DNA of 62,599 nucleotides, the filler included, from Rhabdomonas costata (Eukaryota), in the NCBI GenBank assembly GCA_019059605.1. It is 41 parts of 41 records of this genome, joined end to end, with 100 filler letters (N's around TTAATTAATTAA, not from the genome) between each part and the next. Parts side by side here need not be neighbours in the genome. Positions count along the whole stretch, not along the records: positions 30,593 to 32,022 come from JAHMHO010016174.1; 40 more parts are not named here. One strand, given 5' to 3'. This document shows positions 1-62,599 of this stretch, in pieces (the stretch's first letter is position 1; each line of letters begins with the position of its first letter). The notes beneath the pieces are model-generated. The model worked only from the letters and a program-made list of their open reading frames with translations, was not told where the DNA came from and searched no databases. The translations under genes were made by a program, and so were the position numbers.

Positions 1-1430
1 TTTTTTTTCCCCCCCCCCCCCCCCCCCCATCCTTTGGTAGTGAAGCCTAAACCAAAAGGGCTGGCACCGTGTCTTCTCTGTTGTTGTACATATCTCCCCA
101 CCATTTGTTTTCTGTGGGCCTGCGGCGCACCTCTTCAACCATACACACGGCCACAAACCCAGGAATTCGTCAGGCCTCTCTGACGAAGGGGGAAAAGTCA
201 GGGGTGTTGGTATAAAAGCGGCTCTCTGTGGTTTTTGTTTTTAGAAAAATGTTCTGCCCAGGCCCGCAGGTGCAGGCATCTCTGGTACGGGGTCTCCCTT
301 CTGGCGAATGGGTTTTGGGGCTCCTGATTGGCGATGTGAAACGGGCTTCGACTGCCCATGCAGCCGAGAGCTCCTTCACACTCCCCGTGTGTAGCCCTGC
401 CAATCAACTTGTTGACAATGTACACTTGTGTACTTTTTGTAGTCTTGAATGGCAGTCGGGAGGCCACGGGAATTTTGATCGTGACGTTTGCCTTCCACGA
501 TCCTCCATTTTCAACCATAATCGTCACCGAACATCTGATGCAGTTTCCTTTATGTCAGACTCAGTGCCTGGCCTTGTCCCCATATCTTGGTGGTGCTCCG
601 GTTGCGCTGACAGACTTGACCCTCTTCAGACTTGACTTTTCAGGGATGCAGTATTGCATTTGATTTTGGCAGGGCTAAGAAGTGATTAGAGGTGAGTTCT
701 GACGCGATACTCTGTGATGTTGTGTCAGGGGGTGATGCCAAGGGTGGCTTTTGTAGGCTTTCGTACTTTTTGCTAGTCCTGTCCTTTGAGCTTGACTGCG
801 TAACGCTCTTGCGTACGCCCTACTGCTGCGAGTGCGTGGGTTGCACCCTTCCTCTTCGAATCTCTGCACGCCAATGGGTGAGGTCGCCCTCTTTGAGCTG
901 GCTCGGGATGCCCTTCTTCTTGGCGTTGGCGGGGCGGCAGCAATCTCTGCCCTCCCACTATTCTTCCACCGCTACGGTCTCGCTGTGATGCTGTCCCTGC
1001 CCACCGCATGGGTACGGTGGGGAATATCTTTTCTTCCAGACCAAGTTTTGGTTGAAGTGCTGAAGCTGGCATTGCGCTACACCTTTCTTCTCTATGGCTA
1101 AATAACGTTGCCTGAGCATGTAACGAGTGCAAACTCTCGTATTTCTGAGCACCCCCCTCCCCGTGATGAAGATCCTAATCTCGCCCTGCGAATGAATTCA
1201 GGCGTTGCGTGGTCGTCGTTGACCAATGATTTCATCCTGGTATATTTAATGTACATGGGGAAATTTGTCTTTTTTCTGCCATCGTCGTGGTTGACGATGT
1301 TGATCCGAACTCTGCTGAACCCCGAGAAGGGAGTGCAGTTGGGCCCAGCACCCTTGAAGCCCTTGTGCCTCCTACTTCCTAGGCGTTTGCCCACACCCAA
1401 AAGCACACAGCATTCCCACAACCCCACCAG

Positions 1431-1530
1431 NNNNNNNNNNNNNNNNNNNNNNNNNNNNNNNNNNNNNNNNNNNNTTAATTAATTAANNNNNNNNNNNNNN
1501 NNNNNNNNNNNNNNNNNNNNNNNNNNNNNN
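1431..1530. other. Artificial contig spacer (first of 40 such spacers, recurring about every 1.53 kb)
   Basis: N-run + TTAATTAATTAA (stops in all six frames) + N-run, repeated throughout the window; the intervening contigs are nearly identical in length, as in a length-sorted concatenation. Confidence 0.98.
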
Positions 1531-1900
1531 GTGGGTTGTGGTCTGCTGCACCAACTGCATGGCATGCGTGTAGCACTGCTGGATGAGGTGCAGGTGATGC
1601 TCATCCAACACGTTGGGCAGCAATGCCGCCAACGTCGTGAGAAAGGGGGCAAAAGGCGGCGGCATCCCTGGTTCAGCAGCCATCTGTGTCAGGGCGTCGG
1701 TGGTGGCGTTCGATGTGTAAGGTGGCAGTGTCGCACGGGTTCTCGGGACCTCAGCGCTCGAGGGTCTCCACCTTCACGGAGAGGGAAGAGAGCTGCGACC
1801 CGAGCGCATGGATAGCCGCCAGAATGTCATGTGTGGAGGCTACCGGGGGATCCCTTCAATCCGTTTGGCTTTCGGTGGCGGTTCCACACGGCCAACTGGC
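1531..1900 (-). pseudogene. Decayed intronless ORF with a coiled-coil-like segment, possibly a retroelement ORF1/gag remnant
   Basis: Minus strand reads STHDILAAIHALGSQLSSLSVKVETLER*, then after a frame change AAEPGMPPPFAPFLTTLAALLPNVLDEHHLHLIQQCY. It has stops and frameshifts and no splice signals; family not recognised. Confidence 0.25.
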
Positions 1901-3300
1901 GAGATCATTGCGAAGGGTGTTAGTAGTAGGTGATGTCTCTAGATAAACGCAGAGAATACCAGGTGATGGGTGGGTGATGAGAGAAGGGGAGCGGAGTGGA
2001 ACAGAGAAGACCAGAGAGAGAGAAGAATTGATGGGACAAAAAAGGTGGGAAAGGAATATAGAAAGACTAGCAGTTGAGAAGACACGGTGATGCAGGAGAA
2101 ACTGCAGTTTGTGTTGTGGGGTTGCATAAATTACCTGCAATCAAATAAAATTGCTCAGCGGTTAAGAGCCAAATATTCTTCGCTATTTTGCGGAAAAATG
2201 ACCACTTATTAGAATTAACAGCTTTTTCAATATGCCTCAATAAACGTGAGCCTGTTTTAGTACGCTGATTTGTAAATGACCGTTGATGTTAGTGGCCTGC
2301 TAGTTCTGAAATGCATTAAAAACGTAGTTTAAAATTACGGAATAAAATTGTGCCAGAAGGTAATGATAGTTACACCAAAAAACTCATAGTCGTCAGACCC
2401 TACATAATTGCCATCGTCTTCAGCGGGATGGTTATATGGTCCCGCGACTCCACCTCTTTGCTTGCACCTTTACCACGTGAAGGTCTTGTTTTGTGTTGCT
2501 ACGCGCCTTAGGCGCAAAACTTTTAATTTTGCACCCAGCTTGAATGCTTCCACATCAAGTTTGCGGTTTGTGTGAATTTTGGTCCTTACACGTGTAGATT
2601 TTCTGCTTGAGAAGCACAAAACAGCTGAAAAGAATTGTTTGGTTCTGAGTTACGGTGTAATGCAACATATATCATTTGCTAATTATCATCAATTCCCTGG
2701 ACAATTACGCGGATAGTGAAAGAAGCCATTAGTTGCCACAGTTTTGTGCAACGGTATTGTATAGTTTGTCTTTTTTGAGCTTTGTTTCGTGGCGAAAATG
2801 CACGGTAGAGTTCTCTTTGTCTTGTATCAAATATAAAATTGCCACGTTGCTGTATTTACTGCAGTTAAGAAGTGGTTAGCGTGTTATACTGCATTGCACT
2901 AACCACTTCTTAACTGCAGTAAATACAGCAACGTGGCAATTTTATATTTGACACAACACCNNNNNNNNNNNNNNNNNNNNNNNNNNNNNNNNNNNNNNNN
3001 NNNNTTAATTAATTAANNNNNNNNNNNNNNNNNNNNNNNNNNNNNNNNNNNNNNNNNNNNGTTTGTGTTGACAGTGACCTCGTGCCCGTGCCATGTTTGT
3101 GCTCTTGCATCCTTTATCAAGCGCACTTTGCCGAGGCTTGGCGGACGCCCTGTAAATGGGGGGGCCATTCCTTTTTGTTTCTGTTGCCCAAACTCTCACA
3201 GTTTGGAAAGACTTGCGCATTGTTTTTTCTTCGTCTGTTGGTCTTTCGGTTGGTCTTTTCTTCGCCTGTTTGTCTGTCTTTCTGTCTGTTTGTCTCCCAG

Positions 3301-4166
3301 AGGTTCCCTTGGTTTGGGTGGACACTGCGGGGATGGGCTATGAGGAAGCCGAGCACGAGTCTGGCAGCCGCCTGAACGAGGCCGAAGCCGAGCTGGTGGT
3401 GCAGCACGTCGCCCGGCTTACCGCCGCGGGGGTGCCCGGGGAGGCGATTGGGGTGATCTCTCCGTACAGTGCACAGGTGCAGCACCTCAGCGCCAGGCTG
3501 GCCGCAATGGGGGCAGAGCAGGTCGAGGTCAGCACCGTGGATGGCTTTCAGGGTCGAGAGATGGAGGTGCCGCTCTGCCCCACTCCCCCGATATGCTTGG
3601 CGGAAAGGTGAGAACTCAGTCCAAGCCCAAAATATGATTGCAAAAAGGCCCCTTTTGAGCTGTCAGGCAGCGAAAAGGCGAGGTTTTTAAGCCACTATTT
3701 CGCTCTTGAGTCCGAAATCGTTATTTTTTATTTTGTGCAAAGTTCTCACGTTTGGGATGGCGCCGGGTCAAGGTCACAGCAAGGGGAGCATGGAGGGCAT
3801 CCCAGCGGTTTGTTCATTTTTAATGGGTTGAAGAGGTCGACTGAGAAAGGGGTGACTTGCCGGAAATGCGTGGAATGCTCCACTCAGGAAGGATGGTGGC
3901 AGCTTTTTTCTGGTTGCTTTGCGCCTTTTTTCTTTTCGGGGTAGGCCATTGTTATCTCCATGGTGCGGTCCAATTCGCGGCATGAGGTGGGCTTCTTGGC
4001 TGACCAGCGCAGGACCAATGTGGCATTCACCCGCGCCCGCCGTCACTTGTGCATCGTTGGGGACTCTGAGACTCTCACGCAGGAACCCTTTCTGAAGCGG
4101 CTGTTCAGCTACTGCGAAGCCCATGGAGAGATGCGGACTGCGTACGATTACCAGGCTGATGAGTAG
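3301..4166 (+). CDS. IGHMBP2: IGHMBP2/SMUBP-2 (Hcs1)-type SF1 Upf1-like helicase, last two exons
   Basis: Exons 3301-3566 and 3945-4166 joined by a GT..AG intron give VWVDTAG..N.AEAELVV.HV..L...IGVISPYSAQV...VSTVDGFQGREME|AIVISMVRSN..EVGFLADQRRTNVAFTRARRHLCIVGDS...HGEMRTAYDY. These are the SF1B C-terminal motifs with the IGHMBP2-type ending; stop TAG at 4164-4166. Confidence 0.9.
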
Positions 4167-4371
4167 TCGCATTGCATTTTGTGTTTCCTGTCTGAGAAAG
4201 GATTGAAGAGAGGTAGCTGGGGGCTTTTCCCATTGAAGGGCCAAGTATTGTTTTCGGTTTTCTCACATCAAACACAGTGAATTACGAGAGATGGACTCTG
4301 ATGTGGTTGCTTCAGAATGGTCAGGCCTCCCACATTGCTGCGCTCCGTGTTCGAGTTGGGAAATCATTAGC

Positions 4372-4442
4372 GTTACTGAGTGTAATCATTACTGGGTGTA
4401 ATCATTTTTTCGTGTAATCATTTTTTCGTTTTTCGTTTCTCG
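4372..4442 (+). repeat. Tandem nested array resembling euglenid spliced-leader (SL) exon relics
   Basis: CGTTACTGAGTGTAAT-CATTACTGGGTGTAATCATTTTTTCG-TGTAATCATTTTTTCG-TTTTTCG-TTTCTCG. It shares the CTGAGTGT core and A-T(n)-CG 3' end with the Euglena gracilis SL (ACTTTCTGAGTGTCTATTTTTTTTCG). The repeat is certain; SL identity is inferred. Confidence 0.6.
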
Positions 4443-4818
4443 CTCTACAATGGCATGAGAGCTTGAACCCTCCTCAGGCACACCCAAAAANNNNNNNNNN
4501 NNNNNNNNNNNNNNNNNNNNNNNNNNNNNNNNNNTTAATTAATTAANNNNNNNNNNNNNNNNNNNNNNNNNNNNNNNNNNNNNNNNNNNNGCACCCCTGC
4601 TTGATCGAAACCCTGTGAGCACTATTGCTTTCCTTGTCGTGTGACATTGTTGTGAAAAAAAAAGAGCCCGCAACTTGATGAGGGGTGTATCCGTAAGGTG
4701 GGTCATTGATGTGCAGCAGTGATTACCATTTTGTGGAGTTAGAGTGCATACATGTAGAGGCGTTCTTTTTGGCCAGAGTGTGACCATAGCATCGGTGTTG
4801 TCCCCCTTCTTCAGGGAC

Positions 4819-5988
4819 ATGACTCTATTCCAAATGAACAAGATGGTGTCTGACCTGCTGGCGTATCCGGAGGTGGACCTGGTGCACACCTTTCTCTCCC
4901 ATCTCATCGGGCTTTTCAACGCCATGCTCAGCCGCAGTGGCGACCTGTTGAACACCTTGCGCTCCCCAGAGATGCGGGTGCTGTGGGGCTTCTTGCAGCC
5001 TCTGAAAAAGCGTCTGGCCTTGGTCCCAGCGGCCGACCCCCACTCTCCCACCACAGCCACTGTGCTGATGTTCCTGGAAACCTGCGAGGCTTCTGTGGTG
5101 GAGAGGCGCGACCGGCGCTTGGCGGAACTGAAGAGGATGCCTCCCAGTGAAGATGTGGCAGAGGAAGTCGCCGAGATTCGGAAGGCCTTCAGCGACATGA
5201 AGAAGGTCGACGACTATGACCGCATCCTGGCCGACCTGCTTCGACTGAAGGGGAAGAGCCTGCCTTCCGTCTCGGTGAGGTTCAACTACCACGCTCAGGT
5301 CGCCCTGGACGTGTTCAAGGGCTACCCCAACATTCCGCGGTCGGAAGCTCTTGAGATCTTCAAGATGATCGCCTCGGTTGGGACCTGCGACAGGGCGGAT
5401 CCCGATGCAATGGAGCTTGTGCTGGACCCAGGATGCCAGGGACTTGTTCTGGTGCTTCGTCAGCTCACGTACCGCAAGTGTGACGAGGTGCGAATGACTC
5501 TCACGGCGACTCAGGTCACTCGGATCCTGTTCGGGTTCTTCGCAACCCAGGTTCTGGGCCCAAGGGGGTGCTACGAGCACACCCCCGACCACTGCCGCGT
5601 CCGTGCTCAGCTCTGGAGGCTTGTTACCTCCGCCTCGAGTGCTGCCATTCTCTCCAACCTCACCAACACTGCGGAAGAGGTCAACGTCAGCCCTGAGTGG
5701 ATTCGCATCCTGGCCACTCTTGCTAAGCTGAGGACGATTCGGGTCCCAACCGCCCGGGCTCCGGCTGACATGGCCCTTTGGGCTGAGTCAGAGGAAGCCC
5801 CAGGCTTTCTGGAGCTGAACGCTCAGCTTCTGCAGCTCATGGCGGACCGGGACACTGCCCTGCATGCGATGCGGCTAATTTCCGGGCTTGGTCCTCGCCG
5901 CATGGTTCGGGTCACTTCGAAGCATCCCATTCCCACCCCAAACTTCGCTGAGTTGATCGTGGTTCGAATGGAGAGGGAGCAGACTTGA
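4819..5988 (+). CDS. Hypothetical alpha-helical protein (about 389 aa), single long exon
   Basis: Long open frame with the same GC3-rich codon usage as the recognisable genes. Polypyrimidine-AG acceptor at 4801-4814 lies four nt before the ATG at 4819; stop TGA ends at 5988. No family recognised. Confidence 0.75.
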   Translation: MTLFQMNKMVSDLLAYPEVDLVHTFLSHLIGLFNAMLSRSGDLLNTLRSPEMRVLWGFLQPLKKRLALVPAADPHSPTTATVLMFLETCEASVVERRDRRLAELKRMPPSEDVAEEVAEIRKAFSDMKKVDDYDRILADLLRLKGKSLPSVSVRFNYHAQVALDVFKGYPNIPRSEALEIFKMIASVGTCDRADPDAMELVLDPGCQGLVLVLRQLTYRKCDEVRMTLTATQVTRILFGFFATQVLGPRGCYEHTPDHCRVRAQLWRLVTSASSAAILSNLTNTAEEVNVSPEWIRILATLAKLRTIRVPTARAPADMALWAESEEAPGFLELNAQLLQLMADRDTALHAMRLISGLGPRRMVRVTSKHPIPTPNFAELIVVRMEREQT

Positions 5989-6693
5989 CTAGAGTGGGGC
6001 GAAGAGGTCGTCCGGACCACNNNNNNNNNNNNNNNNNNNNNNNNNNNNNNNNNNNNNNNNNNNNTTAATTAATTAANNNNNNNNNNNNNNNNNNNNNNNN
6101 NNNNNNNNNNNNNNNNNNNNGTTTTTGTGTCCATTTCGGCGGACGAGTTGGACAGTATTAGTTTAGGGGTGAAGGCCAGCTTCGCCGCCGAAGTGGACCT
6201 AAAAAGCCAAGACCAGACCTCGACGCGACGGAGCGGCCGGCGGAAGAGGGGGTGCTCTGGGTGCCCTTTAACAACTTAAAAAATATATTTCAGTGGGCTT
6301 CAGTGTGGCTTCAAGAAAAATATTCGATCCCAGCCCTGGGACCCCCTGGGAATAGGGGACAAAATTTGTCTATTTTCACCTACTTTGCCTACGTTGGCTA
6401 ATTTTGAGCATTTTGTGGTCCTTTTGGGTCAAATTTTTACTCTTTTGGGGGCCTCCTGGAGACTTCACAAGCAAGCGAGGGAAAGCCATGGTGCAAGTAG
6501 ACAATTTCAGGAGTAGGACTATGCCTTAGGGTCAAAAGAGCCCTTGGGCAATGAGTGCAGAAAGTTTCGGAATTGTTTTCCTTTTTTTTGTCATGGAGAG
6601 GATCCTTCTTTCAAATTTTTTCATATTGAGTTTTTTCATATACCCTAGCTGAATCCAAAAAGCGCCGACGCCCACGCCCGCGCGCTCGCACAG

Positions 6694-7308
6694 AAGAGGC
6701 AAGGCGGCCGAATCTCTGCGGTGCTTCCGGGCCGCCCTTCGGGCGTGTCGATCCATCCGTGCCCCAGAAGCCTCGGCACAGCTCAATCTCTGTTCCAGTC
6801 TCGCGGTGTGAGAGGGTGCACCCTCTTCTTCATTGAGTCGCCTGTGGTTTGGCTGCAGTGCTGGGAGAGAGGAGTACGCTGTTTTGTGTGTGACCCTGTC
6901 ATGCCTTCTTTGCATGCAAAAGGAGCTGAAGAAATGGGACGACGCTGCTGATGCGGCCATTCGAGCTATTGCGGAAATCAGTCACTCTCTGAAAGAAGGT
7001 ATCTTTGTTCCCGCTGCTCTTCTCTTCTACCAGTCTGTCTTCAGTTGTTTTCTGTAGTTCTGTAGTTTCTGTAGCATAGGACTGTTTGTCCCCGTTCCCT
7101 TGGCATTGGTCTCGCTCTCAATGTATCGATCGATTGCCCCCTTGTGTCTTCTTCCCTTTTTTTTTTCACTTTATCGCATTATTTCTCTATGTCTCTGATC
7201 CATTTTCTAGAACCCGCCGCTGGTTCTTGGCATATGCATCGTCTGCTGGCTCTGGCTTGGTACTCCCTCGCGGTGGCGCAGTTCCACAACAAGGTACTTG
7301 CGAGTCTG
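6694..7308 (+). CDS. TPR-repeat protein fragment (3 exons)
   Basis: Exons 6694-6805, 6923-6998 and 7211-7293 or 7308 splice in frame through GT..AG to RGKAAESLRCFRAAL...AQLNLCSSLA|ELKKWDDAADAAIRAI...LLALAWYSLAVAQFH, a TPR helix pattern. Related to 34077-35081. Confidence 0.65.
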
Positions 7309-8116
7309 GTGAGTGCGTTTTTCCTGCCGTTTTTCCACCTCCCTCATTCTTCATTCACCTTTTTGTGTGTGGCACGTGCCAGCCCGACCGATCGATCGTG
7401 CGCCCATCTGCGCAACTGTTCCTGTGGACTCAGGTAGTTCTTGGCCGTTGTGTTGTTTCCATTCCCACCTTGAAAAACAAAAGTTTCCGGTTATACTCCG
7501 GCTATGCCCACCACCACCCCTCTACTCCGGCTAAGCCCACCACACAACCNNNNNNNNNNNNNNNNNNNNNNNNNNNNNNNNNNNNNNNNNNNNTTAATTA
7601 ATTAANNNNNNNNNNNNNNNNNNNNNNNNNNNNNNNNNNNNNNNNNNNNGTTTTGTGGGTGAGTGAAGATGTCTGACGAAATCAACCCATTTTTCCAATT
7701 TGTGTAAGGGGTGCGCTCAATGCGCTTGTGTTATTTCGGACTATTCAGAGGCAGGGAGATTTTTTGCGGCTCCCCGCCTGCCCGTGCGGTGTCTGTTTTA
7801 TATTTTTTTTCAGGTGTGTGGTGGTGACCTGAAAGGTACGGTGGCGAGAAAACCTGCGTGATGCGTGTAAATGGAATTTAGCATGCAATTACTCTCCAAA
7901 CCAGTGGCCCTCCTCTCGACCCTCGGCGACGCTCTGCACGAGTTTGGTTTCATGAATCTACACAAATAATTTTCTTTGTGCCTCTCCCTAAGCAGACCTT
8001 TTGGGAAGCGCGGACACCCCTTTCTCTGGACTGTCTGAACAGTCCAATCGTCATGGGGCCAGTTTGACCCAAACCCTGTGGAAGATCTTTGCCTTTTTAC
8101 TTGTGTTTTTCTCCAG

Positions 8117-8591
8117 CTCTCCAACCAGCGCTCTTCGACACTGATGCTCTCGGCGATGGTGGAGCAGGTCGGCTACAACGTTAACCTGCGCACCACGCAG
8201 GGCCATCAGCTCAACGCAGCACAGGTCACGGCTCGACTTGTGGACGACCTTTTCGAGGACGTCTCCGTGGACCGCATGATGACCCGGATGGGTACGTTGG
8301 CAAACACCCTCACCGAGGCCTGTGCGGTTGCCGGGGTGACCACCGCCAACGCCCCGCAGATCGTTGACCGATTCAACCAGAACCGCCTGTTGGAGGGCTA
8401 TGAGATGATTTTGGCGCAGAAGCCCTCGGGTCCCAACAGCACCTCCGCCGTGACCAGCACGCTGCGGTACTGCCCCTCTGGGAGGAGCTGCACTCTGAGC
8501 TCGGATCAGCAGAGGGCGATCCAACTGGCGTTCAGCTCGCAGTCGGGCAGCATGCAGGGGGTGTCGTACACTGGACTTCCGGCGTACACAG
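8117..8591 (+). CDS. Internal exon of a putative receptor with an extracellular Cache-like domain
   Basis: Clean AG..GT-bounded 475-nt exon with strong codon bias. It ends QRAIQLAFSSQSGSMQGVSYTGLPAYT, resembling the 'AL.G.SG....DY.G.PV..AY' Cache segment. Exon secure, domain tentative. Confidence 0.55.
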
Positions 8592-9276
8592 GTATGCCTC
8601 TTTGTGTAAATTGCAGCTTTTGCCGTGTTTTTCTGTGGGGGAGGGGAGGGTGTTAACGGTTTGACACCTAAAAACCCTATTTGACTATATGAAGGGGGCT
8701 CGACACCGGTGAAAATGCTTAGGTTTGACCACGTTACCATCGAGGATCTACCCCCAGAAAACCCACAAAGCGTCCCCGCCGCTTCTGCCGCTCCGTGGAG
8801 TGGCTTCCGCAGCCCTCCGCCTCTCAAATAATCCTTTCCTTCTTCCGGGCCAAAGCCCCGCATGAAATGAGTTTGCACCAACTGACAAAACTCGAAATAA
8901 AAGGGGCTTGAAGCGCACAATAATTCTGAAACTCGATGCTCCCTTTTCCGACTGGTCAATATATAGGCCAGCGTGGCGCAGGTCCCGATGGGACATTCTG
9001 CCATCAAGGTTTCGGACTCCATATTCACTGTATGGGGGGGGGGGGACGGGAACGGGAGAGGTTTTGTATTGCGAGAACNNNNNNNNNNNNNNNNNNNNNN
9101 NNNNNNNNNNNNNNNNNNNNNNTTAATTAATTAANNNNNNNNNNNNNNNNNNNNNNNNNNNNNNNNNNNNNNNNNNNNTTGTGGGTGGCGGAGCATTCTT
9201 TTTGCACCACTTGGGCTTGGAGTTGCATCCTTTTTTTTTTTTGCTTTTTATCGAGTATTTTTTGACGTGATTACAG

Positions 9277-10495
9277 GCGAGCTCGAGGAAGACTCCGACA
9301 ACAACGGGAACTTTTCCAGTGCTCTTCTGCTGGCGGAGTCTCTGAGGTGATACTGGGTCGGAAAGGGTGGACGGGATGGGTTCATGGAGAAGGCAGCAAG
9401 GTTGACGGAGGCACGGGACGGAGGCACCTCTCTCTCTCCCTTTTGCTTCACTTATCTTTTCTGATCTTTGCCAAACACTCCCCAGGTGTCAGAGACAGCT
9501 GCGCTCCGTGCCGGAGACAAGGAAGATCTGCCTGGCCCTAGGCGCCACTCACTGCAACCACAGCGGCCGCGTGTCCCTGCCCGCCGCGTTTTTCTTAAGT
9601 ACGTTGCATATTATCCCCAACACTAACCCACGCACAACTTTTTTCCCTGTGAGAATGGATCTTGTTCACATATGCACTGTCGTCCACTATGTGTGCGTTA
9701 AATTTTGTTACCAAAAGCGCAGCGGCAGGGAGTATGATAGGCCTCATTTCGATCCCCCCAATCCAATGAAAATGCACTCGCCTTTGTTTTGACCACATTA
9801 CATGAAACTGGCTTCAAAAAGATGCAACTCCAAGCCCAAGTGGTGCAAAAAGAATGCTCCGCCTCCAACCCCCGCTGTTAAATTCAGATTCACGATAGGG
9901 CGTGAGTGATATCGGTGTTCTCTTCGATATCTCGAAAAAATTCAGCGATGCCTTGAAGCAACAGTACACCTTCTTGTTCGTGTTTCACCCCACAAGAAGC
10001 AACGGGGGCAGAGCGAACCACCCCTCTGTCTGATTTGGTGTCGTACTGCGTGTGAGTCATCACACCACAAAGAAAAGAGTGTGTGCGTGTGTAATTGTGC
10101 GTATGTTTATGGGATATGGACGGGGGACTGGCGTCTGTGCTATTTTATAGATCTGTCGTTGGGGAACACACTGCGGCACCAAATGGTGCTGTCTCGCCTG
10201 TACTCCGCAAAGCTGCGCGGGGGAGATCGCGACCCGGCGAACTGCAGTGCGGAGATGGCAGCACAGGTTTTAACTGCAGGCAGAGGGTGGTGACTTGGGA
10301 CTTCGTGTTGCTCGCAGCCCCGCTAATTGTGCACACCCCTCGTTATTTGTCCCTGTCCACGGCAGTGGCGGTGCAGCCACTGTCTATGTGCACGGAAGTC
10401 GACGGCAAGACTACCACTAAGTGCTGTGGGGCTGGTTCAAAGCTCTACGGTAGCTCCAAGGTATTTGAAGCTGAGCCAGGCGCTGGCGAACTCTC
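9277..10495 (+). CDS. Hypothetical protein, about 4 short exons
   Basis: AG/GT-bounded GC-rich segments starting near 9277, 9486, 10151 and 10365. Phases not fully resolved; no family recognised. Confidence 0.35.
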
Positions 10496-12686
10496 GTGAG
10501 CACGCCAGAGGTGTGATGAGCAAGCACCGCGCAGGTCAAGGGCGAGAAACTCGCTGGTCTTAATTGCTTAGTTCTCACCCACCACCCCACCCACACACAC
10601 ACACACAANNNNNNNNNNNNNNNNNNNNNNNNNNNNNNNNNNNNNNNNNNNNTTAATTAATTAANNNNNNNNNNNNNNNNNNNNNNNNNNNNNNNNNNNN
10701 NNNNNNNNTGTGTGGTGGTAAATGGTAACAGACAAGCTGTCATGGCTGTTGGAAAACACAAGCCGCTATGACAGCAAGGCGTTTGTTTTGTCGAAGCGTC
10801 AATTTGACTAGATGATCTTGTAGCAGTGTCCAGAGACATTCTTCTAACAGACAGGTAAACTGGCTGACACTCGGCTTAGTCTGGTTTGGTCAACTTGCAG
10901 CCTTTATGTGTATTTGTGTGTATTTGTGTGTATTTGACAAAATTTTTGGGCTGCAACACCCACACAAAAATTGCTGGCCATGTTGACCGGATAGTTATTG
11001 TTTTAGAGGCCTCATGAGCGTCCTGTAGTAGTATTTTGTCCGCAATTTTGGGGTTTGTGTGACAGACAGTCACAGCCACAGTCAGACAGTCTGGAAAAAT
11101 TACCGCTTTGACCTTGGTGTATTTGGCGCTCCGTGCCTCGCTGTTGCCATGAAATCTAGCCACAAGGGCTCACTTTTTATTGCCCTAGGTACAGTTTGGA
11201 CTTTGAAAAATTAATCGCGCTCAACATGGTTGTAGGGCCAATGGTTTATAGTAAAGCGGAACACGAGAACTGATGGATGGGAGTGGGGTTTTATGTAAAA
11301 ATGAGTGTCACAGATCTCTGTGCTCTCTTGCGTGGTGACCAGCTGCGTTCCACCGATAGCTACTGCTATCGAGGATTCTGCCCCTTTCGGGCCCTGGAAC
11401 GAGTGCGTGCTTCCCCTCTGCGCACGCCCCTCTTTTCTTCTCAGTGTAGGGAGGTAATTTCAGGCACACTTCTGGAGCATTGCATCCTTCATTCCATGGG
11501 ACTTGTTTTGTTGCATGGGGTTATGAATCGATTTGCCTGGATGAGGATGGTTGCTATCCCCCCTCCCCAAGAGAAAACAGAGAAGAGATTGACAAATTAT
11601 CCAAAGGGAATCCTCACTCGCAAACGATAGCTTTAAATGTAGTGGATGTACCATCACCTTTCTGAATGTGACGACCACCTCGTTGAGAAGGGAACCGCCC
11701 TTCTTGAGCTCGTCACAGTGCGTCGGGGAATGGTGCGAGCCACTCCACTGCTGCCCGTGGAAACTTACCAAATAAAGAACTGGCGTTTTGCCCGTCCCCC
11801 AAAGCGCTTCGGGTGTCTCTCACAGCCGTTTTATATCTTCACATTTTCTCGGGCAAAACGGAAGTTTTCGGAGAAAACGGACAAATCTGGTCCAGCTGTG
11901 CCCTTGGCTCACCCACCAAGTCTGAACACGACGACCAGACAAAGCACAGAGAGCTCCAACGGACTTAAGGGTTCTCAGAGCCATGTCATTAGATCGTCTT
12001 GTGAATTCATCACGTTGCGTAGATGAGTGTTTAAAAGAACGTTGAAGAAGGTTGGTCCTTCAATGAGAAAAACCCGATTCCCATCCGGTCTTCAGGTCAT
12101 CAGTGCATCTGTCTCCCAAGAAAATTTTCCAAAACAACNNNNNNNNNNNNNNNNNNNNNNNNNNNNNNNNNNNNNNNNNNNNTTAATTAATTAANNNNNN
12201 NNNNNNNNNNNNNNNNNNNNNNNNNNNNNNNNNNNNNNTGTGTGGTCGTCCTGCCAGATGGCGCACACCTTCATGTCCACGCTAAACTGCTGTTCAGACT
12301 GCAGGAGGGCGTACCCGATTCAGCACAACCGCGGGGCTTGGGGCCAGAATTGCATTTACCCTTACGGTTAACCGAGATCCATCACGTGCATTCGAGCCGA
12401 TTTCGGTGCCACTGTTTACCCTTCACACCCAGCTGTGTGTGTGTGTGTTGGAGGCAGGGGATTGAATGTTAAGGGCTTATAGGAGAAGACGGAGGAGATG
12501 AAAGAGGGAAAGGACGTGTTGAACAGACCCTATTCCTACGTTCCTCTCAAATTAGGAACGAAAAAACGTTTCGCACCTCGATTTCTTGCAGGCGGCTGCC
12601 GGTTTGTTTGCGTTTACGTATTTGTTGTGCGGGTTGGGCAATTGCTGCGATGAAGAGAGAGAGAGATGTGCTGTTGTGGTTGGCAG

Positions 12687-13588
12687 GGCGAGTATCGTTT
12701 CGCGCACACCTTTCTGCGGATGTTCTGCGAGAACATTGCTCTGCTGAACGGGGGCAGCCGGGAGGAGGCCAAGCTGACCATTCTAATGGAGCGCGTGCTC
12801 AGTCAGGTCTCTTGGGTGGATTCGCGTGGTGGTGGTGGGGGGGGGGCACAGTGGTTCAGCATTTTCGATTCTCGCGGTGATATGCGGCAGGTCATCTCGA
12901 CTTCATTCACTATTTTGGGTTGAGCGCGCTGCTGTTGGGAATGTTTGGTTTGCAAATAGTTTTCTGATGTTCCAGACTGCACGCCTTGTGGTTCAATGCG
13001 TAGGCGTCATTCTGGTCCCCTGCCAACGACCTGGAGTCCATCTTAATGCCACGAAGGCCACCCACAGAATAAAGAACCCCACTGCTAGTGGACTGTCTGC
13101 CAATTTTTTCCCCTCCACCATTGACTGCCACAAAAAAAAGGCATTTAGAGGATTTACGAAAAGTGGACTTCTCTCCTTGTAGCTGTGCCAGCACTGAATT
13201 CTTGTTTTTGTTTCGCTCTTGGAAACGCTGTGGTACACTTTGCTTCTCTATTTTTGGGTGTACGGGTGATCCTGAGTGCAGTTTTTAGCCCACAGTTTTA
13301 CATGACACCAGCAGAGCTCTGCCGCAAACAGAAACGCATATCCACTGAGTCAGCATGTCTGAGCGTCTCCGGGGCTTTTTTTAGAATAGGGTTTGAGATT
13401 TTGATCTGTGTGGGTTCACTCGCAGGTGCGCCGGGTGGCGCTGTTCCAGTTTCCGCTGAACCTCTCCAGCATGAGCTTCTACTGGGGGCTCAGCTTCGCC
13501 AGCTACCTCTTCCCCTCGCTGTTCTGGTGGTTCGGGTGGCAGGCCGACCTGGACCTTGACACCTTCTTCACCGTCACCTCTCTCGCGG
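12687..13588 (+). CDS. ABCD-family (ABCD4-like) ABC transporter, transmembrane-domain exons
   Basis: Exon 12687-12806 reads GEYRFAHTFLRMFCENIALLNGGSREE (ABCD EAA-loop motif EG.FRF.H..LR...E.IA...G..E). It joins in phase 0 to exon 13426-13588, which encodes hydrophobic TM segments. Confidence 0.8.
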
Positions 13589-14256
13589 GTCGCGAGCAGC
13601 CCCCGCACTCTCACGCACTCACCAGCCCAAACACACCAACTCTGATCCAAACTGGGGATTCACCACTGNNNNNNNNNNNNNNNNNNNNNNNNNNNNNNNN
13701 NNNNNNNNNNNNTTAATTAATTAANNNNNNNNNNNNNNNNNNNNNNNNNNNNNNNNNNNNNNNNNNNNGTTGGTGTTGGACCGGAATTGCGGGTTTCAGA
13801 TTCCGGGTTTCAGGTATGGCCCCCCCTTCCCGTGTCAATTCTTCTCTTCGAATCTGCCGGGGCATGCATGTTTTGATATCGCCCTCCACGCGTGCTTTTG
13901 TGTTAAGGCCCAATTTTTCCACATCCGTTGTCGCGAGCGACGCGACGAAATATCTTCGAGCTTGAATTAAAGTCAATTTAGCATAATAAGAAGCGGAGGA
14001 TTAGTTTGAATCAGCTTCATATGAATCGGTCCAACAGCAGTCCCAGCAGTGTGAACCGTTTTTCTTGATGGTTTGTTCGTTCCGTCACGCTTTGCTGAAA
14101 CCCTTCCAGACTTCGATACCAACCGATGGCAGCTTCACAGCAGAGAGAAGGAGAGAAGGAGGAGGGCGGTTTATGGGCAATTGTTTGTTTTCCGCGGCAC
14201 CCGGGAAATTGGGGGAGGTGTGAGTGTGTGCTTTAATCTGCTCCCTTCTTTGGCAG

Positions 14257-15092
14257 GGCCAGAAGCTGCTGGACTTGGTTTGCACTGAGGACACGGAGTC
14301 CGTCCGTGAACTGCGGCGACTGTTTGTGCGGGCCAACACCTTCGCTCCCAGAGCCCTGCGGTTCTCAACCAGCTCCGGAGGTATGGGCTACGCATTTGAC
14401 ATTGCATGCGCTTTCTTTTGCCTGTGCATTTTATTTACCATCATCTGACTTCGCCTCGATTCTTCGACCACTGATATTGTGGTGCGCGGGAGGTTCCTTC
14501 ACGACAGCGAAGGCTTGTGCGCGTTTACTTCCGGCAGTGCTTTGACTTGATTCCCCAAAGCTCTATCCTTTTCTCCCGAATTGCAGTTGTGGTGAACGTG
14601 CTGCTCCGTGGAAGTCGGATCAAGGGCACGATGTGGATGCTGACCATGTATGCTCCTATCTTCCCTTGCCGAACCTTGAACTTTTCGACATTTACTTTTA
14701 AGCACTTTTAGGCACTTTTAGGCATCTCTCTGTCTTTCTTTCTTCTGACGTGTGCGAAGGTGCTTTTTCCTCCGAAGAAGAACGAGCCAACCGGACCGTA
14801 GCGTTCGTCGTGTACTCTTGCTTTGCGCGTGACCCCCTTCTGTATGTTGTGGAGAGGTCACCAATGCCCCATCTTCCCGGGGTAATGGGTATTCCGCGAT
14901 TCTTGTGAAAAACAGGCGGCAAAGCAACACCAAAAGATCTTCGGTGCTGGCGTGAGCTTACGAATGAGTATTTCGGTTTTTGTCTGCCAGGGAGAACATT
15001 GACAGGTTTGTCACCGCGCTGGTCTCCGCGCAGCAGAGGTTCGCCGACGTGACGAACACTCTCAACGAAACGGTGATCGTGGCCAATGACTG
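14257..15092 (+). CDS. Multi-PAS-domain signalling protein fragment (3 exons)
   Basis: Exons 14257-14380, 14587-14647 and 14991-15092 splice in consistent phases to GQKLLDLVCTEDTESV...LRFSTSSG|VVVNVLLRGSRI...LTM|ENID...SAQQRFADVTNTLNETVIVAND. This is the end of one PAS/PAC unit and the start of the next. Confidence 0.7.
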
Positions 15093-15539
15093 GTGAACCC
15101 TTGTTTCCCTCCGCCTCCAAATCCTTCCACATTGCCTGAAAATGCAGATTGAATACACAGAAAATGCAATGCGCCATCCGCCATCACCCCCACCCCNNNN
15201 NNNNNNNNNNNNNNNNNNNNNNNNNNNNNNNNNNNNNNNNTTAATTAATTAANNNNNNNNNNNNNNNNNNNNNNNNNNNNNNNNNNNNNNNNNNNNGGGT
15301 GTGGGTCGCTTGACGAACGGAGCGCTTATAAACTCGCTTCCAACCTCGTTAATACCGATCTAGGAAGCGAGTTTATAAGCGCTCCGTTCGTCAAGCGACC
15401 CACACCGCAAGGAACCGATATAAAACACTCTCCGCTTTGACAGCTTAAATATAAGTTCAAAAGCCTTCACTAGCGGGCTTCTCTGACACCATTTTTTATG
15501 AGTTGCCCTGCAGTGCGGAAGGAGTAGGGGGAAATACAC

Positions 15540-16067
15540 CTCGCTGGGTCGCTGCTGTTGCTGTAGCAGTGAGGGCGACCAGGGGCACCTCCGGAACGGA
15601 GGCCTTTAGAGTACTAAGCTTGCGATACGTTGGTCGGAAGTCATGCCCCCACTGAGAGATGCAGTGCGCCTGAGCACACAATAAAAAACCTCAAACACCT
15701 CAAGCACACACAAGTTGTCTTTTTGATAATCACGCTTTGCTGATGGACAAAGCTTGGGGAATTCTGTGATTACAGCAGAAGGCAGCTTAGCGCGCTGCAG
15801 GCGGGCTTCTGATGCGGCCGGAGCCCCGCTGGAGCTGGTGGACCCTTTTCAGCCCTTTGACACTATCACACCCACAAAAAAATGGATACAAACGAGCTAA
15901 CAAGCACGGGCCTCGTCGATCGCGACCAGACCAAGGTGGGGCCGGAGCTGGGCAAGGAGGTGCTGGAAACCAAGCGAGTCCACGAACTCCGGGGCGACGT
16001 AGAGTACGTCCACCGCAGGAGGACTTTGCCGAAGAGCTCGGAAGGTGGCCTCCCGCTGCGCACTGGA
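15540..16067 (-). CDS. recQ: RecQ-family DNA helicase fragment (2 exons, GC-AG intron)
   Basis: Exons 16067-15912 and 15669-15540 give LYVAPE...[24 protein letters not shown]...[16 protein letters not shown] box, the RecQ aromatic-rich loop and motif III. Confidence 0.95.
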
Positions 16068-17812
16068 CTGCACACACACAGACACACAAGTCAGCTGGGC
16101 CATGTAGAATGAATTCCTGTTCGCAGGCCAGCAATACCTACAGGGCCTAAAAAAGGCCTTTGCTTCGGTTGGTAGGGCAGCTATAAACCGAACCAATGGG
16201 GCCCACTCGCCGCTCGGGTCCAATCGGACTAAGTGTGTGCCCAGATTGGTAGGCAAGAAAATTTCAAGTGCAAGACAATATATGATCTGGCGCCATAAAT
16301 TTCTGCATTCTATCCTCCAGTGCAACTCAGGTAGAATGCTTGAGCTCAGTAACATTGCTTACCACTGTATGAAACCGATTCACCCAATCAGCCCCAGAAC
16401 CCATTCAGCCCTTCAGCTCTTGTTGGTGGCAGAGCGATTGCAGAAAATGCGCTGTTCCTTTCTTTCTAAAATAGGGCAACAGTTTAACAGACCATTGTAC
16501 CGGATTATTTGTATTGCGGGATTTCGGGAGACTGAGACTACAAAAATGAGGACAGGCCGTTTTTTTTGCTGGGCACTGGTGGAGAAGTGGAACAGCATGA
16601 GTTGAGAGGATTGAGGATATGGCATATAGGCACAGATGTGGGTCCTTGCACAACAGGCACATTTGCAGCAAAACCGAAGACCTTTAAGAAAAAGGCAACA
16701 GGAGGATACAAAACACATCAAAGACANNNNNNNNNNNNNNNNNNNNNNNNNNNNNNNNNNNNNNNNNNNNTTAATTAATTAANNNNNNNNNNNNNNNNNN
16801 NNNNNNNNNNNNNNNNNNNNNNNNNNATCCTCTGCGATGACCTGTGCAGCATCTCCTGCCAGCTGCTGCGGTGGCTGCATCCCAGGAGAGTGTACAGCCC
16901 AGGGTCCTCAGATCATTTACCCGCAGTTCGGAAACACACAACTCACCGCCAACGACGCCTCTGACCTTTTGTTTAAGTCTGTTCTCAATGCAACATACAA
17001 CTGGGAAGGAAAAGAGGATGGGGAGGGGTGGGGGAGGAGGGAAATGTTATTACACAACAGTTCGCACAGCCACAAGCACAATCGGCAGAGTGAAAGCACA
17101 GCCACGCTGCGCCAGGAAGCCAGGGAAAGACAGAAAAGCCAGGCAGAGAAGCGACGAGCACAGCCCATGGGGCACAAATGGCCAATGCATCGGGAACTCA
17201 AGAATTTGATGGGTAAATTGATTGTGTTCTGCCCCACCGAAACTGGCTTTGATTCGATTCAACGTGTGGGATATGGAGTAATTACGAGTTGGATCAGGGC
17301 GCAATACAGTAAGATGCACTGCTCGTTATGGACTCGTTACCGTGAAGAAATCCAATGGCGCTGACCAACATGGTGAGTAAGAGAGTGTGGGTGGGTGGCA
17401 AATCAACTCCTCCAGTCCTTATTGTTTCTTTTCGTTTCCTTTTTCGCGCGCCTAAGCTCCCTTCCCAAAAACACATTTGAAGTCTTTAAGAGAAGCCATT
17501 GGACTTCGGCTGGCCTAAAATTTTTCCAATAAACGGAGGGGTCAGGGAAACACTGCCGCCATATCACAAAAAGGCGCCTCCCTGAGAAATGCTGACACCG
17601 CTTGCTTTCACTTCGTCGTTAAACACATCAAGGTCACGGGAAATTTCCCCTTCTCAGGGGAAATTCAAAACGGCCAATGCAAAGGAAACGAAAGACGAAA
17701 TGAGCAGGATTTTGTGCGGAGGAAACACTGAACAGTGAACGAAACAAAAAACAAGAGAAAATAACATGCACAGGAGAATCACACATACATCAGGGAAACC
17801 ACAGACCCTTAC

Positions 17813-18230
17813 TTGTGCCGCTTTCCCAGGGGTAGCGGGGGCAGAGGTACTTCCAGAGCACGGTCTCTCACAGCGGGTTTGCCCGTGGAGTGAAACCCGC
17901 GCTCGCTGCCATCCTCCTCTTCTTCTTCGTCCTCCTCCTCTTCGTCGTCGTCCGACACTTCCTCGGAGCTGGAGCCCTCATCCCCATCACTGCCGCCCTT
18001 ACCCCTAGCCACGCTCCTCCACCGAAAGCGAAAGTCTGGCCGCAGCGCAGAGCACCTCAGGGCTTCCTCCCGCGCCGAAGGGGGCACCGTGGCTTGCAGC
18101 TGGAACACCGCCGGCCCCGTGCCCTCGGCCTGACCAAGCTTAATCAGCTGCTGCACCGCCACGGGGTCTGCCGTGGGTGGGCCCACCCGCCGGTGACTGC
18201 GCGACAGCGGTCGGGAGCGGATGAGCTCAA
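17813..18230 (-). CDS. Hypothetical protein exon with an acidic tract
   Basis: Open frame bounded by TAG acceptor and GTAAGG donor; encodes SSSEEVSDDDEEEEDEEEEED. Confidence 0.5.
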
Positions 18231-18816
18231 CTAACGGGCGCTCGCCCCACCCACCCNNNNNNNNNNNNNNNNNNNNNNNNNNNNNNNNNNNNNNNNNNNN
18301 TTAATTAATTAANNNNNNNNNNNNNNNNNNNNNNNNNNNNNNNNNNNNNNNNNNNNGTTGGTTTGGTGACGGTTAAGTGGAGATCAGATATACATGAAAC
18401 GTGAAAGGGCCAAATGACTCTCGCCTGTTAGGTATTCAAAGTATAAAAATGAACATTATTCTAAGTTGAATGCGTAAACTTCAACTCGGACATCAAAGTC
18501 AAAACAACAATGGCTCACAAATCGGGGAGACACTGGGGTACTTTCGACTACCCGAACTTGGCTTGGTGACGGTTAAGTGGAGTCAGATATCCATGGGGTC
18601 GCACGAAGTTGTTGTCTTGGATTGGGCTCGACCTTGTTAATGCTAAAAAGAAGCAATGAAATACACATACGTTTCAAGGTTCTCAGGCAAGGCAGCTAAC
18701 CTGGGAAATTCCATTGTAATTTCTAGCACTTTCTGGGCCACCACGCACACGGAGAAAACGAAAACATGACGCAGCACCAAACAGGGAACAGCAAGCAGGT
18801 GACACCCTCCCTCCCC

Positions 18817-19341
18817 TTATTCAAACTCAGCGTCCTCGTTGAACGCAGGGGGGTTCCAGCGGACGAGCTTCGGTCGGTGCGGCAACTTCACCGCAGGCCC
18901 CATCACCCGGCTAGATTGGGGCTTCTCCTCCACCTGCTCTCCCTCCACCTCCACCGCTTTTTTCCCGCTCCTTCCTTTCAACCGGCGGCCCTTTCCTGGC
19001 CGCCCTTCAGGCTGCTCCTGCTCCACCGCGCCTTCTCCGTCCCCCCCACCGCCTTCCTCGGTGCCGGAGAGCGCCTTCTTGGCGAGCTTCTTTTGCCGGT
19101 GGTTCTCCGCGCGGCCGTCCTGCTCGGCACGCTTATCGGCGAGGATGGCCTCAAGCATCTCGGCCTTCAGAGGCCAGCTGTTCGGGATGCTGTGCTCGGG
19201 TAGCGGCTGCTTCTTGCTGCGGCGGGGGCCCATCTTCGTAGCCAGCTTGCGCAACTTGCGGTGGTGCTCACGGACCTTGCGCGCAACCTTGTACCGCTTG
19301 TGGAGGGTCCAACGCTTACTCAATCTCTTTTTCTTCTTCAT
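18817..19341 (-). CDS. GNL3/GNL3L/Grn1 (nucleostemin family) N-terminal basic-domain protein; no GTPase domain visible
   Basis: SKRWTLHKRYKVARKVREHHRKLRKLA...IPNSWPLKAEML matches the GN3L_Grn1 motif. The 174-aa ORF ends at TAA. A polypyrimidine-AG acceptor lies about 24 nt upstream of the ATG. Confidence 0.85.
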   Translation of the reverse strand: MKKKKRLSKRWTLHKRYKVARKVREHHRKLRKLATKMGPRRSKKQPLPEHSIPNSWPLKAEMLEAILADKRAEQDGRAENHRQKKLAKKALSGTEEGGGGDGEGAVEQEQPEGRPGKGRRLKGRSGKKAVEVEGEQVEEKPQSSRVMGPAVKLPHRPKLVRWNPPAFNEDAEFE

Positions 19342-19908
19342 CGCCGCGGCACCACCAAGGAGTCACTGGAAGGGAAAGAACAAAGGCCTGTTCAACCCGC
19401 CCTCTCGCGGCAAAAACGGGGGAAGAAAGAAGAAAAGACAGAGAGGGCTGCGAAAAAAGTGGACACTCTACTGGGTAAGGCAAACACATCACGAGGCTGA
19501 GACGAGCACTTCGGAGGAGGAGGAGGATGCGCCATCTCGGTATGCCAGAGGACCGAACCGAAACTCTGCTCTTCCAATACCTGCCATATCTGGCAACACT
19601 GTGCCCAACAGGTCAGAAAAATCGCAACGGAAAGTAGGGCAAAAGCCGGTCAGTGAACGGAAAATACACAATGGCGGTAGATTTCGTAGTCTGCTTGGTG
19701 CCGGCACCAGGTATCTGCATATGGCTATGCATCACAGAATTAATGTTATGGTGCAATTCCAAAGCATCCAATTGCCAACCACAACANNNNNNNNNNNNNN
19801 NNNNNNNNNNNNNNNNNNNNNNNNNNNNNNTTAATTAATTAANNNNNNNNNNNNNNNNNNNNNNNNNNNNNNNNNNNNNNNNNNNNTTTTTGTGGGATTT
19901 TTCCAAGA

Positions 19909-21316
19909 GACACCGGGGGGCATGGGCTGGACTGCAGGCGGCAACCATGGAGCTTCGCCGCCTCACTATCCGCAGTACAGAGAGCGCCTTCATGAAGTTG
20001 ATCCAGCCCTCCGAGGACCTGATCATGTACCAGTCCCACCGCCTGAAGGGCAAGGGCCTGCTGGAACTCCCCGGGCCCCAGAACTACAGCTACATCCTGG
20101 ACGCCCTGGGGCTGTTCTTTGACATCCGGGGCAGTCGCTACCTTTCCATTGTTAACTACGCCTTGTTGTGGCACCAAGAGTCCAGGTGAACAGCCTCAAA
20201 CTTGCGATCTACTTCTCGCCGTGATTGTTTCGCCGTTGCTGTTACGCAATGCCCAATAGAATTCTACGTGGGCATTTGCACTGGCTCTACTTGTTGCTAT
20301 TAGTTCTGTCTGGGCCGAAGCTGAGCCCCTTCCGACGTCGCCTGTGCTCAGCTTCCAATAGGTGAAGCGGAAGTGTGGGGTTTATTCAGTCGGCTGCACG
20401 TCGGTGTTCATCATTGCCGTTTTTGTGGGACCGCGTATTCTCCACCCACGGCGCTTTTGACGGTTGACCCCATGGACCGGCCACGCCTGCTATAAATGCA
20501 AAAGACCCCAGGCCGGCTTCGGCTTAGCCCTCTTAAAGCCGTACACCTTCCTCTTCCTTGGACATCTGGGTGAACACCTTCTTTTGGTTCAGGTTGTGTC
20601 TAGTAAAAAGGGTTCGCGATATTTTTCGAGTTTTGTTCTAATTTATGAAGTGTGTGTGGGTGTGGGTGCGCGCGCTGATTTTCAAGCTGACTTTTTCAGT
20701 TGCATTGTGGAACTTTCAATCCATGGCAAAGGTATCCCGAAGGAAACCCCTCGAACTGGATGCAGTGGACGGCCTACACTCGCCTCAACTTGGACGCCTT
20801 GAACAACAATCACAACCCAACCGTGTACGTCACGGATAACGTACCCAACGAGCTCCACAGTGCCAGCGAGATGCAGTACTACATCGTGAACCAGGACACG
20901 GGTCAGAAGCTCCTGTCAATCTACAAGCAGGTCATTCCGATGAACATCTACCCTGCCGACGCTACCCGTCCGGAGTACTCTTTCTGGGAGAACGAGCTGG
21001 TATTCTAGTTTGCACTGCTGCCTTCTTATTTTGGTTTACTCACCGTTGCCCCATGGCGTTGCGGACGCGCCACCGCGCTGGAAGCAAGCTTTTTTCTCCC
21101 GAAAGGGCTTCTTTGATTCCAGCTCCAGACTCATCACATATCTCATGAGATGAGAACTCATCTCTGAAAATCGCGTCTCCGTCGCTTCGCCTCGGCTACT
21201 CAATCAAACAACAGGTTTTCAACGAGCAGACGGGGCTGACCGAGGTTGTGCTGACCTACGGCATCCCTTTTAAGGACATGCTTGCCGCCCACCATCTAGT
21301 CATGACCACCAAACCC
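19909..21316 (+). CDS. Putative receptor extracellular region (dCache-like), 3 exons
   Basis: Exons about 19909-20185, 20732-20999 and 21215-21316 splice in consistent phase with strong codon bias. The segment FWENEL|VFNEQTGLTEVVLTYGIPFKD resembles the 'W...Y....G...IT...P' Cache strand pattern. Domain call tentative. Confidence 0.55.
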
Positions 21317-22029
21317 NNNNNNNNNNNNNNNNNNNNNNNNNNNNNNNNNNNNNNNNNNNNTTAATTAATTAANNNNNNNNNNNNNNNNNNNNNNNNNNNN
21401 NNNNNNNNNNNNNNNNTTTGTGTAAACTGAAAGGGAACGGGAAAAGGCACTACCTAAGGGAAGAGCCCAGGACTTCATGCTGGCACCGGATTGGGCCGGA
21501 ACGCTTCTGTAAACATGTTAGAGACCTTTTAAGGTCAATTTTGGGTTTTTTGAGCCCTTTTGCCTTTACACAGGCTTGGAAGGACGCTTTTTTGAACGCT
21601 TTACTTGGGGCTGGTGTTTTTGATAAGCAAAAGAACTGTAGGCTGGCACACCGTCCGCCCACCTGCACGGCGGTGTGCCAGCAACGATTTTACAGTTTAA
21701 CTTTGAAGGAGGCTAAGTCGAAAATAAAAACGCCTTCAAAAGGGCCAAAGTGGGACCCCTTCAAGCGAAGAGGAGTTCGAGCGGGAGGCCAACTCATTTC
21801 AGGAGTACTGCCATGCCACCAAACATGAGCCCAACCCGTCACTTTAACTCGAGTTCTGAAGTCAATGTTAGGTCCGGTCTGGGCCGGCGGATGTCACCCA
21901 GCAAATAGGGTGAGGTTTTGACCCAAAATGAGTGGGGAGGTTCCGGGGGTCGACAGAAGAGGCTACATGGGTCCACCTACCACCTGGTAGAACCGCCAGA
22001 ACAGCGATAATTGTATATTCAATTGTATA

Positions 22030-22084
22030 TTGCCTTGCACAAAGGCACCGGAGCTCAGCTGAGCTTCGCCCTTCTGGGGGGACC
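22030..22084 (-). repeat. Dispersed palindromic repeat module (copy of 31148-31198)
   Basis: Reverse complement contains CGAAGCTCAGCTGAGCTCCGGTGCCTTTGTGCAAGGCAA, versus CGAAGCTCAGCTGAGATCCGATGCCTTTGCGCAAGGCAA at 31160-31198. Confidence 0.85.
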
Positions 22085-22946
22085 CTTTGCCAAGTAAGCA
22101 AAGTTATTTCGTTGTTATATCTGTTCTGAAACTGTCTGCCTTGGACACTCTTTTTTGCCTGCTGTGGACGGCTTCGCAGGGACGGTGTGCAGGAAAGGAG
22201 GACACGCCACGGCCTTGCAAACGATCCACGCGTCGCCCGCTCTTGTATGCTTCTATCAGATCAACCCTCCAAGAAGCAGCTGCAGTACTTACACGCTCCA
22301 TTGCCAGACTAGGACCTTGACACCCCGCTGCGTGCCGTGCCGCTTCTTCCGCAAAGCGTTGGTGCTTCAGCCTTCCAGCCTGTCCACTGTAAAGGTGTGC
22401 CGTAGTCCACGTGCGGGGAGCCTGACATGGGCGCGCTGAAATCCAAAAGTGGGAAGTGATCCCGGAGTGATTCGAGGCCTGCTCGAGATACTCATTTTGC
22501 TGTGGCAGGCCACTCTGAAGACCTGCACTATAGTCCCGGTGGGTGGAGCCGCCCTGTCCTCCCCCTCTACGGGCAGCAGCTCCAGGAGAATTACTTCTTT
22601 TGCTTTCATTGTCCAGTGTTGCAGCTATTTCTCCCTTATTTAGTATCACTAAATTCTCATCTTCTTCGTCGTGAATTCTTGTCATGAGTTTTTAGAATAA
22701 TATATTTTTGGAGAGAACCACGGCACTTCTGCAGCAACATGGGTCAGCACTGTAATTACTGCACGAACGAAACAACTGCCACACACAGAAGAAAGAAGAA
22801 CCAACCGGAGCCGCGCGACTCTCACACCCCAGCTCGCCCCCCCAACNNNNNNNNNNNNNNNNNNNNNNNNNNNNNNNNNNNNNNNNNNNNTTAATTAATT
22901 AANNNNNNNNNNNNNNNNNNNNNNNNNNNNNNNNNNNNNNNNNNNN

Positions 22947-23846
22947 GTGTGGTGGGGCAGGCCGCGACCGCCACAGCGGAGGCTGCAGAGGAGAGGCTGA
23001 CCCCGCAGGCCGTGGACCGCCTGCTGGCGGGCTACTTTGCGGGGCGCCTTCGCTCCGCAGAGGCCGATGCCGCGATGTCCACGGCACCCTCCGAGGCACC
23101 CCAGGGTCCCGAACCCCCCCATCCCATCGCACCTCCATTGCCCTTTGAGTTCACTACTGCCCCCGCCGTAGCAGCGCACTCCTCAGACCCTGTCCCATCG
23201 CAGGTCCTGACCGCAGAGGCTCTGCGCCCGGCTCCACAACACCAAGAAACCCTCCCCACTGCGCATCTTAACACGGGATCCGCTGCCGCTGCTGCGCAGC
23301 TCCCCACAACCACAAGGCCGCTCACGCCTCCTGCGCAGTGTTTGAAATGCGGTGGTGCGGCAGTGGCGGAGGGCAATATGGGCATGTGCTGTGTCGCTGC
23401 AAAGCTGGAGCAGCTTTCCGAGGAACTGCAGAGGGCCGCCCATGAGGTGCAGGCCTGCCTAGAGCCCTGCAGTCCCAGTGCTGCGGGGGCAGAGGCCAAG
23501 CCTACTACTGGGACAGAGGCCGAGGCTCAGGTGAGCGTGCGCTCACTCGCGACGCGAAGCTGTGGCACGGTTAACTTACCGGACAGAAGGGGATTCATGC
23601 ACAGAAATGAAGTTGCAGGTTGAAAGAAATCCCTTTCTTCCCCCACATAAACTGATACGGTGGGCATGGTTGCAGGAAAGCTGCCAGTAGCCCTCCCACG
23701 TTCCTCAGTTGATCGACAAACCCACCTTTCTCTTTGTGTGTGGTCAAATTCTGTTTGTGCATCAGGGGCAGCCTCCGCCGCGGGCTGCCGACGTGGAAGT
23801 TCTTCTGGAGCAGGTCTTGCACAGCTCGCACGAGCTGAGGAAGAAG
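22947..23846 (+). CDS. Hypothetical Ala/Pro-rich coiled-coil protein fragment (2 exons)
   Basis: Open frame to the GTGAGC donor at 23531, then an AG/GT-bounded exon at about 23766-23846 in phase 0. Confidence 0.55.
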
Positions 23847-24476
23847 GTTTCCTGCCCCCCCTCTCTTCATAGTTTCGCTAACGCGTTTCTGTGCGATTTA
23901 GAAGGCACCAACGAGAAGAGCGGGAATGCGCGGTAGTCGTCGCGGAGAAGAGCACTCACAGAGGTGCAGTCAGCATAAAAACTATAATAGCAGCAGTATA
24001 GCAGTATAGAGCAAAGGACATGACCGCATTCCAATTACCGTAAAGCTGAAAAAGTGGAGAAGAAAAAGAAGAGCGTCCGCTTAACATACCGTGTTTTACT
24101 TGGATCCTGGTTCCAGTACGAGGTAGCGAAGTGTCGATGGCGTCTTTGACTTTGGATGCTGTGGCTTCACCATCAGGCGGAGCTCTTGTCTGACAACTGA
24201 ACTTGTACAAGTGCCTATACTTCAAGCTTGCGTCTGGTCTCTAGAGCAAGAATATGATAAGAGGCCCCGGTCTTCTTCTTTTTTTTTTCATTTTTTTTTT
24301 GCTTTTCTTTGCTTTTTTACTCCTGTTTTTGTTTATGGCGCACCATCGCTCCTACCCCCCCCCCCCCCCCCCCCCCNNNNNNNNNNNNNNNNNNNNNNNN
24401 NNNNNNNNNNNNNNNNNNNNTTAATTAATTAANNNNNNNNNNNNNNNNNNNNNNNNNNNNNNNNNNNNNNNNNNNN

Positions 24477-24883
24477 GGTGGTGTGTCAGTCCCTCACCGA
24501 TTATAACTTTTCCTTATGGAGTTGTGATTGCTGGCGCCGGACTGTCCTTTCAAGAGGTCCAGTACTCCAACGAAGTGGCCACGGGCGCCCAGGTTCAAGG
24601 GCAGGTGCTAGTGGAGTGCAGTTATTTGAAAACTGCTGTGGAAGCTGTCCTGTCAAGTATGTTTTTTCTTACCCCTTCCCTTCATTGCCAATTGATACTT
24701 CTCTCTCACTGTTTTTTATTTGCCTGGCATTGTTTCCTTTAGCTTCGCTGCTCGCCTCCCCCACTTTGACGGTGGAATATCCCCTGATCAATGGGACTAT
24801 GTTGTTGTCCTGTTCTTCCCAAATGGGTTGGACCGCGACCAACCCTGGCTACGCGCTCTTTCCGATCAAAAATTGTCCCGTAG
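24477..24883 (+). CDS. Hypothetical beta-rich (possibly extracellular) protein fragment (2 exons)
   Basis: The exon ending at the GTATGT donor (about 24657) joins in phase 1 to exon about 24743-24883, which ends at a GTGTGT donor. Confidence 0.5.
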
Positions 24884-26500
24884 GTGTGTATCGTGAAGGA
24901 ACCCCTCCCAGCACACTCTCATGCTCTCATCCTCTAATGGCATTGCTTGAATTTTTGCATTTATCATGAAACACAAAGACACACAGAAGAAGTCGCGGGA
25001 AAAAAAAAGGGGGGGGGAATGAGAAGGGATAGGGAAAGGACGGGAATGCCGAGCCTGGAGAGTGCTCAGGGGCTGTTCACACACCAGAAGCTGCATGGTG
25101 CATTTTATGATCAAACGCTCAGAACAAGATTTTAATTATCAAATGTGACCTTAGTGATCAATGAAGAAGACTGTTTTCAGCGGAGCTGGCTGTGCTTTCG
25201 TTTGCGCTTCAGCTGCTCAGCAGGTAACCGGTCATGGAATCTCACGCTCTGCAAAAAAAAATACCAGTTGCTCATGGATAATGCTGGGTCGCATGGATGT
25301 CAGTGATGATTTTTTCGAACGTGAAAGCGAACGTGATCAATGATGACGATTTTATCAAACTTGACCAGTGCCCACAGAAAGCCCAGTTCCAGGTTGACAG
25401 CGACAGTGGAAACTGCACGCGGAACATAGGTTTTGTTCTCGGGTTTGAGTCAGGAGTGGGCATTGATGGGCAGGTACTGACCAGCAGAAGGTTGGGGATA
25501 ATTATAATCTGGGGGGTGGGGGCGTTAAATGTACGAGTCAGACACATTTTGGGGGAGTTTTTTTTAGGTCACAGCGGTTAGGTAAAGTTTGTCGAGTATT
25601 TCTAACTGGGTTTACTTTAGCGAAATGGGGTAGGTACTGTTTTTCTGCCCTCTAGACAGACGCATTTTATTTTGAGAAGGGTTAGGAAATTTATCACCGT
25701 TTAGCGGTTTAACAGAAGTTTAACGCACCACCACCACCACCACCATCGCCAAAAAAAAAATACAAGAGGCCCCAACGCTACTCTACTGGCATCATGTTCA
25801 TTTAAACGTTGTCAACCCATTCCTCTCCCCAACCATGCACTTGGAATGCTCCCAATTTCTCCGCTCGTTCTACGGAAATCCCAAAACCCCTCCTGAAACT
25901 CCCCCCNNNNNNNNNNNNNNNNNNNNNNNNNNNNNNNNNNNNNNNNNNNNTTAATTAATTAANNNNNNNNNNNNNNNNNNNNNNNNNNNNNNNNNNNNNN
26001 NNNNNNTTTGTTTGGTGACATTTTCGAATTTGGAAAAGTCTGGTTTTTCAGGTTTTTGTCTGTTTTTTCTGGCGGTGGGGTTTTGCTTCTTTTCTTTTCT
26101 TTCTCCACCTCCACGTCTCGTGAGACGGCGCGCGCCATACTCTCAACCGCGACGATCCTGAATTGTGGGATCACGGCGGAGGAAACAGAACGAATAATAG
26201 AACAAATAGAAGGATATAGTTTTGCTGAAACCTACTGGGAAGGAGTCTGTACCCCTTGGAGGCTCTTGTACATCCACGTGCGTTCTCCATCCCTTTTCTT
26301 GTGCTAACTTGCAATTGAAGATGGTAAGCATTGATTGCCCTGTTTGTGTGTTTACAAAGTGTGTTCGTAAAGACCACAGGTGAGGTCAATGTTTCAAACC
26401 GAGGCATGTCTTTTTTATCGTTTTTCAAGTTGATGCACTTATTTGTAACAGACAACTTTCGACCGAAGTTCTTTGCTGTTTGTTGTCTCCTGTGTACATC

Positions 26501-27435
26501 ATGTCAGTTACTGGCTGTGCTCCTTTGGAGCACCGCTATGAGAGAACATCTCTTACGTCGCAGAGTTGCTGCGATGGCTGCGGATGCTTTTTACGCGCCA
26601 GTGCCGAAGCCTGGAGGTGCCGCTTGTGTGGCAGGATCTGTCATAGCAATTGCCGAATAGACTCTTCGAGCGCCCTGCTTTCCGCAGAAGTGGTCCCGAC
26701 TTCCGTTTTAGTTCAACTACTCACTGACCTCGAGGTTCCCTTCACGAATGTTGAAGACCGCATTGACCTCATCGGGGCCTTTGCGGGTTGGTTGGCTCGC
26801 CAGAGCTCGCCGCTCTCCTTGCCCCCTCGGAGCCTGGTATTTTCCAGTAGGCTGGTCTTGGGACGATTGCAGGGCTTTCCCCTTGAACTATGGTGCTGCG
26901 TAGTGTATTTTCTGGATCCGAAAGACCTGCGCCCTCTGCTGCTGTCTTGCCGCTCGTACTACTACGTTGTGGAGACGTGTCGCCTTCCGCATTCCGCGGC
27001 AGCTCTCAAGAGGAGACTGTCCACACAGTTTGGGATTACGGACTTTCGTGATGGAGAGTACACGTTGTATCATCGTGGGAATCCCTCTCGTCCATTTTAT
27101 GCGTATATCCACAACTTTAGCTCGGAGAATCCCACAGAGTACCTCACCCTCCGGCACACTGAGCATGGGGAGAACTTTTCGTTTTATCCCAGTGGTGGAA
27201 GTGCTGCTGGGCCGGGATGCCTCACTCGGTTTCGGAAGCTTCGGGTCAATCCTGTCACGCTGGTTGTCAAGACGGACGACTTTACATTCGCGGAAAGCGA
27301 GGGCTCCATTGTTCAGACATACTGGAACCGGAAGCGCACCCTGATTCTCCGGACGATTCCATACGCCACTGCCCGGGCGTGCTCTGGGCATGGGCGGTCT
27401 GGCACCGCGAGCGTTGACCTCCGGGACACCCCAAC
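26501..27435 (+). CDS. C1 zinc finger - (SAP/HeH-like) - F-box - GON domain protein, 3'-truncated by contig end
   Basis: H-x12-C-x2-C-x12-C-x2-C-x4-H-x2-C at 26531-26653. F-box-like LQGFPLELWCCVVYFLDPKDL..LLLSCRSYY at 26867-26977. GON-like LPHS...DGEYTLY...PTEYLTL...GENFS...TRFRKLRVNPVTLVVKTDDFTFAES...IPYATA..C...GTASVDLRDTP from 26984. Confidence 0.8.
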
Positions 27436-27865
27436 NNNNNNNNNNNNNNNNNNNNNNNNNNNNNNNNNNNNNNNNNNNNTTAATTAATTAANNNNNNNNN
27501 NNNNNNNNNNNNNNNNNNNNNNNNNNNNNNNNNNNCCCGAAGCGTGCATGCATTCTTACCTTCTTTATTCTGGTCCCGTGATTTCCTTGGTTGCTGTGCT
27601 CACCGGCGCACCGGCCCTCCAATCGAGCCGATCATGACGTGATATCTCATGGCCTTCGTGTGGTCGTCTTTTGGGGCACCCATCAGTGGGCAGTGACTCA
27701 GTCATCGGTCAGAAGCGAATGGGTACATTCACCGGGCAGTGCAACAGGATAACACTGGGCTGCGGGTCACTATACAGGCATTGTGGAGGTGACTTCTCAG
27801 TTTTAGTCCACCTTCTCCTGGTGGGCACATTTCCATTTTTGATATCTTTCCTTCCCTGCGGACAG

Positions 27866-28386
27866 ACGATGTGGCAAGAGCTGCAGCGCTTCGACAACGT
27901 CATCGCCGTGGCCGAGGCCAAAGGGGTGGCTGACGTGGAGACTCGCAAGCAGGCCTACCTGCAGTGGCTGCTGCAGACCAAGCAGGAGGAGAAGGCTGGG
28001 GAGATGAAGGAGAGGGACCACCGGTCTGCGACCTACACAAATCTTCTTTTTGGGAAGGATCGCTGTGGAGTTTGGGTCTTCAATGCATAGTGCCCACTGA
28101 TCCCCAGGAAAGAAGAAAAGATCAAGAAGAAGAAACCCGCCACCCCACTCAATAAAATCCACAACACCTCTGATGAGTTTTTGTCTCTTTTTTGGTTTTC
28201 ACGGTGTCGTATGCAGCAAGGGGGCCTTCTGCACTGTGGTGTGCGAATGTGGCGCATGGGGCGGGGCGCGGGATTGCACACAGGTTCCAGGAGGCGATTG
28301 AGCTGTACCTGCAGGGTGGGCTGCCTGCCAGGGCTGCCCATGTGGTCAACACGTGTGGGATCAACCCCCCCGACCAGCTGCTGGAG
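27866..28386 (+). CDS. IFT172: Intraflagellar transport protein 172 fragment (2 exons)
   Basis: Exons 27866-28023 and 28284-28386 give MWQELQRFDNVIAVAEAKG....RKQAYLQWLLQTKQEEKAGEMKERDHR|FQEAIELYLQGGLPARAA, matching the conserved IFT172 TPR region (QEEKAGE...AI.LYL..GLPA.AA). Confidence 0.92.
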
Positions 28387-29309
28387 GTGCTCGCCGACCT
28401 CCTCCTCTTTCCTCCCTCACCCCTCCATTTGTTCCGCATCCCCTTGGACAGCATAAGGCCCTGTTTCGCGCGTTGCATTTCACATGCACGCAAACACCCG
28501 CCAAAGAATCGGTGTGTTTATGTGTGCGTGAATGGACGGTGCACACTTACCCCAAATCACGTATACTCGTTTTCAATGTTGTAGAAGTGGGACAAGGCCT
28601 CTCAAGGTCACGTTCCCGGCCCAGCCACCCGCTCCGGCCGCGGCACGCACGGACCGCGGTCCGCCGCGTTGCTGGATTCGCCTCTAATCTTGTCCTACTT
28701 GTCCCCCCATATCCCGGCCATAGGCTAGTCCTTAGCTATCACCAGGATATGGCGTGCAATCCAAAAATACTCATCTAAGGAGCACTGGCACCTAACCCAT
28801 TACAGTAAAATAAAGTTATTTCGAGGATGCATCAGCTTCGTAAATTTTTGCGCGGTAAAATAAGAAGAACAGTTTTCGATACGCTTTCTGCTACCACTGG
28901 TAACGGTTACCACTGGTAGCAGAAAGCGTATCGAAAACTGTTCTTCTTATTTTACCCCACAAAANNNNNNNNNNNNNNNNNNNNNNNNNNNNNNNNNNNN
29001 NNNNNNNNTTAATTAATTAANNNNNNNNNNNNNNNNNNNNNNNNNNNNNNNNNNNNNNNNNNNNGTGGTTTTGTATTTACGTATTTACTTCTGTGTTCTC
29101 CCCGTGCGTTGTTGTGGTGGGATTTGGTTTTTTCTCGCCGCCAGCGCCTTGGAGCGATACCTGAGACCTCCCCACTTTTCTATTTTGCCCACGCCAAGCA
29201 CTCACTCTTCTGCCATTCCCTGCCCCTCCGGGCGCACGTTTCTTTCTGCTGCCATTCCTAGATTCGGCCTTTTTGTGCTTCTGTGCTTCCGCTGCTGAGT
29301 ACTGCATCG

Positions 29310-30150
29310 GTTGTAGCTGGATTAAAGCCAAAATCAGGAGCAGCAAAGGTTGTGATCGCCGAATGTTTCTATTATGGCGGAGCAGCCGCCACAGGCGGTG
29401 TGCGCTGGGAAGTAAATGCCGCACTGTAACCTCAGCAGCGCTTGAAAGGCAGACGTCGATAACGGATCATAATTACACGCACCTGAAATAATTGTGAGCC
29501 GTGATCAGGCCTGTGGGCCCAACTATAGGAGGCGTAAGGTATCCAACAAGTTGGAGGCGTCGCGGGTGAACCGTTGAGCGCGGAAATTATCTGGTATTTT
29601 TTCTGGAATGGTAGTTTTGGTCTAGCAAAAAGGGTTTCCAATTAGATTCCTTGAGTTTTGGTCTAAGCGGTTGCAAGTCTCAAAGAAACCGGTAGGGTCA
29701 AGTGGCCATAAGATCTTCGTGTGGAAAGCGGTACCAAAAGAAACCAAAAGCAGGATAAAAGCAGTAATAGACAATGTTATTGTGCATGGAAAATAAATTA
29801 TCTGTGACAGGGGAATGACAAGGAAGTTCATCTGGACAAAATTGCATTTCCGCTGGAGGAAATGTGGATGAAAGCATGTGCTGTTGTAGTTTGGTGCGTG
29901 TTTTTGGGCAATGCGTGAACCTTGACCTTGACATTACCCTTTTTTGACGGGTGGAAAGAACGTAGAAGCATCCACTCCACCAAAGGTTGCATCATTTCAG
30001 CAAAAAGTGTTATACTTCATATTATTCTACGCCAAGGACGGCCTGCGAAGGAAGATACGGATCATGAGGCCCAAAAACCCAGAAGAAGCACAAGGCAAAA
30101 GAAGAAAACGGTGATAACGACAAGCAGTAGCCATGGGATTTATGAGATCT
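29310..30150 (-). mobile_element. Decayed CRE-clade (SLACS/CZAR/CRE-like) non-LTR retrotransposon
   Basis: In order on the minus strand: LSPF.FCLVL (RT motif, about 30086-30120), a decayed YxDD region FC*NDATFGG (about 29976-30006), then DTLRLL*LGPQA*SRL...LSTSAFQALLRLQCGIYFPAHTACGGCSAIIETFGDHNLCC. The last is the CRE-type linker and CCHC zinc knuckle (about 29340-29560). Many stops and frameshifts. Confidence 0.7.
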
Positions 30151-30794
30151 GTTGTTGCCTTTTCTGCGGTTTGATCACTGATTGTTTACATTTGCCTTAA
30201 CTTTGCCTCGCTAGTCATTGGAATGGTTGGTAGTATGACGATCTGCCACCAAAACCTCGTTGCCATGACGCCAAAAGGAAATAATAAGTTGTAAGCAGTG
30301 CGGCGCATGCAGACTAAGATGTAACAGTGTCAAATTGCAACTTTGTAGCAATCAGATTCTCTCCGCAAATTGTGTAAAAATATAACCGCATGTACACAAG
30401 TACACCAAAGGCGCAGTCTGATGCAACTATTAGGTTTTGCCTTCAACGTCATGTCATGGCATGATTTAGTGCGGCGTGAGTTCTTAATATTGNNNNNNNN
30501 NNNNNNNNNNNNNNNNNNNNNNNNNNNNNNNNNNNNTTAATTAATTAANNNNNNNNNNNNNNNNNNNNNNNNNNNNNNNNNNNNNNNNNNNNTCGATTGG
30601 TTAGGTTTCGGGTCCCTCTCTTGAATTTGACGTGGGATGCTCTTTTCCTTCTCATTTGTAATTTGTTTTCTTTAACACGATAGGGCTAATCCGAAGCAGG
30701 CGTGGTGTATAATTGAATTTTTTTTAAAAAAATTTATTTGCATTTTATTTTTTCCTTTTCATTTATTTTTCTTTCGAATGGCGTACCCATCATT

Positions 30795-31198
30795 GGGGTG
30801 GCGTCTCCATCCGGGTCGCTCTATTTTTTCTCTATTATTTCGCCTGTGCTGATCTTGGGGCAAGAGTACCCCAGTCGAGCACGCCCAGGGAGAGGAATGG
30901 GGTGCATGGAGCAGGGTACCAGACCGCAAAGACGGGCCTCCTGCCAGCCTGCTTTTGTGAAATGGAGTAAACCCGTGCGAAAACGGTCTCTTTGTCCGGG
31001 TCCACGCGAGGGCAAACACACAACCAAGAACAAAGGGGGGGGGCGGAAGGGAGCACCACACTCCAAAGAAAACTCCTCCCCCCGACCGCTGTAACCAGCA
31101 GCGGCGAGCTGCCTGAGGGTACGGGGGGAGATGAGAGTCGCTCCGCGGGTCCCCCCAGACGAAGCTCAGCTGAGATCCGATGCCTTTGCGCAAGGCAA
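30795..31198 (+). repeat. Interspersed repeat(s) upstream of the first visible HAP2 exon
   Basis: 30795-30886 matches 57618-57715 in reverse complement, and 31148-31198 matches 22030-22084 in reverse complement. Confidence 0.8.
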
Positions 31199-31386
31199 CC
31201 GATACCCCGCTGCCAGCACTCCGCCGGCCGGCTCCGTTTTCCGCAACCTCAAACTTCTTCTCAACCGGTCTTAATTCAGTTTGTCTTTACGGGGTTTTCG
31301 CAATGACTTCAAGTGTTTGCACAGTCATGTTTCACTGCAGTTCCGAAGTCGAAGGCGTCTTCCCGTTTCCGAACTTTTTCTGACAG

Positions 31387-32022
31387 GATGCGAGTCGAAA
31401 TTTGTTGTCACGCTGACAGTTCAGAACAACCAGCAGAACACCGAATCTGTCGACGCCTTCACCACCGCGACATCACCCTCAACAGGCCAAACGTATACCC
31501 TGGCGGATCCTGTGTCCATCTCTGTGGCCAAGGCAGCACCACTGGTTCGGTACCCCATCAGCTACGTTCAAGATGTCAACTCTCAGCCCATTGGTTTATC
31601 CTGCTTCGGGAGAGGTGGGGGTCGCTTTTCCTTTGAGCTCTCTGCAATGGGTTTGAACGGTGGCGAGAGGAGGGCTGAAATGAAATCTTGACAAAAAAGT
31701 AGTAACTACAGTGGTCGGAATCTGGAAATTATGGGCATACATACATAAGAATTCTCAGAGCAACGGTTGATTCGGAGATGTGAATTTATTGATACATACA
31801 GCAGGGAAAAGGGATAATTGGGAAAAACTCCAGTACGTTTGGCTCCTGTTTCTTTTTTTCAACATAGGATATTGGTTTTGTTTGTTGCTGAACTCCTGAA
31901 CTCCGTTGCTAAATGTGCCTTTCTGTGATTCAGAAAAGGATATTTACACAAGGTTATTTAGTTGTGACGACGGCCCAACATCTACTTCAACAACCTGCGG
32001 TTGGCAGTTGGACACCAACAAA
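31387..32022 (+). CDS. HAP2: HAP2/GCS1 gamete membrane fusogen, N-terminal ectodomain fragment (2 exons)
   Basis: Exons 31387-31593 and 31934-32022 (GT..AG, phase 1) give CESKFVVTLTVQNNQQNTE...LADPVSISVAKAAPLVRYPISYVQDVNSQPI|EKDIYTRLFSCDDGPTSTSTTCGWQLDTN. This follows the HAP2 pattern C..K.VVTL.V...P.....K.....YP..Y...N..P.E...C.D......TCG. Confidence 0.85.
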
Positions 32023-32122
32023 NNNNNNNNNNNNNNNNNNNNNNNNNNNNNNNNNNNNNNNNNNNNTTAATTAATTAANNNNNNNNNNNNNNNNNNNNNN
32101 NNNNNNNNNNNNNNNNNNNNNN

Positions 32123-32429
32123 GTGGTTGGTGGGCCAGGCGCAGTACTTTGGCGTACAGCTGGTCCTGGTAGGAGAGGAACGGGTGGCCCAGCAGGAGCT
32201 TCAGAGAAGCCGAAGAGATGGTATCGGGGAGAGTGGGCGGAGGCTGCGTGGCGAGGCTGAGACTGAGAGCTGCGAATTTGGCCTCCAGGTTGGTTTTGGA
32301 AGCTGCAACCTGGGACTGTAGCGCCAGGTGGCTTTGCTCAAGGTTTTTATGGGAGGCCTGGATCTGCTGTACCGCATGGCTACACCCGGACGGAGCATGC
32401 ACGTACCGCCTAATGGCGGTGAAGGGCAT
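32123..32429 (-). other. Intronless coiled-coil ORF fragment next to a C/A-skewed tract; possible retroelement ORF1 remnant
   Basis: HAVQQIQASHKNLEQSHLALQSQVAASKTNLEAKFAALSLSL heptad pattern; family not recognised. Confidence 0.25.
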
Positions 32430-34076
32430 GCGTAGTGACAGGTTGGGTTAAAGAGTGGAGGCACGAACTGATGTGAGTGCCGACATGATGAGGGGTATTC
32501 TATGTCGCATGATCCCTTCACTGCGTTCAGGGATAATGCTCCTACTGTCTACAGTCGTTATATCATATCCTTACTTCGATACCATTCCTCCATCAATCCC
32601 CACTCGCTGATGCATCGCTACCAAGAAAATGTGGCTAGAAGTTCACACGATCCGACATACCGACGACCAACCATGCACCAAACACGCACCCCACCTGACA
32701 CGTAGAATTCACCAAAAAAACACCAACAGATGGACAAGCACGAGCACCGTAAGCACCATGGGTAAGAGGAAATGCATGCCGAAACACCGATTCACCCTTA
32801 CCCCTTACACCACCGAACCACCCCACAAAAACTCCAAGATCTGTACTCTCACAACAGGAAGCTCCGTAACCAGAGAGCAAATCACCACCAATGCCCACAG
32901 AGACATCTTAACCTACACCAAAGAATACCATTAAATCAAGCACCACACAGCAACAACCAGATCCCCAAACCAATACACCAGATCGCACAACGATACAGAG
33001 AAGATACATGCAACTAAAAACGTATCATATGAGAGTACACGCACATGAAGAACACAGAAGTACCATTTGCATGAAGACCTAGCAACTACACCCAGCATTC
33101 AATTCCCAAATCACATCCACCACAAAAGAAAATTCTCACTCAGCAGAAGGACAATATCAACACACTAGCACAAATTCCGTAGTTAATTGCACACCTCAAA
33201 ACATTACTGCGCAGAACACCTATGACTAGTCTGGAGAAAACAACGCCAAAGTACTCTTTGCCCTCTTGGAAACGACTTTCAACACAGCGGCAGCGGAATA
33301 GCACATTATTACAACGGAACACAAGACCGACACCTACACCAAACCCAGACACATAAGTCCGACTCCGAAACTGACCCCAGAAGCGAAGCCATTCTCAGCA
33401 CCACCGACGCAGAAGCCAAACCCTAGCACCACAACCCCCACGCACACCAAAGCCACACCCACCCACTTCAACACACTAGCACCACGCAAAACTACCTCGG
33501 AAGCACTCAGAAAAGCTAAGGAACCCAGATAACAGCGGAAACCTGAACCACANNNNNNNNNNNNNNNNNNNNNNNNNNNNNNNNNNNNNNNNNNNNTTAA
33601 TTAATTAANNNNNNNNNNNNNNNNNNNNNNNNNNNNNNNNNNNNNNNNNNNNGTGGGGTTGTCTGTTCTTTTGAACGGGCCGCTCTACATTGCTGCTGCT
33701 GCTTTATGTGTGTTGGGGGGGGGGGAGAAACGCGAGTCTTCCCCAGAAAAACGTCACCTTGGCCAAGTGCACAAAGTGTGTTTGTGTGTGTGTGTGCTGT
33801 TTAGGCCCTGCTAGAGAAGGTGTTGTGCTGGGCGAGCATGGAAGTTTGGCGCCCATCAAGCCGTGGCTCTAATCCGCCACTGAGGTTTCCTCTCCGCACA
33901 GCTGAAGAGGAAGGCGTGGAGAGTTGTCATACCCCCTAAACCAACGGCCACACCAGCATGAGAAATCACCCGCCCTCGTGAAGGAGAGCTCCAATTGAAG
34001 AGCAAACCCTGTGTGTGTGTGTGAATGCGTGCGTTCCGTTTTGTGCACTGTCCCGACGTGTAATTCCAATTGCCAG

Positions 34077-35081
34077 GCGGTGGAGCTTCTGCAGCAGCTG
34101 GATCACCCCGCAGAGCTCCCGACGTGCCACCTGAACATCTGCGCGCTGTATTCCGAGATCGGGATGCACGCCGAGGCCCTGGCCCAGGCCTATCTCGCGC
34201 TGCAGGTCACAAAGAAGCTGATGGCCGCCCCGCCACAGTCGGAGTTGTCCCCCACAGCGGAGCCTCTCATAGGTGGAGCACAACACCTTCCTATTTACAT
34301 TCTTCTTTACATCGCCTGCATTCGTCTGACATCCTACTTCAGGGGTCGCATCCCTCACAATGAGATGGGTCCCAATTGGCTATAATGGTTCCACTGTATC
34401 CCTCTTTCCTTCCCGCGTCTATCCGTCCGCGTCTTCTCAGACCAGAAGCTGGTGGAGAGCGCCGTGGGGCTGGAGCTGCCCTTCGCTGAGCCCTGGGAGC
34501 AGGGTCGAAGGGAGACCCAGCTGGCCATCACCTATTACAATGTCGCCGTGGAGATGGAGCACCTCAAGCAGCCCGCTCACGTTGAGGTTTGCCGGAGGTC
34601 GGAAAACGTGGTGTGGGATTAAAGAAAAAGAAAGACACTGGGGTGGGGGGCTTTCGGACGATGTCCTGTTCCTCGCCCCGTCCCACTTTGATGGAGTGCT
34701 ACTCCTAGTTGAGGGACGAACCGAAGAGACCACCAGCCATATGCTCACACAGCTGGCTCATAGGGGGCATCACACTGGCAAATTTATTTGTGGGTGATGT
34801 CTCAGATTGCACCAAATGTAGCAAAGGCATACAGCTTCCTTCAGCTGTAAGTCTTTCTGTTCTGCCGCTGGACCGTGTTCCTTCGGGTTTGCTGTCCCCC
34901 ACTGTCAACTCTCTGCTTTCCATGTTTGGCTTCTATCCATGCGTCCGTGCAGGCCTTTCACACAGCTTACTTGGTGGCCAAGGAGAGCCTTGGGGCGGCC
35001 CACGCTCTCACGGGACAGTTCCGGCGAGTGTGGGGCCGGGCCCGTGCCGCGGCAGACCGCCTGCAGCAGTCCCCAACCACC
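34077..35081 (+). CDS. TPR-repeat protein fragment (3 exons)
   Basis: Exons 34077-34272, 34441-34586 and 34953-35081 give TCHLNICALYSEIGMHAEALAQAYLAL...LAITYYNVAVEMEHLKQ...AFHTAYLVAKESLGAAHALT, a protist TPR family pattern; all introns GT..AG with consistent phases. Confidence 0.8.
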
Positions 35082-35389
35082 NNNNNNNNNNNNNNNNNNN
35101 NNNNNNNNNNNNNNNNNNNNNNNNNTTAATTAATTAANNNNNNNNNNNNNNNNNNNNNNNNNNNNNNNNNNNNNNNNNNNNTTGTGTGTTTGGTTTGTGT
35201 GGTAAGCGAAAAAAAAACATGGCGTGAGGTTTCGGGTGGTCAAGTCTACCAGCATCGTTTTACACCTTACACAGAAAGAATGCATTGGACCCTATGAAAC
35301 CTGGGGCAACAAGGTTCAATAAAACGAAAATAAAATGTACTCTGGAATCCTTTGTCAGGGCAGATCTGGAGAGTTTAGCACACCCACGA

Positions 35390-36610
35390 AGTGAACGTCC
35401 ACGGCACCCCGGAGGGCAGCACTGGCGTTGGCAAACAAAAAGCTTGCGTTGAGAACGTCAATCGAGCTTTCGGGCAGTCCCGTGATTTGGGAAAGCTGCC
35501 CCTGCAGCCGGTCCGCCGCCCCACTGAGAGAGCGCACAGCCATAGGTTTGCCACGGGTTGCGAAACTGCGGCAGTCTCGACTATCAGTGTAGGTCTTTTA
35601 AAAAACTCCAAGCTCCAACAAAAGAGTCCTGTGTTCAGAGACCAGTGTTCCCGAAGCTCTCGCGTTATTTATTATGAGCACATCTCATCTCCACAGGGTC
35701 TCAGGAGGGGCCACTGCAGAGCGAAACACAAAGGAGGAGCCAGGTTCAACAGTTTTTTTTGTTTCGCGCGCGTTTGCGTGGGTGGAAACTCGAAAACAAC
35801 CACACTTCACAGAGACACACGGCACAGGGCGCCGCAATTAAACGTTTCCAACGCGCTTTGCTAGTGGCCAAAGTTCAAAACTATGCCGGTGGGCTCGGCA
35901 ACCAGAAAACTCCCCTGATGTGTCGCTTTTGCGGTGCGTACCCCTAGACCCCAGGCAACTGCTGTGCCTTCCTGTCGCACTTGGGCCACTTTTTCCCCTT
36001 TCCCCTTTCCTACGCTTTTCCAGTGGATCTATCCTTTGGGCTTTGCCGTGAAGAGAAGGCAATAGTGTACCCACATCCCCGTCAGCAAAGCTAACCAGCG
36101 AGCGGTTTACACTTGTGTTGTATTTCACCTCCTTCAACTCAAACGTCTCAAGAAACCTGAAATGGTCATGATATACACTACCATAGAAACGGATTTCGGT
36201 TCGCTGTTCAAATCCCTCTCATAATTTGTCTCAGCGTTTTCCTTGCAACCAAACGCTTCAGTTCGCAGGGCAAAGTTTTTGTTTGCAAGAACCTGTCCCA
36301 GGTCCGGAGATCGGCGCGGAACTGGAGGCGGAGCAGAGCTGTCATCAGGTCACAGAAGGCGCCGGTCCAGCCCAGGGCACACTGGTTGCAGGAGGGCCCT
36401 AGCCCAGCGCGAAGGAGACATGGAATCAGCACAAAGGCAACGACAAGCAAGATAAGGAGCAGAGGCACTTATATTTCACTTTTATTTCACTCTATTTTTC
36501 ACTTTTTCTATACCTTTACAGCACATGCTGACCGCACAGCTCGCTGACTGAAAAGCCACCAACGAATGGCAGCAGCCCGCCAAGTAGTGCGCTGGTGAGC
36601 CCAACCACCC
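35390..36610 (-). CDS. Putative cell-surface protein fragment with an EGF/laminin-like Cys motif
   Basis: The exon ending near 36513 joins an exon starting near 36399 to give CCK|GPSCNQCALGWTGAFCD; a further exon-like segment lies at about 35390-35580. Confidence 0.4.
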
Positions 36611-36710
36611 NNNNNNNNNNNNNNNNNNNNNNNNNNNNNNNNNNNNNNNNNNNNTTAATTAATTAANNNNNNNNNNNNNNNNNNNNNNNNNNNNNNNNNN
36701 NNNNNNNNNN

Positions 36711-37045
36711 GGTGGTGGTGGTACCAGATGGAGATGGCGAAATACCTCGCTGATAACAACGTCTTTGAGCCCGTAAGCATGACTTGGGAGGACGTTGTGA
36801 AGGAGGCGAAAGAGTTCAACGAGCGAGGTAAATTCACCACGGGAATCGGAATTGTATACAATTACGGCATCTTTAAGCCAACCAATTGGAGAAGGCTAAG
36901 ATCCTCAAGTAGGAGGAGGGGATCAAAGCTTTTTGTGGCATCGGCAGCGTAAATGCCTTCACACGGATGGTCCGAGACAACGCAGATGTTGTGCTCTAGA
37001 ACGAGAAAGATTCCTTCATCGGTCTATTTTCCCAATTAATTCGCT
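36711..37045 (+). mobile_element. Decayed, internally deleted Penelope-like reverse transcriptase fragment
   Basis: WYQMEMAKYLADNNVFEPVSMTWEDVVKEAKEFNERGKF..GIVYNYGIFKPT resembles the PLE pre-RT segment ending in Y...K.HK. After a frame change, GIKAFCGIGSVNAF...DSFIGLFSQL resembles 'G....W.I.N...F...DF..LY..L'. Intronless, with stops. Confidence 0.45.
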
Positions 37046-40000
37046 TACACTAGCAGATCATGCTGCCGTATTATCCAAGCTTTTCATTGGTAGGTCACAC
37101 AGGATCAACATGGCGCCGTCTATGTTTTGCGTCCTGGACCATCACTTGTCCCATTACTGCGGACAATGTCCAACTCTGGGTATTTTTTAGTATGAGTCGT
37201 CAATACGAGCTTGACTTTGTCATACTTCCATGTCCTTTGTGTCAAAGCTGTTTGTATTAGTGGATAATGTGCGCGCGTGTGCGCCCATGTTTATGCCCAG
37301 AGTTTCTGTGTGGTCTCTATTTTGTGGATTTCCGATTACGCATTAATCTTAAACGCTACTCCATGCGTGGAAGTCACCACACCATCGATCACACCATTTT
37401 CAGATTAAAAACAACATGAAACAAAAATCAGTTACTTGATTGTTATATAAAAAATCTCCATTTGCATTTCTTTAAGATCAATATTCTTTCATTTAACATT
37501 GTCATTGTACACAATGATAAACTATTGCCACTAAGCGCGTGTGTCTTGCCTATGTGTGTTAAGAGCATTGCGCGCTGGACGTTGCCTGGTTGCCTGGTTG
37601 CCTGGTTATTGGTGACCACTGTGGACTGACGGGAGCACGCGCTGTTGGCCACGGGTGCTCGCAAGAGGTGCCGTTGGAGCGAACGGTGCCGTGGGGAACC
37701 GGAACCGGCTCACCGCAGAACATTCCACATCTGGTAACCTCGATTCTTCCCCACGGATCCCGGGCCATTGTGGAGCAGCTGCTCTTTTCCAGTGGCCACC
37801 TGCATTGCTCCATTGCTGCTCCGGTCTCTGCGCCTACAAACTCCTTCCTTGGGTGGCTGGGGTCGTTTTCCTGTTGGAACGCCCCTTGGCGCTTTTCTTT
37901 CGGATGGGATGGGTGAACGGGAAGCAAACGGTATCTACACTCCTCCGGTAAATCGGTGTTGCCTCACTAGCTTTTTCCCGTTTTTTTTTGAAAAACAGTG
38001 TTCAGGATTCGTGTAATGTTCGATGGTCCGCTTGTACATTTGCGCACTGTGTCCGTCTCTACCTGTGGTTGTTTTAGGTGATCCTTCCTCGGGTGCACAA
38101 AGGAAGACCGTTGGAACTTTCATGCTATACTGTGCAAGCANNNNNNNNNNNNNNNNNNNNNNNNNNNNNNNNNNNNNNNNNNNNTTAATTAATTAANNNN
38201 NNNNNNNNNNNNNNNNNNNNNNNNNNNNNNNNNNNNNNNNGGTGTTTGTGTCTACGCTTACATTTGTGAATCACTTAGTTCTCCGCAACGAGGCCTCCTT
38301 CTCCCGCTGACCCAAGCCTCGTTGCGGAGAACTAAGTGATTCACAAATGTAAGCGTAGACACAAACATACACAAACAATGTCAGTCAACAGCCTACGCGC
38401 AATGCGCCCAACGCAACATACAGCTGTAGAGAGAGACATACTTCTGTAGCGTGTTGTGTGGACAAGGAGCTCGAGCAATCTGAGCAATCTGCCCTTCGGG
38501 TGCGGAGGTGCTGGGATGCGGTGACGCGGAGGACTCGCTCGTTCGTATAGGGGAAGATCAAAGGGGCAAGCTAAAGAAGAATGGAGAGAAGAGGAGAGTT
38601 CAAGCTTGACTTGAGTTCAGATGAGGCTTTTCCTGGGGCAACTAAATCTGCCGCTGCTGGAATTCCGTGGGATCGTCCCTTTCCCTCTTCTCTGAGCTCC
38701 GCGCTCGCAGCCTTGCCTAAGCTCGAGGGGTGGGGTTCTGTCAGACACTTTTTTTCACCCTTCGCCACCAAATCGTCCAAGTAACCCGCGTGTCTTTCCT
38801 TCGCCCGGAAAGCTCAATCCGCACCTCTCTCTCTCTCTCTCGTCTCCCGAAGAAGGTGACGAAGAAGGTGAGGGAACTGAACGGAAAGGCTTCGTCCGGA
38901 ACTTCCTTGACAATGCTTTGTGCAGGATGGAGGGAAGCCGGTGGGTTCTCTCCTGTTTTTGTAAGGCATGATTTGCTGTTGGGTTCCTGCCTGACACCAC
39001 CACCAAGGTTCAACGGGAACCGCATCAGACAAGTTTTGAGCCAAAACATGAAGGGAAGACGAAGATTTCGCTTTATTTTACCAAACACGGACCGAAACGA
39101 TGTTTGAGATTGTGGTAACAGGGGAAATGGGTTTGTGATCTTTGGCAGCACGAGGGTTTCCGAAGGAACTGAATTCATTTGATACTGCGCTGGGGTGAGA
39201 AGCACTTTCCCTGGACAAACGCACCACCTCCGCAAATGAAGAATGTTGGAAAACGGTGTGCAAATGTCAGCTTCAGCAGAACTTTTGTGAGATTAGGATC
39301 TGAAGGACAAAGGGTCTTGAAATTGCTGAAAGGAGAAAGGCGTGACCTTCTGCAATAACACTGTTGGTGGTGTCATTGCAGCCTACCTTGCGTTTCCAGA
39401 GGTTTCAAAACTGTGTGGATGTTTGGAACGGTGAGCCAGCGTCTTATGTTGACTGTATTGAAGTGTCCAGCTGATCAGGGGCCGAAGATTTGGGTTCGAC
39501 AAACTGGTGATTGCAGGAATTTGTTTCCCTCTTTTGCCAATGTCTTGCAGGGTTTTGGTTGTGGACGCGCTGTTGCGTCTCCCTACCTTTCTGAGACCAT
39601 CGCTACACCATGATAGGCGTTCCTTTTTCGCGGCTTTTCTCCCGCCAGCCCAAACCCCTGGTACCAACANNNNNNNNNNNNNNNNNNNNNNNNNNNNNNN
39701 NNNNNNNNNNNNNTTAATTAATTAANNNNNNNNNNNNNNNNNNNNNNNNNNNNNNNNNNNNNNNNNNNNTGTTGGGTGGGAGGAATGAGAGCGGGGAACG
39801 GTACAGCAGAGTCAAAGCAAAACAGCGAACTAGGGGAAAACAGACACAGTCAACTGAATCAAAGAAGAAAAAAACATGCAAAAGATAATGGTGGTGGCGG
39901 CAATCGTGATAGAAGGAGGGGGGCAGTGGTTTTCAATTCTTACGAGCAGCGCTAATAATGATTTGCACTACCCCTCAATGAATAACAATGTTAATCATCG

Positions 40001-40329
40001 CATTGAATCACTCATCCACGACCCGCGTGATTCGAGCCCACGTTGGGGATGTCAGAGGAATCCTACAGGTAGCTAGCGTTTGAGATCGATTTGCGGCCGG
40101 CAACAGCCTGTCCCCCAAAAGAGTTGCAACAGCGCAACAGTACGTACTCGTGCACCTGCAAGGCATCCCAACCTGCGGAAGGTGGCGTCCGCCCCAGAAA
40201 GTCGCTGGCAGGGGTGCGTTTGGGGGTTCAGCCGCGTCAGAAGCGAAGCAAAATACCGCTGCAAATACATGACCACAGCACTCCTCCCATGTAACCCAAG
40301 CAACGGGGGAGTAAAACCCATGCAAAAGA

Positions 40330-40960
40330 AAGATCACACTCAATTCCAATAGTTGTGAGGTTACCGCTAATGTGACATCCAAAAGCTGGCGCGGGGTGCC
40401 CTCGCACCTGTTCCAGACTGTGCCACAAAAGTCCGCCACATCGCATTCAATGGGGGCGGAACCGAAACAGTCGAGTTTCTAGAGATTCACGGGGGGCTTA
40501 GTCGTCGTCAATCTCCACAAGGCTCTCCTTGGGGTTGAACTGGGACTTCTCCGATAGCAAAGGGAATCGTGTGGTGGGAAGGAGGAATCTCTGGTACATC
40601 GGCAAGTCCGCCGCCTCGGCGTCACCACAGGCGGGCTCTGCGGAGCAATATGATTGAAAAGATCGATTGAAGCCAACCAGGCAGCCCCTACTAACACAAG
40701 GAATGCCGGTGGTATTGGAGCGTTGGGAGGGATGACGTTACCGGTCGCGTGTCTTCACGATATCCCGGAAAATGAGGTGTGAGGAGCCCGAAACCACTGA
40801 AATTTGCGAACCGATCCGGAGGGCATGTTTGGATGGCTGGAGGAAAGTTATCGTGGGCCAGTTGGCAATGACTTTAGTCATCTTTCTGGCATCCCCTGTC
40901 AAACAGGTGGTGTCATGCCAAAAAGAATTCACATTCGGTATTGTAAGACTCAAGTGCTAC
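40330..40960 (-). mobile_element. Decayed APE-type endonuclease of a LINE-like retrotransposon
   Basis: Ordered remnants SLTIPNVNS (NV.G motif), PTITFLQ (D...LQET) and SRGCLVGFNRSF (SRGVAIL), with stops and frameshifts. Confidence 0.4.
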
Positions 40961-41442
40961 CACAAAACCGTGGTATGACGAGAGTGATCAAGTGAGCGCA
41001 AGTAAGCGTCGAAGGAAAGCAGAAGTCCTTTCTCTTAAAATTAATTGGGGCTCACGGACAGATTTTTCGACACAAAAGAAGTCGTTTTGATGTCTGAAAA
41101 ATTGGTGAAGAACTGCCCACCAGAGACAAAAGCACGTCGTTGCTTCCCCTCGAGAGCGAGAGCGCGCATATGTGTGGAAAGCGTACCACAACAACCNNNN
41201 NNNNNNNNNNNNNNNNNNNNNNNNNNNNNNNNNNNNNNNNTTAATTAATTAANNNNNNNNNNNNNNNNNNNNNNNNNNNNNNNNNNNNNNNNNNNNTGGT
41301 GGGAAGGTGACTTGGGGGGGGGGGTTGACAACTCTTTGAAATATGCTCCCTTTGAAAGCATTGCTACCACTGGTAACCTTTGAATCCCAATAGGGGTTAA
41401 TGTTGAGGGCGAAGCTTCCGGCAAAGGGAACATAAACACACC

Positions 41443-42140
41443 TGTGTTGCTCGGGGGCCGCCGAGGTGGAGTGGGGCCTGAGTGAGGTGACCTCATCCTG
41501 CGGAGCCGCCGTGTTGCCCTGGCGGGGCAGAGGGGCAGAGGAGGACGAGCTGCCGCCATCGCCGCCCCCCGCTTTGGTCTTGGGGGCACCCCAAGGCTGC
41601 TCCACAGTGAGCTCCTCAAGCGGGGAGCTGAACGAAGACACCTTTTTTTTTTGCAAAGATGGGAAACCACAGGCATTGACCCCTGCAGGTGAACGCACAG
41701 CGCGCTGGGTGATGCTGTAACCTACACAAGCAAGTATCCACTTGGAACAGAACAGTGACCCCACGCACACAAGCAAAGATGCACACCCGGGACCCTGACC
41801 CACTGCTCCGCCGCAGCGGAAAAAGCCACCCCAGAACCCCGCGGCGCCGCTCCTGCCCATCCTCGTCACCCCCAACCGAGCCACTGCCGCGGCTGCTAGC
41901 CCCAATGTAGCCCCCCCGTTGGCGGCTGCCCCCACCGCCAACCCGAGCGCTGCTGCTGCTGCTGCTGGTACTGCTGCTGGTACTGCTGCTGTTGGTGTTG
42001 CCCGCGGTGCTGCCAGCTGTGCTCTTTGTGGTGGCATCGGGCGGAGGCAGAGGAGAGCCGGGGGACTGCTCAAAGTACTCCCGAAAGCTCTGCTCGGCAA
42101 CCGCCAGCTCGGTCTCCTGGCGATGCAGCAGGCTCTCCAG
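41443..42140 (-). CDS. Hypothetical low-complexity Ser/Gly-rich protein fragment (2 exons)
   Basis: AG/GT-bounded GC-rich open segments (LESLLHRQETELAVAEQSFREYFEQ... and ELTVEQPWGAPKTK...). Confidence 0.5.
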
Positions 42141-42825
42141 CTGCGGTGAAAGAGCGGGCTTGCCGGCGCCGGAGCTGGGCGCCCCCTTTCCCCTGAACAT
42201 TTCATCCATTCCTCTCGCAAACTCACATACACAGCGGACGTGTCCTCGCACAAGACAGCGAAGCCTCTAGAAAGTGTGTAAGGCGCAGGTGAACTTCAGC
42301 CCTGCAGAACACCTAAAAAGGCAGTGAAGGTGGGGACAGACAGGGTTGGCGTGTACGTGTGAGGGGAACCACACTCGTGACGGGGTAACGGACCTATCAC
42401 CACAAGACCCTTTCTGCGTCGATGCCCCCACCCCTTAACTCTGGGGAATTTCTGTTGAAATGCTGTATTTGAACAAACTGACTGTTACAGGTATCCGCAC
42501 AACAGCGCACTGAAAAAGCGACCGAATTTATCGCATGATTTTCTCACTCGCGTGACTTTAGTGGGTTTTAAAGAAAGTTTTCAGCTATTTCGGGGCATGA
42601 AAACGACTTTTGAGAGTCTCGCCTATGAAGTTCTGCGGCCACTTTTCGCAGAATTATTTTTCAGCATTTTAGCATTACCCGCACCACATATGTGCATAAA
42701 CTCCCCTTTCCATACCCCACCCAACNNNNNNNNNNNNNNNNNNNNNNNNNNNNNNNNNNNNNNNNNNNNTTAATTAATTAANNNNNNNNNNNNNNNNNNN
42801 NNNNNNNNNNNNNNNNNNNNNNNNN

Positions 42826-43197
42826 CGCCAGCACAATCACAACTTCGCGACGGGCAAGAAGGCTCACAGGGCTGCACCACCACCGCCCGTCCGAAAGCGT
42901 CCCGCAGGAGTGGCTCTGGATAGCTTGATCAAGCTCAAATCTCATCACCGGACAAACCACATCCGCAATCACAACCAGGTATGCAACAAGGGTTCCCCAC
43001 AGGTCAATCCCATTCACGATCAACACTGCCCACTTCCCCGCCACCCCGTACGCGCACTGCCCCAGCTCCGGGTAGTCAAACTCCAGCGCATGGAATCCAG
43101 GGTAGCCCAGCCGCACCGCCTCAAAACTCCACACCAAGAGCATGATGGTGTAGCTGTTCAGCGCGGCAAAGGCAGCAATAAATCCCAGGAAGGGAAC
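42826..43197 (-). CDS. Amino acid/auxin permease (AAAP/SLC38-like) exon
   Basis: After a CAG acceptor: FAALNSYTIMLLV...DYPELGQCAYGVAGKWAV......LWGTLVAYLVVIADVV, the Aa_trans TM2-TM3 pattern (Y..LG..A.G..G; G..VAYL..I.D). Confidence 0.85.
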
Positions 43198-46100
43198 CTG
43201 TGCAAAAGAAAAAATGAACCTGCCTAGTTCCGGGGAAAGATGACTCCAACTCTTCCAAAAGAACCGTTTCTTCTTTCTAACCCAAATCAAAAAAATACCC
43301 AGAAAGTAAGAGGGAGCAAACCTGGGGCGCATGGGGATCCTAGTAATGTGGTGTGCAAGCATTGAAAGACTTGAAAGACTCAGCCGACCTCATGACCGAA
43401 GGCATTGTGGCCGTAGTGGGCTCTGTTTCTGTCAGTGAACAACTGAAAGTTGGGTGAGAGAGTGTACTGGACTGAGGAGATGAAAACCATCTTTTTTTTT
43501 ACTGTCACTGTACCCGAGGTCGTGGTTTGTAGTTGTTAGCTGTTGGTAGTGCTTGTTTTCGAGGTTCGGTGCTGTTTTTTTGTGCAGGCGGGCTGCCTCT
43601 GGCCATCTGGGGACCCCGGTGAAGGGCACCACCTGTATGCCTTTCCGGCTTCACACCTTTTTCCTCATTTCACTTCCGTTAAGCCACCTCCGCGTCATAA
43701 CGCACGAAGTCCTATGTGGCATGTATTGAGCTCTCACCTCCAAGCTTGGCAACGTCCTTTGTTCTTAAATTTCGAAAAGTTTTCTATTGGTTCCCTTTCT
43801 TCCTCAGTTCTGCTCTCCCCGACGGGACGCACGACGAAGGCTCGTTTGACCTCTCGCCGCGCTGAGCCCACTCTTGTGCTGACTCATCCCAGCCCCAGCA
43901 ATGCAATCTCCAGCCCGGCCCGTGTGGCCCCGACAAGCCCTCCCAGCGGCCATCCCTCGCCCTTGGCGAGCTCAGAGGCTGTTGGCCCTGGAGGTGACGG
44001 CGCGGGTGGTGCACCGGAAATATCCTCTGCACCGGACGGGTACGCACAGAGGGGTAAGGTCTTCTGGGCTGCTCCTTTGCTCCTTCATATTGCGATTGCA
44101 AGGGTAGCACTAATCTCAACATTGAATGTGCCCCAAAACGAAGTACCCCTCAATTTAATGTCACCCGATTCAAAGTTCGATTTGTTTCTCTTTGGGCGGA
44201 GAGGCCAAAAATTATCAAAGCGAAATTCAATCTCATCCAAAGTTCCCAACACAANNNNNNNNNNNNNNNNNNNNNNNNNNNNNNNNNNNNNNNNNNNNTT
44301 AATTAATTAANNNNNNNNNNNNNNNNNNNNNNNNNNNNNNNNNNNNNNNNNNNNTGTTTTGTGTGATAAAGTTAATGCAATTTCACTGCACCCACTCATT
44401 CTTTATGTCTTCCTCCTCTTTCGCTCACCAGTGAAATTGCATTAACTTTATCACCCAAATCCCTCCATCCGCTTACGCTCCTCTCTTCCTCGAACGGGCG
44501 GCATTCCTGAGGCCTCCACAAATTCATTTGGGCATTTCGTTCGGAACATTGACGTGGTACTGTACCCCTTTTCCATGAATAAAAGAAGGGTGTCCGTGAA
44601 AAAGAATAGCAGCAGCACACGTAGCCCTTGTCTTGGGACTGAAAGTGCACACTTGCAACGAATCCTTCACCAGAACAACGAGAACAGACGTCTCATTACA
44701 AGACTGAGGTCACCCATTAAGCTGGAATAGCCGCATTAGGCTCGACAAATAGTGACTTGTGACTTGTTTTTCTGGATACCTGCCCCCCCAAAAAAATACA
44801 GGCAAAAAAGGCATGTTGAAACCAGCATTCTGTGCATACTCTGGATGTACCAGAGCCTTCCGGAGAAAGATGGGGCCTGGGAGGCACACTTGCAGTCGGC
44901 TGACGGACGGAGCTGGCCACGGGTGGCATCCGAGTGAGGCGGAGGAGTTCCGCCAAAAACATCCCGAGTCGCGGCAGTGACAGCCCTTTGAGGGACAGGG
45001 TCATCCCCTTGAAAAAACGGACACGATGGCAAAGCTGATGAGGAAGACATATAATTTGCACCCCAAACCCCCCATTTTATGACGCGTGAACCTCTGTTGG
45101 TAGAGTGGTTCAGGTTGGGGGGGGGGTGACGATTACGACTGCTAACCGTTTCCGATGGAAACAGAAATCTGTCTGTAACACTTGCTGAATTACCTTGGGT
45201 CAGATAAAACAAAACAGGACCTTCGAAATGACTTTTCGGGACAAAGGTAAACTTTCTTTCCCTGCCCTGGATGAGTGGTTTTGTACTGCCGCTCAAAATT
45301 GCTGCTGGCAAGGACTAGTCAATGACGCGCAGGAATGGGCGGAGGAGTAGAACAGCAATAGAGCGGGGCGAAGGCAGGCGACATAAGGATTCAGCAGCTG
45401 CATAGAAAGCAATAAGAATGTGTAGGGGAAGAAGGCATCACTTGCCTCGCTTTTCTCAACAACGCACCTGTCACATGGTACAACATTGCAGAGATGGGCC
45501 CAGCGGGCCCTCACACAAAACACCAAAACGGAGAAGAAAACCCCGAAAAAAGCAGAGTATTCTGCGGGAAACAAACGCAACGGTTGCAACCGCTTGCAGC
45601 TTTGATTGAACCGCAGTGCAGTGGCGTCTTCATTTTCACCGCACCACCATCTGTCTCTTTGCATTGATCGAAACAAAGCAATTGCAATCAGGGATGCCCC
45701 AAAATTGTATCAATGCCAACACAGTGGCACACCAACAAACAACAACTGCAATGTCAGAGAGAGAATAGGAAAAAACCCAAAANNNNNNNNNNNNNNNNNN
45801 NNNNNNNNNNNNNNNNNNNNNNNNNNTTAATTAATTAANNNNNNNNNNNNNNNNNNNNNNNNNNNNNNNNNNNNNNNNNNNNTGTTTTTGGGTGCACTAG
45901 AAAGTTCTGGAAAAGATAAGAAAGTGGCTTTAAGTCACCTTGGAAAGGTGACAGGCATCCCTCATCCCGATCATTCTCTCCGGGATCCACAACTCGTAGT
46001 GTGACTTCTCCAGAACAACTTCCAACCTCCGCGGCACCGAAAAAAAACGAAGTCAAACGGCACAAGAAATGAAAAGGTTTCGAATGAGCTTGGAAAGGGG

Positions 46101-47027
46101 ACAAACATCCCTCATCACTGTCCTCTCCAGGACAGGCCCGGTAATTGCCAAGCCGCCCCCAAAAAGAGCTCAAGGAGTTTTGGAGTTGAATGCAACAGGG
46201 GCGTTCGCCCCGGGTGCGGAGCGACTGGGACGACTGGAGAAATGGGCGAAGGTCGCCTGACGACCACCCAGTGGATTTTTTCGGAAGCGCTAATTAGGCT
46301 AAGAAACTCGGCGGCATAAAGAGCGCCTGAAAGAGCAGAACCAAAAGGGGCCAGGAGGGCTGTACCAAAATTCTCATACAAACCCCACAACTGGCCAGAG
46401 GTTTGCCGTTCTAACTTATTGGGAAACAACCAGGCTGGCCACAATCTTCCCCCTTTGTCCATAGCCAGCGGCACCGAAAGAATCGTGACAAGACCAAAGG
46501 AAGCATACCGCGAAAACTGCCTAAAACTATCAAGCCAGACCGTACTGCGAACGTGATGTATCATTATCGTGCGCAGGTGAGAAAAAAACGCCCTGGGCAA
46601 CGGAAGGAGGCGCGAAACGTCGCAAAAGACCCAAAACTTGCGCAAACACAGCCATCACCAGAAAAAAACACGCCTTGCCTTGCCTTGAGAGGAGGGAACC
46701 GGGTGTGGGCTCAGGCAAAACCCGAAAAACCACTGTTGGACCCCGTTCTCCGAACTCTCGCGCGCCAAAAGGCCATCCGAAAAGGGAAATGCGGAACGTC
46801 CTTCTGAGTAAAAAGGATGTGGAAGGAAGGGCTAGCATCACGGGGTTCAAAAGCACGAAAACCCGACGGGGGGAGCGGAGCGGATCAGCCTGCCGAAGTT
46901 TCGCAACGAGTCAGGCTCTAATAATTCGCATCCTTCGTCCTTGGACCAGCGTCCAGTTTTGCAAGTACCCCGCGAACCGTGCACTGGCCTCAACCAGAGC
47001 GCTCTGGAGGCGTTCGGCTTCCACAGC

Positions 47028-47209
47028 TCAAAGCAAGGGCTTGCCTGTGCGTGCGCAGATGACCTTCTGAAAGAACTCCACAGGGACCATACCCTCCGCG
47101 TTACCCGGGGTGAGCAAAACGTTGTTTCGGCTGCGCAGCAGCGGAAACCCCGCGGCAAGCAGCTTTGCCACATCCAGGTAGATCCAAACCTCCGCGCCTC
47201 GGCGCATCC
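47028..47209 (-). CDS. TPT1: tRNA 2'-phosphotransferase Tpt1/KptA, terminal exon
   Basis: GMRRGAEVWIYLDVAKLLAAGFPLLRSRNNVLLTPGNAEGMVPVEFFQKV matches the eukaryotic Tpt1 C-terminus (GMR..E..IY.D......G..F..S.N.V.LT.G..G..P..F). Confidence 0.88.
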
Positions 47210-48942
47210 CTGGGTGTGAAAACATATGTATGGAATGAAGGAGGAGGGGAGATGCGGAAATTTACGTTTTGACATCTTTCGGCTCCGTCGCCCCCCTCCG
47301 TCCACAAAACCNNNNNNNNNNNNNNNNNNNNNNNNNNNNNNNNNNNNNNNNNNNNTTAATTAATTAANNNNNNNNNNNNNNNNNNNNNNNNNNNNNNNNN
47401 NNNNNNNNNNNGGGGTTTTCGGTCTTCTTTTTATCAGTTATATCTGCCTGCCAAGCAGTCCGGCGCGGTGTCCTTGGGCCCCTGGGGTTCAGAATTCACT
47501 GTAACTTTATTGATCTCAGCGCAACACCCGCGAAGATCGCATTTGATACTAGAAGGGACGGTGCGCATGGGCCCGCATACACATTTTCACCTTCAGAATC
47601 CCCATACTCCCTTACTTCCATCCCGCTGTTGCTGGTTCTCGCAGCTGGCCTCGTGGGAGCAGGCTCTGCACCGCTTCGATCGGGAGGCCGCTGCCGCCTC
47701 CGAAGGAAAGAAGGTCCACTTGCCACCCTTGCGCCTCATTGCTCTGTGCAAATGCCACCCGCTTTTCTGCTCGAGCACTCCTCATAGAAAAGCGTGCGCT
47801 TGCAATTGCCATTGCCATTTCACACATTACACATCCACACACACATCGCATCATGTCTTCTCCGCACACGCAGCCAGGCGTACGTTCGTTTTCTCCCCAT
47901 ACTCACCTCATCAATTTGCCCCCTACCCCGTGGCAGTGCATTAGGTTCAATGTTTTTTTTTCAGCATCACCCCTCCCAACTTCATTGAACAAAGTCACTC
48001 CGCCCATTTTTTCTCCTTCTTGTTCACTCGAGGGGCATTTTCCCCGCAAACCCTTTTTTGCCTTTTTCGTTTTGCTTGCCTTCTTTCCCCAGCGACTACC
48101 GTGTTTGAAAGTAGGCAGGGCGATCACTGCGGTGGCTTGGCGAACACAGCAACCGGCGGGTGTCCGACACACTCCACATCTTCCCTCGCTGCACTCTGTC
48201 TGCAGGAAGACACGGAGGAGACCTTGGCCAGGAGACCTTCTCCCGTGAGGCCCATCGACCTGCAGGGCATTGGAGGAAGCGGAACGTGGGTCAATGCAGG
48301 TGCCCGCCTCCCCCCTCGCCCACCCTTGTGGGCTGTTTCCACAAGACACCACAGGGCGCTATTTTGAAGTGTTGAGCTCGGTGAGCAGCCCCTCGGGGAC
48401 ACAGGAGCTCACCCGGAGCAACGGGATGAATTGAGCAGACGGGGGTGCAAACAAGATACCAAAGCCAAAGTTGCGGGGGTTGGACGCATTCCACTGCACT
48501 GACTTTAATGGAGAGTTTAAATGATCGTCTCGGGGGGGGGTGCGTCTGCTGGGGGTACAGTTTGAAATGCACACAAGCACACTGATCCACCCACAAACAC
48601 CACATAACGATCCCATTCTGTGACGGCTTTCCGCTTCAGATTGTACAGTATGGGTCCCGAGGTCCGGAATGCTCCGTCTTCCCTTCCGGACCCCAACAAA
48701 GAGGCGGTCACAAATTCTGCAGCATAGTGATCGTCCATTTTGACCTGAAGTGTGTCGGTCTTTAAAAAACCCCGTTGATTAACTGTGACTTATGGCTCTC
48801 GTCTCTGACGTTCACCCGCCCACCACACACACCCACCACANNNNNNNNNNNNNNNNNNNNNNNNNNNNNNNNNNNNNNNNNNNNTTAATTAATTAANNNN
48901 NNNNNNNNNNNNNNNNNNNNNNNNNNNNNNNNNNNNNNNNTT

Positions 48943-49570
48943 TTGAATTTTTCGATTGAGCAGGCCATCGATCCTGGCCTCATCAGCAGGATGCTTCTTT
49001 TGTTCCATCTGCCGACGGATACCCCGATTGAAGAAAGGCCGCTAAAGCCATTGAAAAGGGCGTGCAGCAGTGCGACGAAGGAATTCCGTGGCAAGCGAAG
49101 ATCATCCACGGGCTTTTAAACCAGATGTTTTTTGTTTTGCCACGGTCGGTAGGCAAACAAGATATTGCAGCAAACAAGCTCGGCATTCTGCTTGCCTACA
49201 TAACGAGACAGGTCATGGGAGGATTGTGTAAGGGAAACCCATACCTGTTCCAAATACTGAACCTGTCGACCGCAAGAACAGGTACCATGTTCAGTCAGAG
49301 TCGAGCGTCTGCAGGGCAAAGGAGTATACGGAGATGTGGAAAACAGCCATCGATTTGACTGGTGGGAACATTTTCGCTGTTGCTGGTCTGGAAACGTCTG
49401 TCTGATCCTTATCGATGCACGGCGCGGTGCCCCCACTCAATCATCTTTGGGAAGTCCATTGGGCGGAGGCTCGCCAAGGAGGAGCACGTCATCTTCTCAG
49501 GTCACCAAAAGATCCTTTCGCAAGCGATCGTCACTGCAGTGGTCCTGTTGAACTTCACCACTGCTAGTAC
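48943..49570 (+). pseudogene. Decayed intronless ORF with a possible AAA+/MCM-like arginine-finger segment
   Basis: LNFSIEQAIDPGLISRMLLLFHLP resembles the AAA+/MCM 'N....P.L.SRF.L.F.L' segment; protein-like sequence continues across frameshifts. Confidence 0.25.
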
Positions 49571-51622
49571 TTGAAAACCCTGAAAAGACCATCTCACGTG
49601 TTCAATCGAATTGACCTTGGTGAGAAACTGCGCCAAATTTACGTTGTACCAAACGGCTAAATGGTGACCATTTGGTCAACATGCATCATTGTTTTTTCTT
49701 ATATTGGGGCACAGGAAAACCGCAAGAAGGAGAAACTGCTGGAGGGATGCTGAGGAGGTTGACGCGCAAGATGACAACGGGTCCAAAAAAGCTGGACTTC
49801 GGAAGTTCGACGATGCTCTCAGCCAATCTTTGGCATTTTTGCGCCATATTTGGAGAAAAGAAGTATAAATGAGAAGGACAAGGACAAGGAATCGTATGCT
49901 CGTCATATTGGAAAGCGGTTGTTATGAAACCTCCAGAGGAGTACAAGGATAAGGGGAAGGGGAACAAAAGAAGAGAGGAAGAGAGAGAGAAAGCGAGAGA
50001 ACCTGGAACGACTGCTGCGCTGCGCTGTGCTGCTGTGTGTTTTCGGACGCTGAACGAAACAGATTGCAGATGTCGGCAGCCGATTGCAGGTCTCAAATAT
50101 AGGCAAGCGATTGCAGATTTTGTTGTTGGCAACCGATTGCTGCTGTGGACCAATATTGCCAGAACCCTTTAGATAATAATGGTTCTTTGGGTCAATATTG
50201 TTTCTGTTCTTCTGATTTTGTATATGCTCATTACAATAGTAGTTTCTGGGTTCTGGCTGTTTTCATAGATGTTATGGTTAGTACATTGGGTGTCTTACCC
50301 AACACTTCCACCCCATACACATGCAGGTCATAGTACTTGTATGATTTACCATTGCCGAGTATGTAGCTGNNNNNNNNNNNNNNNNNNNNNNNNNNNNNNN
50401 NNNNNNNNNNNNNTTAATTAATTAANNNNNNNNNNNNNNNNNNNNNNNNNNNNNNNNNNNNNNNNNNNNGGGGTTGGGTGGTCAAGTCCCCACAAAAAAA
50501 TTGAAGTAAATTTCACGGTTGACATCCTACGATGGAACACCTGCGTACCACGAGGAGAGATGCGGTGGCGCGTTCTCCATGAGCTCCAGCTCTTATCCTC
50601 AGACAATCTTTGGATGCAGTTGGATCCAATGAAAAATTGGGCCGTTTGGGATTCAAAGTTGACGCCAACGTAGTCCTTATGAGCTCTGGGGTATGGCTGG
50701 GTGGAATGCAGGCACCTCTTACCCATTCGGGCGAGCTACAGCCGCTCCCGGGGGTTCGGGCGACGTGTCCCCCCGCCCTCCTCCGTGCAATTTGTGGCGT
50801 CCCGGCTGCGCTCCTCTGCGGCCACACACCAGCCTGCGTTCACAAAGCGAGAGCTGCAGTGCCCACGGCAGAGCTACTGGCAGAGTACAGCCGCGTGCGA
50901 GATGGAGGTCCACTTGCCGGAGTAAGGCCCGACTCTGTGGCCCTTTATGGCTTTGAAAGGCTTTTACCTCGCTGAGGATTGCACGCGGCAGCCAAACTTT
51001 GGCGGAACAGCTGCTCTCCCGCGACACAACGGTCCGCTGCACGATGCGGCCACTGAAGTGGAAAGGATGCGTATACGCGTCCGTGCACTATGTCGCACAA
51101 CATTTTTTTGGGTTCTTGATTGACGGAATTTTATGTGCTTTTTCAGCCCTTCACTCACGATCAACTCGCTAGTTCGTTTGGAATACCAGGAAACAGAGCT
51201 GCCGTATGGGCAATTATTTGGGAGCAGAGAGAAGGGGGTTGTGGGGTGTCGGATCATTCGCACCCTTGTATGACGTGGGACTATCGTCCCATTTCCGACC
51301 GAATTTCCCGTAGAATTATGTTTTTCCATCCTGCTTTTTCCATTCTGCTGCTTGACTGAAGTTTTTCATTTTACGCGGAAAAACTGTCCTGCACACTGCT
51401 CTTCACATCGCGAAAAAGGACTCAGCCTGTACTTATCGCTACCCTCTTGACCAGCACTTCCCAAAACCCCTTGGTTAACCTGTCGTCATGGCTGCCCACT
51501 ATCACTCCCGAAGCCAGTAACCGAAAAACCTCACAACGCCAATACACTGCCTGAATTCACTTTCCTGTATATACATATATAGACCTTCCTACATATATAG
51601 ACTTTCCTGTATATATACATAT

Positions 51623-51883
51623 ATGTTACCAAATTATTATATTGCTAATATTTCAGTTTTTGATAAAAACGGAAATCCTAAAGCAGTAGGTCTACAATAC
51701 TTACAATTTATATGTGAACAAGATTGGTTCAGACATAAAGAACAAGTGAAACGAGTTATAGATCAAATAGCAATTAATACAGATGTTGATAAAGATGTGC
51801 AACAGAACACAAAGAAACAAAAAACACCAAAAGCAAAGGCTGTTTCTATTTCTGTTGAAAATAAAGTTGTTGATTTTCAATAA
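51623..51883 (+). CDS. AT-rich 86-aa orphan ORF in a compositionally foreign segment
   Basis: Abrupt switch to AT-rich DNA at about 51560; A/T-ending codons unlike host genes; ATG..TAA open frame. Confidence 0.5.
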   Translation: MLPNYYIANISVFDKNGNPKAVGLQYLQFICEQDWFRHKEQVKRVIDQIAINTDVDKDVQQNTKKQKTPKAKAVSISVENKVVDFQ

Positions 51884-52564
51884 AATAATTTTGATGTANN
51901 NNNNNNNNNNNNNNNNNNNNNNNNNNNNNNNNNNNNNNNNNNTTAATTAATTAANNNNNNNNNNNNNNNNNNNNNNNNNNNNNNNNNNNNNNNNNNNNGG
52001 AAATCAAGGGACCGTAATCATCGTGCTGAAGACAATGGCAATTGTGCAGGGTCTGACGATTGCAGGCTGAAGTGCCTCACATACGTTCTTATGAGTATTG
52101 GGGTGTAACTATTCTTGCCAAACCAGGAACCAAAGGGTCAGAGTACACCATCGGGAACCTGCATCAATCTGGAGCACTATGCGTCACATATGATTGCAAA
52201 GTACGGTACACCGTAAACTCAGAACCACAGAATGCTTGGGTTGTTCGGCTGTTTTATGCTTATATTTTTGGGGGTCCTCAGGACGTTTGCTTACCTCTGC
52301 TTTAGATATCTGATTGAGAAAGTAAAGATGAAAAGAATGGTCCCAGGACTTTTCTTTTGCGCCTTCTCTCAAAACTGTCATTGAGCAGTTGGCGCAGAGT
52401 GTGTATTGGCGGGTGCCATCCTGTCTCACAAACAGGTTGTCATACTTCTAACCCTTCTAACGTCGCTATTTTGAAGTAACCCGTAAGTATCTGTCTTCAT
52501 TATTGCACGCCTGCTCCCGACACGCGCACACGCGCGCGAATGTTGCCCGTTTCCTCTTGTGCAG

Positions 52565-53216
52565 CCTGAGATTCACCGCAAGGCCGTCGCTCTGAATGCC
52601 GAACTAGCTGTGATGCAGGTGTTGCTCTCCCTTCATTTCTTGAACGATGAGCTTTCCAGTCGAGGCGAGGAGTTCTGAGGCGGTACGGGTTGTGGCATCA
52701 ATTACGTCTTGCGCCTGCTGACTCCCTGAGGTACACCCTATGTGCAATCCATTGTCCACAAGTGTCTGGGCAAGCACTATGCCATTGGTGATTCGGGTTT
52801 ACCGAATGCGCGAATTGCTCCATTCTCACTCACGTACTCTTGAACGCTGTACATAATGCTGGAATCCTTTTTCTTTCGGCAGATGCAGGCGGGGAAGCTC
52901 GTTGAGGCCGAGCTCTTATTGACGGATGTGCTTCAGCAGTGGACGGATCTCGAGGACCTTCCAAACAGGGTCCTTACTGTGCTGAACCTGGGAAAGCTGC
53001 GAATGTTGCAGGCTGCAGCCGAGCAGGCCAGAGTGGCTGCAGGAAACCCTTCGCCGTCTTCACAGTCTGCGAGCACGACTGAGGAGCCCTTTCCGAGGAT
53101 TGGGAACATGAGTGTCTCAGAAGAGGGCCTGCGGTACGCTGCAGTAGAGTGGTTCAAGCAGGCCTCAGACTTGCTTCAGACGAGCGCACAGGAGCTTGGA
53201 TCTGCGGAAGCGGGAG
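52565..53216 (+). CDS. TPR-like helical protein fragment (2 exons)
   Basis: Exons 52565-52618 and 52883-53216: MQAGKLVEAELLLTDVLQQW...VLTVLNLGKLRMLQA...AVEWFKQASDLL. Confidence 0.55.
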
Positions 53217-54241
53217 GTTTGCTTTTGCGGTTGCAGTAAGCGAATAAGAAGTGCGGTTTATGTGAACGGTGGCAAGAATCAAGAAGGGATAATTTGACTG
53301 CCAGCCTTTTTCCTTGCATTAAACTCGTTACTGGATGACATTGGTCAAACGCCCCACATTGTTATCATGCGACGTCGTTTTGAGCTGACAACTCGCAAAC
53401 ATTATACCCCACCCTTCCCCACCAATANNNNNNNNNNNNNNNNNNNNNNNNNNNNNNNNNNNNNNNNNNNNTTAATTAATTAANNNNNNNNNNNNNNNNN
53501 NNNNNNNNNNNNNNNNNNNNNNNNNNNGTGGTGGGTGTGTTTGGGTTGTTTTTGCACTCATTACGCTCTGCATTGATATTAAATTTGCTGCGCTGACAGC
53601 ACGGGGGGCAACGCGGCGTAACATCGTGATGGAAGCCCTCTCGATTCACGTGAGGAGTGAGGAATATCTGAGCAAAATGAAATATTGGGGGCCCAGACAC
53701 TACGCGCTTCAGCAGACCTGCGGTCTTTTTGCAGAAATGTTGGATGACAGAGATGGTAATGCTCGCTTGGAAGGTATCGCGCAGCATGCTGGCGCACTCC
53801 GCTTCCATCATGGAACGCTCGCTCCGGCCGCGGACCAGGCCGCCTCACGGAGGACACACCCTTCGTCAGACAAAAGCAGGAACATGATTCAACCAAACGT
53901 CGAACTGACAAGGAAAAAGATTCCAGTTAGCGCTGGGCAGTTTGTGAATTTTTGTGAATTTTCTGTAATGACGTTTGACAGGTTTGATTTTGATAATTTA
54001 CAATATATACCTTTGGAAACAAATGATTTCAATTTAAATACCTTCTCTCATCATCCACCGTGCTGTTTCGTTAGGAAAACATGAATCAGTCGATCAGTTT
54101 TGATAAGTAGGATGGCAACTTATTGAGGTGGTTGAGGAGGAATTTCTTCTGCGCGACCGCATGTGACTCATTTGCTCGTTAATTCCTCTCTCTCTCTCTC
54201 TCATTGTTGTGGAGTATTGTCCTCTTGACGTTATCCCTCAG

Positions 54242-54579
54242 GAGTGAGCCCGGCCCAGTGCGCCAGAAGGAACTGCTTCCCTGCTGGTAGGACATACCGG
54301 CAGCGGCTGCTTTCTGCAGTGCGGGGGTACTCCAATGCCACCGTGATTGGGTTCTATTTGTGGCGCAGCCTGATCTCCTCCAAGCTGTACCAGTGGGTTG
54401 AGGATCCCGAGCTGGACTACATTCGGGTTCGACGCTCGCTGCTGTACTCTAAGCCCGTGTGGTATCGTGCCCAGCGCGTGGTGCGGCAGAAGCTGCCACG
54501 GCCGTTTGTGGCGATGCACCTGCGCCGCGGAGATCAGCTGGTGAAAGGCCTCAGCGACCCGTTCCATTCATTGTCTAGC
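54242..54579 (+). CDS. GDP-fucose-dependent (O-fucosyltransferase-like) glycosyltransferase exon
   Basis: VRRSLLYSKPVWYRAQRVVRQKLPRPFVAMHLRRGD carries the H-x-R-R-x-D GDP-fucose-binding motif preceded by the POFUT-like RRS..F/Y helix; AG/GTATGC-bounded. Confidence 0.75.
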
Positions 54580-55759
54580 GTATGCGCCTGCCTGCGGACT
54601 TCTTCTGTTCTTTTGCTGCTCGTTGTGGTTCTTCGTGATGCCGTTCGATGGACCCACCGACACACCTAGGTAGGATCCACACCTATTCCAGAACCCCCAG
54701 GAGCATCAGCACCTGACCCACCCCAAAGGTCCGGATGGCGTTGTGGATGGGTGCTGTTTGATGGTAATGATGATGGTGATGATGATGATGTTGTTCTTGT
54801 TCGCGGGCCAGCAAATTCTTTTTCTTGAAATAGTCTCTCTTTGCAAGCTTTGCTAGTGCGAAGTGACGAGATTCAATCAATTCGCCCTGCCCTTTCATTT
54901 GAAATAGCCAGCAATACAGATACAGAAGGTAACCAAGGGCGAGCGGAGTCATGNNNNNNNNNNNNNNNNNNNNNNNNNNNNNNNNNNNNNNNNNNNNTTA
55001 ATTAATTAANNNNNNNNNNNNNNNNNNNNNNNNNNNNNNNNNNNNNNNNNNNNTCTGTCAAAGCTATTACTACCGGTAACTCGTCACCTCAACACTGCGG
55101 TACGTGTATTACTCGGGCGATATGGCTTGAGTGACGTTGCATCACGGGTCACCAAATCACCATGAACCCAGAGTGCTTTGGAAGATAGCTGGGGCAGGCC
55201 GTCATGCGGCAAGTCAAGGAAGCACAATATCATCAAATCCGCGTTAGGATTAGGCGAGGTTTCTCCTCATATATCGTGCTAGCCTGCGCGCCGCCAAAAG
55301 GCACCGCTGTTGCGCTGTTGGTGTCGCCATACACATTAGGGTGTGCAGGTTGGCTATCCGCTCTGTGTAGCCAACTCACCGCAACTCCCACAACAGCCGC
55401 CTAGTTCAGGAGACCCGTGTTAACAGCTGAGCCATCGAATTCATGCCTCACACCATCTGCCTCATTCTCCTTCCAAATCCTATTCCACTTCTCTTGTTCC
55501 GCCGTGAAGTGTCTTCCATTTATCCTGCTGCAATATGACGCCTAGCTCTTTGAGGGACCTCGCACTTTCGAACCTTGAACTGGACTCATGGCCAGGTTTA
55601 CTGATAATTACTTGCTTTAAAAAAGACAATGACAACAACAAACAAACAGCGTCAGAAGGAAACGAAAACGTAAAAGCTTGCAAAATGAAAGCAATGTGCA
55701 CGAAAGGAATGGGAAATATTCTCAACAATTCATTGGCCTATTTTTTCGGGTCAAACACG

Positions 55760-56080
55760 GCATTTTTGTGGTGGGGGTTTTGGTATAGCAAAAGGGGGTT
55801 TCCAATTAGATTGCTTTTGTTTTGGTCTAATGCGGGAGCGAATTTCAAAGCAAGTCGGTTAGGTCAAGTGACCAATTGGTCCGGGTGGTGGAAGCGGTGC
55901 CAAAGGAAACCAAAAGCAGGAAGAAAAGCACGAAAAGAAAGGAATGTTGTGTATACAGTAGCAGTGGTCAGGGGAATGGCCGGAAAGGTCATTTTTGTCA
56001 AAAGGGAATTTTGTTAGGGGAAATGTGGGTGAAAGTATGTGTCATGTGAGTATGTGTTTACTGGAAAGGAGTGATCATTG
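55760..56080 (-). mobile_element. Second, diverged remnant of the CRE-like element family
   Basis: Collinear DNA similarity with about 29593-29920 (e.g. GGGTTTCCAATTAGATT, GTTTTGGTCTAA, GAAACCAAAAGCAGGA, GGAAATGTGG.TGAAAG.ATGTG). Confidence 0.7.
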
Positions 56081-57617
56081 GTCGGTTTCTGACATTATAA
56101 GGACCGTGGCGCACACACCCCTAGGGGTGCCCGCATTCACCCTTCCACCATTCCACCTTGCAGGACGGCAGGCTTTTCCGTCACATGCCCCCCCATTGGT
56201 ATATTCTGGCAAAATATTCTCCCCGAGTTTTGCTCATTTAGTTAGCATCCATTTTCATTGACACCAATTCATTTTTTTCCTTTTTTGGAAATCCCCAATG
56301 GTTCAGCGAGCCGCTTTTGAGGCGCCGTCTATGAAAAAAAACGTAAAGTCTAAGCTGGCGTAAGCCTTGGGCCCGCGCGCATAGAGCCGGGCGAGCGGGA
56401 AAGTTGGTCGATTGCTGACTCCAGGTCGTGTCCGCAAGCATTTATGCACAAATGGTTTTGAATTGGAGTCAACAACCCACCCNNNNNNNNNNNNNNNNNN
56501 NNNNNNNNNNNNNNNNNNNNNNNNNNTTAATTAATTAANNNNNNNNNNNNNNNNNNNNNNNNNNNNNNNNNNNNNNNNNNNNTTGTTTTTGGATGAAGGC
56601 CTCATGTGGCGTGTAGTGTCTGCATTCCTTCACCCTTGGCCCACATTTTCCTTGCGAGTTTCCTGACGGTTTTGGAACGTAATATGTTGGGTTCTGGTCA
56701 ACGGCGCTTTGATCGTGCGTAGTGTGGTTGGTTCGAATTGTGTTGATTGGTGGGGGATGGTGTCAGGTTGTTTTCCAAGTGGGTGTGGTTGCATGAATTA
56801 CCGGTGTGCATGTGTGGGTGCTGCATTTTGCGGGTACTCAGCGTGGTTGGATGTTTCGTGTGGGTTGGCGCTGGAGTTGGTGTTGGGGGTTTCGGATGCT
56901 GAGGTTGGGTGCATGGGTTCGGGGATGGGTGTCAGTTAGGATGTTTCGTGGTTGGTGCAGTTGGTGTGGTTAGGAGTGGCTCATGTGTCGGCTGTAGTTG
57001 TGGGGTGCGGTGTTGGTGAGGCTTGGACGGTGTTGGGTGGAATAGGGCTGGCGTTTCGGTATACGTTGCTGGATGATTGGACCCCAAGAACTACCGCAAC
57101 CCCAACCCACCCACGCTCTACACCGAACCCCCAGCACAACAAATCCACCCAACACCAAAGCACCACCAGCACCACCTAGGACGACACAATACTCTTTGAA
57201 CGAAATCAACCCCCATGACAAACCCGCCAACACTTGGCAGATCACAAACCTAACGACAACAGCAACAGCAACAACGGTCTAGTAGGAATCACAGCTCTCG
57301 CATGTGAGTCTCACACAAGTTGCAAGCGTAAAGGTGAATGTCTCGGGGCACCCGCAGAGAGGTGGTTTGACGCAACATTTCAGATAGTTATGGTAGTCTC
57401 TAAAGCTTCCACGGTATCCACGCGGGACAACACGAATGACGTCTAAATCCGCACCCCAACATCAAACACCCACCCCCGGTTAAGTTTGTTAAATGGCCCC
57501 ATAGCAACGCTATAAAAGTTTTAATTTCAAAACGCAAAAATTTTTATGGCGGTGTTATAAATTTTTTATGGCCGTGATATAATAATTTTCCAAAATCAAA
57601 ATCCCTTTGTAAACAGT

Positions 57618-57715
57618 GGGCGTGCTCGCCTGGGGTACTCTTGCCCCAAGCTCAGCACCGGCGAAAACAAAAGAAAAAAATAGAGCGACCCGGAGGGAGA
57701 CCCTTCAGCCACCCC
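57618..57715 (-). repeat. Copy of the interspersed repeat at 30795-30886
   Basis: Reverse complement shares TCCGGGTCGCTCTATTTTTT and GTGCTGA.CTTGGGGCAAGAGTACCCCAG.CGAGCACGCCC. Confidence 0.85.
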
Positions 57716-58354
57716 CACGCGCGATAGGCAACGGAGGAGTAAGTCTGGTAGAAGGCCGCTGAGAGACAGTCGATCAAGGTTGCTCAGGTGTACAAACTGC
57801 GCTGAGGCTGAGTGGCATAGGGTGTGCCGTTGACGTAAACCACAGGTTGGCACACGCTACATCGCCCTATGCGACCAGATGACACCACACTACAACCTAT
57901 GGTGTGTATGACCAACCTATGGTGTATTGCCATAGTACTTGAAAAGTGCCCAGTGTGTTTGAGTCGTCGGCTGTTTTGCATTTTTCGAGGAAGTACAAAA
58001 TTACCAACACCNNNNNNNNNNNNNNNNNNNNNNNNNNNNNNNNNNNNNNNNNNNNTTAATTAATTAANNNNNNNNNNNNNNNNNNNNNNNNNNNNNNNNN
58101 NNNNNNNNNNNGTTTGTTGGTTTGTTCTTTTTTCTTAGTTCTAACAGGAAAGGTTATGCCCATTCGTTCAATGCTTCTTTGCTCAGCAATAAGGCCGCAT
58201 GTGGTTGTGAGGCTTTGAATGTTTTGTGAAGTGTATGTGTGGAGGATAAGAAAGCGTCGTGTTTTTCCGTGCTTTCCAGATCTTCTCACCATTTCTGTGT
58301 TCCTTCGAGTGTCCCACAATCGTTGCGAGGTGAGGTGAGGCGAGGTGAGAGGAG

Positions 58355-58647
58355 ATGCCGGAGGTGACGATCGACGCGTACGCTGACTTTGCTTGTCCAT
58401 GGTGCTACGTGGGCAAGCGCAGGCTGGACAATGCTCTGAAGCAGCTGTCCTGCCTGACTGTCCACGTGCGGTGGCATCCTTACATGATTGACCCGGGCAC
58501 CAAGAAGGCTGGCGAGGAGTACATGGCGTACAACCGCCGGCGGTGGGGCGGCGACGGGTGGACCCACAGCATGCGGTCCGAGGCCAAGGCGGACGGGATT
58601 GCGTTCGCGGACTGGAAGTGGTGGCCTAACACTGTCAATGCCCATCG
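58355..58647 (+). CDS. DsbA/FrnE-like thioredoxin-fold oxidoreductase, first exon
   Basis: MPEVTIDAYADFACPWCYVGKRRLDNAL...VRWHPYMIDP...PNTVNAHR is the FrnE-type D..CPWC..G..RL and PNT..AHR signature; donor GTGTGT at 58648. Confidence 0.92.
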
Positions 58648-58669
58648 GTGTGTGTGTATGTGTGTGACC

Positions 58670-59540
58670 GAATACCGACTCCCCAGTTCGAGGAAGCCCA
58701 GGTGACCATCAATGTAATTCGGGATACGGTAGTCTCTGAGGAGCTTTTCGAAGTATCATGTCCCGAGTGTGGGGGCCCAACGCGAACCACAAGGAAAGCG
58801 ATGCACGTGGTTCTGGCATTTCCTGAGAAGCCAGCACAGAGAAACCGTGAAGACCCTGACCGGGCGAAGGAAGTGGGGGAACCGCAGTTCAGCCCCAGAG
58901 GAGGAAGCAACCGGTGGAAGCGGTCGCACCGTGGGGACGCTCCCTCGGAACATTGGTGGGAACAAGTTTCCGTCAAAGAAGCAAGCGCCCGGTTTTTTGT
59001 GATATGAAGAATCCAGAGAGCGGCCAAAGCATGTTCAAAAACGTCCAAACGCCCAGCAGGGCTTTGAAGATGGAGCATTCCAAATAGTATACCCCTGGAT
59101 GAGTCGGATGGGAGGATCGGGCTGGAGGTGGAGATTACAGAACGACATCTGTTGGAAGAAAGTGCAGAACTAGCTCAGAGGGAGGGGTGCAAGCGAGCAA
59201 CCAGTGGGAAACCCAGTGGGATGCAGAGGGAGGAACGTTGGAGGGGTGTGCCATTCAGCGGTGAGTCAGACTCGGGAGCAATGGAAGAATCGGAAAGAGC
59301 CAGGCTCATCGCGTGAAGAGGATAAGTCGTAAAGCTCAGGTGTGTCAGAATGGAATTACACAAAGTTTGAAAAATGCGTTGGCGCGGCAGCAGGAGAGGC
59401 GCAAACCTCAGCGGATGGCAGAAGCGCAGAAGTCCTTCTGCGAAGCGCTGGGAGTGTATCATAACGCCTCGTCAGCAGCGATAAGAGCTACGTATAGACG
59501 CCTGGCGCTGAATTGCCACCCCGATATATTCCCACCAGAA
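58670..59540 (+). pseudogene. Decayed intronless ORF with a CxxC motif and a DnaJ J-domain, downstream of the DsbA donor
   Basis: SCPECGG at about 58756-58776; stops and frame changes; then SFCEALGVYHNASSAAIRATYRRLALNCHPD (J-domain helices with the HPD motif) at about 59430-59525. Confidence 0.55.
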
Positions 59541-60611
59541 NNNNNNNNNNNNNNNNNNNNNNNNNNNNNNNNNNNNNNNNNNNNTTAATTAATTAANNNN
59601 NNNNNNNNNNNNNNNNNNNNNNNNNNNNNNNNNNNNNNNNGTTTTTGGGGGATACAAAGCAAGGGGAGAAGATGTCCCACTTACGTTCAATTATAATTTT
59701 CCCTCTATATTTGTTTGCGAAGTTCAACAGATTCGCTTGTAATGAAGCCCATTTTTCAGACAAATCAGGCGATTATTGCATTTTTTCCAGGACTAAAGAG
59801 AGTTTGGCTCATTTCATATCAAACAATGATAATTTTCGGCACCAACCGCTTCTGCGGGCTCACCCTTTGACACTCTAAGACGTAATGGGTGGGACGTTAG
59901 AGAGTCTAACAGCGCTGCTCAACACGTCATTGTCAGCCAATACCTCGCAGCATTTGGCCTCATTTCAAAAGCAAATAGAACCAACGCAGCTTCAGCTCCA
60001 AATACCACGCGTGAGATATACAAACATGTTCACAAACGCAAGTAAGCGCATGGAGAGCAGAAAAATATGATCAGCAAAACGTGGTTGTGGTGCAGGAAGT
60101 GAAAGAAAACATCACCTGAGGCCATAAGGACGTCCTCTGATCTTTCACAGCACAGAAAAGCGCGACACGAACATTGTAAACATAACAGGGGTAAAAAAAA
60201 GCTGAGAATATAAATCAGTTACGCACCCCCTCTCCCCGACCCATCGCCGCTCGCAAGATGGAACCCTCACTGCCGCAAAAGCATCCAGAAAAGCAGTTCG
60301 CTCGAATGTGCTGTGAAGACTATAACTCTTCCCTAACCCGCAAATCTTCCCGCCCTGCCTACCTACCAGTCATAAATGGCTGTTGTCCCCGCTTGATGTG
60401 GGAGGCTGTCCACGGCGGTGCAGTGTAGTAGAGGGTGCCCTTGTTTGGCTTGAAACAGAAACGTATAAGGAGTTGATGGATGGTGGATCCAGTGTTATCT
60501 AGTGCAGCCACCTACACCCCAAAAGCCACCAATGCAAAATTATAGGAAAGGGTTTGACCACACCACAACAAAACGACTCCAGTGCTTTCAGGCTGCAAAA
60601 AGTGGGCGCGA

Positions 60612-60790
60612 GCGCGCACACGAACACACACACACACACGCTTAGTACTTGGCGAAGACAAATTTCTTCTGGAGAAAGGTCGAGGTCACACACATGAGAC
60701 TGAGTGTCTGAGGTGTGGTCACGCATTCACGCACGCAAGCACGCGACCACGCACGCACGCACACACACACACACACACAGAGATACAGTG
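60612..60790. repeat. (CA)n / (CACG)n microsatellite-rich tract
   Basis: Visible CA and CACG runs at about 60625-60640 and 60728-60780. Confidence 0.85.
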
Positions 60791-61892
60791 ATACGGGCAG
60801 CCGCTCTTTCCCTCCGCTCAAGGCAAACACCACCATGCAGGCACGCACGTGGGAGCGAAAACACTCAGAGCGGGTGCAGCAGAGCAAAGGAACAACAGAA
60901 TCACGAATACGCAGAATAACGGATACAACATACCCGTCGTGGACACTATAAAACCTCCACCTCGGTGAGGCACTTGAAGCACTTGAAAGCATACGCTCTC
61001 GTAACAACGCACATCAATTTCCGAACACCAATTATTTAGTCACTCCGAGACTCCCGACACAGCATGTGTNNNNNNNNNNNNNNNNNNNNNNNNNNNNNNN
61101 NNNNNNNNNNNNNTTAATTAATTAANNNNNNNNNNNNNNNNNNNNNNNNNNNNNNNNNNNNNNNNNNNNGGTTTGTTGGGTTTCCGCTGCCTCTTTTCAT
61201 CCTTTAATCGCAGTCTACTGCCGGGCCCCTCTGCCTTTCTTTGCTTTCTTGTCCTCGACCCATGAGCTGTCATATTGGGGGGGGGGGCTGTAGTAAGCAA
61301 CAATGTGACTCGGGGGAGCGAGGCCGTCCTTGTTCCCCCTGGCGGTGGCCCTTTCTTTTTCATCCCTCCTGTTCGCTTGCGCCGCTGCTTCCTCTCGCAG
61401 CCTGAGGGTTTGATTTGGCGCCCACAACGTGCCAGGAAAGGGGAACCCCGCAGATGCACGGTCCCTGTATTCCGAGGTTGGTTCATTGGGGACCCGCAGC
61501 AACAGAAGGCAGAGGAGAAAAAAAAAAGAGAGAACTCACCAGACGATGTCAGTCGTATTGTCACGGGTTGTCATGATTAACCCCGGAGGGTAATCGCTTA
61601 ACAGACGACTTGAGGATGTAGGCCGCTGGACAAAACCAGGAAAACTGTGCACCGAATCTTCTATTCGAATTTCACGGGTGCCGTGAAACTGGTCAGTGCA
61701 AACCTTCCCTTTCCCTTCGCCATAATTTCAGTTTTCTAATTCTATTTTGACGAACAGACCTTTCCATACTCACCATGTACTCATCACGTCATGCGCAACT
61801 GAGCCCTCACGGCCACTTCGGTTGTTTCCTCTTTCGGCGCAGTTGCCGGCCGTTCATAATGTCGCTCACCCTTCCCTCCTCCTCATGCACAG

Positions 61893-62126
61893 TGCCACCG
61901 GTGCAGATCTCCGGAGCCTCCGTGTTCAGTGACATCTACCTGGTGAAAGGGGTTTCCATGGGCCGCCCGGTGTATCAGGGCTGGTCTACGGGAATCCTGC
62001 TGTTCTATGCCAATGCAGCGGGCTTTGGGCAGTGGTGTTTGGGCACCAGTCTTTCCTACTGCGCCGCCTCCATCGCCGATCAGGCGCTGTCTGCAGACCT
62101 GATCACTAACAAAGTCCTCGCCCAGG
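61893..62126 (+). CDS. Exon encoding an extracellular-type beta-rich module
   Basis: VQISGASVFSDIYLVKGVSMGRPVYQG...LLFY....GQWCLG...CAASIADQALSADLI follows the 'Y...G...GRPVY...L.Y...W..G...D.A..P..I' module seen in protist surface proteins; AG/GT-bounded. Confidence 0.55.
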
Positions 62127-62599
62127 GTCGAAGAAGAGGGTCCATCTCTCTTGTAACGTACGGTATGTGCACCCGGGTTCGCCGAAATGTAGCCTTTTTT
62201 TTCTGTGGTGGCTACTCCTTCGTTCCAACCAAATGCACGCGAAGCGAGAACAAAAGGGCAAAAGCAACGTCCTCAGCGAAGTACAAAAACCTGCATACGA
62301 CATCAAACGTACAAAGTGTCATGTGCGGATTGGTTTCTATCACGAATGCACACAAGAACTGCGCAAGACGGACGCCACGCATACAGACCTTGGCCTTCTG
62401 CTTTGCCTTGGCTCCCATCACGCTCTCTTTGTAAAGAATATGTCCTTTTACTCATTTAAGCTTTTCTTTTGCTTTTATCAGCTAACCGATGGGAAATTCC
62501 ATCCTAACTATGGCGCCGCCTCCGTTGTCCTCATCAAGTGATGAAAAGACGGTTGAGGGCCTATGGGTTTTGTCAAAACAAAAAGAGTACACCCCAAAA

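What the first reader, a model, noticed from the sequence alone, without database searches (positions are those of the whole stretch)
31387..32022. HAP2/GCS1 gamete fusogen in a probable euglenid
Seen: the second exon is absent from the ORF track, but splicing 31593 to 31934 restores the conserved N..P.E motif and continues into C-D-D-G...T-C-G-W, with no stops or frameshifts. Known: HAP2/GCS1 is the class II fusogen for gamete fusion in plants, algae, ciliates and apicomplexans, and is also present in trypanosomatids. Sexual reproduction has not been convincingly shown in euglenids. Inference: an intron-containing, apparently intact HAP2 suggests cryptic sex or another cell-fusion process. 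Only about 100 aa are visible.
Basis: partly seen in the sequence, partly recalled or inferred. Interest (0 to 1): 0.8.

Follow-up and report, generated by a model that had tools for sequence, protein, structure and literature searches.

The report
HAP2 gamete-fusogen gene fragment, organism unconfirmed
A 1.4-kb contig carries two intron-separated exons that encode the first ~98 residues of a HAP2/GCS1 gamete fusion protein, a real but ordinary member of a widespread family, and neither the rest of the gene nor the organism could be checked.

Summary
The window is 41 unrelated ~1430-bp contigs joined by spacers. The finding lies in contig 30593-32022.

- **Gene structure:** exon A (31387-31593) and exon B (31934-32022, cut by the contig end) flank a 340-nt GT..AG intron.
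- **Family match:** exon A alone matches Pfam PF10699 HAP2-GCS1 (E 1.5e-12, 47.3 bits, cutoff 27.4). It recruits 49 HAP2 proteins from 1.84 billion representatives.
- **Splice junction:** against a profile of those 49, the spliced peptide scores 119.8 bits versus 85.9 for exon A alone. Twenty shuffles of exon B reach 94.2 at most. The proposed junction is the best of 66 stop-free donor/acceptor pairs.
- **Conserved residues:** all 11 columns that are at least 80% conserved are matched, including the Glu made by the split codon (47 of 47).

It is HAP2, but only about 98 residues are visible, so "intact" is untested. The euglenid origin could not be shown. A weak tree puts the fragment beside a jakobid and kinetoplastids. 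Two other conserved exons in the window have no near-identical Euglena gracilis protein. This is a new member of a known kind, of modest interest.

The parts
30593..32022 (.). The contig that holds the finding (1430 bp), bounded on both sides by N44-TTAATTAATTAA-N44 spacers. It is not physically linked to the neighbouring contigs.
   Evidence: 41 pieces of 1426-1430 bp. Its trinucleotide make-up is not an outlier: rank 32 of 41 by distance from the window mean, GC 0.491.
31370..31386 (+). Inferred 3' splice site of the preceding intron: a pyrimidine-rich stretch ending in CAG.
   Evidence: Sequence read. Profile similarity stops 2 residues upstream of the first Cys. No transcript evidence.
31387..31593 (+). 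Exon A, 207 nt: 2 nt that complete a codon, 68 whole codons (31389-31592) and 1 nt of a split codon. It encodes the start of the mature HAP2 ectodomain, from the first conserved Cys to N..P.
   Evidence: Pfam PF10699 E 1.5e-12, 47.3 bits, profile positions 4-72 of 515. PDB hits are HAP2 only. 49 HAP2 relatives found among 1.84e9 representatives.
31594..31933 (+). Conventional GT..AG intron, 340 nt, GC 0.424, in phase 1.
   Evidence: Read-through of the exon A ORF adds nothing to the profile score (85.8 vs 85.9 bits). The junction is the best of 66 stop-free pairs.
31934..32022 (+). Exon B, 89 nt visible and cut by the contig end. It completes the conserved Glu codon and encodes the stretch up to C..D......T-C-G-W.
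   Evidence: Adds 33.9 bits to a profile that was chosen without it. Twenty shuffles of exon B added -0.4 to 8.3 bits. Alone it scores E 2.7e-05 at profile positions 107-136. E69, C79 and C90 are matched.

Best explanation
The contig carries two consecutive internal exons of a nuclear HAP2/GCS1 gene of an intron-bearing eukaryote. Together they encode about 98 residues at the N-terminal end of the mature ectodomain. This stretch runs from the first conserved cysteine, through the first beta strands, to the conserved Glu, and on to the cysteines that precede the family's Cys-rich GFCC.C segment.

The conserved Glu is the one that forms a salt bridge with the Arg organising the fusion loops in Chlamydomonas HAP2.

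By homology, the full protein would be a single-pass class II membrane fusogen. It would sit on one gamete (or mating cell), insert its fusion loops into the partner membrane after adhesion, trimerise and fold back to merge the two membranes.

Shown here: homology, exon-intron structure, and conservation of every strongly conserved residue in the visible part. Inferred only: that the rest of the gene exists and is intact, that it is expressed, and that it acts in cell fusion.
For: - **Family match.** Pfam PF10699 scores 47.3 bits against a cutoff of 27.4, E 1.5e-12.
- **Solved structures.** phmmer against 177,635 PDB sequences gave 4 hits, all HAP2 ectodomains.
- **Relatives.** phmmer against 1.84e9 representatives gave 55 hits at E<=1e-3. 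Of these, 49 align over query residues 1-67 near their own N-termini. The other 6 are multi-stretch repeat proteins and were set aside.
- **The relatives are HAP2.** 50 of 50 (query plus 49) carry PF10699 and no other family. A profile of them hits 7 PDB sequences, all HAP2.
- **Named relatives.** Physarum GCS1; HAP2-like proteins of Malawimonas and Andalucia; a Cafeteria protein whose UniRef name is 'Generative cell specific-1/HAP2 domain-containing'; and Bodo saltans and Cryptobia (Trypanoplasma) borreli proteins.
- **Splice support.**
- **Conserved columns.** All 11 columns conserved in at least 80% of the 49 relatives are matched, including E69 (47/47).
- **Role of the Glu.** E126 is described as strictly conserved and salt-bridged to R185 in passages of Fedry et al. 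2017, PMC5332557. Equating E69 with E126 rests on column conservation plus my reading of chain numbering, not on a residue-level structural alignment.
Against: - Only about 98 residues are visible, roughly profile positions 4-100 of the 515 in the Pfam model.
- The fusion loops, the GFCC.C motif, the original PF10699 signature segment, domain III, the transmembrane helix and the signal peptide all lie off the contig.
- No other contig of the window holds a credible HAP2 exon. The only other hit is 41900-42193 at E 0.012, in the C-terminal part of the full-length profile, on a contig that is rich in Ala/Ser/Gly ORFs.
- Exon B on its own finds nothing meaningful in the PDB (5 hits at E>=1.1, none HAP2) or in Pfam.
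- A fold of exon A alone (pLDDT 71.2, pTM 0.32) found no structural match at E<=0.001.
Confidence: 0.8

Rival explanations
1. The two exons are the remains of a decaying or already broken HAP2 gene in a lineage that has lost sex. The visible part only looks intact because it is short.
For: Only about 98 residues can be inspected. No upstream exon was found in 794 bp. No protein with 50% or higher identity to it appears among 1.84e9 representatives (best hit 48% identity over exon A), so no transcript-derived copy is in hand.
Against: There are no stops or frameshifts. Every one of the 11 strongly conserved columns is retained, including three cysteines and the salt-bridge Glu. Splice signals are intact. 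Absence from protein sets is expected for a gene expressed only in gametes.
Confidence: 0.12
2. The gene is real, but the contig comes from a contaminating or different eukaryote, not a euglenid. It would then say nothing about sex in euglenids.
For: - The organism was not identified: no genome held and no Rfam match.
- A GNL3L/Grn1 exon has no relative of 318 residues or more at E<=1e-5.
- A helicase exon is only 57% identical to the best E. gracilis protein.
- None of the 29 HAP2 clusters looked up is labelled as a euglenid. Twenty of the 49 were not looked up.
Against: - The contig's composition is typical of the window, rank 32 of 41.
- A quick tree of 97 columns puts it in a group with Andalucia and the kinetoplastid clade, but with weak support (SH-aLRT 82).
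- It has a spliceosomal intron. Kinetoplastids largely lack cis-splicing according to a passage of PMC6366073.
- The top hit of the helicase exon is EP00667_Euglena_gracilis_P004880.
- The length limits of those protein searches mean short E. gracilis transcript fragments would have been missed.
Confidence: 0.45
3. The protein is intact and expressed but serves a fusion event other than classical gamete fusion, for example fusion of vegetative-looking cells.
For: A review passage states that in some protists morphologically identical vegetative cells fuse without distinct gametes, and lists Euglenozoa with sexuality observed in one species only (PMC11603280).
Against: In the systems covered by the passages I read, HAP2 acts in mating or fertilisation (PMC5332557; PMC11603280). 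Nothing in the fragment distinguishes the two uses.
Confidence: 0.1

Closest known systems
HAP2 ectodomain in PDB entry 5ow4 (deposited as 'Uncharacterized protein'; Trypanosoma cruzi HAP2 by my recollection of Fedry et al. 2018, not from a call)
   Same: Best single-sequence PDB hit of exon A (E 0.015, query 1-67 on chain 27-96). It is also the best hit of the family profile (E 2.2e-170). The opening C-E-x-K-x-V-V-T-L-x-V stretch and the Y-P...Y...N..P stretch are shared, as seen in the alignment.
   Different: Low overall similarity (18.8 bits). By recollection, the T. cruzi gene is intronless, whereas this one has at least two introns. After the second visible Cys the window has C-G-W, where the kinetoplastid relatives and their unnamed neighbours have C-G-R.
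Chlamydomonas reinhardtii HAP2 (PDB 5mf1, 6dbs, 6e18)
   Same: Same family. The N-terminal strands align over query 1-67. The conserved Glu of the P.E motif is present.
   Different: Weak pairwise similarity (E 1.5-2, about 12 bits). The algal protein has a longer insertion between the first strands (alignment).
HAP2-like proteins of Andalucia godoyi (P0014), Bodo saltans (P0020) and Cryptobia/Trypanoplasma borreli (P0011)
   Same: 39-41% identical over 95-97 aligned columns. They fall in the same weakly supported tree group. There is no gap at the exon junction in the alignment.
   Different: None is close. The group has SH-aLRT support of only 82, and the window sequence lies outside the kinetoplastid clade.
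Physarum polycephalum GCS1 (P0039) and unnamed protein P0054
   Same: Among the highest identities over the spliced 98 residues: 42% for P0039 (40 of 96 columns) and 44% for P0054 (42 of 96, the highest). Both match 15 of 30 in exon B.
   Different: They fall on the other side of the quick tree. This shows how little lineage signal about 97 columns carry.

Membership tests
HAP2/GCS1 (Pfam PF10699) | Match to the family profile above the curated cutoff | tested here: met
   Exon A alone scores 47.3 bits against a cutoff of 27.4, E 1.5e-12, profile positions 4-72 of 515.
HAP2/GCS1 (Pfam PF10699) | The relatives found by the fragment are themselves HAP2 | tested here: met
   50 of 50 carry PF10699 and no other family. 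The profile of A1 hits 7 PDB sequences, all HAP2. Named relatives include Physarum GCS1 and HAP2-like proteins.
HAP2/GCS1 (Pfam PF10699) | Conserved N-terminal residues: first Cys, K, Y-P, Y, N..P.E (the salt-bridge Glu) and the next two Cys | tested here: met
   All 11 columns conserved in at least 80% of the 49 relatives are matched: C1 47/47, E19 40/49, K48 45/49, Y55 48/49, P56 45/49, Y59 47/49, N64 47/47, P67 44/47, E69 47/47, C79 41/43, C90 40/40.
HAP2/GCS1 (Pfam PF10699) | Cys-rich GFCC.C segment, the conserved Arg (R185 in Chlamydomonas) and the fusion loops | not testable with these tools
   The contig ends at 32022, before this segment. The family consensus continues with ...S-E-G-F-C-C-S-C. 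No genome is held, and the metagenome scans found nothing.
HAP2/GCS1 (Pfam PF10699) | Three-domain class II fusion-protein fold | tested here: inconclusive
   Only the 68-residue exon A could be folded (pLDDT 71.2, pTM 0.32, two strands). Foldseek against the PDB found no match at E<=0.001.
HAP2/GCS1 (Pfam PF10699) | Signal peptide, the N-terminal A/S-S-S-x-L-E-x-C motif and a single C-terminal transmembrane helix | tested here: not met
   None of these is present on this contig. Profile positions 1-36 have no hit, and a motif search finds nothing in 30593-31386. This reflects the short contig, not the gene, so it does not count against membership.
HAP2/GCS1 (Pfam PF10699) | Expression in gametes and requirement for cell fusion | not testable with these tools
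Euglenida as source organism | Near-identical matches of window genes to known euglenid sequences, or a euglenid-specific marker | tested here: inconclusive
   - The helicase exon's top hit is E. gracilis EP00667_P004880, but at 57% identity.
- The GNL3L exon has no hit.
- There is no Rfam match.
- The 150 longest ORFs give only 7 Pfam families, none diagnostic.
- The HAP2 tree position is weakly Discoba-like.

The most novel reading that the evidence does not exclude
The contig is from a euglenid, most plausibly Euglena gracilis. It would then be genomic evidence for a gamete fusogen in a group where sex rests on very few old observations. The gene would be silent in vegetative cultures, which would explain why no protein at least 50% identical exists among 1.84 billion representatives, a set that includes the E. 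gracilis transcript-derived proteome. That would point to an undiscovered, inducible sexual or cell-fusion stage.
Probability: 0.2. Interest if true: 0.55.

Novelty: new member of a known kind. Interest (0 to 1): 0.3.

Why it matters
HAP2 is one of only two widely conserved syngamy-specific genes named in a review passage (PMC11603280). Its presence is routinely used as a sign of cryptic sex.

If the source is a euglenid, the gene would give a concrete handle for looking for mating in a group where evidence is very thin. That handle would be a primer pair across the 31593|31934 junction, an expression marker and a knockout target. One review passage says the evidence is confined to a 1937 paper on one Euglena species (PMC11756805). 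Another says sexuality has been observed in only one species of Euglenozoa (PMC11603280).

None of my six literature searches pairing HAP2, GCS1, GEX1 or hapless with Euglena, euglenid or Euglenozoa returned a paper reporting a euglenid HAP2. The library lacks most subscription papers. The survey most likely to list one (Speijer et al. 2015, recalled) was not held, and supplements were closed.

Against this, HAP2 is already known in kinetoplastids and many other protists, so one more lineage is an expected result.

Tried and rejected
**Relatives and extension of the contig**
- Whole-genome search: no genome is held.
- Word-seeded protein search with exon A against longer proteins: 73 candidates, none at E<=1.
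- Metagenome scan with the exon A peptide: 594 pattern matches, none confirmed.
- Exact 33-base match of the contig end in metagenomes: 0.

**Exon B on its own**
- Against PDB sequences: 5 hits at E>=1.1, all telomere protein TPP1/ACD, taken as noise.
- Pfam on exon B alone: nothing.

**Other protein and structure searches**
- ESM Atlas with exon A: phage hypothetical proteins at 0.89-0.91 with low recognition, uninformative.
- ESM Atlas with the 421-residue ORF at 4723-5985: scores of 0.77 or lower, uninformative.
- Structure of exon A alone and Foldseek against the PDB: no match at E<=0.001.

**Organism identification**
- Rfam on the window: 0 matches.
- GNL3L exon: no relatives.
- Helicase exon: no lineage signal.
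- Pfam on the 150 longest of 242 ORFs of 85 residues or more: 7 families, none diagnostic.
- Quick tree: unresolved; 22 of 38 inner branches have SH-aLRT support below 80 (drawn open) and only 1 reaches 95. Nine of the 50 rows were dropped for having fewer than 80 filled columns.

**Upstream exon**
- Profile search and motif search: not found.

**Tools and papers not available**
- Sequencing-run search and earlier-findings search.
- Two look-ups of a paper that is not held.

**Considered and rejected**
- A chance ORF, rejected.
- Read-through of exon A instead of splicing, rejected.

Full report
**What the window is.** The 62,599 bases are not one locus. They are 41 separate pieces of 1426-1430 bp, each set apart by 44 N, TTAATTAATTAA and 44 N. 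The finding lies in piece 30593-32022. Nothing on neighbouring pieces is physically linked to it. No whole genome is held for this window.

**The observation.** Reading the sequence shows the following:
- a pyrimidine-rich stretch ending in CAG at 31386
- an open stretch from 31387 to 31593
- GT at 31594-31595
- a second pyrimidine-rich stretch ending in CAG at 31933
- an open stretch from 31934 to the contig end at 32022

The whole codons of the first stretch give 68 residues (P0002). Those of the second give 29 residues (P0001). The codon split by the 340-nt intron is G|AA, which reads Glu. The joined reading is 98 residues with no stop.

**Is it HAP2?** Four lines of evidence say yes.
- Exon A alone matches Pfam PF10699 (HAP2-GCS1) at E 1.5e-12. 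It scores 47.3 bits against a curated cutoff of 27.4, over profile positions 4-72 of 515.
- Against 177,635 distinct PDB sequences it has four hits at E<=10, and all four are HAP2 ectodomains. The best is 5ow4 at E 0.015.
- A full HMMER pass over 1.84 billion cluster representatives gave 55 proteins at E<=0.001.
  - I set aside six that match through many repeated stretches: P0005, P0007, P0015, P0040, P0048 and P0055.
  - The other 49 all align to query residues 1-67 near their own N-termini, just after a hydrophobic leader.
  - All 49, plus the query, carry PF10699 and no other Pfam family (50 of 50).
  - A profile of them hits seven PDB sequences, all HAP2, at E values down to 2.2e-170.
- I looked up 29 of the 49 clusters. 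The named ones are Physarum polycephalum generative cell specific-1; HAP2-like proteins of Malawimonas californiana and Andalucia godoyi; a Cafeteria roenbergensis member whose UniRef name is 'Generative cell specific-1/HAP2 domain-containing protein'; and proteins of Bodo saltans and Cryptobia (Trypanoplasma) borreli.

**Is the splice right?** Exon B played no part in choosing those 49 relatives, so it is an independent test.

| Sequence scored against the profile of the 49 | Bits |
|---|---|
| Exon A alone | 85.9 |
| Read-through of the exon A ORF | 85.8 |
| Spliced peptide | 119.8 |
| Exon A followed by shuffled exon B (20 shuffles) | 85.5-94.2 |
| Exon B alone (profile positions 110-135, directly after exon A's 39-105) | 20.0 |

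- A blind scan of all 2476 six-frame ORF pieces of the window found only these two ORFs. Their E-values were 1.4e-25 and 2.7e-05, and they were colinear on the profile.
- Of the 432 combinations of 27 GT/GC donors and 16 AG acceptors around the intron, 66 are stop-free.
- In the alignment the junction introduces no gap relative to most relatives.
- The window matches every one of the 11 columns conserved in at least 80% of the 49: C1, E19, K48, Y55, P56, Y59, N64, P67, E69, C79 and C90.
- E69 is the split-codon Glu and is present in 47 of 47 relatives. Passages of Fedry et al. 2017 (PMC5332557) describe a strictly conserved Glu (E126 in Chlamydomonas) in strand b, which forms a salt bridge with the functionally essential R185 that organises the fusion loops.
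- I take E69 to be that residue. The basis is column conservation and chain numbering. I did not make a residue-level structural alignment.

**What is not there.**
- The upstream part of the family profile (hydrophobic leader and an A/S-S-S-x-L-E-x-C motif, positions 1-36) has no counterpart in the 794 bp before exon A, by profile or by motif search.
- The contig therefore shows one complete internal exon and part of the next. That is roughly a fifth of the Pfam model, and 8-17% of full-length relatives, which have 564-1254 residues.
- 'Intact' cannot be judged.
- The only other hit in the window, 41900-42193 at E 0.012, falls in the C-terminal part (positions 555-621 of 734) of the full-length profile. 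It lies on a contig rich in Ala/Ser/Gly ORFs, and I regard it as compositional.

**Whose gene is it?** This is the weak point of the finding.
- Rfam finds no RNA gene in the window.
- The window is eukaryotic. It holds GNL3L/Grn1, F-box, C1, GON, an SF1 helicase AAA_12 domain and an amino-acid transporter.
- The HAP2 contig is compositionally typical of the window, rank 32 of 41.
- Over the spliced 98 residues it is 39-44% identical to its 20 closest relatives of very different lineages: Physarum 42%, Andalucia 41%, Trypanoplasma 40%, Bodo 39% and Malawimonas 39%.
- A quick maximum-likelihood tree on 97 columns and 41 rows puts it in a 12-row group with Andalucia godoyi and a clade holding the two kinetoplastids. 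Nine rows with fewer than 80 filled columns were dropped. The group has SH-aLRT support of 82, and 22 of the 38 inner branches fall below 80.
- That position, next to but outside kinetoplastids, together with the intron, is what a euglenid or another discobid would give. It does not prove either.
- Two attempts to tie other window contigs to Euglena gracilis did not succeed.
  - A GNL3L exon found no protein of 318-2000 residues at E<=1e-5.
  - A helicase exon had EP00667_Euglena_gracilis_P004880 as top hit, but at 57% identity. It scored 84 bits against 83 for unnamed metagenomic proteins, and named bacterial helicases scored 75-79.
  - Those searches only saw proteins above a length limit, so short E. 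gracilis transcript fragments would have been missed. The negative result is therefore weak.
- The published E. gracilis draft is extremely fragmented (2,066,288 sequences, N50 955 bp; passages of PMC6366073). That fits a window made of 1.4-kb contigs, but so would many other assemblies.
- I put a euglenid origin at about one in two.

**Mechanism.** By homology, the complete protein would be a type I membrane protein with a class II fusion fold. Its fusion loops insert into the partner cell's membrane, and trimerisation and fold-back drive bilayer merger (passages of PMC5332557). The visible part supplies the first strands and the Glu that anchors the fusion-loop scaffold. Everything beyond homology is inferred, including expression, localisation and any role in mating.

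**Comparison with what is known, and novelty.**
- HAP2 is documented in plants, algae, ciliates, amoebozoans and kinetoplastids, among others (review passages; Leishmania and trypanosome titles and abstracts in the listing).
- This sequence is a new, fairly divergent member. No representative reaches 50% identity over exon A (best 48%).
- Six literature searches combining HAP2, GCS1, GEX1 or hapless with Euglena, euglenid or Euglenozoa returned no paper reporting a euglenid HAP2.
- In the papers I opened, the two sets of terms occur in unrelated passages.
- The library omits most subscription journals, supplements were closed, and the broad survey most likely to list one was not held. I therefore do not claim it is unreported.
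- Review passages state that evidence for sex in Euglena is confined to one 1937 paper (PMC11756805), and that sexuality in Euglenozoa has been observed for only one species (PMC11603280).

**Verdict.** Euglenid origin, intactness and the link to cryptic sex remain open. This is a new member of a known family, seen as a short fragment, and of modest interest. Interest would rise if the source proves to be a euglenid and the rest of the gene is open.

Noticed in passing
window 1-62599: The window is a chain of 41 unlinked contigs of 1426-1430 bp, joined by N44-TTAATTAATTAA-N44 spacers. ORFs that run into a spacer are artefacts.
   Followed up: yes
window 4723-5985 (+): An uninterrupted 421-residue ORF fills most of one contig. 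It has no Pfam family at E<=0.01, and Atlas scores are only 0.77 or lower. It is probably a real long exon of an unknown protein.
   Followed up: partly
window 26384-27436 (+): A 350-residue ORF with GON domain (E 1.2e-08), C1 (E 4e-05) and F-box (E 0.0013) matches, an unusual combination.
   Followed up: no
window 3156-3608 (+): An exon of an IGHMBP2-like SF1 helicase (AAA_12, E 1.3e-22). Its best database hit is Euglena gracilis EG_transcript_4909, at only 57% identity over 87 residues.
   Followed up: yes
window 18820-19362 (-): The N-terminal GNL3L/Grn1 domain (E 1.5e-15). It has no relative of 318-2000 residues at E<=1e-5 in the 5.8-billion-cluster set.
   Followed up: partly
window 42826-43389 (-): An exon-like ORF with an amino-acid transporter (Aa_trans) match, E 2.9e-05, just below the Pfam cutoff.
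   Followed up: no
one of the 150 longest ORFs of the window (not located): A DSBA-like thioredoxin domain match (PF01323, E 5.8e-11) turned up in the batch scan. The output does not say which ORF it is.
   Followed up: no
window 41900-42193 (+): A weak match (E 0.012) to the C-terminal part (positions 555-621 of 734) of the full-length HAP2 profile, on a contig whose ORFs are rich in Ala/Ser/Gly. I take it as compositional, not as a HAP2 exon.
   Followed up: partly
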